Shown here: positions 1 through 64,000 of the stretch, in pieces
How the letters are laid out: each line of letters starts with the position of its first letter
Position numbering within the stretch: position 1 is the first letter of the stretch
NCBI GenBank assembly: GCA_964016885.1
Contig: OZ024743.1
Coordinates: 7,192,001 to 7,256,000 of the forward strand
Direction of reading: 5' to 3'
DNA: 64,000 nt
DNA from: Eledone cirrhosa
Lineage: Eukaryota
Notes under the pieces: model-generated
Database searches by the model: none
What the model saw: the letters and a program-made list of their open reading frames with translations, nothing else
What the model was told of the DNA's origin: nothing
Made by a program: the position numbers and the translations under genes

Positions 1-1166
1 TTTATTTTATCGACCCTGTAAGGATGAAAGGCAAAGTCAACCTCGGCGGGATTTGAACTCAGATCGTAAAGGGACGTAACTATGCTGGAAAGCATGGCGT
101 CCGACCCTCTACCGGTACTGCCAATCCACCGCCCTACACACACATCTATGTGATGAGTATGGAAGGAAGGGGGCTATGACAAACTATAGAAAACAGAGAA
201 TAGAGTTCACTACACCTGTGTTACTCATACATATATGTGTGCGCATGTAATAATTATTTTCTCTGAGTCTGTTTATGTGTATGTTTGTGTAGATGTGTGT
301 GTATGTAGATTGGCTATACTTTTGTGAGTGTCTGTGTGACTGAGTGTTTGTGTGTAAGTGTATATGTGTCCCTAACAATATCGAAATAAATTAGAATTAT
401 CAAGAATATAAACCGGCCACAATTGAAAGCTATATACAAATACACATCTACCCTTTAACCGTCATTTTTGACGGCACGGGGCCAGCTAGCACATAATAAT
501 TGTTTCTACTTTTGGCACAAGGCCAGCAATTACCCAGTGTATTACTGGTACTTTATTTTATCGACCCCGTAAGGATGAAAGGCAAAGTTAACCTCGGCGG
601 GATTTGAACTCAGATCATAAAGGGACGTAACTCTGTGCTTCAAAGCATGGTGTCCGACTCTCTACTGATACTGCCAATCCACCGCATCAGCTAGTACATA
701 ATAATGAATGACATAATGTATTTTCACATATATAAAGTGGTCGTGATGGTCATAACACAAAACCCCTAGCACACACTGTAAATGTGGTTGATATTAGGAA
801 GTGCATCCAACCATAGAAACCAAGCCAGAACCAGTTTTCTATGAGCAAGACATGGTCACCTGATCTGACTTATTTCACAATGGGACAACTCATCTAACCC
901 ATGTTAATGTGGAAAAATGGACGTCAAATGATGATGAGTATGATAACAGATAAGATTTTTTAATAATGTTTTTTTGTAATGCCTCGACAAGTAACATCAA
1001 GTGGACATTAAATAAAGAAAACACAAGTGTATAATGTTGCTCACAGTCAGCTCATAGGTTGTTATGATTGTGGATTGGTGGCATTAACATACATGCCACT
1101 GAAAATATTGATATTACTATCATATGATGAGTTTTTGCTTTGTTGCTTGGTTGATGAAAATTTATA

Positions 1167-1340
1167 CAGTGAAATTCCATTATAACGAAATTCACAGGGT
1201 ATTTTAAAAAAATTCATTGTAATGAAAAATTCTTAATAACAAGATCGACCTAACACATCGAATGTGTGGCCGGGAATTGAAAAAAATGTTATTCTGAAAA
1301 ATTCATTATAATGGTATTCGTTATAATGGAATTTTACCTG
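1167..1340. mobile_element. Tc1/mariner (pogo/Tigger-type) MITE
   Basis: TA-CAGTGAAATTCCATTATAACGAA ... TTCGTTATAATGGAATTTTACCTG-TA. Confidence 0.8.
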
Positions 1341-2713
1341 TAATTAATCAGTCAAGTTCCCATTGTTGACATTACAGATGTTGTTTAGATGTTAGTATTT
1401 CACTGACACCTTTAACATAGTTCTATGGGATATTCAGCAAGGCACATTGTGTGTGAGAAGGCTGCCCATTTGAATCACAGGTACAACTCATTTTTACAAG
1501 CTGAGAGAATTGGAGCGATGTGAAATGAAGTGTCTTGCTTAAGGACACAATGTGCCACTGAAAATTGAACTAACAATCTTTTGATTGTGAGTAATATGCC
1601 GTAATCACTAAGCCACCATTATCAATCACATGTGCACTCACACACTTAGTCCTACATTTAAAATAACAGGTTTTAAAAAGTGGGTTGCTAAAATAAAATG
1701 CCAGTCAATTTAATTCACTTTCCCCTTCCCCCAAATTGCTGGCCTTGTATTAAAAGTAAATACAAACAGTGGATTGGCAGTATTGGTAGAGCATCGGACA
1801 CCCTTCTTTGCAGCATAGAGTTACGGCCCTTTACGTTATGAGTGTAAATTCCGCTGAAGTTAGCTTTGCCTTTTATCCTTACGGGGTCGATGAAATAAAG
1901 TACCAGTCATGCGTTGACGTCAATTTAATCGACTTTTCTGTCCCCCAAAATTGCTGGCCTTGTACCCAAATCAGAAACTACGTCCCTTTACAGACAGAGT
2001 TCAAATCCAGCCGAGGTTAACTTTGCCTTTCATTCTTACGGGGGTCGATAAAATAAAGTACCAGTAATGTACTGGGTAATTGCTGGCTTTGTGCCAAAAG
2101 TAGAAACTATTATTATTATTGTATGCGTATGTGTCAGTATGTTGTAAATAAATTGCAAATATAAGAAAATATATTCTATGATATTATATTTGAATTGTAA
2201 TGTAATAAAGTATTTGATAATGTCTTTGTAGAATGATGATTTTAATAATATTATTATGGAATGTCTAAAGGCACTTTCCCCAGCTGTTATCTGTTGTAGG
2301 GGTACTTGGGTGAATATTAAAGTAGTTATATCTGTATAATTTTAGATATATCATCTGTTTTCTATTTTAGTGAATCTCAGAGACCCAGTTTCTTATCATT
2401 CAGTTAATAAAATTCATTAAAAATATCTCTGCTACAAGGTCATTGTTTTTATCATTCAATTTTGATAGGGATTTTACTTTTAGTTCTTGTCTAAGAAGAC
2501 TTAGATTTTACAAACAAAAGCAACCTACTAATGCTTTTGTTAGAGCAGACATACATCTTTGTTGAATCTTTTAAATGATGCCACTATTTTTTTGTACATG
2601 ATTTTAACATTAAATTCATTAGATAAAAACCAATGTCTTTATTTGTAAGTTCTCTTTTATTTTGTTTCTCATATTTTCTAACTTGATGCCACTTTCACTG
2701 CTTCCTATTTTAG

Positions 2714-2869
2714 ATATTTATTGAAATGTGCCAGTGACATTTCCCAGGGAAAAATTTTGGTTGGTTTTGTTTCATATCTCAGTGCAAATTATTCAAGAGG
2801 TCATGAAGATGTTGATTCCGATTTACATTTGCCTGCACTACTAAACCTATGTCAACACAAATCTAAAAG
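2714..2869 (+). CDS. ACOX1: Peroxisomal acyl-CoA oxidase, internal exon (upstream exons lie outside the window)
   Basis: tttag|A...AG|gtaac, 156 nt. Encodes (R)YLLKCASDISQGKILVGFVSYLSANYSRGHEDVDSDLHLPALLNLCQHKSK(R), similar to ACOX1 ARFLMK..GKLVCGMVSYL. Phase matches the next exon. Confidence 0.85.
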
Positions 2870-2923
2870 GTAACATCCTGGTTAATCTTTTGCAATAATA
2901 AAATTAAATTAAAATGATTTCCA

Positions 2924-3152
2924 TTAACCCTTTAGCATTTTCATTACTCTATATATACTATTGTATTTTCATGGTAAAGGCTTTATCTCACATAATTATC
3001 TCACATAATATGAAATCTATGAGATTTTGACATTATTTATTTTGAGAACACAACTTTAACATCAGTATGAGCAGCCAGTTATGGCCGGTTTGAACAGAAA
3101 GAAGTGAGAGAATTCTGGCTAGATACAGCTGGTTTAAATGCCAAAGGGTTAA
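2924..3152 (+). mobile_element. piggyBac-type MITE (TTAA-flanked); copies at 7449-7654 (-), ~26770-26899, 44343-44554, 51607-51810, 55444-55647, 57142-57301
   Basis: TTAA-CCCTTTAGCATTT ... AAATGCCAAAGGG-TTAA with a shared ~200-nt interior. Confidence 0.8.
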
Positions 3153-3707
3153 CGAAGGGAAATTCAAAACCAGCAGTGAAATTCAATGTATGTAAATATG
3201 AGTACAAGGGGCTTACTTTTATCATTATTTTTTAATATTATGGTTGTCTGGCTCCTCTAGCCTCACCTCAATGGGCTACTATGCTTTTCCATCTTTCTCT
3301 GTCTCTGGCAAGGGTTGGTGCTTGAAACCGTCATATTAAAAAAAAAAAAAAAATATTCCAACTGGCCAGAAAAGTAACTGAAAATAAAAAAAAATGAAAG
3401 ACAGTATGGAAATTCACAAAAGATAATTTATAGACTAAAGAGAAAATTTTCAAAATTTCGTTCAATGAGGTTGGCATTAAGAAGGGCATCCAGCTGTAAA
3501 AACCAAGACATGGTCACCTGACCTAGCATTGCCCACAACAGGACAACTCATCTAGCTCATACTAATGTGGAAAATGGATGTAAAACAGTGATGATGATAG
3601 GTATAATTAAAAATGATTGAATTAAATACTTAGAAGAGAAATATTTCCATTATCCATCCATATTTGTTTATTAAACAATGTATACTAAAATTTGTTTTAT
3701 CTTGCAG

Positions 3708-3813
3708 ATTGCTTTTGAAGATTTCAAAAATTGTTTTTGAAAAAATAAATTCTGGAATCACACCAGAAAATGCCTTCAATATGTGGTCAAGTGAGATTGT
3801 AAATGTGGGCAAT
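3708..3813 (+). CDS. ACOX1: Acyl-CoA oxidase internal exon
   Basis: ttgcag|A...AAT|gtgagt, 106 nt. Encodes (R)LLLKISKIVFEKINSGITPENAFNMWSSEIVNVGN. Confidence 0.85.
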
Positions 3814-5414
3814 GTGAGTTGATTTTAAGCAAAATTAAACAAACCCAGTAAAATTTCCTCATATGTTTTTAACAAAAAATTTGATTCTAACTTACTTTTG
3901 AGTCCCAAATAATATGGGGAGGGGAGACATTTGCTTCAATTCTTATAAGTGGAGAGTTGGAATACATGGGGTGGGGGATCGGTAATTGTATAGTGTACCT
4001 TCGTAAATATGGGATGTAATGTTCTATTTTTTGTCTTATATAATGTTTTTTTAAATGTAAAATAAAATTATTATTAGATTCTCCAGCTGCTGTATCAATA
4101 TGAATCACTTACAATAAAATTTCGCCGGAGATAGATTAGCAACATTTAATAGGGTGGTGATAAAAGTAGGGGGGGAGGGGGTCTGAAAAATTAATAAGTG
4201 GCAGGGAACAATTATTCAGGACTTGAGAGTATGTGTTGAGACAGATATTATATTTTGGTATTTAAATTGTCATAAATCTTCAGTTCTTCATTTTTATGCC
4301 AGTGATCTGTTAAGCATCCTGTTTCTCAGTAAGTCTGACTTTTTTACTGATAGCATCAAGAACTATAACTTCCTTGATGTACTTGCTCAACTTGCAAGAA
4401 AGTGCAACCAAACTCCCTCAAATCACATCATCCTCTCTTGAATAAAGAAGATGGAGTGAGTTGGTTATGATAGGAATGCTTTTGATCATAGGTTTCTTAA
4501 TCAGAGCAGACCTCCGGATAAACACCTAGAACTTTAACTCAATTCACTATCAGATCAATACACTCTTGTGAGTGCCTAGACAGCTCATTGAAGGTTGTAA
4601 AGATAACTAAATTCTTTGTTTTGTTTAACTAGACGTTAAACAGCTAAAGTATATTTATGACATCTGGTAAAAAGAAAACAACATTAACCAATATCTAATT
4701 GGTTTTCATCAGCAAGTTTAGTAATAATGATGAAAATTATTGTGTACAGTGCTCAGGTGCACTACAATTCATCAAACGTGCATGTATAGTACATAGAATA
4801 ATGTACAAAATTCAGGAAAGTGAACAGTGTATGAGTCATGATATACACACAGATAAATTTTTTGCGTGAGTATGGGGGTACATTTCACCTGTCTTAGAAG
4901 ACTCCCTAATGAAATGTAGCCTCTCTGTAAATATGATTCCATCTATATAACTGTTTACTTATCATATCGGGAAAATGAAAGAAGCTTTATGTTGTCATTT
5001 ATCTTGCTAGAAATAAAAGTCAAATGACATCCTACTATCTTAGGTCAAAGGAAGGACACACTGGTTAATGTCATCCTAAATACTCAAAATCTGTTAAAAA
5101 GACAGGATAGTAATGGCAGGTCATCTTGAACAGGTCGACCCAGGGCTAAACATCAATGAATCTACTTATCATAGGGTTGCTTGGACTGGAAAATGTTGAA
5201 CTGATCACATATGCAGGTGATGTATACAACACAAACAACAAATAATGAATATGCTTTACATGTTTCCAGATTTATACACTTTCTAATACAAATTACAGCA
5301 GAGACTTTCAATACACCACAAGAACCAAGCTTATTGTCAGCTGAGAGGAAGCATGTAAGACTGTAGGAGGAGGCTAAGACTCTTAAAGTTGATAGTACTA
5401 AAATGTCCAATATA

Positions 5415-5514
5415 CAGGGTGTCCCTCCAAAATGTATATATACTTTGATTATCTGTACAGGCAATATTTATTAGAATACTGTTGAAGTATTTATACATTT
5501 TGGGGGACACCCTG
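5415..5514. mobile_element. 100-bp mariner-type MITE
   Basis: TA-CAGGGTGTCCCTCCAAAATGTATA ... TATACATTTTGGGGGACACCCTG-TA. Confidence 0.85.
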
Positions 5515-5555
5515 TATTTTACAATTGTGATTACAAAAGTTTCATATTATTATAG

Positions 5556-5699
5556 GCCTTCTGCCAAGTTTACATCATGGAGAAATTTATTGACGCTGTT
5601 GGTCTAATAAAAGAAAAAGACTTGGCCTCTGTTTTGACAGATGTTTGTAAATTTTATTGTGTATTCAATATTATGGAGAATCTTGGTGACTTTTTACAA
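5556..5699 (+). CDS. ACOX1: Acyl-CoA oxidase internal exon
   Basis: tatag|GCC...CAA|gtaagt, 144 nt. Encodes AFCQVYIMEKFIDAVGLIKEKDLASVLTDVCKFYCVFNIMENLGDFLQ (ACOX ..GDFLQ motif). Confidence 0.9.
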
Positions 5700-7204
5700 G
5701 TAAGTTGTACATTTTAAAAATAATTCTAAATCTATTTTGATTTTACAATTTTTATAAACTAGGAAGTCTGTTAACAAAATGTTACTATCAATTGAAGTGG
5801 AATAATTTGCAGAAATTCTTGAAGTATAAAAGATTTTAATATAAAATACTTGTACCACAATCGGCTACAATAACAACTGTTTCATTTGTTTAAGCAATGG
5901 AACAACCTGCTCATGAAGTTAACATGCAAGTGATTAAGCATTTCATAAGCATGTATACTTTTAACATAGTTCTCAAGGAGATTCAGTATAACACACTGTG
6001 TAACAAGGTTTGTCTTTTAAATTACAGTTACAACTCATTTTTGTCATCTGAGTGAACTGGAGCAACATGAAATCAATGTCTTGCTCAAGGACTCAGCACA
6101 CAATCAGGAAACAAACTCATGACATTACGATTGTCAGCTGAACAATGTAACCTCTAAACCACATGCCTTCACAATAAAACACATATTCTTAGGTTGAATG
6201 GTAATATGCTTTGTCATACAGAGATCCACTTTGCTGTAATATCATTATCAATAAAAAGCTGATTAAAATGGTATTCATATTATTGTTAATTATTGTGCAG
6301 AGGTGGTACCATCATCATCATCATCACCGTTTTACGTCCGTTCTTCCACGCTAGCATGGGTTAGACCAATGCTAGTTGAAAACTACTCAATCCATTTGAT
6401 ATACCATTACTAAAGTGCTTCTCTTTTGCCTTCTAATTATTTTCTAAGAAGACAAAGGCATAATGCTGTGATACTTAAGTATCCACTTAAGTGTCAACAC
6501 CTTTTCCTATGCCAAAGTTGAAAAGTAAATGGGCAAATGTCATGGATTATTTTTATTGTTCTAAAATTTATTATGGAACATTTCTTTTGCAAGCTTTGCT
6601 GCTGTCTTGAAGCTCATTTCTCTACTTCCCTATAATGTTGATGTAATGAGAAAGCTACTGCACTTACCGTAATTCTGCTAGCTCACTCAGCGAGCCATGC
6701 CTCATCCACATGGGTATAATCCGTTTGCCAAGTTGCAGCTCACATTGGCAGGTCTGTCCGTTGCGGGTCACAGCCAAAAGAGAACCCACAGATGCTCCTG
6801 GGTATGCATCTCACGTCACTTCCTCTTCCGCCTCCAGTCAAACATCCCCATCTTCCGGTCACCTCCTCCACACCACCACACCATCCCCACAGTTGATACA
6901 GTAACACTTCTTGTGATACCTTGTTTTTAGAGGTACTTGATAGGCAGAGTTGGTGGAATGATGATCAAAATACCTTGTGGTATTTAGTTGTGTACCTTTA
7001 CATTCAGAGTTTGAATCCAACCAAGGTCCACTTTACCTGTCATCCTTCAAAGAGTGATGAAATAAGTGCCAGTTGAGTACTGGGCCAATCCAATCAACTA
7101 TACCCACCCTCAAATTTAAATAATTGTGCCTATCTTAGAAATCAACATTGTTTTTCCTACTCTCGACATGTCTTTTCAATCGTATTTCTAATGTATATTT
7201 TCAG

Positions 7205-7411
7205 TTCAATCTTCTCACTCAAGAACAAATAATGTTATTGAAAACTGCAATGTATAATCAACTTACCAAAATAAGGCCTAATGCTGTAGCATTGGTTGAT
7301 GCCTTTGATTTCAGTGACCGTAGACTTCACAGCACTCTTGGTCGTTATGATGGTCAAGTTTATAAGGCACTTTATGACTATGCTCAAAAGTGTCCTCTTA
7401 ATGCAAAAGAA
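7205..7411 (+). CDS. ACOX1: Acyl-CoA oxidase penultimate exon
   Basis: tttcag|TTC...GAA|gtaagt, 207 nt. Contains IRPNAVALVDAFDFSDRRLHSTLGRYDGQVY, the diagnostic ACOX C-terminal motif. Confidence 0.95.
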
Positions 7412-8101
7412 GTAAGTATATTTAGTAATATATGAAATAAGATAATGTTTAATCCTTTAGCATTTAAACTGGCCATATTCAGCCAGAATTCTCTCAGCTT
7501 TTTCTGTTCAAACCAGCCATAACCAACTACTCATTAAAGTATTATTTTCAAAATAAATAATTACATCATAAAATCTCATAGATTCCATATTATGTGAGAT
7601 AAAGCCTTTACCATGAAAATATAATAGTAGAGTAATGTAAATGCTAAAGGGTTAGGCGAATAAAACATTTTACACCTAGTATTGATCACACATACTCTGT
7701 TACTTTTTTACTGATTTCAGTCATTTGACTGCAGCTATGCTGGAGTTCTGTCATGAAGAGATTTTTAGTCAATCATATCAACCCCAGTTCTTATGCCACT
7801 TAAATAAATCTTTAAGTAGGGGATTATAATTTGTTAAAAATAAATTAATATTTCTATACTCTGAACTAGATTTTATTCCTAATATTCCTGATTTCTAAAA
7901 GTGGCCTCATTACTTTCTGTTCAAATTCTTTCTTTGAACTTAAAATGGTTTATTTCATTCTTTAAATAGAGTTTCAAAAACTAATGTTTTTGTGTTTGAA
8001 TTGGTTATTTTGTAGCAAAGATGTTATTCTTTTATATCTAAATATTTCTTACGTACTTTTATTTTTAACTAAATATATAATTTTGATTTTTCTATTCTCA
8101 G

Positions 8102-8170
8102 GTACATGATAGTTGCAAGGAATATCTGCTACCATTTCTTCAGCAGCAGAAATTGAAAGCTCGGTTATAA
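8102..8170 (+). CDS. ACOX1: Acyl-CoA oxidase terminal exon with peroxisomal targeting signal PTS1
   Basis: ttctcag|GTA...TAA. Encodes VHDSCKEYLLPFLQQQKLKARL*; C-terminal ARL is a canonical PTS1 variant. Confidence 0.92.
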   Translation, partial: VHDSCKEYLLPFLQQQKLKARL

Positions 8171-10639
8171 AGAAAAATTTCAAATTTTAACCACAAAATA
8201 TTATTGTCCTCTATTCCCCTGGTGCTAAAAACTCTACTTCATCAAACTACTGCATGTAGTACATCCTTTCATTGTGATATTTCTCCCTTCATTCTAGTCG
8301 TCTCAATAAGTTGGATGGTTTGCATTGTTCTTTGAAAGCTTAATATTTCTCTGAAATAAGATTATTTAAGCCGAATGCCAACACCACTTATATATTTGCT
8401 CTTAATTGGCGGATTGGCAGAATCGGTAGAGCGTCGGAAATCATGCTGCTCGGCATTGTTATATCGCTTTACGTTCTGAGCTCAAATTCCGCCAAGGTTT
8501 CATCCTTACAGGGTCGATAAAATAAAGTACCAGTAATGCACTGGAGTTGATTTAATCGACTTTACCCTCCCCAAAAATTGTTGACCTTATGCCTAAATCA
8601 GAAACCATCATTAAGAATGATTAGTGCTTCTGCAGTAGAATGAATGAAACTAATTATAACTATTATAAATGCTTCAAATTATTTTCATAATTCTAATTAA
8701 TTTCATAATCAAGTTATTTGAAATCCACAAAAGTTTATTAAAAAAATTTTATATCTTATTTTTGCACATAATTATAAAATACATGATGATTATATCAATA
8801 CCATAATTTGAAATTAAAAGGTCTTTGTTGAATTCAGGGAAATACCACAAATCCTTATTGGAAACATTAAGTTTCATTTTTTACATATCTAAGGACCAGT
8901 AAAATAACTAATAATTTCAAAAATAATTTTTCAATTCCAATTGTTATGCACAGCAAGATAATAATAATTTTGTTCTAACATATAATCAATTTATCAATGA
9001 GCTAAGTTTTATCAGGTACATCATGTCCCTGTATGTCATAAGAACTGACTAAAAGAGCTGGCTTCAGGAAGGACATCCAACTGTAAAAGATTACCCTAAA
9101 AAGTCCTGTACAATGCATGTTAGCAGAGAAAAGTGGATGCAGAAACAGTAATCATGATAATATCAATAGGTGAATAATGAGATCATCTGTAAAAAATCAG
9201 GATTTTAGAGAAAACAAACTATGATAGAGAAAGCCAAGATATTTTCCTGAATTTTTTTCTGGTAACTCTCTCTTCATTCATTAGATTTTTTAGAGACCTA
9301 GAAATGTAAGAATTCTAAGATTTAGAAGAAGTGACCAATATCAAAGTTATACTTAAACATTTGTTACTTTGATACAAACTAAGTTTCCACTAACCAAATG
9401 ATTCTGACTTCTTCACTATACTTCTCATTTGTCTCAAACTAGCCATATGTATTGCTATCTAAACAAACAGGCCATGCAAGGGAACCTGACATATGTCTGT
9501 TTATGTTAACTGTTACAAAGTTTAGACCATTAAAAGTTAAGATAAAAGATATAGATAATTTTATTTTTCATTAATTATCGTGGCCAAAAGGGCAGTGCAT
9601 TGGCAGTATTGGTAGAGCATCAGACACCATGCTTTGCAGCATGGAGTTATGGCCCTTTACGTTCTGGGTTATAATCCCGCTGAGGCTAGCTTTGCCTTTC
9701 ATCCTTATGGGAAGATAAGATAAAGCACCAGTAACACTCTGGGGTCAATTTAATTGACTTTCCCGTCTCACCAAATTACTGACATTGTGCCTATAGTAGA
9801 AATCATTTATCCTGGCCAAAACAATGATGTTATTGTTAACATATTAGTAACCAAAGCAATATGCTGGTATTTACTTACTGTTTAATGAAGGTGCATGGCT
9901 TAGTTGTTAGGGTGTTAGGTTCCCTAATTGTAAAATCATGAGTTTGATTCCTAGAAGTGCATTGTATTTCACATAGTCCCAGTCAACTCAACTGGCAAAA
10001 ATAAGTCGTACCAACCTCGTCACACATTGTGGTATGCTGAACTTCCCTACTTAAGGGTGCATATACCCTGTGTAATGCTTAGCCACTTGCATGTTTATTT
10101 AACAAGCAGGCTGTTCTGTTATTTGAACAACTGAAATACACATTGTCAAAACCAACAGAAATCCAACAACTTACTGTTTATCCTGCTGATGGTGTCTCAA
10201 GTTTGTTTCATTTTTCAACAATTCTATTTTTCTATATTGACAATAAATAAATATTTCTACATATTTTCTTAGTCATTTATTTACTACCTCTACCACTTAA
10301 GCAAGTTAGCATGAGGCTAAAGGGTTGTGAGGACCCTTTAGTTGTGTCATGGCACAACAACCTCTCTAGTGCTGGTGATCTACATGAGAAACGCACCCAG
10401 AACATCCTGTAAAATGGTTGGTGATAGGAAAAGCATCCAGCTGTAGAAAGCTTGCTAAACAAAGGGTTGAGAGTACCCTTCCATTGTGTCAAAGACATAA
10501 CAGTGCTGGTGCACTCTGTGAAACATGAGATGCAAACCCCCAGCCTGTCTGATAGGTCAGCAGCCTTGCTTGAGTACTGACTTGGTTTATGAAAACCTGT
10601 CTAACCCTTGCTAGCTGGGTTGGATGTGGTATCATGCCT

Positions 10640-11750
10640 GGGGGTGTAGAATCAGTTAACTGGAATTACTTAACTCACCAGAAATCACCTTCTGCCATGC
10701 ACTTGATAGGTTTGATGCTGAGTGTTGCACAGCTGAAATGAAAATCAGTGCTGTGAAGACTGAGACACTCATCCTCCCAAGGAAGCCTGTACAGTGCACA
10801 CTCTACATGTGAATAGAGTTCTACTGAAGCAGGTGGAGAAGTTCAAGTATCTTGAGGCCGTGTTCACAAGTGATGGAAGGCAGGAGGCTGAATTAAGTGC
10901 AAGAATTGCAGGAGCTGGTGCAATAATGCATCAGCTTCAGCATTCAGTCATCAGAAGAAGGGAGGTAGTTGTAAAAGCCAAACTCACTATCTTCAATTTG
11001 GTATTCATGCCAACCTTTATCTGTGGTCATGAATCTTGGGTTGATGACCAAAAAAATATGATTGTGAATACAAGCAGTTGTAATATGATTCCTCCGAAGG
11101 GTCTTTGGAGTCATTTCATCATTTCATTTTATGTCCACTTTTCCCTGCTTACAAGGGTGGGACGGGAACTTATTCTGGCTTGATTTCTACAGCTGGATGC
11201 CCTTCTTAACACCAACCTCATTTACAGTGAGTGCTGGGTGCTTTTTTGCTGTGGCACCTCCACGACCACTTTTGCAGTGGAATGATATGGCCCCCAGTCC
11301 CTATCATCTCATTTCTACAGCTGAGTAAACTGGAGCAATGTGAAATAAAGTGTCTTGCTCAAGGAAACAACACATCACCCGGTCTGAGAATTGAACTCGC
11401 AACCTTTCGATTGCAAGGCCAATGCTCTAACCACTAAGCTATGTGCCTAATGTTACTAATATATCAGAGACACTCGAGGTAGAGCTACTACTTCTCCAAA
11501 TTGCGAGATCAAAGCTCTGATGCTACAGGCATGTGGTTAGAATATCTCAGGAAATAATTGCTGGACTGACCCCAAGCAAGATGGTTAGGTAACATCCATG
11601 GGCTTGGCTGGTCCTGCTTGGAGATCCAGCTGGATCAATTAGAGATGGCTACTTCTGATAGGACCCACTGGAAGGCGCATTTCAGGACTCTGCCTCCACG
11701 ACCCTCTCAGGAATTAGTGGGTGATAAAGAAGACTGCAGCAAACACTTCA
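10640..11750 (+). mobile_element. Degenerate RTE-clade LINE 3' fragment interrupted by a SINE
   Basis: LKQVEKFKYLEAVFTSDGRQEAELSARIAGAG..KAKLTIF..PTFICGHESW is the RT thumb region. The SINE is inserted at ~11105-11448. Confidence 0.8.
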
Positions 11751-12579
11751 AGAGTTTAGTCAATCATATCAACCGCAGAAATTATTTTTTTAGTCTAGTT
11801 TTGACATGATTACTGGTCATATTGTAGCCTTAGTTGATATGACTGACTGAAACCCTTCAAGGCAGTGCCCCAGTATGGCATCAATTAAATGACTAAAATC
11901 AATAAAAGAATATATTTTCAACTTTCATGTATCTATTGTCATATCATTTATGTTCCTGAAATGTTTGTACTCCACACTGTTGTAGTTGTACATGAGAAAA
12001 TCAATAATCTATGTTGCTGTAAATACTGTACTTGATCGAGAGGGGTCTGCATGAGTGTGTTTCTCTTTTCCTGGGCTTTAAGGTCAGGAGATCCACACAA
12101 CTGTTTGGTGATAATTAGGGGGTTCACATACATGTTAGGTTCTATTGTTTTGTCTTGTCACTCGGATGTTTTAGAGTCACCCAAGTACCAGTATCAGACG
12201 GAGCCACCACCATTCACTAAGTTCATTGTAACCTGCTTCTGCCACCCATGTTTCTCTCATGTCTTCAGTGCAGTATTTACTATAGTGGGCAAAGGGTTGA
12301 GAGTGGCTTGTTTCAGTAGGATGGCAACAAGCCCCACCCAGTCATTTTCGTAAGGTGTGCCGGTGGAGGTGGTAAATGCATTTAGAGTGCTCTACACAAT
12401 ATTTTATGCTTACAATCTACACAATAAAATTTTAGGCTTACAAACTTGTGAAAATGAAACATGAAATACATGTTTTCTTATAGTAAACTACATACTCTGA
12501 GTGGTTAGCTGACTGGCTGGTGGCTTTACATAGCTGTACAATGGTTTAAAACTCCAAATTTATCACGACAAATAGTACT

Positions 12580-13225
12580 CAGCACACACTGTAAAGTGGT
12601 TGTGTAGGTGTCACAATAAAAAGCATCCAGTACACACTGTAAATGTGGTTGGTGTTAGGAAGGGCATCCAGCCATAGAAACCAAGCCAAAATCAGTTCTG
12701 TATGAGCAAGACACAGTCATCTGACCTGACTTGTCTCACAATGGGACAACTCGTCTAACCCATGCTAGCATGGAAAAATGGACGATGATGATGTTGATAA
12801 TATATATATATATATGCTGACCTTGCCCAATTGCACTTCTCCAAGGCGATGACACAGGACCGTGACCTCTGGCGTCACACTAATACAGAAGACCCGACTT
12901 CCCACGGGAACAAGCCGACGCTGAAGCATATAGACAATATGCCCCTATTGCCACTGCAAAGTGGTCGTGGAGGTGTCATGACAAAAAAGCCCCCAGCCCA
13001 CACTGTAAAGTGGTCGTGTAGGTGCTGCAGAAAAAAGGCACCCAGCACTCACTGTAAATGAGGTTGGTGCTAGGAAGGGCATCCAGCTGTAGAAATCAAG
13101 CCAAATCAGTTCCCGTATGAGCAAGACAAGGTCACCTGACTTGTCACTGCCCACAACAGTACAACTCGTCTAACCCATGCTAGCGTGGAAGAATGGACGT
13201 AAAACGGTAATGATGATGATGATGA
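12580..13225 (+). mobile_element. SINE/RTE-tail repeats (GGAAGGGCATCCAG family), two copies flanking an RTE 3' fragment
   Basis: Recurrent GGTGTTAGGAAGGGCATCCAGC..CTAACCCATGCTAGC.TGGAA..TGGACG(ATG)n. Also at ~740-940, 3465-3600, 32440-32720, 33730-34015, 40325-40540. Confidence 0.8.
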
Positions 13226-14085
13226 TATATATATGATCAGATCATTGGTAAAATAAACTTGGTGAGGAAGGTCCTTTTTGGAAACTCTGTAGGATGAAAA
13301 ACAAAAACATCAAATAGTGTGTATATATGCTTGTACATATATATGTGTATATGTGTATTTGCATATATAGAGAAGGATGCTCTTACTTAAAACCTGTTGT
13401 GTATATAATCTCTAACCATCTTGCTTTATTTTTGCTTGTTGCTAGCTTAACATCTTTAAACATCTAGTGTATGGCTCTCATATTGCACAAACATTTGTCA
13501 CTATAAAATCTGATGTAGAGGTACTTTTTGCAACCATATTTTTTCTAAAGTTTTTTACTCATACTCCAGCCAAAACAAATCAAGTCACAGACTTCTTGAA
13601 GCTTTATACAAATGGTAGCCTTTTCATTGTGATAATTGAAGTATCATGTGTATCTGCAAAAATGAAATACTATCACTTGTATAGTTTCATCAGTTAAAAG
13701 GTATGGTATAGTTGGGAGCAGTCATCCTTTTTCAGTCACTAATGTTGCTACATTCTGTATTGAAGTGACAGTGCCCAGGTGTTGGGTTCTTAATCTAATC
13801 ATATTGATATATTTTTGTCATCTTCAGAGCCCAAGATGGTACTGCATCCATGCTGGATTTAGGACAAATGAGGCCCTGTGCTAGTTTAGTTAGGAGGCTC
13901 CATACTTGGGCTCTGAAGGAGATAAAAAACATTTTTGCCAGGAAGATGGGCCCCCTGGTCAACGGAGCCCTGTGCTTAAGAACACCTAAGCACAATGGTA
14001 AATCCAGCACTGTACTCCATCTTTAAAATGAAGAAGGAAGCGATGCAAAAGGTGGTTATATTCAAAAGTGAGCCCTCATATATAT

Positions 14086-14116
<31 letters not shown>

Positions 14117-14247
14117 CCCACTCTACTACCCTAAGTATTGAGTACTTTGGTGCGTTATGGTCCACCTGGTTCCTTACCACATTTCCTCCGTTATATATAT
14201 ATATATATATATATATTATGTAGTAACATGTGCTTACATCATATTTG

Positions 14248-14940
14248 ACTAAAACAAATTAGTCTGTTAGTTGGGATTTTAAAAAACCCCTCTGAATGGG
14301 AAAAAGGGTGAGTATTGACGTACATGGGACATAAACCCACAAGTAAGTGAAAGTAAGAGGTGTGTTAAAGAGATAGTTATAGTGGCAGGCTAACTGAGAG
14401 AAGGTGACTAGCAGAAGACATGTCTTTTTCCTCTCGTAAAGAGAGGAAAAATATCATGTCAACAACTCATTTCGAACATAAGTTCTGTCGAGTTTGACGA
14501 GAGAAAAAAGACACGTCTTCTGCTAGTCACCTTCTCTCAGCTAGCCTACCACTATAACTATCTCTTTCTCACTTCCTCTTACTTTCACTCACTCCCTCTC
14601 TGCTAGTCACCCTCTCTCTCCACTAGCTCACTTCCTCCCTCATCCGCCACTGCAAGCAGTCTCTTCTCTCGCTCACATGGCTACAGTGAAGACGTCTTTT
14701 TTCTCTCATCAAACTCGTCAGAACTTATGTTCGAAATGAGATGTTGACTTGATATTTTTCCACTCTTTACGTTGCGTCACCCTTTGTGTCTGTTTATATT
14801 TTTTTCTCTCTCTCCCCCATTTTTTAAATCCCAATAACTTATTTTAGTTATTGTTCGCCCTAGGCTGAGGTATCTTGTCTCTAATGCGAAGAAATACCTA
14901 TGATTCCTAACTGACGATGGATATTACTCTCTTTCGCCCG
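14248..14940. repeat. Nested fold-back repeat between (TA)n tracts, probably PLE pseudo-LTR derived
   Basis: Inverted arms 14346-14437/14497-14589 and 14435-14512/14694-14771, plus a weaker outer pair at ~14250-14286/14820-14850. Confidence 0.65.
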
Positions 14941-14954
14941 TAACTTTTATTTTC

Positions 14955-14991
<37 letters not shown>

Positions 14992-15123
14992 ATGCTTTGG
15001 GAGAGTCATGTTGCCAATAAGAAACACACGCACCAGTGGCTTTCACTTCAATTTATTATAAATTAAATTTATAAATTTCTGGTTGGTTGGTTGGTTCCAC
15101 AACCAGACGATTGTTCATATATT

Positions 15124-15166
15124 GTCAAACTTCTTTCGTCACACATTCTGTGACCTCTTCAGTGAC
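15124..15166 (-). ncRNA. Second copy of the minimal hammerhead, in the inverted arm
   Basis: Reverse complement of 16071-16113 with loop III GAAG instead of GAAC. Confidence 0.6.
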
Positions 15167-16070
15167 TGGGGATACTTTTCTTTGTTTTTGTGCCTCTCCT
15201 TTGTTCTGTCCTACGCCATCTTGTTTTTGTGTGTGTTGTGTGCTTAGTTTGCGCATGTGTTACATCCGGGTGTCTGTGTGTGTTTATATTTGTTTATTTA
15301 TTTGTTTATTTACATGTTACTGGTTGGTTGTTTGTTCTATGTGTGTTTTCATTTTGTCCTTAATTGTAAGTTGTGATGTTGCTGTTCCATTCATGTTTTC
15401 TATTTAATTTTGGTTGGAGTATATTTATGTTTATTGCCTCTGTGATTTGTCTAAACATTGCGTCTTTTCTGTGTGTAGATTCTATTTTTATTTCTATGTT
15501 CTCTAATTTACCCTTATGTTCTATTTTAGCATGTTGGTGGAGTACAGATGATTCTTTACTATCTTGAAGCTCTCTATGTACACTATATTCTTAAGAATAT
15601 AGTGTACATAGGTGAGACAGCTCGTAGTATAGGAGAACGGATAAATGAACACTGGCGAGGGCTTCAAGATAGTAAAGAATCATCTGTACTCCACCAACAT
15701 GCTAAAATAGAACATAAGGGTAAATTAGAGAACATAGAAATAAAAAAAGAATCTACACACAGAAAAGACGCAATGTTTAGACAAATCACAGAGGCAATAA
15801 ACATAAATGAACTCCAACCAAAATTAAATAGAAAACATGAATGGAACAGCAACATCACAACTTACAATTAAGGACAAAATGAAAACACACACACACATAG
15901 AACAAACAACCAACCAGTAACATGTAAATAAACAAATAAATAAACAAATATAAACACACACAGACACCCGGATGTAACACATGCGCAAACTAAGCACACA
16001 ACACACACAAAAACAAGATGGCGTAAGACAGAACAAAGGAGAGGCACAAAAATAAAGAAAAGAATCCCCA

Positions 16071-16113
16071 GTCACTGAAGAGGTCACAGAATGTGTGACG
16101 AAAGAACTTTGAC
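16071..16113 (+). ncRNA. Minimal type I hammerhead ribozyme in the PLE pseudo-LTR
   Basis: GTCA-CTGAAGA-G-GTCACA(GAATG)TGTGAC-GAAA-GAAC-TT-TGAC: both conserved boxes, 6-bp stem II, 4-bp stem I, rudimentary stem III. Confidence 0.65.
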
Positions 16114-16294
16114 AATATATGAACAATCGTCTGGTTGTGGAACCAACCAACCAACCGGAAATTTATAAATTTAATTTGTAATAAATTAAAGTGAAAGCAA
16201 CTAGTGCGTGTGTTTCTTATTGGCAACATGACCCTCCCAAAGCATAACAATATCGGTTTCAACACACCTTTTCAGATAAAGAATCTTGCTAAAC

Positions 16295-16701
<407 letters not shown>

Positions 16702-16826
16702 ATATATATATATATATAATCATCATCATCATCACCGTTTTACGTCCGTTCTTCCATGCTAGCATGGGTTAGACGGATATATATATATATATATATACAT
16801 ACATATATATGTATATATATATACAT

Positions 16827-16887
<61 letters not shown>

Positions 16888-16889
16888 TA

Positions 16890-17505
16890 CGTATGGTGGC
16901 TGCCAACTCGTTTTCGAGTATGGCCACTACTTTATATCCATGTAAGAGAACCCCTACCAATGCGCTGAACGAGTGTGACTTTTTAGTCCAGCCAGCGACT
17001 TGAAAACTCTGGTACAAACACTACACTTGTGACAATTATTGACACATAGTGCTGGGCCCATGGTACCATGTGATGACAAGTGCAGAGAGATCTCCAGATA
17101 TAAAGCAAATCCTGTGCCGTGAAGCTTTTATAGTGAGCAAAGGCACTGCACAAAGCCAGTCCCACTCTCTTAACCAAGATGATATTTACCAAAAGGAAGA
17201 ACAAGTCAACATCATTGGATACCATCAGGGTTGCAGGTGTTATATCAGAGTTTTCCTTCTCCTAGAATTCTGCCTTGACAAAGGCTAAGGGGTCATCTCT
17301 CCCGGTGATTTTGGATGGCCATTGACTCTTTAGAGCTCCTTTGCCCTTTGACAGGTTTTTTTTTTTTAGTCCTGCAGGATGTCCAAATTCACCTTCCTCA
17401 CCAAGAAACCTTGGTGGGGTTGCCAGTTTAGTCGCCAACGACCCGACCATGAGACAGGTTGTACTGGGATACATGTTACCAGTAACACCAAGTGGTGACC
17501 TGACA
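16890..17505 (-). mobile_element. Non-autonomous RTE-derived element (near-identical partial copy at 32870-33285, + strand)
   Basis: About 420 nt shared with 32870-33285 in opposite orientation. The 3' part encodes the zinc-finger remnant CSVCTRVFKSLAGLKSH seen at RTE ORF ends. Both copies abut TA/CA microsatellites. Confidence 0.6.
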
Positions 17506-17523
17506 TATATATATATATATATA

Positions 17524-18586
17524 TACAAAGTGTACTGGATGTATTTTTTATGGCACCAACACCAGAGAGTTTGTTGTGGCTGGAAGTCCTTCCTAACACC
17601 AACCACTTTATAGAGTGTGTTGAGGGTGTTTTATCACAGGACCAGCATTAAGAAGATCGTCTGTCATTGACTTGACTGAAAAGTCCTCTCTACCTTATAG
17701 AATGGGGGGGGGGGGGATAAGAAGAATGATAAGTATGATGTCACATATAAATGACAATAGGTGGGTGATAAGTATAATGCCATGGGTATATGACAGGTGT
17801 TTTGTTGGTGATGTAGGGAAGAGATAAGAAAATATGTCAGGTTGTCTGACAAGTGTGGTAGGGATGATCCTCAATAAAGTGATAATGAAAATAGTTACTA
17901 AGGAGTGATGAGGGAGAGAGGTACTTTATTTTATCGACCCCGTAAGGATGAAAGGCAAATATATATATATATATGTATGTATGTATAGGGCGGTGGATTG
18001 GCAGTATCAGTAGAGGGTCGGACGGCATTCTCTGACGCATAGAGTTACGACCCTTGCCATTCTGAGTTCAAATCCTGCCGAGGTTAACTTTGCCTTTCAT
18101 CCTTACGGGGTCGATAAAATAAAGTACCAGTGATAATTGCTAGCCTTGTGCCATAAGTAGAAACAATTATATATATATATAGTCATACCTCTCTCCCTCA
18201 TCACTCCTTAGTAACTATTTTCATTATCACTTTATTGAGGATCATCCCTACCACACTTGTCAGACAACCTGACATATTTTCTTATCTCTTCCCTACATCA
18301 CCAACAAAACACCTGTCATATACCCATGGCATTATACTTATCACCCACCTATTGTCATTTATATGTGACATCATACTTATCATTCTTCTTACCCCCCCCC
18401 CCCCCTATCCTATAAGGTTGAGAGGACTTTTCAGTCAAGTCAATGACAGACGATCTTCTTAATGCTGGTCCTGTGATAAAACACCCTCAACACACTCTAT
18501 AAAGTGGTTGGTGTTGGGAAGGACTTCCAGCCACAACAAACTCTCTGGTGTTGGTGCCATGAAAAATGCATCCAGTACACTTTGTA
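17524..18586. repeat. 400-bp inverted duplication with a ~260-bp SINE-containing spacer
   Basis: 17524-17923 is the reverse complement of 18186-18586 with only a few mismatches. An inner inverted pair lies at 17920-17959/18089-18128. Confidence 0.92.
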
Positions 18587-18899
18587 ATGTAGCTGGTGAC
18601 AAGAAGTTCATGCAGCCGTAAAAATCTTGCTAAACAAAGAGTTAAAAGGACTCTCCAGTTATGTCAAATACATGTCAACCTTCCTTATGTTACCACAATA
18701 AAATGTACCCAGTGCTCTCTGCAGAGAGTGGGAACTTTTCCTATAAAGTTTGTATTTTTTATCCTTTTTATCCTAGAAAGTTCACAATGGTCAGGTTAGT
18801 GTTTATAATGATTTTTAAGCCAAAAGATCTAAAGGTTTGTATAATGTATTCCTTAATTTTGTTTTATGTGTCCTTTGAAATAGGCCCCTTGTGTCTCAA

Positions 18900-19520
18900 C
18901 ACATTTAGCTGAGTGATATTTCTGCTGTTTAAAGCATATCTGGATCCATGCCTAGAGACCAGGGAGTCTGGTGAATGAGCAAAATGCTTTTCTTTGCCAA
19001 GAAACCGAATGAGCAAGAGCATTGTCATGATGCAGTTGCCAGTTTTGCAAGACTCACAGTTCCAGTTTCTTGAACTGCATCATGAAGATGTCTAAGGAGT
19101 TCCTATTAGTACTTCTTTGCAACTGTTGCCCTTCTGGTACATATTCAGTATATACAAGACCTTGGTAGTCAGAGAAAACAGTTAGCGTCACCTGGATTTT
19201 CCTTTGCACTTGACATGCTTTTTTAGGCCTTGGTGACATTGGAAGTTTCCACAGTGATGACTGAACCTTGGATTCTGAGTCCTATCCCACATCTCATCTC
19301 CAGTAATCGTAGTGTTCAGGAACTCAGGATCCTTGTTGATAGTATCAGGTGAAGTGAAAATGCATGGAGTGAGTAATATAAAACCTCATACGCTGACTGT
19401 CTGACAATGACTGACACATTCAGTGAGCTTGCCAAAAACAATGCATGCACATGAATGTATGTAGCTCCATTCTGCACACGTTAGTTTCTCTTACATGATT
19501 ATTTCCCACAGGAAGTAATG
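18900..19520 (-). mobile_element. Degenerate mariner transposase fragment
   Basis: SPRPKKACQVQRKIQVTLTVFSDYQGLVYTEYVPEGQ resembles mariner SPRPKKARQVRS.VKVMLTVFFD..G.V..E..P.GQ; frameshifted. Confidence 0.8.
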
Positions 19521-21152
19521 ATATAAGGGAGACCTCATATATTGGAAAACTGTCAGAGATTCACTCTATCATTACTCAGAGTTTTACACATGCTCACAAG
19601 ATATAGGCATGTGATACTTAAGACAATACTGTGAAAGATGCCATATAGTGTTGTGACCATTGAACACTTGTTAGATTAGTCTCCATCGGTTAATACTAGT
19701 AATTGTTTCTACTTTTGGCACAAGGCCAGCAATTATCCCAGTGTATTACTGGTACTTTATTTTATCGACTGCGTAAGGATGAAAGGCAAAGTTAACTTCG
19801 GCGGGATTTGAACTCAGACCATAAAGGGCCGTAACTCTTTGCTGCAAAGCATGGCGTCCGACCCTTTACCCTGTCAATCCAATGTGACCAGATTTGTTGC
19901 AGATTTCCAGATATACTGTTGTTGTGTAGGGGGAGTCAACTCTATCCAACTCTATCACCACCAAGGGCAATTACTCTATAAAGCTGGCTAACTATTTTTA
20001 TAGATTATGATATTTAGATGATTGGACATTTTTTAATAAGAACCTTTTCTGTTTGTGGCAATTGTAGAATAATTCTAATCCCCGATTAAGGGATGTCCCA
20101 TGTTGCTTCAGAATCTCAAATTTCTCATTTAGACACATCCTCTAGTTCCATGAACTGTTAAAATATTTGGTTGACTTCCTGACAATGTACATATTATTGG
20201 AGGATATGCCGATCCCTGAGATTCCTGACAAATTGTAATAGAGATGTAAAAGTTTTCCTGTTCCCTAATATGAAAGAGAGGAGATGAAAGTGTTTACATT
20301 TAGATATTAAAATTACTTTGAATACCCTCTGGGAGTGTGATAGTTGTTTAGTATACAACTCCTTAAAAAAGTAGGATACTCCAAACAGACAGACATATGG
20401 GTTTTAATGGTTACATGTTTGCTGATGAGGTGGTGGCAATATGGGGTTGTATTTAAGATTGTAATCATTGATCTGGAAAGTTATGTTGTCCATAACAGAA
20501 TAACTGATTCCTATGTAATGGTGTGTGAGTTAAAGAGCTTAGGTATTTGTGCAGATAGGAAATAATGTCTTATTAGTACTTGGAAATGCCTGGTTATCTT
20601 TGATTACGTTAAGATTCTACTCTGCTGTGTAGTAGTGGGTTTTAATCGTATAAACTAGTTTCTCACTGAAGCCTCCCCTATATAGTGCACCATAATACTA
20701 GGATCATAATGAATGCAACAAATTAACTGTTATTACCTGAGAATTACCACTTGATCAAAAAGGAAGATAGCAATTTTATTTCATGTTTCCATGTGCTATG
20801 ATGGAGCTGAAGTGGCAGATCTAGTTGGATTGTTTGACACTCTTCAAAAATGCACCACTTAAGACTGTAGAGATGATTGCTTAGCAATCTCATGCAACAT
20901 GAATAGTCACACCACAGAGATATTTAGAAAGAAGCTAATAGGAATATTTAATGAGGTTGGCTTAAACTATTAATGCTTAATGATAACCAACGTCTTCAAC
21001 ATAACATTACACTTAATGACATGAAACATGTATTATATTGAAATAATCTTTTATATATATATATAATGAAGGAGGTGTGGTAAGGAACCAGATGGACCAT
21101 AACGCACCAGAGTACTCAATACTTAGGGTAGTAGAGTGGGTTAAACATTTTC

Positions 21153-21183
<31 letters not shown>

Positions 21184-21186
<3 letters not shown>

Positions 21187-21282
21187 ATATATAAGAACAA
21201 AAGATGGTTAAAAGAGTTCCATGTATTTTATTATGCGCATTACATGGAACTCTTTTAACCATCTTTTGTTCTTATATATTAT
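21184..21282. repeat. Perfect hairpin (42-bp arms, 15-nt loop) next to (TA)n
   Basis: 21184-21225 is the reverse complement of 21241-21282. Confidence 0.9.
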
Positions 21283-21517
21283 GTATACTCCAGTCCTACA
21301 AACTGTAGAGTGCTTATTATCCGATATCTGCACTGCTTTATTGTACTACAATAAAACTCACTCACCTCCTACATATATTATATATATATATATATATATA
21401 TCGGCCTGCCCACCCAGTGGGATGGTGTCATCGTATGGCTAAAACAGCACGTGCTGTGACCAGCGGCGCCCGACAGACTGGTCGGTCAAGGGGGTTAAGG
21501 TGATATATATATATCAT

Positions 21518-21858
21518 GGAGGCACATGGCTTAGTGGTTAGAGCATTGGCCTTGCAATCGATAGGTTGTGAGTTCAATTCTCAGACCGGGTGATGTGTTG
21601 TTTCCTTGAGCAAGACACTTTATTTCACATTGCTCCAGTTTACTCAGCTGTAGAAATGAGATGATAGGGACTGGGGTCCATATCATTCCACTGCAAAGTG
21701 GTCGTGGAGATGCCACGACAAAAAAGCACCCAGCATCACTGTAAATGAGGTTGGTATTAGGAAGGGCATCCAGCTGTAGAAATCAAGCCAGAATCAGTTC
21801 CTGTCCCACCCTTGCAAGCAGGGAAAAAGTGGACGTAAAATGAAATGATGATGATGAT
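21518..21858 (+). mobile_element. Young tRNA-derived SINE with RTE-type 3' tail (copies also at ~11105-11448 -, 32018-32420 +, 43719-44056 +)
   Basis: A box TGGCTTAGTGG and B box GAGTTCAATTC, core TCCTTGAGCAAGACACTTTATTTCAC, tail CCCACCCTTGCAAGCAGGGAAAAG.GGACGTAAAATGA(TGA)n. Four near-identical copies. Confidence 0.9.
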
Positions 21859-21879
21859 ATCATAGTAATGAGAGAAAGA

Positions 21880-22835
21880 CACATAATAAACTATGTCAGA
21901 TAATAGGGGATAAAATACCACCCTGGGAGCAGGTATTGAATTGACAGTTATAGGATCAAAGAAGCAATCAAGGTGAGGAAGAATGGTAAAACCATGGGAT
22001 CAGCATAGATAGTTGCTGAGATGCTTGAAAGCATCAGAAGTAGGAACTGAACTAGTAACCTGCATAGTCAATCAAGTAATGCAGGACAGAGTTACATCCA
22101 ATAACTGGTGCAGCAGAACAATCATAAATTGCTACAAGGGTAAAGGCGATGCTCTAGAAAGGAGCAACTATAGAGGAATAAAACTAATGGATCAAGTTAT
22201 GAAAGTGACAGAAAGAGTTCTAGCACAGCTAATTTAGGAAAAAGTGAAGTGGTGCTAATTTAGGAAAAGGTCAAGAGGTGCAGTTCGCTTTTGTGCCTGG
22301 GAAAAGTCCTACAGATGCCAAGAATAAGCCACTATATTTAGCTTTTGTTGATCTAGAAAAGGCTTTTGACAGAGTACCTCATTCTGTTATCTGGTGGTCC
22401 TTAAGTAAATTAGGTGTAGAAGAATGGATTGTGAGAGCAGTACAACCCATGTACAGAGGAGCTGTCAGAAAAGTGAGAGTAGGAACTGGGTTTAGTGAGG
22501 AATTCAAGGTGCAGGTAGGAGTTAATCAGGGTTTAATTCTCAGCCCACTGCTGTTCATTATAGTTCTCTAGATTATAAGAAACAGAGGAGTTTAAGACTG
22601 GCTGTTCCTGAGAACTTCTCTATGCGAATGATCTGGTCTTTATAGCTGAATCCATAAATGAACTAAAGAAAAAGTTCAAAGGGCTGACAGTAAACTGAGC
22701 CAAAACTAACATGCTAGTAAGTAGGAAATAAAATAGGACCCTGACTCCTTCAGAGAAGTGGCTCTGCTTAATATGTAGACAAGGAATAGGCATAAACTCT
22801 ATACATGTACACAATATAAATCTTCCGTACACAAG
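21880..22835 (+). mobile_element. Degenerate RTE LINE RT fragment (same family as 48445-50940)
   Basis: YKGKGDALERSNYRGIKL, MQFAFVPGKS, AFVDLEKAFDRVP, GVNQGLILSPLLFIIVL; contains stops and frameshifts. Confidence 0.88.
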
Positions 22836-23450
22836 AGATGTAAGGAGTGCTCTAACAGCCACAGCACCTGCTAAGCTGAAACTTCCCTGGAGAGACAAAA
22901 GCACCACTCTCAGATGCAAAATAAAACTCCTGCAAGCGTTGGTCCTATCCATCTTTCTATAATTCAGATTACTTTATTGTAAAACAAATGGCGGTGGCAT
23001 GGGTCGATGAAATAAAGTACTAGTTATGTTCTGAAATCGATATAATAGACTATCCCCCCCCTCCCCCACATACACACCAAAATTGCTGGCCTTGTGCCTA
23101 AATTAGAAACTATTATATAATGTGGAATAGGTAATATGACAGTAGTAGTACTTGTATATACTTGATTAGATACACATTTTAAGTCAAACAATTAAAATAT
23201 AAATCAAAAGTAACATTAATGATTTCTTTCTATGTAGCAAGATGATTCCTTCTATATTAATATATATATATATATATATTTGTTAAGTATTGTATATATT
23301 ATTCGTGTCTGTTTTCATTCTGTAAGAATTATAAATAATTTGTAATGTTATTTATATAAGTGTGAATAAAGTATATATATATTTCAGTTTTAATGAAATA
23401 TAACAATAATTCCAAGTTGAAATTTACAGAGTAAGCGGAAATTAAGTGAA

Positions 23451-23627
23451 ACCGGAAGTCCCAAAAGAATGCTAGGAAATTTGTCTTATTTAGATATTTT
23501 ATTGTTTGTTTTTGTTTCACGTATACTTTTCACTTTCACCGATTTATACTCATTTAGACTGACTGACTGTTGGTGAGCGTAGCTCTAATTTACTGATACT
23601 TAAATATTTAAAAGTTTACTTTGGAAG
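23451..23627 (+). promoter_or_regulatory. Candidate promoter and non-coding first exon of the downstream multi-pass membrane protein gene
   Basis: ETS/GABP-type ACCGGAAGT at 23451, locally more CpG than the flanks, strong donor AAG|gtaagt at 23627/23628. Inferred, with no transcript evidence. Confidence 0.4.
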
Positions 23628-25306
23628 GTAAGTTGACTATGATTGTATGATTTATTATTTTTATGTAAAGTTAATGTCAAACAGCTTTCTGTACATTACA
23701 CTTACAGTTTATGCAATCAACATCTCTCTCTATATATAAAGAACGATTACTTACCGAACGGCTCAGGGGTGTTTTTCTGTAAATTTACCATATATGTAAG
23801 TGCATATATGCATGTGCTTGATTACACGAATACGAGAAACACAACTCAATACACGAGTAGAGTGATATATACTTTATTTTAGCTGTGAAGCTACATTGAT
23901 TCAAGGGCCTTGATGCTTTGATGAGTGCACTTAAGCACGAAACATCAAACCTTTGAGTTTCTGATGTAGCTTCACGGCTGCAATATAGAGGTACACACAC
24001 AGACACGCATGCACAACACACATATATAACAGATGTTTCACTTTAGGTATATAAAAATAACGAACAATCCAATAATAATATGAAATGTGCAAGCTCATTT
24101 TTATTCACTTTCATTTTATTACCTGCCATTTAATATACCTAAAACGAAATACTCCGTGTAATTATACCGCTTATATGTTACGTAACATAAAGTTTGATTT
24201 TCGCTTTGGCTCTCTGTTCCACATAAGTCAGAATACATTGACAGAGCGAAGTAACGTATTTGTTAACTTTCTAATAGTAATTTGAAATCCAGATGTTTAG
24301 GTTACGAAACAAAAGACTTTTTAAAATAATTACTTGACGGTCCTGGTAACATAGACCAATAGATCTCGAATTCAGTTAATGTGTTTGGCATGCTAGTCGT
24401 CGATATAACCCGAGCTGGTACATGCACGGAGTGCTAGAAAGTTACAAAACCGTTCTAAATTTTATAAATGTAGATTTCATTGAAGGAATATATCTTTCAT
24501 TGTATCATCCTTTGTAGTGCTACCGAAGCATTTGTAATGTTATTTATGTATATATTTAAAACATATTTATGTTATTCTACTGTAAATTTATTTATATGCT
24601 CTGTTTATATTTTCATTCTGAAGGAATTGCAAACGATTTGTAATGTTGTTTGTGCAACTATGAAGTATTAATTGTATTATAGGTGTTTATATTTTCATTC
24701 TGTAAGAATTATAAACAGCAATAAACGAAATTTAAATAAGATAGATGAGAGTCTTCTAAAATGGTTTAATTCGTGCCAATGTTTGGTTCTCTTGTCTTTG
24801 TGTGTATATATGTGTATAAGTATAATAATATATACAAAGCAATTGACTTAGAAACATTGGCAAATTTTGAAATGTGTACGTCCCAACGCAAATGACTATA
24901 ATAATAATAATAATTGTTTCTACTTTTGGCACAAGGCCAGCAAATACCCAGTGTATTACTGGTACTTTATTTTATCGACCCCGTAAGGATGAAAGGCAAA
25001 GTTAACCTCGGCGGGATTTGAACTCAGAATGGCATATAATAATAATAATAGTAGTCGATCATTATAAATAATAGTTGAGGAAATCGGTTAAAATACCCCT
25101 GGAGTCGAAAAAAAAAATGGATACGGACTCCTTTATCCTTTTCCGTCTCCAAGAAAATTTTTTCCGATTTTCTCAACTATTATTTATAGTGGTCGACTAT
25201 TATTATAGTCATTTGCGATGGATCGCATACATTTCAAATTTTCCCATTGTTTCTAAGTTAATCGCTTTGTATATATTATACTTATACATATATATATATT
25301 ATACTT

Positions 25307-25366
<60 letters not shown>

Positions 25367-26189
25367 TACATATACGTGTGTTGTGTGTTTAAAGTTGGTG
25401 ACAGTTACGTGACACAAACAGAACTTGTGTGCGTGTTAAGCGTAAATACAGACTCTCAAATACACACACACACACTTGTGTGTTTATCATCTACAAACAT
25501 TGCTTTATTGCTTTTGAAGAAGAAACCGAATATTTTATATTTTCCCGGTAAACAAACGAATTGTGTAATAGTATCAAATAGAATTTAATACAATTTATGA
25601 TATGTTTATTTATTTGAGCATAACGCGATTCCAAAGAAATACAATTCAGGAAAATTATGTAGTTTTGTGGATGCTTATGTGCAAAAATATAAACGAATTT
25701 GACTATCAAGTATTTATATGGAAAATCTGTTTCGTACCCTAAAGCCCGTGATTACTCATTAGAGACAGTTATTATTTTTGTCCCTTTACGATCTGAGTTC
25801 AAATCCGGTCGAGGTTAACTTTGCCTTTCATCCTTACAGGGTCAATAAAATAAAGTACCAGTAATGTACTGGTAATTGCTGGCCTTGTGCCAAAAGTAGA
25901 AACAATTATTTTTGTTTTCATCATACAAGATCATTGTATTAGTGAAGTGAATGCAATCGTTTAGAATAGAGTCGGAAATGGCTGACAGGTTATGGTTTTA
26001 GTTTTTATATGTACGTATATGGAGAAATAGATTTCGCCGCAGTTATTTTGTATTTTTATAAATTATTCTTTTCTTTAATCAATGTTTATCTATGAGCAGA
26101 AAGAAAAAAAACAATTTCGCAAACAAATCATTCGGAATTTGGCGAAGAATCAGGTATCTTTCAGTTTATTGTAGGACCATTTTTAACTG

Positions 26190-26770
26190 TATGCTGACGA
26201 CCTGGTTCTTACTCCCAATCTGTGGAAGTGCTGGAGAAGAAATTCTGCTTTTGGAAACAGAACTTAAAATCAAAAGAGCTTCGAGTAAACTTAGGAAAAA
26301 CTAAAGTTTTAGTAAATAGGAAAACAGTCAGATCCCTGATCCCACCAGGGAAGTGGCCTTGCTTGATATGTATAAAAGGAGTATGTAGATGCTCTACGCA
26401 ATGTACACAATGTAAATAAATGGATACACAGACTAACAGAAAATGTAAACGTTGTAGCAGATGCACAGGGGTAGTTGGTAGTATGGAGGATCAGTGAAAT
26501 AAACATCTTCCAATCCCAGAAAAGATTCTAAGAAGTGGTTGATAGCTTCTGTTATCTAGGAATTGGAAGACATTGCTCTGGGAGCATAGCTAGCTAGAAT
26601 AAGAACAGGATGAAAAAGATTCAGAGAGTTACTGCTGGCATGTGATGTTGCATGGGCAGTGAATGAATGAAGAGGATATGTGAAGTCTGGAGAGAAATGA
26701 AATGAGCATGCTCCAATGTATGTGCAATGCTGAACAACAAAGCATGGCTGAGCTGAGGGAAAAGCTGGGT
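26190..26770 (+). mobile_element. Degenerate RTE LINE fragment
   Basis: LYADDLVL at ~26188, followed by LRVNLGKTKVL..GKWPCLICIKGV. Confidence 0.8.
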
Positions 26771-27236
26771 ATAAGTTGTAGTTTTATTCTCAAAATAAAT
26801 AATACCAAAATCTCGTAGATTCGATATTATGTGAGATAAAGTGTTTACTGTGAAAATAGAATAGTAAATATAGAGTAATGTAAATGCTAAAGGATTAATA
26901 TAAATGAATATATATATCACCCTAGGTAATGCTGCAAGCATACTGGCTTGCCTCAAAAATTATCAGAGAGGTTTCCCAGTGCTCTTTGCGATATTGTTAT
27001 CGTTTGCTCTGGCAGCAGTTCATTTATCCACCCCTTTTGCCTGCCTTTTGTTGTATATGGTCCTAGATATATGTATTACCTGCTTGTGGGTTTTTTTCTC
27101 TTTCTATTTGTTATATTATGTTGACAGTTATGCCTTAATAAAATATATATATATTGCTCAATTTCCATATTGATACATAATTCTGTTTTCATTTCCTATT
27201 TATATTTTATTTCCAATAGGTTTTTCAGATCTCAAA

Positions 27237-27345
27237 ATGGGCAAGCATCATTTTAGCAAAATCTTCCTTATTTTGTTAACATTTATTGTGCACACTGCCA
27301 TGCTAGCTGTTAGTTACTTGGCAAACTTTCCAGAAAAAAGTCATG
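27237..27345 (+). CDS. Multi-pass (~8 TM) membrane protein, TspO/tryptophan-rich sensory protein-like family, coding exon 1
   Basis: Acceptor aatag at 27219, AAAATGG start context. Encodes MGKHHFSKIFLILLTFIVHTAMLAVSYLANFPEKSH(G)|gtaatt; phase 1 joins exon 2. Confidence 0.8.
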
Positions 27346-27504
27346 GTAATTATCATTAAAATTTTTCTTAAAATGTATTTAAAACTATTGTATAAAATGT
27401 GTATAACCCTCCTCAAACACAATTAGACCTAGAGCTTACATAATTTTATTGCTCTGTAGGGTATTATTGCAATAAAATAATAATCCTTTCAGATCTAATG
27501 TTTC

Positions 27505-28190
27505 ATAAATTGTCAAGAAGGCCGAAGGTGTCTTGGCATCACTCAGTAAGACTTTTGTCAGCTGCTCTCCAGCTATTTAAAGCTGTATATAGCTATGGTG
27601 TGGCCACACTTAGAATTTGCATCACCAGTCTGGAATCCCTATCTTGCTCAGAATATTGACCTCCTGAAAACTGTTCAGAGACGTGCAAGCAAGCGAATAC
27701 CCTTCATAAGGCATCTACTATATTCTAAACACCTTACTTCCCTGGGCATGCATACATTGAAGCTCTGACGTCTGGCAATTGACTTGGTAAACACCCATAA
27801 AATTATTAACCATCTTGCCAACAACAACCCTGAGCACCTTTTTGAATTTTATGTGTCTAACAGCTGTGGGCATGCCTACAAAGTCAGAAAATAGCACTGC
27901 TCCCATAACTTTCAAAATCATTTTTTCACACTCAGAGTTGCTGAAGCATGAAACAAACTACCTGCATCAGATGTTAGCTATCAGGACACTGCATCCTTCA
28001 AAATTTCCATGCTTCCCGAAATTCACCAACACTACACTTGATATTCCCCCTCCATACACACATGCTCAGTGTATCATACACTGTTCACTTTCCTGACATT
28101 TGTACATTATTCTATGTACTATATATACACCTTTGATGAGTTGTAGTGTACCTGAGCACTGTACACAATAATTTCATTATATTATATTAT
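27505..28190 (+). mobile_element. 5'-truncated CR1 LINE
   Basis: Homologous to 53105-54120 in reverse orientation; (ATT)n tail. Confidence 0.85.
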
Positions 28191-28379
28191 AAGAAGTAAA
28201 TAAATGAAATTCCTAATAGAACTTTGAGAGCACATTTTTACTGACAATGAACAACAAATGAAATGAAGCAAATATCTAAAATAAACCAGCTATGACCTTA
28301 AAAAAATTATATCAGGATTTTTGTATAACCAATGTTTTTAAATTTTTTAAAACAAATTTGGGAAATTTCTTCCTCCTCC

Positions 28380-29000
28380 TCCTCCTTTCTTCTACTGAGG
28401 GCGCCATAGGAGCTGAGTCCTTCTAGAGGGTCCTATCAGAAGCAACCGTCTTCAACTGATCCAGCTGGATCCCCAAGTGAGACCAGCCAAGTTCATGGAT
28501 GTTATCTAACCATCTTGCTTGGGGTCTATCTCTGGGTCTCCTGCTGATTGGATTTGCCCATAAAATCTGTCCAGTGATTCATTCCTGGGACATTCTAACT
28601 ATATATCTGTAATATTGGAGCTGCAATCTCTCAATTCAGAGAAGTAGTGGCTCTACTTGGAGCGACTTTGCTGTGGAATGTTTTGCAGGAGTATGAGATT
28701 GATAGTCAGTTTCTTCTTGCTCTGATGTCTCTATAAGAATGCCCAAGTATTTGTGTTCAGATAAATGGTGCTAAGTTGAAACCATTCAATGTGGTAGTTG
28801 GACTCCGCCAAGGGTGTGTACTGTCACCTCCCCTGTTCATTATTTTCACGAACAGGATTGACATTCACAGCTGAGTTGGAAGTGGTATCATGACTGGCAG
28901 GTGTAGGATCAGTTGGCTGGAATTTGCTGACGACATGGTATTACTTAACTGCTCAGCTAATCTCTGACATGCACATGATAGGTTTGATGCCAAGTGCTGC
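28380..29000. mobile_element. RTE LINE fragment with internal inversion
   Basis: 28385-28670 matches the 3' end of the 11450-11750 family on the - strand. 28720-29000 encodes GLRQGCVLSPPLFIIF..EFADDMV on the + strand. Confidence 0.65.
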
Positions 29001-29651
29001 TTGTCTATAAACATTTTTGAATTTACAAACCTGTTTTTAGATATTTTTTGCTTAAACCATTACAGGATATTAAGAGTTAAAGAATTATAATTAACATTGT
29101 ACAGTAGTAAAAATTACTATTTACTAGCAGGGAGAAGTGAATTGAAATTGCTAAGAGTTCTTGATAATATTCTACAAATATTTTCTTCCACATTTTTCGC
29201 TCTGATCAAACTTCATCTTTCACTTTTTACAGTCCATAATAGTTATGAGTTTCACTTTTACTCTATGTCCAATTTTTCCATGCTGGCATGAGTTGGACAG
29301 GTCATTACAGACCAAGTCAATACTTTATCAGAGATACTGACCTCTTAGATGGATTGGGGGACCAAGTCTTGCTCAATACATCCCATATTTTGGTACAGTT
29401 TCTATAGTTGGTTGTCCTTCATAACACCAATCACTTTATAAAGTATAATGTACATTTTATCATGGCTCCAGCACTACAAAATATATAAAAGGAAATTCAA
29501 AATTGCTTCCAATTTTCGTTACACATAAAAAAAAAAATAAAGTGTAAATGTAAATTTCCAATGTTTTTTTTATAGGTATTCTTTCTAATAATTTATATTT
29601 TCTTTGTAGGTCTTTTTACTTCCCATACTGATATTTATATTTTCTTTGTAG

Positions 29652-30439
29652 GTCTTTTTACTTCCCATACTGGTAACGTTTCTCATAAATACAATCTGGC
29701 AGCAATTCCCGATGATTCAGCTTTTGCTATTTGGGGTATAATTTACTTGGTAGAAACACTCTGGCTTTTGTATGCATTTACAACTATCTTTCGATCAACT
29801 TCCAAAGGACCTTTGTATGTTTCGTGTAATGTAATGCCCTTTCAAATGTTTTTTGCTTATATATTGAACTGTATTATTAATGTCAGTTGGTTAATTGCCT
29901 TTGATAGAGAAAAAATTCTTCATTGTGCTTTTATCATTTCCTTACTTCCAGTTTGCCTTATTGTTTGCTTAGTAATTTCTCATAAGAAATTGCATTCTTA
30001 TTCTATCTTCATGATTAAGGAATCATTATTTTTTGATATCTGGGCTAATCGATTCTTAGTCCAAAACAGTATTGCCATAAATGCTACATGGGTGTCAGTT
30101 GCAACATGTTTGAATGTTGGAATGGTTCTTACCTATGTTTATGATGTTACACAAGACATTTCTAGTATTATTGTTCTTATGATGGTGTCAATTGGAACTC
30201 TGTTATATACTTATTTTGATTATAAACGTAGGCTTACCCACTATACAATTACACCGTATATGGTTATTTGCTGGGCTGCAGTAGGAGTACTGATTAAAAA
30301 TGTCCCTCAAACCTCTTGGTCTGATAATATCAGTGTATTATCTCTTAGTCTCCTGATTGGTACTTGTATTGTGTTGGGCTTCAAACTGTTCTCCATTTTA
30401 GTTCCAGTAAAAAGTCGCCGTAAAAGTAAAGTAAAGTAA
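29652..30439 (+). CDS. Multi-pass membrane protein coding exon 2 (alternative in-frame acceptor at 29610); protein ~298 or ~312 aa
   Basis: tctttgtag|GT, open to TAA at 30439. Motifs TGNVSHKY..P..AFAIWGIIY, NVSWLIAF and ATWVSVATCLN match the uncharacterised animal TspO-like family. Ends ..KSKVK*. Confidence 0.85.
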
Positions 30440-33400
30440 AATTCTTCAATATCAGAGAATTAATAAATCTCACAGTTAAATAGAAATAAGGAAATATATA
30501 TTTTCTTTGTAGCACAGAATCCTTGAGTAATGAATTAACTTAACTTATGTATATTATTGATACTTATGAAATTCAATTTTATAGTGGCAGTTCAATTTAA
30601 AACTGCAAAGGACCTAATTTTTTTTTTTTTTTAATGTCTGCCAACTCCATTGCTTCAGAAATGGAAAAGGCTATATTTTACGGTCTGTAATTTAAATGAG
30701 TGAATATAATACAAGTACAAATTATCTCTAAAGAAACTTAGATTTATATTCTTTGGGTGTTCATAAGTAGTATAAACACTCAAGTATGCTTAACATTTTA
30801 ACAATCGTAAAGTTATAAGCAGAATGAATTGAGCCTATTTACAGCTTTGACTTGTGTAATACATTACAGTATCACGATGGGACAAAGTTTCTGATACAAT
30901 GATATAGAGATATAGAGAGCTAATGTCTATACATTTTCTGTCATAGTCATTGAGATATGTATATATACAACACCACATTTCTAACTTTTAAGATACATTA
31001 TCAGAATGCTTTTTGAATTATATTCACTTGAACTGCAAACAGTTTATTAGTTACTGATTAAAATGATTAACATATTTTTAAATTTTGTACATGATTAGAT
31101 TATATTTTCCATAAAAAATTGTCTATTGTTTGTAATTTTCATATCATAAGCAAATTGAAAGATTCCATTCATTGATATTTTTTTATATAATGTTTTATAA
31201 TTCAGTATTCATCATTAAAAACATTTTCATTACAATATAATCATTGATACAAATTTGTGACAAAAACACTTGATTGAAATTTATAAAACATTTAATTATT
31301 ATTTCAAGGATAATTGTGGATAATAATGTTACCACATGTCTCAGTCATTATTGTGGCTAAAACTTTCTTATTGTACTACCTTTTAGCTGTGTTTAAAAAA
31401 AAAATAAATTTGTATATAGATTGACTTTTGAACTTTTTACATTTTCATTTTTGTAATCAATCTTTCCATGACAAAAAAAACATTTCTGTGTAATAATTTT
31501 TAAATACAAAATTTAATAAACATTTTAATATATTGTTTTCTTTCTTCAATTGTGAATTTGCATATCATCTGGAAGCCCCTTTAGTTTTTTAGTTTGGTAA
31601 GTTTTATAAGTCATATTTGTATGTCTCTTAGACAGCCAGTGTGAATGCATTTGAATGAAGAAAATGAAGAAAATAAATAAAAGAAGCTTGTCAACGAATT
31701 CCCTAGAGAGATAAAAAAAACCGAAAGAAATCAAGGAAAATGAACATAAGGATGTCAACTTTGACAACAGTTACAAGAACAACTTCACCAGAAATGACAA
31801 CAAAAAGAAGCATACGAACATACACAAACATGCATACGTACATACATACATACATACATATACACACACATATATACACACACAGGCCTGCGTTAGTGTT
31901 TGATGAGGTTGAGAACCTGGCCAGCTTTCAGCCAGAGCTGTGGTATTTAATCTCCCGAGGTAATAAAATCTGGAGACAGAATTTTCTCCTTACCAAAAAA
32001 AAAATATAAATATAAATGGAGGCACATGGCTTAGCAGTTAGAGCATTGGCCTTGCAATCGAAAGGTTGTGAGTTCAATTCTCAGACTGGGTGATGTGTTG
32101 TTTCCTTGAGCAAGACACTTTATTTCACATTGCTCCAGTTTACTCAGCTGTAGAAATGAGATGATAGGGACTGGGGTCCCTATCATTCCACTGCAAAGTG
32201 GTCGTGGAGGTGCCACGGCAAAAAAAAAAAAAGCACCCAGCCCACACTATAAAGTGGACGTGCAGGCGCCACGGAAAAAAAGCACCCACCACTCACTGTA
32301 AATGAGGTTGGTTTTAGGAAGGGCATCCAGCTGTAGAAATCAAGCCAGAATCAGTTCCCGTCCCACCCTTGCAAGCAGGGAAAAGCGGACGTAAAATGAA
32401 ATGAAATGATGATGAAATGAAAATGTATGTATATATATCATCATCATCATCATCAACGTTTAACGTCCGTGTTCCACGCTTGCATGGGTTTGGACGGGGG
32501 TATTCCCACTTGAGGCAAGAGTGATTGTCTTGCTCGCATAGGACTGTCTGGCAGGTTTTCTACAGTTGGATGCCCTTCCTAACACCAACCACATTTACAG
32601 TGTGGGTCTGGGAGGTTTTTACCGTGTTGCCTACACGGCCACATTACAGCGTGGACTGTGTGTTTTTTGTCGTGACACCTACACGATCTCATTTGTTTCG
32701 GCCTGGATGACGCGGCACCAACATAACTTTACATAGAACGGGATGGGGTGGGGGTGGTGGGACGGGGTGTATTTTGTTTGAGATGCCTACTGGCATACAA
32801 ATGTATAAATGCATAGCTATATACATACGTAAATGTAGCTATGTATATATGTATGTATGTAGATACAAAATCACCGGGAGAGATGACCCCTTAGCCTTTG
32901 TCAAGGCAGAATTCTAGGAGAAGGAAAACTCTGATATAACACCTGCAACCCTGATGGTATCCAATGATGTTGACTTGTTCTTCTTTTTGGTAAATATCAT
33001 CTTGGTTAAGAGAGTGGGACTGGCTTTGTGCAGTGCCTTTGCTCACTATAAAAGCTTCACGGCACAGTCATTGCTTTATATCTGGAGATCTCTCTGCACT
33101 TGTCATCACATGGTACCATGGGCCCAGCACTATGTGTCAATAATTGTCACAAGTGTAGTGTTTGTACCAGAGTTTTCAAGTCGCTGGCTGGACTAAAAAG
33201 TCACTCGTTCAGCGCATCGGTAGGGGTTCTCCTACATGGATATAAAGTAGTGGCCGTACTCGAAAACGAGTTGGCAGCCACCATGTTTGTAGACATATAT
33301 ATATATATATATATGTATATCTACATACATACATATATATATATAAATCTACACACACACACACATATATAAATCTACATACATATATACATTTACGTAT

Positions 33401-35909
33401 GTATATAGCTATGCATTTATACATTTGTATATATACATGCATTTATATTTAAGTGTGTAAAGAATATATATATATGTGTTTATAATATATATATATATAT
33501 ATTATACACACACATATATATTTTCTTTTTTCAGTCTGGTCTACCATGTTTGAGCCCCCTGTTGGAGATAGATAGATAGACGTTTACTAAACACACACAC
33601 ACACATTTCTTACACTCTCTGCCCCCCCCCTCTTTCTCTCTTTATTTATATATATATATACACCCCAATCCACTACCCCTACCCTATCCTCCCACTCCCA
33701 CCAACACCACCCTCTCTCTGTAAAGTTGGTACCACAACATCCAGTCCAAATAAAGGAGATCGAGATCGTGTAGGTGTCACGAGAAAAAACACAGTTCACG
33801 CTGTAATGTGACCGTGTAGATAACACGGTAAAAAGTTGCCAGTTCCACACTGTAAATGTGGTAGGTGTTAGGAAGGGCATCCAGCCGTAGAAAACCTGCC
33901 AGATAGTCCTATATGAGCGAGACACGGTCACCCGATCAACCTTGCCTCAAGTGGGACAACTCCTGTCTAACCCATGCTAGCGTGGAAAATGGACGTTAAA
34001 CGAAGATGATGATATATTGTTGTTATTTGATGTTGTTGAAAAGAGCAGTGGCCTTTGACCTGGCAATAAAAACTGGAGACAAAATTCTTTCTGTACCAAA
34101 ACCAAGGCACACACACACAAGTTTGTGTATGTGCGTGTGGGTGTATCTATCTATGTATATATATAAGGAATACAGATATTGCTTTCTCAGTCACCAAGCT
34201 TCTCAATTCATTCCTTGCTACTAAGTATTTTATTTTGCAAGGTACTATTTTCCCCCCCGAGTTTGTGATTTCAGAGAAAGGTAAGAAATTTTTCATATTT
34301 TGCATATTTTGTATTTTGACTTTACAGTTTGAATTGTAAAATTATCTAGCCACTCAAAATATTACAACAGCTAACAGTGAAATATAGAATTTAAAAAAAA
34401 AAAGCTTTTTTGACTGAGATCAAATCTTTTTTTTTATTTCAAAAATATATAATTTGAAATAGCTTGCTTTTGTTTGGGACTGAAACTTTTTGTATTTAAT
34501 TTGTACGAGTATTTTTTTAAAGATTCTAAGATAACTTGATTTGGTCCAGTAATCTACTGATATCAAAATCAGTAGTATATTGAAAAATGGAAAAATAGGG
34601 TAGGGGGCGTTTTGTGATTTCGAGGGCCGAAATGGGTTGAGAACCTTTGCTCTAGAGCAATGATTCCCAAAGAGTTTACCATGAAGATATAGCTAAATGT
34701 ATTGCAAAAATAATAAAATCATATTGCATCATCCTGATGGAGCCTTTGGGATGCTGTCTTAACATACATACATCTTGGGTATTTAAACTTGTCTAGGTTT
34801 GACTACAGCTGCTTTCTTCCAGGTAGAAAATGAGAGAAGACTGGATAGGTACTCTATTAAACCCAAAAGGTTCAAACACATAGTTGAACTACACAGAGAG
34901 CCTAAATGAATTCTGTAAAGCATTCTATTTGATACCTTAACAACTATGCCATTTCACCACCTGTTAAAAATTATATTTAAAAAAAAAAAAAATGTAATTC
35001 TACATATAGCTTTTAACTATGCTTCATTTATTGAATAAAGAATTAAATATTTAATCATTTTTTCCATTGTCATCATCATTTAACATCCATTTTCTCTGCT
35101 TGGATGGGTAGTCACAGACCTTGCAATCAGGTTAGGGACCTGCATCTTGCTTAAATATGTTCTTGCATTCTATCGAATACATTTTATTATTGCACCAGCA
35201 CACTTATAGGCTTAATATATAACTGCTCTAAATCTATTTACATTTAAAATATTTGCATATTTATCAGCTAATGTTTGTAACTTAATTCTGAGCAAAAAAT
35301 TGCATTCAATTTTTTTCTTCATAAATTTCCAACAATGATAGGGAATACTAATTTAAACCCAGAGGAAAATTAATCTAAAGAATCTGTTTGAAACAACACT
35401 TTTTTTAAAAATAAGGGTTGAATTTAAGCTTTCATCGTATTGTAATAATGTGGATTTTAATACATACTAATTCTAAATATGTGAATGCATAAACAAAGAT
35501 AAATTACATAATAGATTCATACTCAAATATCAGACTAAGTCGAATTATTGTTTATTGTTTGAAAGTGAGTTTATTTATTAAGACAAATAGAGGACATGAA
35601 TATAAAAAAATATTTTTAAAAACCGTCAAATTTTCATTTCAGTATACATTTATACAACAGTGAGCAACTCTAAATTTGTGATAATAGTATAATTATAATT
35701 TAAAATTTGAATACGAATAAATGAAAGGTTAAAAATTAATTCATCACGTGTTATCTCCCCTCGTTTCTACATTTGGCACAAGGCCAGCAATTATCCAGTA
35801 CGTTACTGGTACTTTATTTTATTGATGAAAGGCAAAGTTAACCTCGGCAGGATTTGAACTCAAATCGTAAGGGGACGTAACTATGCTGGAAAGCATGTCC
35901 GACCCTCTA

Positions 35910-36110
35910 TGGTTTCTAGTAGACTTCTGGTATCCTTGGTTCAAGGACCACCTCCCTACTGACCACCATCAATATGGAGTTAGCTACCCGCAGGTGTGAG
36001 CTGGAATGGCTCTTCCAATATGTCTCTCTCACCATCCTCCAGGGAAACGCCTTCTCTGTTCTGTCTGCCAGGACCATGGGGCAGTCAGCACGTGGGCTCC
36101 CGTTTGCTTA
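35910..36110 (+). mobile_element. Probable CRE-clade non-LTR element 3' fragment
   Basis: GC-rich island translating ELEWLFQYVSLTILQGNAFSVLSA, similar to the RLSIAIQRGNA motif ending CRE-type ORFs. Confidence 0.5.
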
Positions 36111-36979
36111 TAATAGTGAGAGCAAGAGAGGCAGAGGCAGTGATTGAAAGAGTAAACATCAACACGTGCGCGCTCACATGATAAGACAATGATAAAAGAC
36201 AGCTGTGATTCATTTACAGAAAGTCTGTGTAAACATTTAGACACAAAGCCAGCAATTTCAAGGATGGGAAAGTTGATTTAAATTGACCCCAGTATTTGAC
36301 TAGTACTTTATTTATCGACCCCAAAAGGGTGAATGGTAAATTTGACCTTAGCAAAATTTGAACTCGGAACACAAAGTATTGGAAGAAATACTCAATGCAT
36401 TTTGTCCGGTGCTCTATTAATTCTGAAAATCCACTGCCCTCTACATGGGTAATAATGAAAAACCTACTCAGCACATTAATATGTAAGTTAGATTTTTCTG
36501 TTTCAATCTCATCTCTGAAGTTTTCATTACAAATGCACCTTCATTAATTTATAAATACAAGTACCAGTAATGCACTGGGTAATTGCTGGCCTTGTGCCTA
36601 AAGTAGAAACAATTAATTTATAAATACAAGTTTGTGAGATTAGATTGAATAAAAGATGTCCAAATTGAGCTTCATAATGTCCCCCATACCTGTAGTTGTT
36701 TCCAAGGAATATAGCCATATACAATTGTGAATAGAAAGACTGGTAAATATTCTACCAATGCCAGATGGAAAAAGCAAAAGGTTTATCAAATTACCCATAG
36801 TCCACTTACAGTAAATAGAAATAAAATGGGGACATATTTCAGAATACTCTTTCTGTAACTGTGGAATAGTCCAAACTATTAGTCACTTGCTGGTTTGCCC
36901 ATTAATAGATTTTCTTTTGTTGATTGGGTGATTTGAGGAATTAAAAGAGTGAAAAGATTTGATATAAATACACACTTAC

Positions 36980-37625
36980 AATAATAATGTCTGATTTAGG
37001 TACAAAACCAGTGATTTGAGTGAAGGGGAAAGTCAATTATACCTCCTCCCCAGAGTACTTGACTGGTACTTTATTTTACTAATCCCAAAAGGGTGAAAGG
37101 CAAAGTTGACCATGGCAGGATGTGAACTCAACTGTAAAAACCAAGAACAACTGCCACAAAGCATTTTGACTAACAACCTAATAACTGCACCAATCCACTA
37201 CCTTATAGAATAATAATTGTTTCTACTTTAGGCACAAGGCCTGCAATTTGAAGGGGAGGGGAAAGTCGATTAAATCAATCTCAGTGCGTTACTGGTACTT
37301 TATTTTATCAACCCAGTAAGGATGAAAGGCAAAGCTAACCTTGGTGGGATTTGAACTCAGAACGGAAAGGGATGTAACTCTATGCCATGAAGCAGCGTGT
37401 TCAACGCTCTATGATAATGCCAATCCACTAGAATAATAATAATTGTTTCTACTTTAGGCACAAGACCAGCAATTACCCAGTACATTACTGGTACTTTATT
37501 TTATCGACCCCGTAAGGATGAAAGGCAAAGCTAACCTTGGCGGGATTTGAACTGACCATAAAGGGCCGTAACTCTTTGCTGCAAAGCATGGCGTCCGAGC
37601 CTCTACCGATACTGCCAATCCACCT
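36980..37625 (-). mobile_element. Three tandem copies of the most abundant tRNA-derived SINE family
   Basis: Core GAGTTCAAATCC..GAGGTTAACTTTGCCTTTCATCCTTACGGGGTCGATAAAATAAAGTACCAG and tail GCTGGCCTTGTGCC..AAGTAGAAAC. Other copies at about 1-135, 499-685, 1786-2118, 6945-7145, 8406-8612, 9590-9806, 17988-18168, 19700-19882, 24912-25030, 25778-25910, 35762-35910, 36230-36445, 52763-52920, 54758-54972, 56080-56280, 61390-61608. Confidence 0.9.
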
Positions 37626-39202
37626 ACAGATTTATTCTTACATGCAAAGCTGTCACAATATAAATATATTTCAGTGAAGAAAGCCTAGAGTGACACACTT
37701 TGTTTCATTTCTGAATGTCTTTAGTGCACTTTCTGGCCCCTGGTCTGTAGCCAACTAGTGGTCCGAGAGAAAATTTGGACATTATTTACTTTAAAGATGT
37801 TGTTATGATTACATAAGCATTTATAATTTTGTTATAATTAAATAAGTATTTATAATTGTGTTATATTTAATAGGTACATTTCATATTAATAAATGGAAGT
37901 TTTCTGATCATTATTTTACAAACGTATTTATCTTTTTTAAAAAATTCATATTAGTAGTTCGCAGGATTTAAACTTATGAATTTAGTGGTCGGCAACTATT
38001 ATAAAGTACTAGTAGTTAAATATCATTTGCACAGATTGTGGTGAAACAATCAGATTATACATTTACTCTTCACAATTTCACAGCTTCATCTGGATAACAT
38101 AACTAAAATATGACAAGTGAATTGTTAAAATGATAAAGCTTGATCTAAAAACAACTGGGTGCTATGAATATTGGCACCATATTTTCAAAGTAGTGATATC
38201 AAAATATTCAAGCCAGAAGAGTGGCTAAATGATATATCACAACTAGTAGTAAAACTAAAAATTACCCAACAGTTTTTATTGTAGAATCAAAACATTTATG
38301 ATCTAGCAACTGTAAAATTTTAAACAAAATGCATAGGTAGAATGTAATAGTAGCATGCAAATGTTTACCACCAAACACTGGTACTTTGATAACGAAGTTA
38401 CAAAACTCTAATGTGGAATATTACTTCAATATCTGAGTTATTGAAAAACAAAATTTAATCTAAGACACCCTCACCCACCCCAAAAAAGAGACACTTTTCC
38501 AATCTAACTACAGCTAAAATATAAGTTCCTTAACCCCTTCTTTTTTAAAACAAATGCGTAATTCTGCATCTTATTACTTCTACTATATCAAGTTGAAACT
38601 CTTTTCCTATGCATATTTCCTTCTGTACTTTTACAAAATCAGCATCAACTCTGTTTTTCTAATCAGAGAGATCCTTATCTGCTGATGTACCTGTCTGTTC
38701 TTGTCTTAACAGTTATTATTTTTAAAATCTGGACTGGATATGTCATAAATAAAAACTTCCAATCCATATTAAAGAAAGTATAAAATGGAATAAAAGGCAG
38801 AAATCATTCGACACTTTTAAAGCCAACATAATCAACAGTATTTAGTAAAATGACTAACCTTAAAAAATGCTATCATCTGTATATAACAAAAAAAAAAAAA
38901 AAAAAAAAAAATGCTGTTAATTCTCTTCTGTTGACTTACTTTTGACATGCCCTTGATATCATTTTTTTCTGTTTAATGGCAATCTCTATTTCTATGGCAT
39001 ATGATTTCTGTCTTAATTTTTTTAAAAATAAGAAATGATACAGGGCCCTAAATTTTATTTAGTTATTTAGAGATAAGATAGTGATTACCATAATAGTTTA
39101 AAATTTTGGAGCTAAGAAAAACAAAAGATAAAATGGATTTCATGAGTCATTCACAACTGATTGATACCAGCATGAAATCTAAGCATCAGACTGAAAAGTC
39201 AT

Positions 39203-39409
39203 TTACATATCATCTTGCATATAACGAAAATATTTTTTATTTTCATGATTCACATTATAATTGTTAGAATGGTATTGATTTTCACAGGTTTTTAGTTGCC
39301 TGATAGATGTACCAGACAAGGTTTGAAGTACATAGTCTCCAATGTCAAAGGAATATAATTCATTCCAAGAGAGACGTCCATCGTGGTTGCTGTCGATCAT
39401 GTGGAGAAG
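39203..39409 (-). CDS. JmjC oxygenase terminal exon with EF-hand
   Basis: ttcttcag|CTT...TAA. Encodes LLHMIDSNHDGRLSWNELY (canonical DxNxDGxLxxxE loop) and ends YMQDDM*. Total CDS 1203 nt = 400 aa. Confidence 0.85.
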   Translation of the reverse strand, partial: LLHMIDSNHDGRLSWNELYSFDIGDYVLQTLSGTSIRQLKTCENQYHSNNYNVNHENKKYFRYMQDDM

Positions 39410-40094
39410 CTGAAGAAAAACAAAATAAACATTTTAATAAAAATCGGATTAAAATCATAACAAATATTTCATAGAAAGAAGTGTTAAATTTGGTACAAAA
39501 ACTGTATAACGGCCAGTTCAATGCATATCGTTTAACGGCTAGCATGGGTTAAATAGATCTATCTAATGAAACACAGTTATAAGAGAACAAAGTTATATCA
39601 ACAAAACCATTGAATGTAAAGAATTTCCTGTATATAATGAATAACATTAAATGTTCATAGTACTGCAGGTATTGTGGCTGAATATCTGCCATAACTGAGT
39701 TTGCATGCAAAATATATGAGTGAATTGCTAATGAAAAATATGGAAATATATTTTATCTAAAAAGCATTGTAAAGTACATATAAAAATGAGAAAACTCATC
39801 ACTAGAATAGTTGTTAAAACAGTTAAATGCTGTCAAAGACAGCAATGGGCAAAAATGCCTCAGAGGACAGAGACAATCCACAAGGTGAGTGACAGGGAGA
39901 TGAAATATTGAAAAGATTGAAAGAGGAGGACAAGGAGAAGTGCCACACAGTAGTGACTCGAAGAAGGAAAGTAATTGATACGATATCCTGGTTAGAGGTA
40001 TGCTAAGAAAAATATGTTATATAGATCCATTTCTTTTGTGAAAATTACCAAATCATAGTTACTTTGCCAAAAAATTAGGATGGTTTTTACATAC

Positions 40095-40191
40095 CTGACT
40101 CCGTGATTCTTTATCAAACTTAGGAATTTCTGAAATAAATTCTTTATTGCTAACTGTTTCTTTATTAGCCCACTTAGAAAGTAGTTTTGAT
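40095..40191 (-). CDS. JmjC oxygenase exon 6
   Basis: ttccag|A...CAG|gtatgt, 97 nt. Encodes (R)SKLLSKWANKETVSNKEFISEIPKFDKESRSQ; phases fit both neighbours. Confidence 0.8.
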
Positions 40192-41242
40192 CTGGAAAAT
40201 TATTAAAAAATATTTCTCTGAAGTAATAAAATATTCAAACTGAATATAAATTTATGAAATATAGTTAGATAATTTCAAATTTTCTTCAACAATCTACAGG
40301 TAATTTTAATTCTCAATACCAATATTTGGTTTCCATGGCTGGATGCCCTTCCTAACACCAACCATATTTACAGTATGGACTGGGTGCTTTTTATCATGTT
40401 ACTGGCATGAACACTTTACAAGGTGGACTGGGTACTTTTTGTCATGTCACCAGCATGACCACTTTACAGGGCTGACTAGGGAGTTTTTGTTGTATCACCA
40501 GCATGACTACCTTACAGAGTTGGCTGGGAGCTTTTAGCTATTTCAGCAACATTATGGGGGAGTGTGTCCAGCTATCCGTGCTTATATACATGGAAGGTGG
40601 GGGAGGTCTATTGGAGGGGGACGTCTAAGATAGGGTACTTAGCTGGTGATGAATGGAGTGTTACTTCATGGGAGGTGGACACAAAGTGCTTTTTTGTCAT
40701 GGCAGCAGCATTATGAGAAGGAGGAGCAGACTTGGAGCATGTACTATTTTCCATGCCTGTATGTAGGGGTTGAGTGTTATCAGAGAGGTATCATAGGAAT
40801 GTGTATGGTGGGGAGGGAGTATGTTGGACATGGATAAGGTGTGTAGAGTATTTATTTGATGAGAGTGAGGTATTAAGACTAGGGAATGTAGAAGGTGGGG
40901 AGGGAGAGTATGCAAGTTAGACATGGATAAGGTGGATGGAGGTAGGGTCCTTTTTGAAGCTATCTTTTATAGCTGGTACCAACCTTTTTCCTCACCTCTT
41001 ACAACATTCTAAACCAGATACATACGTCATCAGCAATATAGTATAAAGAACTATGACTGTGCTTATGGATTGTCAAGTTGTAACAAGGAATTTCTCCATA
41101 GATAAAGTAGAAAGGAGTAATCTTCATAATCGTATGTCTGCTGCAAGTAGTGCTTACATTGAAAATACAATTTCTAAAAATCAAAATAAATATGTTATCA
41201 AACCGAAATTCAGTAGATAATTTTCTGGATAAATGTTCTTAC

Positions 41243-41407
41243 CTGACTTGTTCATTATTGGATTCAACTGCCAATTGTTCCAAAGTTAGAGGCTTACTTT
41301 TTACCTCCCTTGAATCACAGTCAGATTCATTAAGCCACCATAAGTGACTAAACCAAAAATTGATGCCCAAATTTCTTGCATTATTGGATCGGAATTGGTG
41401 ATACCAG
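41243..41407 (-). CDS. JmjC oxygenase exon 5 (distal His)
   Basis: ttaaag|C...AG|gtaag, 165 nt. Contains (G)WYHQFRSNNARNLGINFWF, completing the HxD..H triad. Confidence 0.92.
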
Positions 41408-43131
41408 CTTTAACAAATATTTATGGTGAAAAGAAAACAGTAAAATTATTCTAAATTCTGTTTGAAAATTTAAGTTTTAAGTTTAAGATAAACTTTTTTA
41501 TAGATTACTTTTAGAGATTATAGGTAAAATAAATACTTAACCACTATAAGTAAGACTCAACTAAATGCTTAGAAAGCATTCTAGAAATTCATTTGAAATG
41601 TACAGCTTAGTTTCACTGGTCACGTGTCTTATTTTAGGTTAGTAGTCTGTGAGTATTTATTTATTTATCATTATTGTAGAATTTAGTTTTTCGATCTACC
41701 ATAGTGGATACATAGCTGTATTCATGAGTTTTATATTGAATAGTAATATTTGATTCATTTGCAAAAAAATAACCTCATTACGCTATGTTTTTTAGATGAT
41801 CATTGCCATCCTTTTGTTCTAGCTGTGTGACAGAGAAAAACAATCGACAATATTGTTTCTGGATTATTGCCCTTTGTCTAAATTATGTATCTCTCTTCTG
41901 TCACTCACTAGAACTCTTGAGAATATATAGTATACATCGGTTGGTTAGCTTCATTATGTTATGTGTTTTAGCTGAACATCGCCATCCTTTTGTTCTAGCA
42001 GTGACAGAGAGAAACAATCGACAATATTATATATATATATAAAATATATCCTAATTAACTTCCAGCCTTGTCTTTCTAGCAGTGAATATTAATAATATTT
42101 GAGCAGTCATAATCATCTGTATAATTTGAGTATGGAATTGGTATTAGAAATTTGTCATAGAGATAATAAATGCACAACACTCTTTGTTTCAAGTCTCATT
42201 AACTCTTAACATCCTATAACACTTGAAACTGCAGAAGCAAGACATTGAAAAGTACAAAACAGCACTATGACTGCATTACACTGAAATTTAAAATCTGTAG
42301 ATTATTGAAAATATCTACAACAATCTGTCTACTAATAAAAATGCTACAAAAATTTGGATTAAGAAACGTTTTTTGATATTTTATCCTAAATCATACTAGG
42401 ATGTTAAAGAGTTAAGATTGATTTATTTTTTCATTTTACCAAATTCAAAATAATAAGTATTATATATTAAACCCTTCTCATTCTAATGTTTTTCTATGCT
42501 TGTATAGATTGAATAGATTTGCAATACAACATGTAGCCATTCATCTTAATCATATGTCATTTTCTTATAAATCCATATTACCTTACTGACATGAAGTAGA
42601 TGATCCTTACATTTTGGAAATTGAGGAATAAATGCGAGATACTGTTACTAACATTAGCCACTCAACCATTCACTGAAAGTAGTTATCTATTTTCAGTTAT
42701 TTTGAAGTTAATAAAATAATGTGGCGTAAGCCTTTTGATACCAAACTGCCTGAAAAGATCCTATGACACAAAACTATCTATTTAAAAGTGTTTATATACA
42801 TCTAAAAACTCTCCATCATAATTTTATGTAAGAATCTTTAAGTTATATTCTAAACACCAATTTCATTACTAAATCCCCCCTAAATTTGGATTATTTTAAA
42901 AATAAATTGAAAATCATAGGCAGTGTTTTTTTAATTAGAAATATAGTAACGTAAGGGTTAAATTAAAAAACAACACACTGCTAAAGTCAAGATTTGAGAT
43001 TTTGATTTTAATATCACAGGTAGAACCACAGTACCATATAAAGCTAACAGAAAATACATATATCAATTACAAATTATATTCCATAGTTATATTTTAATAA
43101 TCAAAATTTAATAAACTATATTTAAACTTAC

Positions 43132-43292
43132 CCATGAGGTATGTAAAGACAATCTCCTTGTTCTAAAACTGCTGTGGACCAATTAGTTTGTTGCAATTTA
43201 GGAAACATTTTTAGATTTACTGCATCAACATCCACTTTACTGAAAGACCCGTCTTGCATAAAGCCATCTGCTTCAACCAAATCCTTCTGAGC
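43132..43292 (-). CDS. JmjC oxygenase exon 4
   Basis: ttttag|GCT...GG|gtaagt, 161 nt. Contains FSKVDVDAVNLKMFPKL..AVLEQGDCLYIPH(G). Confidence 0.93.
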
Positions 43293-44688
43293 CTAAAAAC
43301 ATTAAGGTTCAGACTCTACTTGATATTAAAAATGATACTAAACATTAAAAAGTTATAAAATCATATCTTGTTGAACTTTTATTAAATGTATTGAAATTAA
43401 AATATAATGTAAACTGTTCATACACCACACTATGGTATTTATTTAATCAACCTAAATGAAAACCTAAGACAATAACATCGATGAATGCATAGTGTTACAG
43501 ATTTATTCTTCACTGAAACTGACTGATAAAATGATGATAACCGCAATGATGATATATAAAAATGTTGTCTTTTCTTTTTTTTTTGCTATTCTTTTATAAG
43601 CTCCTCTAAATATTTCAACAAAATACTAAAATCATTAAAAATGTATCACATATCATATACAATACTTAATTACATAAATATTTCACATAACGAAAGAAAT
43701 ATTAATTCAACACTAAGTGGAGGTACATGGCTTAGTGGTTAGAGCATTGGCCTTGCAATTGAAAGGTTGTGAGTTCAATTCTCAGACTGGGTGATGTGTT
43801 GTTTCTTTGAGCAAGACACTTTATTTCACATTGCTCCAGTTTACTCAGCTGTAGAAATGAGATGATAGGGACTGGGGTCTCTATCATTCCACTGCAAAGT
43901 GGTTGTGGAGGTGCCACGGCAAAAAAGCACCCAGCACTCACTGTAAATGAGGTTGGGGTTAGGAAGGGCATCCAGCTGTAGAAATCAAGCCAGAATCAGT
44001 TCCCGTCCCACCTTTGCAAGCAGGGAAAAGCGGACATAAAATAATGATGATGATGACGTGTCAATTGGTCACATACTACAAGAGGGCTGGATCCTCCCTC
44101 TAATTCTTTTAGAGGCAAGCAGTGATTTCACAACAAAGAAAAAATAATAAATATACATCCATGGATAGATATTTAAACAAAATTAGAGGATCAAATCATA
44201 AATGACTTATTTAATGTGCAACAAAATTATTAAATATTTCAGAAATTAAAGAAATAGTGATGCCACAAAATAAATAAAATTTAAAAAAGATGCTCATAAA
44301 CAGAGACACACACACAACATAAATATAAACAGACAAGGTATTTTAACCCTTTAGCATTTACATTACTCTATATATACTATTGTATTTTCATAGTAAACAC
44401 TTTATCTCACACAATATCGAATCTACGAGGTTTTGATATTATTTTGAGAACAATACCTTCACATCAGTATGAGCAGCCAGTTATGGCTGGTTGCAACAGA
44501 AAGAGGTGAGAGAATTCTGGCCGGATACAGCCAATTTAAATGCTAAAGAATTAAGAATAAGAATTAAACAATCTCTACAACACCAGATATATCACATACT
44601 CATATGTGATGCAGACTTTGGTTGTGCAAGGTGTAGTGTAACAGACAAAATATATTGTTTCTCTGCAGTAAATTATATACTTATATAA

Positions 44689-44891
44689 TTAACCCTTTTG
44701 CAACCATTTTCTAATGAAATACTCTTTATTTCAATTAATTAATGAAGAATTTTGAGGGATTAACTAAAACTACAAATTATTTCATTACTAAGATAGTAAC
44801 TTAACTTATGGTTCTTATTTAAATAGGAACCCTTTAAAATTGGTGGTTTTGTTTCAGGGAACTAGAACTAGTTTGCTATCAAAAGGGTTAA
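44689..44891. mobile_element. Second TTAA-flanked MITE family (related copies ~42730-42961, 51865-52100, 60478-60725; a third family at 46610-46709 and 48195-48309)
   Basis: TTAACCCTTTTG ... CAAAAGGGTTAA ends and shared interiors. Confidence 0.65.
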
Positions 44892-47355
44892 AGAATCTAC
44901 TGGTGGCTCCAATTGAAATGGGTTGTGTGACAACACATATGATTCCTAATGATTTATTACAGCTTATTGACTACCTTACATTTTTTACATAATAAATACC
45001 AGAACATTTGGTAGTGTACCTTAGCACTGTACACAATAATTTTCATTATTACTATTATATATAAGTGGTTGTTGAAAAGGTGGTTGGTCAAGGGCATGAC
45101 AACCTCTTTATTGTTGGTGATTTGATAAAATGTACCCAGTACATTCTGTAAAGTGATTGGTGGTAGGAAGAGCATCCAGTCATGGAAAATTTTCCAAACA
45201 GAGTCAAGAGAACTCTTCAATTGTATCAAAGATATGACAACTTCTCTAGTGCCAGTGCTATGATAAAATGTAAGTGATATGTGGTCCTCCAGCCCATCTA
45301 AGAGTTCTGTAGCTCCAAATAAATAGATCAGGGATTACATTATCTAATGTATTCTTTATTTAAAATGCTGGGTTTGATTTGAAGGATATCTGACTATTAT
45401 TTCTAGCAGACAGGTCAAACAACCACATAGAGGTTTCCTCAATGGCTTGTGATTGTAAATATATTGTTGAAGCTGATGTCTATGAAGGAGAAATATGGAA
45501 GTTTAAGATTGTAATGTTGTTGTTGTGTAGCCCAGCATGGACAAATAGACAAGGAGTTTATTTTACAATCATTAAGTTCCATGTTCAATCCCATGTGACA
45601 TCTTGGGCAAATGTAATTTATTATAGCTTTGAGTGAAATTGGGTAAATAGAAACTGTTTGAAAGCCTATTGGATGGATAATAGCTGTAATTCAAGGGGCC
45701 AACCTTGTTGAATACTGTGTCACACTGAAACTCCATGAGAATTAGGGTTATGATATACACGTCTATGGAATCCTCAGCCACTTAAACATTAATTTAATGA
45801 GCAGGTCGTTTCATTGATTGAAGAACTGGAATGTTCATTGTTGAAAGCAACACAGGTCCATTTTATTCCAGCTGAAATCAACTGTGATTCTATGCCACAT
45901 ATCTAGGGTGGGTAAAATTCCCGAGATCCATGGATGAGTTCTCTCCAGTTATGCATGTTCTTATTGATGTTAAGCCCCAGATCAACCTGGATTGAACAGA
46001 CCTATGATCAAAGACATTTCAGACATAACTATCTCGTCTTCTTAGGGGTCTGTAGGAATACATTATGATAATATATCAAAATACCAAAGTTATTGTTGTT
46101 TTTCAGTTTCATAAACTGAGCGTGCGTGTGTGGGTGCGTGTGTGTGTGTGTGGGGGGGGGGGGGGGTTGAGTGGGGACAGGATATTCTGAGGACATTAAC
46201 ACAGCATGTAACAAGATGAATTATAACATCCCATGGACCCTAAATTTTGATGTAGTTGTTTCAATATTATATTTAAACCTAACAGAACCCATCCCTCTCC
46301 AGACTGAAACACAGTTCACCTCTTTCAAAGAGAGAGAATGAGTGGAAAAATCACCCCCAGTACTGGACTGATACTTTATCAACCTTGAAAGGATAAAATA
46401 CAAAGTTGATCTTGGCAGGATTTAAACAGTGAGCTGGAATATATACTGCAAAGCATTCTATCTGACATTTTAACAACTCTGCTACTTCCTCACCTTATGA
46501 TACTAAGTGACCAACATAAAAATATAAAGAATAACTGATTGTTTTTACAACATGATACTGAAGATTTTTAGTAGAAGGGAAAAAGCTCCTACTTTTCTGA
46601 AGAGTATAATTAACCTTCAACATACTAGAAATTTTTATGAATTGCTTATGTATTAAGGGGAGATTACTCTATCGGCGATTTAATGCACCTGGAGCCTCCA
46701 GAAGGTTAATGTAATTGAATTCAAGCACAATCTTGGAAGGGAGTTGTATATTAGTTTCACCAAGAAATTACTGTTGCACTATGACATCTGCCAACAGCAT
46801 TAAATTCTTCACCATTCATGAATTTAGCATTCATTAATCTTTGTGATTTAAATATCAGCAGGATTGAATGAATTAGCTAAAAGTATTACATTTTTAATTT
46901 GTTGTTATTGTTTGGGATTAAACACAACTTACATTTCATTGGGAAGATTGGAAATAACAGGCCACCATTATTCTTATGAAATTTCTTCTTGAAGAATATC
47001 TGATAGTTCAATAAGTTATAAAAAGAAAATAATTAGGAACCTTAGACAATAACAATACAGTTTACATATAAACATAGAAAATTGACATTTGTAAAATATT
47101 GATGACAAAATTTACATGCAAGTATACAAAGCATGCTGTATAAAGCTAAGGTTAACACAGATAAGATAAGTGATATAGTGAAATAAGCTCTGACAGAGAA
47201 GGAAAAGGAGAAAAACTAAATAAGGAAGAGTAAAAAAAAAAATAGAGAAAAAAGAGAAAAAAAGGAGAAAAGTTTTGAAAAATATTCTAGTTAATAAAAT
47301 AGGTTTAAAACAATTACTAAAACCCTGAACTCCTGAAAAAACAAACATACTTAAC

Positions 47356-47525
47356 CTTATTAAAAAGAAGAACAACTTTCTGACCATCTAATACACAATT
47401 AATATTGTCCATGTCGTCTGAGTGTAATACAGACCGTGTATTACCATTGCTCAACCACAATACACTGTCTTGTAATACCTTTTGAAAACCACCACAATTC
47501 AATAAAGGTGGAACTATTACTTCAC
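47356..47525 (-). CDS. JmjC oxygenase exon 3 (HxD iron-binding motif)
   Basis: ttgcag|GT...AAG|gttaag, 170 nt. Contains VLWLSNGNTRSVLHSDDMDNINCVLDGQK, with HSD at 47416-47424 and the 2OG-binding Lys. Confidence 0.93.
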
Positions 47526-48444
47526 CTGCAAATAAAAATAAAAAATAATAATAATAATAATTACAAAGAAAAGAAAAAAAGAAAAGGAGATTTGGTATAC
47601 AAGAAAGAAAAATATAAAGTAAGAAAAATAATGAATTGATGCAAGTATGGCTGTGTAGTTAAGAAGTTAGGTTCACAACCAGGTAATTTAGGGGCTCAGT
47701 CTGACTGTATGGCACTTGATACGAGTGTCTTCAACTATAGCCTCAGGTTGATCAATGTCTTGTGAATGAAATTTATTAGGCAGAAACTACGTGGAAGCCT
47801 GTTTTGAAAGGTCAGTTTTTATCACCTCATCCCAGGTCTTTCTAGTCTTCCTACTCCATAGCTACCATCAACTTTGAATGCTTTGCACCTTCTATACAGC
47901 TTATAACTATAAACAAACAATAAATCAGCCTAACACACAAAGTGCCACGCAGACAACATGTCGCCTAAAAATAGTATATGTTCTTCTATCTTAACATCTA
48001 ATCAGGCTTATTTATCATATTATACATAAGTCAAATTATAAATATTTGACGCCACTCCCTAGGACTAAAGTAAATACTGCACTGATTGGATTACTGACAT
48101 TGTCAAGTACATACCACCAATTCTCAAATGCTGATTGGTTAACTTTCACTAAAACTACCTACTAACTCACCTCTATAATATTAGACCCTATTCTTAACTT
48201 TTAGCATGCAACAAATTTTTATGAATTGCTTCCCTTGACACTGCATTATGTATTAAGGGGAGATAACTCTATTGGCAACATAATGTACCTGGAGCCTCCA
48301 GAAGGTTAACCAATCATAATCTCTCTGATGAGCTGCTACTATATCATCTTACAATGCAGTGTGCAATAATTCATTGTGCATTTATGATAACCAATTAAGC
48401 CTGTTACAGATGATACAGTTGCAACAAAATATGTCAGAATTATT

Positions 48445-50940
48445 ATCATCATCATTATCATCGTCATCATCATTTTACGTCCGCTTTTCCCTGCTTGCAA
48501 GGGTGGGACGGGTCTTATTTAGCACAGCATCTCTCCACTTGTCACGGTCCTTCATCATCTCCACCATGAGCTTCAGTAATCTGAGGTCTGTTCTCACCAC
48601 CTCTGCCCATGTTTTTCGTGGTCTACCTCTACCACGTCTTCCTTCAACAGGCATTTCCTGGCACTTCTTCACCCATCGGTCATCCTCCATGCGCATCACA
48701 TGTCCATACCACCTCAGTCTCCTCTCTCACACACTACATTCTATCCCTCTCAGACAGTTTCTCTCTCAACACATTCATGCTGGGTCGTTCACGCACATTG
48801 ACATTGCACATTCAACGGAGCATGCTTGCCTCATTTCTCTCCAGCTGCTGCCCATGTCTCACTACCATGCAGCATCGCGCTCCTCACACAGGCATCATAT
48901 AACCGGCCTTTCGTACACAGGGAGAAACTCTTCTTTGTCAGTAGAAGAAGCAGCTCCCTAAATTTCTTCCAACCCGTCCTTATTCTAGATACTATGGCCT
49001 CAGAACACCACCTCCAATGCTAATCTGATTTCCTAGGTACCGGAAGCTATCCACCTGCATTTGAAAGATGTGTCTATCAATGCGACTTCTATTGTCTAAT
49101 TTCCCTGTACATCTACTGCATACGTATTTCTCCCTACCTGTTAGTTTGTTGCCTGCTATCCCGCTACATCTCTTGTGTACCCAGGATCTGCATTGTGTGC
49201 ATTTTATAGAATGTATGCCAGTTCCTTTTCTGCATATCGAACATGGCCATTTCCCTGACGGAATCAGAGTGTTGTCCTCTTTTCTACTCATCAACACTTT
49301 TGTCTTAGCTAGGTTCACTCTCAGTCCTCTTGCTTCCAACTGCTGTTTCCATAGCCAGAATTTATTCTCTAGCTCCTCTACTGATTCTGCTATAAGAACC
49401 AGATCGTCAGCATAGAGAAGTTCCCATGGACAGCCAGTCTTAAACTCCCCTGTTATGGCTTGGAGGACTATAATGAACAAGAGCGGGCTGAGGACCGAAC
49501 CTTGATGTACTTCTACTTGTATTTGGAATTCCTCACTAAACTCCATTCCTACTCTGACTTTACTCTCAGCACGTCTGTACAAAGTTTGCACTGTCCTCAC
49601 AAGCCATTCCTCAACACCTAGTTTCCTTAGGGACCACCAGATGACAGATCGAGGTACCTTATCAAAGGCCTTCTCTAGGTCAACAAAGGCTAAGTATAGT
49701 GGCTTATTTTTCTCTAAGAACCTCTCTTGCAATTGTCTCACCAAGAAGAGGGCATCTGTTGTACTTTTCCCTGGCACAAAACCAAACTGCATCTCATCTA
49801 GTTCGACCCTTTCTCTAATTAGTTGTGCTAATATCCTTTCTGCCACTTTCATAACCTGATCCATCAGTTTTATACCCCTATAATTACTCGTCTCCAGAGC
49901 ATCCCCTTTACCTTTGTAGCAATTTATGAGAATACTGCTGCACCATATATAGCCTGATTGATGATCCGTGCAACCAGTTTAGTGCTTACGTTCTCTGATG
50001 CCTTCAGCATCTCAGCAACTATCCCCGACAGTCCAGCAGCCTTACCATTTTTTATTTTCTTAATCGCTGCTTAGACCCTATATTCAACAATCTCAATAGC
50101 TGGTCCCTCTGTCGGATCTACTGAGGGTAATTTCTCTCTCTCCCATTCGTTCTCCACGTTCATCAGTCTCTCATAATGACATTTCCAGGCCTCCTTTTTC
50201 TGATCATTTGTGACACTAAGTACACCGGCATCATTCCGGACACATTTATCTCCAACAACATCCTGATTTGCATTGACACACTGCCTTGCAATGTGGAATA
50301 CCGCACGCCTCTGATCTTCTCGTCGCAGAACATTGGCAAACCTCCTACTCTCAGCCTCCCTGTGTGCTAAGTACACCTGACGTCTAGCTTCTCTCTTAGT
50401 GGCTGTATATCCTTCTCTACTCCCACCCTTTTTCCAAGCCTTCCATGCTAGTCTTTTGTCTCTAATGGCCTTATCTACTGTGCTGTTCCACCACCAGGTC
50501 ACTCTCTGTCTGGTTGGAGCTCTGCTCCAGCCACAAGTTTCATCAGTAGCCTGCAATAAGTTGTCACATAAGAAATTCCAGTTACTATCTATGTCATACG
50601 TCTCTAAATCGTCTTCTTTTTCGTCATACACATCTTGAAGGGCTTTCCTAAATTTGTATTTTAGTGAAAGGTCTTTTAGCTTCCAGACCTTTCTTCTCCA
50701 CACCTTCCTGTATGTCTCATTCCATCTCTTGCTTACTGAGATATCACTAACGATTAACCTATGCTGTGGGGTACATTCTTCCCCAGGGTATGCCTTGGTA
50801 TTTGACACCATCTGCCTGTCCCGCTGCCTAACTAGTAAGAAGTTAATCTGGCTTATGTGCTTGCCTGATTTGTAGGTTATTAGGTGGTTGGCAGGTTTCT
50901 GGAAGTTAGTGTTGCAAATAGTCAGTGTACTTGCATCACA
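48445..50940 (-). mobile_element. 5'-truncated RTE-clade LINE (end of APE, RT, PHD-like finger) in JmjC intron 2
   Basis: ORFs 50071-50811, 48992-49864 (AFVDLEKAFDKVP, VHQGSVLSPLLF, LYADD) and 48475-48699 (GRRGRGRPRKTW); (TGA)n tail. Confidence 0.95.
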
Positions 50941-51021
50941 AAATTTATATTAATAAATGAAATATTGAATATATACTACCTCTCAGCCACTGAGATTTTT
51001 GCATAATCTCTGATCAATGTG

Positions 51022-51054
<33 letters not shown>

Positions 51055-51209
51055 AAACACAGACATGTACATACCATGACATGTAAAAAGCAAGTGAAGA
51101 AGAAAATGGAATGAGAAAGATGATAGAGAAAAAGAGGTTTTAGTAAGAGTATAGGAAAAGATTATAACGTTAACTGGTGAAGAAACATTAAAAATGGAGA
51201 GGATAGTAC

Positions 51210-51361
51210 CTTTCATCTCATTATGAACACTTTGCACCATATAGATATCATTTGTGACATAATAGTCTAAAAATGTTTTTAAGTTATAATATTGGGGCTT
51301 GAGAGAGCGGTTTTCTTTCTTACTTTGTTCAACACGAACTTTTAAGTTACCATATTTTTCA
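51210..51361 (-). CDS. JmjC oxygenase exon 2
   Basis: tttcag|T...G|gtact, 152 nt. Encodes (C)EKYGNLKVRVEQSKKENRSLKPQYYNLKTFLDYYVTNDIYMVQSVHNEMK. Confidence 0.88.
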
Positions 51362-53104
51362 CTGAAATAGAAAAAGAAAAATTACAAAAATTAATTTATG
51401 CTTAAAAATGGATGACAAACATACATACACCATTAATATATCTATTACGGCAGATACTTAAAACAGATCATAAACACACACACATACACTAATATACATC
51501 TACATAGGTACACACAAAATAGATCACAACACACACATACATACACCAATACATAACTACATACATAAAATAGATAACACACACACACACACCAATAAAA
51601 TATCTGTTAACCCTTTAACATTTACAATACTCTGTATATACTATTGTATTTTCAAGGTAAAGGCTTTAACTCACATAATATCAAACCTATGAGATTTTGA
51701 TATTTATTTATTTTGAGAAAAATACCTTTACATCAGTATGAGCAGCCAGTTACAGCTGGTTTGAACAGAAAGAAGTGTGAAAATTCTGGCCGGATACATG
51801 CTAAAGATTAGGGCAAGCTTGATGAATTGTTATGTTATGATGCTAAATAACAAACACAATGTTAACCGTTTTATGACTGTATTTCAAATAAAATACACAA
51901 TAATTCAATCAATTAATGAAGAATTTTGAGTGATTTACTAGAATTATTAATTATTTGATTATGAAGATAGTAACTTAACATATAGTTCTTATATAAAATT
52001 ATGTTGGAAGATTTTAATTTAAATAGGAACTCTTTAAAATAGGTGGTTTTATTTCATTGAACCAGAGCTGCTTTTGACCAGGTTATTATCAAAAGATTAA
52101 TATCACCCCCCCCCCTTTCCTGTGGCCCTAGAGTCTTTGCTTTTCCCCTCCTTTTCCTCCATTTATAGCTTTTATAGTCCTTTCCTCTACTTTCCCATAC
52201 AGTCAGATCTACCCTTCCTTACCTCTTCCCCCTTTTCTCATTACTTAATTTTGCTTTTATCTTTCTTTCTCATATTTTTTTTTGAAAACAAAATTATTAG
52301 GTCTTATCACACGTACAGTCCCTAATATCCCAGATCCAGTATTTGATCTTTTGTGTTAAGCTTGTAGTCAAGACACAATGAATTATAGTTAAATTTATAT
52401 TAGAAATGGCATATTTTGTCAGAACACATCATATTAAATATATGCTTTGGCATTTGATTTATATCTGGTTTAAAATCTTTGTTTAATTTTGTTTATAAAA
52501 AAAAAACAAATCAAATCCCAACTAAACAAATATTTATTACAGGGATTTAACGTACATTAATTTCCTTGATAAGCTGGAATTGAACTTTTTTAAATATTCA
52601 GATAACTCTTAACATCCAGTAATGATTTAATAGAAAATATCTAAAAACAGGTTTGTTTACTTAGTGGACAGATGGTTGTGAAAATTTGCAGTAAACTAAA
52701 CTAAAGACTTAAATGTTTCATGTGATGCAGTCATAGAGCTGTTTTGTCCTTTTATATACAAAAGGCGGCGAATTGGCAGAATTGTTAAAACATTGGATAG
52801 AATGCTTTATGGTATTCGTTCTGGCTCTCTGCCCTCTGAGTTCAAATCTCACCGAGGCCAATTTTGCCCTTCATCCTTTTGAGGTCGATAACAAATGTAC
52901 CAGTCTAGTACTGGGGTCGATTCTTCCTCTATATCTCTTTCTCATTTCCTTTCTCTCACTCTCCATCTTTCTCTGGAAGAAATCTGCTGTATTCAGACCT
53001 AGAGAGATGATGGACTCCACCAGGTTTAAAAAGGCTCCAAGAAATGCTGTATGTCAATATGGTGCCCTACAACTCCCTCAGGAGTTACGGGTTCATACAT
53101 ACAA

Positions 53105-54120
53105 CTACTATATAACAATAACAATAATGAAATATTGTGTACAGTGCCCAGGTGCACCACAACTCATCAAAAAAGTGCATGTACAGTACATAGGGCAATG
53201 CACAAACATCAGTAAAATGAACAGTGCACGAGTCATGATACACACGTGTGCATGTGTATGGAAGGGGTACATCAGGTGTAGTTTTGGCGTATTTCGGGAA
53301 GCATGAATGTCTTAAAGGATGCAGTGTCTCGGCAGCTAACAATTGACGCAGGCAGTTTGTTCCATGCTTCAGCAACTCTGAGCGTGAAAAAATGTCTGCG
53401 AAAGTCATGGGAGCTGTGCTGTTTTCTTATCTTGTAGGCATGTCCACGTGTGTTAGACACATGGAGATCAAAGAGGCGCTCAGGGTTGCAGTTGGCGAGA
53501 TGGTTAAAAACTTTGTGGGTATTCACCAAGTCCATTGCCAGACGTCGGAGCTTCAATGAATCCATGCCCAGGGAAGCAAGGCGTTCAGAGTATGGTAGGT
53601 GTCTGATGGAGGGTATGCGCTTGGTTGCACGTCTCTGAACAGTTTCCAGGAGGTCAATGTTCTGAGCAAGATAGGGGTTCCAGACTGATGATGCGAATTC
53701 CAAGTGTGGTCGCACCATAGCTGTATACAGTTTTAAATAGATGGCTGGAGAGTGGCTAACAAAGGTCTTGCTGAGTGATGCCAAGACACCCTCGGCCTTC
53801 TTGACAATCTTAGAGACATGCTTTGTCCAACGCAAATCATTGCTGACAGTAATGCCCAGGTCACGTTCACAAGAGGACTTTTTGATGTCAGTGTTGTGGA
53901 GGGAGTATGTGGACGCTGGATTTTTCCTTCCAAAATGCATGGTGGTACACTTGTCCACAGCCAGCTTCAGTTGCCAGTCTGTGATCCATTGCTGCATTGT
54001 GTCCAGGTCTGATTGTAGGAAAGAGTTGTAAATTTCAGGATCAGTCCTTTTGATTTCAAGGTACAGCTTGATGTCATCTGCATATTTTAGTACCGTGGCA
54101 TTCTGTAAGTTGGCATCTAT
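53105..54120 (-). mobile_element. 5'-truncated CR1 LINE in JmjC intron 1
   Basis: LKYADDIKLY at 54061-54090. ORF 53272-53997 has ERDLGI, VRPHLEFASSVWNPY, LETVQRRATK, TRGH and FFTLRVAEAWNKLP. Short 3' ends also at ~4725-4890, 45010-45060, 56140-56185. Confidence 0.95.
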
Positions 54121-55043
54121 AAGGAAGATGTTGATGCTGTTTTTCTCACCTAAATTTTTGTTTATTACTGTTGCAAAACAAAAATAAACAAAAGCAAGAG
54201 GGAATGAGACTATGATTTCAAAAACATTTAAAATGTTAATTAACTCCTAACATCCTGCAATGATTTAGAAGAACAATTTATAAAAAAAACAAGATCTGTT
54301 AATTCAAATATATATAATTTATTTATTTATTTATTTATTATTTTTTTTTTTTTTTTTTTATTGGTGGACAGATCATTGTGAAAATTTGCAGTATTAGTGT
54401 AAAGACTTTAAATTTTAATGTGATGAAAAACCTTCTCAAGGCAATAAGGAAGTCTCCATATGGTTACTTAACTTGTTAGAAATAGCAACTGAAACTCATT
54501 CAAATCACACCCTAGAAGGAAAGATTTTGGATAACACATTTCTAAATACACTATTCCTGAAAAAAAAGAGCTAGTTGTAACTGAAATATTCATCATGGTC
54601 TGTCTAATCAGGAATTACCTGGAGCTGAACAACATTCTGTTCTATATCATTTACCGTATCAGCTTCTGTCCTTTTATTATCTAGTTAAAATACCTGCTAA
54701 TTTCCATTTCTCATAACTTTAAGACTTCATATTTAATAAATAATAATAATAATAATTAGGGTGGAGGATTAACAGTATCAGTAGTGTGTTATGCTTTGTG
54801 GCATGTAGTTTCATCCCTTTATGTTCAGAGTTCAAATTCTGCTGAAGTTACCTTTACCTTTCATCCTTACACGGTCGATAAAATAAAGTGCCAGTAATGC
54901 ACTGGGGCGATTTAATTAATTTTCCCCTCCCTCAAAATTGTTGGCCTTGTGCCTTAACTAGAAACCATTATTATTACCATTATCATTGAAGAAAACAACT
55001 AATGAAATATGTATATGATATAAAATTAAGAGAAACAACTTAC

Positions 55044-55294
55044 CATAAATATTCATCCGTCCAAATATTCATCATAGGAAAAGTAGTGCCAGTAAGAACG
55101 TTTTTCATTAATAATGGTAATTCAGGCTTAACAAAGCCATTGTAAAATTCAGTTGTACTTGGAAATTGGGAAATATAGTCCATATGCTGTCCATTTTCGG
55201 AATGTTTTCCAAGAGGGAGCAGTTCTTCAGCCAAAGAATATATAAACAAGATTAACACGAGATACATTTTGTGATGTAGTTTCAATTCAACCAT
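55044..55294 (-). CDS. Secretory-pathway JmjC/cupin-like 2OG-Fe(II) oxygenase, coding exon 1 (second possible ATG at 55267)
   Basis: Encodes MVELKLHHKMYLVLILFIYSLAEE..PSTTEFYNGFVKPELPLLMKN..WTDEYL, then TG|gtaag. Hydrophobic signal peptide followed by the N-terminus typical of FIH/JMJD5/JMJD7-type cupin-like JmjC proteins. Confidence 0.88.
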
Positions 55295-57880
55295 GATTCG
55301 TTTCTTTCAAAATGCTGCCACCATTTTTTGGTTCTTAGGGAGAAACAAAAAAAAAAATTCATTAATTTTGAAAATGTCTACATTATGTATCAATATACCT
55401 AAAAATCTTACAGATGATATTTCCAATGTAATAAAATTGCTGTTTAACCCTTTAGCATTTACATTACTCTATATAAACTATTGTATTTTCATCATAAAGG
55501 CTTTATCTCACATAATATTGAATCAATGAGAGTTTGATATTATTTATTTTGAGAACAATACCTTAACATCAGTATGAGTGGCTGGTTACAGCCAGTTTGA
55601 ACAGAAAGAGGTGAGAGAATTCTGGCCAGATACAGCTGGTTTAAATTGCTGTTTATGTAAAGTAAAGTTAAATGTAGTATATCTAAATGTAATCTGAGTT
55701 TTCAATAGTCACAAAGTCTATTAAAACTTTCAAAAGAATTTTCCTGGGAAATTTAGATTCTTATTATTATATGAAACCAAGTTTATGATACACACAAAGT
55801 GAATAAACTTTTCCCATGATCACGCTCGCCAACACATTTTTTTAATCATATAGAACAACTAGACAGCAAAATAAATTCCTGGAGTTGTCATAAACTACTA
55901 AAAAAAAAAAAGACCTCTGTTTCATTTACCCTTTCCATAAAATTTAATATCTAAATGTGGATGCACAACTGAATTTTCCATCTCCAAGAACTTAAAATAT
56001 GGTTCAATTGCTTATCATTATTTTTGACATCTCTTGAAGCAAAAAACATTTATTTAGCTGTAAATATTGATTCTGTAAAAGGCGGCAAATTGGCAGAATC
56101 GTTAAAATGTTAGACAGAATGCTTTGCAGTGTTTGTTATAATAATAATAATAATGAAAATTATTGTGTACAGTACTCAGGTGCACTGGCTCTTTGCTCTC
56201 TGAGTTTTAATCTCGCCGAGGTCAACTTAGCTTTCATTCTTTCGAGGTCAATAAAAAAAGTACCAGTCTAGTACTGGGTTGGTTCTTCCTCTATATCTCT
56301 TTCACACTTTCTCTCTCTCTCAATCTCTTTCTGGAAGAAATCTGCTGTGTTCAGACCTGGGGAGGGGTGGGCTCTGCCAGGCTTAAAATGCCCAAGAAAT
56401 GCTGTATATATGATACACCCACAACTCCAACTGGAGTTATGGCAATAATATTCAATCAAAATATAGATTCTGTAAAGCAAGATCAAACGATGCCCTCTTA
56501 GTGTACTGGTAATTTCTGTGAAAACTACTTAATTTTAATTTACCGTGCTAAATATCTTGGCTTCTTTTCATTTAATTTTCAGCTGCTAAACCTTGAAATT
56601 GTATTGTTTTGTTTTTATATCACATCATTCTTTTTCTGTACTGAGACATAACCCCCTCCTCCATTTGTTTAGTGATCCCCATAAAATGCTCAACAGATAT
56701 TTTGTAGCCTCAAAAATTATACTTAGTCTTCAACATATTAGGGGTACTGATTCCAAATATATTATTGGTTTTGTTATACTGACTCTAGTTTTGGAGATAC
56801 ACCCTTTTATGTACTGATGTATCACTCATGTTAAAATTAGAGACTCTAGTAGCACTTTAAATTGTGGTGCCATAGAACTTAGTTCAATATTTGGATATAT
56901 TTAGATCAGTGATTAAAAAAAACGACATCAGTTTTGCCCTCTTTAATTAATTGATAATCTGTTATTTTCATACAAAAATAACAATATTATTGCTATTAAT
57001 ATGTTACACACTATTAAAACAACCACATATCACTAAATCAGTATATTTAAGCACAAAAGCTAAAAATTAAAGACACTGAACAAAGAAGGTGTCTGCTTTG
57101 GTTACTTAAACAGTAAATTCCCTGGCTTGAGTACAGAAAATTTAACCTTTTCACATTCAAACCGGCCATAACTGGCTGCCATATGTATGTTAAGGTATTG
57201 TTCTCAAAATAAATAATATCAAAATCTCATAGATTCAATATTGTGAGATTAAAGTGTTTACTGTGAAAATACAATAGTAAATATAAAGGCTAAAGGGTTA
57301 AAGCAAGAGAAACAGTTTTATAGTTTCCAGATAAGAAAACATATAAAAGATTCATATCTCATAAATTCCAACCCATTTTGTCTCTGACTGTGACAATCCA
57401 CCCAAGCTATGCCAGCAGAGGAAGTGGGTGTATGATGATGATAATGATGATAAACACTTTAAAATAAACTCTGTATCCTAGAACAAGGGGTGATTTTAGA
57501 CAGTTTGGTATCAAAAGTGATAACACTTTCAATTACTACAGATTCAATAAATAAAAAAAAATTAATAAATCACAGAATTAGTTCTAACTTTACAGATTAG
57601 CATTCTTAGGAACAAATGTATATTTTTTTTGTGGCGTATCTTGGGCATTTCAAATATGACAGACTTTATAATTAGATAAATTTGAAATTGATAGTTTAAA
57701 CTTCATTATAAAATAAATGTTATATTTTAAATGACAGTATATGTACTTTTTAGTTGATCACATTGACCACAGTACTTATTTTATTATTCTCTGTTTGTTG
57801 GACTGCTAAGTTATAGGATATACTCAGTAAACATACAATAACAGAAACAGGCACACACACACACAAAACAGGCTTTCAAC

Positions 57881-58144
57881 CAGGGCTGGATTTAATGGGA
57901 GGGAGGTGGAGGTGTCAATTGCCCTGGGCCCCCACCAGCGAAGCCCGTAGCAATTTATTTGTACTTTTGGCTGGGCTTTTTAGTTTTAGGATGGTTAGAA
58001 TTTTTTAATTTAATACCTGTATGTATAACTTTTCAATTCCAATTACTTGCACCAGGCTAACTTTGATATATAAAATTAGGGGTTTGCTCTGTATTTTAGT
58101 TTTTTGTGTACAAGGGAGGCCCCCAAGGTCTAAATCCAACCTTG
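57881..58144. mobile_element. MITE with CAGGGCTGGATTTA-type TIRs (related: ~13848-14012, ~60871-61038)
   Basis: CAGGGCTGGATTTA ... TAAATCCAACCTTG, with GGGCCCC-rich subterminal motifs. Confidence 0.6.
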
Positions 58145-58325
58145 CCTCCCACCTAATAAATTTCCCTCACAAGCCATTTATCAGCCAGAGACTACAGAAG
58201 AAGACACTTGCCAAAGGTATCACAGAGTGGGATCGAACCAAAAACCACATGATTAAGAAGTGAACTCCTTAACTCCACAGCCATGTCTATGCCTATCTTT
58301 ATGAATATTGCAGAGAATGTGAATT

Positions 58326-58552
58326 AAATTTAGAACAGTTTGGTTTTCGCTTCAGTATATTTTATATTTCTATAAATAATTTAGCTGGCAATCAATGTTT
58401 ATCTTTGATTGATCAACAGTTACAAATATTTACATTATCACAGATATGTGTGACAAAAGAACTTAGAGAAATTATATTTATATTTGTAACTGTTGGTCAA
58501 TTAATAATAAACATTGATTGCCAGCTAAATTATTTATAAATTTAGAACAGTT
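58326..58552. mobile_element. Fold-back insertion flanked by a 15-bp direct repeat, PLE pseudo-LTR related
   Basis: AAATTTAGAACAGTT at 58326 and 58538; arms 58371-58429/58480-58538. The loop TCACAGATATGTGTGACAAAAGAACTT resembles 16084-16109. Confidence 0.7.
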
Positions 58553-58612
58553 AACTTGTTAAAAGAATTTAATATTAACAGTAAAATATCAATTAAGCAA
58601 TATACTCTAGAC

Positions 58613-59204
58613 CAGCATTTCTCAACTGGTGTTTCCTGGAACCCTAGGGTTCTGCAAGAAACAGTGATATTTCAGCTAATACATTTTTGAATAATTTTTG
58701 TTTAATTTTATATTAATTATTTTACTATACACATATGGCATATTATAATAACCAAATCCTTGGTTATTATAATATAGTCTTTAACAAAATATAAAAGATA
58801 TATTAATAATGGCATATAATAATTTTTATGCTGAGCTTCCCTGAGACATGAAAACTATTTCAAGGATCCACAAAAGTAAAAAGGTTGAGAAATGCTGCTC
58901 TAGGACAGTGTTTTCCAACCTATGGCTACATGGCTAAAATGGGCCATGATAAATTTCAGGTGGGCCACAGAAATTTTATAATTTTTTACTGATAATAAAT
59001 GGTTGTTTCATTGGAGATGCAAAATATTTTAGATGCTTGTGAAATACTGTGTGTTCAATAAGTTGTATACAATAGTTGCATCTTTATTGGATATAGTCTA
59101 TGTAAAATGGAAGTAGTTTTTTTACATCATAATAATTTCATGGGTCACAGAAACATTTTAGGTTCAAAGTGAGCTATGAACTAAAAAAAGGTTGGGAATC
59201 ACTG
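58613..59204. mobile_element. Two adjacent hAT/Charlie-type MITEs (58613-58897 and 58906-59204)
   Basis: TIRs CAGCATTTCTCAAC/GTTGAGAAATGCTG and CAGTGTTTTCCAACC/GGTTGGGAATCACTG. 8-bp sites CTCTAGAC, CTCTAGGA and CTCTAGGC. Confidence 0.85.
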
Positions 59205-59716
59205 CTCTAGGCTATTGACTTGTGGCATAAAATAGAATCAGGTTAACTGGTATGACCAAGTAGCTTCATTTTCTACTTTTATAACTCTAAATGGGGTAAA
59301 TCCAATGACCTATATCTCCTCTTACTATTTACTATTGCTATGACATTCTTATTTTATTATGTATTTCTCATTCAGTTATTCTATCCATTGTTTTTAATCT
59401 ATTATTTCTACTTCTATTTCTTCATCATTAAATTATGTATCTACGTATTTATTTATTTTTTACCCAGATAGGTGCATCTGACTTGTGCATCTCATCCTCT
59501 TTATATATATCGCAAATAATATCATAGTTCATTGCTTCTTAGGAAGATAGTGCAATAGATCAGGGATTTCAAAACTAGAAATAGGTAGGGACATAACCAC
59601 TACCTGCTAGTTGATATATCGATCTACCATGATGAATCAAACTTCTGAACTGATCATAAAACAATGAACTAATTAAAAACTAATCTATGACTTTTGTTTT
59701 ATTTTCATTGTTCAAT

Positions 59717-59753
<37 letters not shown>

Positions 59754-62700
59754 AATGACTCTGTAACTTGAGCGGATTCTTTGGGGAAACCTTATGCGAT
59801 GAGCGCCTACTACAAGGCTGCATTGAGTTCTAACAATGTTATCGCCCCCCCCCCCCATAAACAGGTGGAAATCAGTATATATATATATACACATACATAT
59901 ATATGCATACATATACACACACATATATATATACACACATATATACATCATATACATATAAAGACATACATACATATATATATGATGGCTGCCCCCTCGT
60001 TATCAAGTATGGCCATTGCACGATATACCATTATTAGTAATTATTAATTAATTCTATCGTGTAATGCCTGTGCGTGAAGATATTTTTTAGAGTGAGGAAA
60101 GACTGTGCACTGAGCCAATCCCACTCCATCTTCTGAGCGACAGTAGCTATGACCCTATATACATACATACATACATACATATATATATTTAATACAATTT
60201 CCTTCAACTAAAACCACTGTTCAGCCTTAGGCTATAGTAAGAAACACTTGCCCAAATTTTCATGCTGTGGGTTAAAACCCTGAACCATGTGGTTACAAAG
60301 TGAACTTCTTAACCATACAACAAAGCCTATACCTTATTAGTTCTGCCACATATTAGATTGTTAATCATTTATAACTTAGTCATCATGTAGAGCAATATAC
60401 ATTGACTCTATTTCCTGCTGTATTCTCACGAGCCATAGGAGCATTTAAAGTCAGCAAAGGAAGCTAATGAAAGAGTCTAACTCTTTTGATATCAACCCAC
60501 CTAAAACTGACTCATGTTCTACAGTACAAAACTGTCTATTTTAAAGAGTTTATTCTTATCTAAAAACCTTCCATCATAATTTTATATAAGAACGTTTGTT
60601 ATGTTCCATATGCCAGACAACAAGAAAGCTAGTTATTTTAGTAAATCCAACCAAATTTTTTATATTTTGAAAATTATTTGAAAATCATAGTGTCTTTTGT
60701 TAAAAGTATGGTAATGAAGGGGTTAAATAGGTGTTTTACAAAGGTACAACTCACTACTGCTTACTAGTTATCTCTACCAATGTGTAACATTAGTCAATGA
60801 GTCTCTAAGTGGTTGTTCGACTTGTTAGAAATAGCAGCCAGATATCCTTTAAATCACACCCTACTGGGTCCAAGGCTGGATTAAGCCATTTTAAGGCTCC
60901 AGGAACTTAAAAGATTATGGTAACCCCCCCCCCCCCCCTCCCTATATAAAGCCTGCAAAAAAAAAAAAAAAATAGGACTCCCTCTTCCCTTGTGCCCTAA
61001 GTATGTGTTTATTTTGTTTAATGGCTAATCCAACCCTGTCTGAGTCTAGAGTTAAAAAGGAAAACTGGTTAGCTTCCATCATATTTCTGAAATGAATTTA
61101 CAGCTCAGACATATGTAGGTTTAGCTGGCCTACTATGAGGTTTCTTGGGTGTTTTAATATAAGAGGGCCCAGTTCTATCATCTGCTCAAATCAAGATGAA
61201 CAATAATTTATTTACATAAGTAGACCGAGCCAATCAGCATTAAATGTTAGTGAAAGGATATAAAGCACTAACATTTTGGCCAGTTGCATCTCTACATTCT
61301 GTAGCTAAGGTCATTACAATAAAAACTTCCCTCAGAAAAACCAACTACTTTAGTCCTATTTATTCATTTTATTAATTATTTTTCCAGAGGTCAGTGGCTT
61401 GGTAATATTGGTAGAGCACTGGACAACATATTTGTGGCATATAGTTAAGGTCCTTTACATTCTGAGTTCAAATCCCACCAAGGTTAGCTTTGCCCTACAC
61501 CCTTATGGAGTTAATAAGATATAGTACTAGTAATACACTGGGGCGATTTAATCGACATTCCCCATTCTCTTCAAATTGCTGGCCCTGTGCCAACAGTAGA
61601 AGCAATTACTTATTTTTCCTTTTAATAGTTTAGTCAAGAGGAAGAGCAATGCCCATGAGCCTGTGATTGGTGGGTGAATATTATCCTTAGATGAACAACT
61701 TGGTCTGGATACTTATAATAAAGTTAACTCCACTAAAAGTGCCCATGTGACAGGCTGTGGTGTTAACTGGGCTACAGATAAAGTCTACCACCAGACTTGC
61801 TTTTATGTGCTAGAAACAGATACTACAGTTTGGTATATCATTAAATTGTTATAACTTGCAAATGGGTTATTTAATAAATTAACTTATCAAATCATTATTT
61901 TATGTGCTTGTGAATGTGCAACAAAAATGTGGTACAGCACAAATCTATGCTTAGTATTTTGGTGGTGTTAGTATCTATTGCTAACCTAACAAATAAACCT
62001 TACGTGTGTAGCTAGATAGCTAATTTATAATGATGACTTACATGTCATATACCAACTCTTGTTAATAGGATGGATACATCAATGGGTGGTTGGATGGATG
62101 GAAGAAGAACATATACAAGCAAATATTTCATCTAAGGAGCAGACAATTCAGGATCACATAGCCCAGAAAATTCTAAATCTATGCAATATAGTATATATAA
62201 TATAATCTTTAATCGTCAGTATTGGCAACTATATTAAATTAAACACAATCTCATTTATTTGTTGATAACCTCTCATAAATAGTTTGTAAGTCATAGCACT
62301 GAAACATGTTTTGTGGCTTCTTCTATTATAATTTACCATAAACTCCCTTCCCTCTTAAATTCTGTCAAATTCATTAACATTATTGGCTGCTGACTGAAAT
62401 TTCTCAAATGTTTTCTTAATAACATTAAACATGACAAACAAAGAATAATTACAAATCAATAACCATAAATAAATCTAAATTTTTAGTTCTTTACTCGTTC
62501 ATTTATCTTTGTTAGCCTAGTCCTTCCTTAAAAACAACAACATAATTCTGCTAACTTAATTCATTCCTACAACTGACAACACACAACTATTCCTAAAATG
62601 TGACAAATAATCTATTCTGGCTCTGGTTGTTTCATTTAATATAGTGTACATTGCCGGGTGGCTCGCTTTTGGATACAAATGTGACTGAACTTATAATTGT

Positions 62701-64000
62701 TTATGAGGATTTGATTATACATACATGTGTATCCCTCAATTTATGAGTTTCAGGGGTTTAATTAAACTGAAGATCAACTAAGTTGATCTTTCATACGTTA
62801 GAAAGATGTTTCAAAAAGTCATTCTAAGAGAGATTAAATGGAAATTTGATTTAAGAGAACTGGTGATAAACTGAATCTCTTAAATCTGTGTCTCCTGTAA
62901 TTTAGAAAAAAAAGAAATGTTAAATACGAATGGTTTTATGGAGTAGTACATTGTGATGGAACAGGATAAAAACCGTATTTTTTAAATTTTAAATTTAATG
63001 ATTAATGAAATAGATGTTATGCTCGGTTAAAAGCATTCAAAATTCTTTTTTTTTTTAAACAAAGATTATCAGAGTGAAATAAATCATTTAAGCTTTGTTA
63101 TTTTCTAGGGCTGTTTCATCTTCATTAGTAATGAATGCTTTCTTTAATAGCAGATGGTTAACAGAATTAAGACTATTTTTGAATTGAACTATATTGTCTA
63201 TTTTTTAATTGAATTATGTTGTCAACGTAATTGCAATTAGTTATTTAAAAAAATATATATTACTGATTTTTAATGGTTAGCTATCATAAGTAAAAGTTAA
63301 TAATAAATAGCAATAATAACAATTAATAAAAATGAATTGCAAATTCTTACGTTCAATATAATACAATTCGAAAAGATTTAAACAGTTGAGTTTGACCTAA
63401 TATCAATCAATGTAAAATATTGGTCATTCTTAGTTTTTGTCTTAATGTTTAAATTACCCACTTTCAACTAAACTAATGTAAAGCGACATTAATTTCAAAC
63501 ATTCAAAGTATCAAGGCAATAAGTTGATAAGTTATTTTGCTTTTTAAACGACCAATAAAATGTCGAAATCACCATGCAGCTTAGAGACATAAAAAAACCA
63601 ACACTCCTCCTTAAGCAAAAATGCATGGTTTAAATGACTCGAAGAATTACACTATAATGTCTGTTTGATTTGATTCTTTATTAATTTGGACTTATGTTTA
63701 CATTTAATTCACCATGTTGGTGAAAGTTAGCAATGTGGAGCTCCCACCGCTCATTTCAATGTTTATTTGCTCACCATCACACACACAACATCGTAACCTT
63801 CCAATATTTAAACTGCAGATTATTTTAGCAAGGGTTATTTCCATATTGAACTCATTCGTTCATTCATCATTATTTTAATACCAATCCGAAAAAAGAAAAC
63901 ATTTAAAATGGCACATTTTTATCTCTAGAGATATAAATAAAAATATATTTCTTATTATTATTTACACTGATCTAGTAGTGATTACTGCAAATATTAGTTA

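What the first reader, a model, noticed from the sequence alone, without database searches (positions are those of the whole stretch)
39203..55294. Secretory-pathway JmjC hydroxylase with intact catalytic triad and a C-terminal EF-hand
Seen: seven phase-compatible exons give a 400-aa protein with a hydrophobic N-terminus (MYLVLILFIYSLA|EE), a FIH/JMJD5/JMJD7/TYW5-type cupin JmjC core (HSD..K..WYH), a canonical EF-hand loop (DSNHDGRLSWNE) and a C-terminal QDDM reminiscent of KDEL-like signals. Known: this JmjC subfamily is mostly nuclear or cytosolic. ER 2OG oxygenases with Ca2+-binding motifs (P4HTM, ASPH) belong to other subfamilies, and ER-located JMJD8 lacks the HxD triad. Inference: an uncharacterised, possibly Ca2+-regulated lumenal hydroxylase of secreted proteins. 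Automated pipelines may mislabel it a demethylase or TYW5.
Basis: partly seen in the sequence, partly recalled or inferred. Interest (0 to 1): 0.72.

Follow-up and report, generated by a model that had tools for sequence, protein, structure and literature searches.

The report
Octopus HRJD oxygenase of secretory pathway
This seven-exon octopus gene belongs to an already named invertebrate enzyme family (HRJD, linked to regeneration and proposed to act on histones), but its likely signal peptide and the ER-retrieval tails of most relatives suggest that these enzymes hydroxylate proteins inside the secretory pathway rather than in the nucleus.

Summary
The gene is real: seven minus-strand exons give an intact 400-aa protein, and one spliced contig matches the model. 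It is not an undescribed family. It scores 196-277 bits against three named HRJD proteins (Cao 2019, 'regeneration' genes proposed as histone demethylases), a family that most likely equals the 'secreted JMJD5-like' family of Iyer 2010. The genome's true JMJD5 lies elsewhere. What the papers checked do not state: among 156 relatives, 114 of 128 N-complete ones have a hydrophobic leader, 100 of 137 end in xxE-L/F (72 match the KDEL pattern), and 88 of 124 keep EF-hand ligands. The two planarian HRJDs used in RNAi and fly-lifespan work end KYEL and HDEL. Lampreys have the gene, against the published 'lost in vertebrates'. In octopods the tail has decayed to QDDM/MQDM, so ER retention of this copy is doubtful. 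Best reading: a lumenal Fe/2OG protein hydroxylase, perhaps of Arg/Lys; substrate, activity and Ca2+ regulation are untested. This scan reached the same family reading before on Trichoplax and coral DNA.

The parts
55295..55336 (-). 5' UTR part of the first coding exon, with a short in-frame upstream ORF (ATG 55324, stop 55309-55307); acceptor AG probably at 55335-55334
   Evidence: contig X2 record 9 aligns from 55336; translation shows the in-frame stop. 109 further 5' letters of the contig come from an unlocated upstream exon
55044..55294 (-). Coding exon 1: predicted signal peptide (aa 1-22, S-L-A|E) and PLGxH motif, start of JmjC N-terminal extension
   Evidence: hydropathy 2.9 in best 10-aa window; orthologs start at the same Met
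55229..55294 (-). Predicted signal peptide, aa 1-22
   Evidence: hydropathy heuristic only; SignalP not available
51210..51361 (-). Exon 2: E95 (JMJD5 E238 position), K-K-E100-N-R motif, Y124 (JMJD5 Y272 position)
47356..47525 (-). Exon 3: C145, W158, S166, H169-x-D171 (47424-47416), N175, C178, K184 (47379-47377)
   Evidence: Cupin_8 E 1.9e-8
43132..43292 (-). Exon 4: JmjC core to G-D-C239-L-Y-I-P
   Evidence: Cupin_8 E 2.4e-6
41243..41407 (-). Exon 5: W-Y-H248 (41400-41398), last JmjC strand, N271 sequon, C275
40095..40191 (-). Exon 6: first, ligand-poor helix-loop-helix of the EF-hand pair
   Evidence: 97 nt = gap in spliced contig; helices 296-307 and 315-321 in the model of the ortholog
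39203..39409 (-). Exon 7 coding part: canonical EF loop aa 338-349 (39394-39359), tail ending QDDM (39217-39206), stop
   Evidence: family profile hits calmodulin/NCS-1 type proteins over positions 284-376
39000..39202 (-). 3' UTR (at least)
   Evidence: covered by contig X2 record 9

Best explanation
The gene encodes an HRJD-family (secreted JMJD5-like) JmjC oxygenase that is likely imported into the ER by a cleaved signal peptide and likely uses Fe(II), 2-oxoglutarate and O2 to hydroxylate side chains, possibly Arg or Lys, of proteins passing through the secretory pathway. Shown: gene structure, splicing, family membership, intact metal and 2OG residues, non-orthology to JMJD5. Inferred: ER import; two disulfides (C145-C275, C178-C239); Ca2+ binding by the second EF-hand, which at lumenal Ca2+ is more likely structural or depletion-sensing than a classic on-switch; catalytic activity; a basic-residue substrate (JMJD5's Arg-binding E238 is kept, its Y243 is replaced by a family-specific K-K-E-x-R loop). 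The family as a whole is likely ER-resident through xDEL; this octopod copy, with QDDM, is likely retained weakly and may work later in the pathway, while two paralogs in the same genome appear to keep HHEL and KEEL.
For: Family: 114 of 128 N-complete proteins have a hydrophobic leader against 19 of 1037 internal control windows; 72 of 137 C-reaching proteins match [KRHQSA][DENQ]EL and 100 end E-L/E-F against 12 and 179 of 14,976 internal positions; 143 of 149 keep H-x-D/E, K and H; 136 of 145 keep all four Cys, two lose C145+C275 together and two lose C178+C239 together. All JMJD5 metal/2OG residues listed in PMC5862942 (H321, D323, H400, K336, Y272, S318, N327, W310) have counterparts. Model of the O. 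vulgaris ortholog: pLDDT 91, best match JMJD5 Z 24.9, rmsd 2.4, 226 aligned, then TYW5 23.0, FIH and JMJD7 22.4, histone demethylases 19.3 or less. BLASTP of the spliced protein: 277/236/196/159 bits to LgHRJD2, NvHRJD3, TaHRJD4, BfHRJD4 against 63.5 to the genome's own JMJD5. Planarian DjHRJDa/b start with hydrophobic leaders and end KYEL and HDEL (read by eye from the supplement). Expressed planarian HRJDs are non-nuclear and act non-cell-autonomously on junction proteins (PMC11295675). Iyer 2010 predicted hydroxylation of cell-surface proteins.
Against: No member has a measured activity, substrate or ER localisation in the papers found. The signal peptide rests on a hydropathy heuristic. 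QDDM departs from the best motif at three of four positions; D at -2 and M at -1 were each only partly effective in human cells (PMC2140024). JMJD5's Y243, needed for Arg hydroxylation, is not conserved and the alignment there is ambiguous. Some family members have H-x-H (C15 paralog, DjHRJDb), and DjHRJDb still gives phenotypes, so a non-catalytic role is possible. The published 'cytoplasmic' staining used an N-terminal 3xFLAG and does not separate ER from cytosol. EF-hand hits are below Pfam cut-offs for the single protein.
Confidence: 0.65

Rival explanations
1. Nuclear histone demethylase that controls stem cells epigenetically (the HRJD model of Cao 2019; database label KDM8/JMJ30-like).
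For: JmjC domain with intact residues; KDM8 is the nearest human protein; planarian RNAi impairs survival after amputation; JmjC demethylase precedent.
Against: Leader, xDEL tails and paired Cys across the family; no chromatin-reader domain among the Pfam families of 117 members; expressed HRJDs are not nuclear; the model is closer to the hydroxylases than to demethylases; JMJD5 itself was shown to be an arginyl hydroxylase; the genome's JMJD5 is another gene.
Confidence: 0.04
2. This octopod copy is not ER-resident but moves on to the Golgi, secretory granules or the outside, and hydroxylates its targets there.
For: Tail is QDDM in the window and O. vulgaris, MQDM in Argonauta, RDEL in the sister P0003; paralogs appear to keep HHEL/KEEL; Iyer 2010 called the family secreted.
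Against: The last residues R-Y-M-Q-D-(D)-M are kept across octopods while the upstream tail varies; D at -2 and M at -1 each gave some ER localisation, and many ER proteins stay without the motif. This differs from the best reading only in compartment.
Confidence: 0.15
3. Mostly non-catalytic ER protein: a Ca2+-binding folding or assembly factor in the manner of JMJD8.
For: JMJD8 is ER-lumenal, has H in place of D and binds folding factors; H-x-H members exist in this family; many relatives have long acidic tails.
Against: 143 of 149 keep the whole triad plus lysine and 139 also Y124 and S/T166; this copy has all of them.
Confidence: 0.1
4. Lumenal 2OG oxygenase with a non-protein substrate (glycan, lipid, small molecule) or a JMJD5/7-type peptidase activity.
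For: TYW5, almost as close in fold (Z 23.0), acts on a tRNA base; JMJD5/7 have been reported as peptidases (listing).
Against: Three of the four nearest folds modify proteins; the JMJD5 substrate-site E238, W310 and S318 positions are kept.
Confidence: 0.06

Closest known systems
HRJD family (Cao et al. 2019, PMC6390904; Nagai et al. 2024, PMC11295675; PMC11077316)
   Same: Same family: four named members (NvHRJD3, TaHRJD4, LgHRJD2, BfHRJD4) are among the homologs found and score 159-277 bits; same taxa; separate from KDM8.
   Different: Published as JmjC-only putative histone demethylases; the main texts have no hit for signal peptide, endoplasmic or EF-hand. Here: leader, EF-hand pair and xDEL family-wide; lamprey members; three copies in this octopus genome against one listed for O. 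bimaculoides; decayed tail in this copy.
'Secreted JMD5-like family' (Iyer et al. 2010, PMC2938197, Table 1)
   Same: Animal distribution, conserved Cys, JMJD5-like core, lineage expansions, predicted hydroxylase of cell-surface proteins.
   Different: The GHxxxhG motif is present in 98 of 156 relatives but this protein has lost the G-H (E-E-L-L-P-L-G-K-H). The main text has no hit for KDEL, HDEL, retention, lumen, calcium or EF-hand; its supplement could not be read.
JMJD5/KDM8 arginyl C3 hydroxylase
   Same: Nearest solved fold and sequence; metal, 2OG and E238 positions kept.
   Different: About 24% identity; not the ortholog (own JMJD5 = L001, 316 bits against 60); Y243 absent; lacks JMJD5's N-terminal domain; has leader, EF-hands and tail.
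JMJD8
   Same: JmjC protein of the ER lumen with a signal peptide.
   Different: JMJD8 has H for D at the iron site; no JMJD8 sequence was available, so the relationship was not tested directly.
ER 2OG hydroxylases with Ca2+-binding parts (P4HTM, ASPH, collagen P4H/PLOD); recalled
   Same: Works-like analogy: Fe/2OG hydroxylation in the ER lumen.
   Different: Different 2OG subfamilies; PHD/P4H-type folds score only Z about 10.

Membership tests
HRJD (Cao 2019) | BLASTP score above 100 to named HRJD proteins | tested here: met
   277, 236, 196, 159 bits to LgHRJD2, NvHRJD3, TaHRJD4, BfHRJD4
HRJD (Cao 2019) | Groups with HRJDs apart from KDM8 | tested here: met
   FastTree of 155 cores: nested among molluscan members incl. 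LgHRJD2; own JMJD5 on a branch of 2.4 substitutions per site; single outgroup, so monophyly against other subfamilies is not tested
HRJD (Cao 2019) | JmjC domain with Fe and 2OG residues | tested here: met
   H169, D171, H248, K184
HRJD (Cao 2019) | Role in regeneration | not testable with these tools
   no expression or knockdown data for this gene
Secreted JMJD5-like (Iyer 2010) | Conserved disulfide-type cysteines | tested here: met
   C145, C178, C239, C275; all four in 136 of 145 relatives
Secreted JMJD5-like (Iyer 2010) | N-terminal GHxxxhG motif | tested here: not met
   G-H missing in this protein and its cephalopod sisters, hG-x-H half kept; present in 98 of 156 relatives, including molluscan members of its subclade. 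Read as a derived loss; the gene is filed under HRJD, and HRJD = this family is an inference
Secreted JMJD5-like (Iyer 2010) | Secretory leader | tested here: met
   hydropathy 2.9, small residues at -3/-1; heuristic, not SignalP
JMJD5/KDM8 ortholog group | Best match of human JMJD5 in the genome | tested here: not met
   L001 scores 316 bits, the ortholog of this gene 60
JMJD5/KDM8 ortholog group | Arg-binding E238 and Y243 | tested here: inconclusive
   E kept (137 of 155 E, 11 D); Y not kept, alignment ambiguous
JMJD7 / FIH / TYW5 ortholog groups | Ortholog-level similarity | tested here: not met
   33-44 bits, partial cover against 127 bits or more for 150 family representatives
JMJD8 | H-x-H iron site | tested here: not met
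   this protein has H-S-D; JMJD8 has H for D
KDEL-receptor clients | C-terminal [KRHQSA][DENQ]EL or tested variant | tested here: not met
   QDDM; met by 72 of 137 relatives; QDDM was not seen in the passages read of PMC2140024
EF-hand Ca2+-binding proteins | Helix-loop-helix with ligands at 1,3,5,12 and Gly at 6, in a pair | tested here: met
   loop 338-349 matches the pattern; paired helix-loop-helix with short strands in the model; family profile hits calmodulin/NCS-1 at E 1e-8 to 1e-5. First loop lacks ligands
EF-hand Ca2+-binding proteins | Ca2+ binding or regulation | not testable with these tools
   needs ITC or activity assay

The most novel reading that the evidence does not exclude
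HRJDs are the missing ER-lumenal, EF-hand-bearing Arg/Lys hydroxylases of marine invertebrate secreted proteins (the kind of enzyme needed for hydroxyarginine in mussel plaque proteins and dihydroxy-Arg/Lys in ascidian peptides); their regeneration and gut-barrier phenotypes come from modifying matrix or junction proteins, not chromatin, and octopods have redeployed one copy beyond the ER by eroding its KDEL tail.
Probability: 0.25. Interest if true: 0.8.

Novelty: new member of a known kind. Interest (0 to 1): 0.5.

Why it matters
The gene itself is an ordinary member of a named family. The family-level anatomy matters: three papers interpret HRJD phenotypes (planarian death after amputation, head loss, longer life and better gut barrier in flies) through possible histone demethylation, yet the very constructs used carry hydrophobic leaders and end in KYEL/HDEL. 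That turns an open question (what do HRJDs do?) into a direct test: look for hydroxylated secretory proteins. It also offers candidate enzymes for hydroxy-Arg/Lys in marine adhesives and defence peptides, and lamprey copies weaken the link between gene loss and poor regeneration in vertebrates.

Tried and rejected
First exon join had two boundaries off by one base and broke the frame; corrected. Upstream coding exon that buries the leader: rejected by the in-frame stop in the transcribed exon. Processed copy as source of the spliced contig: no intronless copy of this family among the 8 matches in the own genome (counts are lower bounds). No RNA holder listed by the run search; the upstream UTR exon was not located. 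JMJD5, JMJD7, FIH, TYW5 orthology rejected. A multi-outgroup tree was not built: full-length JMJD7, FIH, TYW5, HSPBAP1 and JMJD8 sequences were not at hand (own-genome search gave single exons only). Searches for a paper stating ER retention or EF-hands for this family found none: 1 unrelated paper; 30 of 96 listed, JmjC only in the JMJD8 paper; 1 unrelated; 3 HRJD papers of 6 listed; 20 of 36 listed, none on this family by title; 0; the library lacks most subscription journals, and the Iyer supplement was not readable. Search of earlier findings by sequence gave nothing. No complex prediction was run, as no binding claim is made.
Full report
1. Observation. Seven exons with GT..AG introns join to an open frame of 400 codons plus stop. 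In run X2 (kind not on record; four runs, one study) a 1670-nt contig lays on exons 1-5 and 7 in order without introns, and its record coordinates add up exactly with my exon lengths, leaving 97 nt for exon 6. The contig enters the first coding exon near 55336; the stretch before the ATG at 55294 holds an in-frame stop, so the hydrophobic stretch is N-terminal in this transcript. Orthologs from Octopus vulgaris (P0001, 83.5% identical) and Argonauta hians (P0002, 77%) have the same start, length and motifs. The window thus comes from an octopod.

2. Family. A whole-library search with P0001 gave 4317 representatives at E up to 0.001 and 154 up to 1e-30; the best 150 were fetched. With the hits this makes 156 proteins, all chosen by likeness to P0001. 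Of 30 looked up by name, those with a species came from molluscs, Nematostella, Trichoplax, a crinoid, hemichordates, amphioxus, a rotifer and lampreys; their labels are JMJD5-like, JMJD7-like, KDM8-like or uncharacterised. In this set 114 of 128 N-complete proteins have a hydrophobic leader (control 19 of 1037 internal windows), 72 of 137 that reach the C-terminus match the KDEL pattern and 100 end in E-L or E-F (control 12 and 179 of 14,976 internal positions), 143 of 149 keep H-x-D/E, K and H, 88 of 124 keep EF ligands at 1, 3, 5 and 12, and 136 of 145 keep four cysteines, with two double losses of each predicted pair. A profile of 117 members hits JMJD5 at E 4e-40, JMJD7 3e-30, TYW5 2e-24, FIH 3e-19, JMJD6 5e-10, and calmodulin/NCS-type proteins over positions 284-376 at E 1e-8 to 1e-5. 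The AlphaFold model of P0001 (pLDDT 91, pTM 0.87) shows the JmjC barrel followed by a paired helix-loop-helix; best structural matches are JMJD5 (Z 24.9, rmsd 2.4, 226 aligned), TYW5, FIH and JMJD7.

3. Not JMJD5. The own genome has an intronless gene (L001) that scores 316 bits against human JMJD5; P0001 scores 60. L001 has no hydrophobic leader (0.48). The own genome also holds two more members of the family: one on contig C7 with leader, H-T-D, EF loop and a probable last exon ending HHEL, one on C15 with H-S-H and a probable last exon ending KEEL (last exons assigned by inspection, no transcript). In a FastTree of 155 cores rooted on L001 the window protein groups with P0001 and P0002, then P0003 (RDEL; unnamed source), support 1.00, inside a molluscan subclade whose other members mostly end in xDEL/HDEF/HTEL. 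The QDDM/MQDM tail is therefore a derived decay in octopods. In human cells D at -2 and M at -1 each gave only partial ER localisation (PMC2140024, passages).

4. What is known. Iyer et al. 2010 (PMC2938197, passages) list a 'Secreted JMD5-like family': animals, lost in vertebrates, arthropods and nematodes, disulfide cysteines, GHxxxhG motif, predicted to hydroxylate cell-surface proteins; no hit for EF-hand, KDEL, lumen or calcium in the main text; supplement not seen. Cao et al. 2019 (PMC6390904; parts 1-5 of 7 and supplement part 1 read) named the HRJD genes, showed death of planarian fragments after RNAi and proposed histone demethylation; four of their listed IDs are among my homologs, and the spliced protein scores 159-277 bits against them. 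No hit for signal peptide, endoplasmic or EF-hand. Nagai et al. 2024 (PMC11295675, passages and supplement 3) expressed the planarian genes in flies: lifespan and gut barrier improved, the effect on junction proteins was non-cell-autonomous, and N-terminally FLAG-tagged protein was non-nuclear. Read by eye, the DjHRJDa and DjHRJDb coding sequences begin with hydrophobic leaders and end KYEL and HDEL; DjHRJDb has H-Y-H at the iron site. PMC11077316 (passages) confirms the RNAi phenotypes and again invokes demethylases. Against the published loss in vertebrates, proteins of Lampetra planeri, L. fluviatilis and Lethenteron reissneri on contigs of 14-35 Mb have H-Y-D, K, H, an EF loop and SDEL, and score 228 bits.

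5. Mechanism. Shown by alignment: every JMJD5 residue named for metal and 2OG binding in PMC5862942 (passages) has a counterpart (H169, D171, H248, K184, Y124, S166, N175, W158), as has the Arg-binding E238 (E95); Y243 does not, and a K-K-E-x-R loop stands there. Inferred: import into the ER, disulfide formation, Fe/2OG/O2-dependent hydroxylation of a protein side chain, with a basic residue as the first guess. That ER lumen supports such chemistry (collagen P4H, PLOD, ASPH) is recalled. Hydroxyarginine in mussel plaque proteins (cited in PMC11603075 and PMC7971044) and dihydroxy-Arg/Lys in marine peptides (PMC10608444) are candidate products; nothing here ties them to this family. The second EF loop is canonical, the first is not; since lumenal Ca2+ is high (recalled), a structural or depletion-sensing role is more likely than activation by Ca2+ rises.

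6. Against. No activity or localisation has been measured for any member in the papers found; the leader call is heuristic; H-x-H members give phenotypes; the tree has one outgroup; JMJD8 could not be compared directly; the spliced contig comes from one study.

7. Verdict. Real gene, correct anatomy, new member of a named family. The value lies in the family-level correction (secretory pathway, not chromatin), half anticipated in 2010 and not taken up by the HRJD papers. Two earlier notes of this scan on Trichoplax and coral DNA reach the same reading; I found them after my own tests and they are not independent support. Interest 0.5.

Noticed in passing
window 55324-55307 (-): Five-codon upstream ORF in frame with, and ending 12 nt before, the main ATG; both ATGs have A at -3 and G at +4. 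Could damp translation.
   Followed up: no
window 48478-50949 (-), intron 2: Broken LINE-type retrotransposon: RVT_1 E 6e-30 plus PHD finger in 48995-49978; very high read depth.
   Followed up: partly
window 53275-54246 (-), intron 1: Second reverse-transcriptase remnant, RVT_1 E 5e-7.
   Followed up: partly
window 29576-30436 (+): Stop-free frame of 287 codons, very hydrophobic, several predicted membrane helices by eye; no Pfam hit at E 0.001. Looks like an intronless membrane-protein gene.
   Followed up: partly
window 55278: A>T variant in three runs, changing codon 6 of the leader (Leu to Gln); probably an allele.
   Followed up: no
L018-L019 (G000:C15, about 25,954,600-25,963,000): Paralog with H-S-H and R for K at the active site and probable KEEL end, resembling planarian DjHRJDb (H-Y-H, R-K-D-F): a possibly non-catalytic or altered subfamily conserved from flatworm to octopus.
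   Followed up: partly
L001:676-2178 (+): The genome's JMJD5/KDM8 ortholog is intronless (500 aa).
   Followed up: partly
P0085: A member from a marine microbial eukaryote transcript collection with a hydrophobic leader (E 7e-39), near the base of the tree; if not contamination, the family is older than animals.
   Followed up: no
P0033 cluster (P0164-P0167): Lamprey members with full architecture and SDEL, although both family papers report loss in vertebrates.
   Followed up: partly
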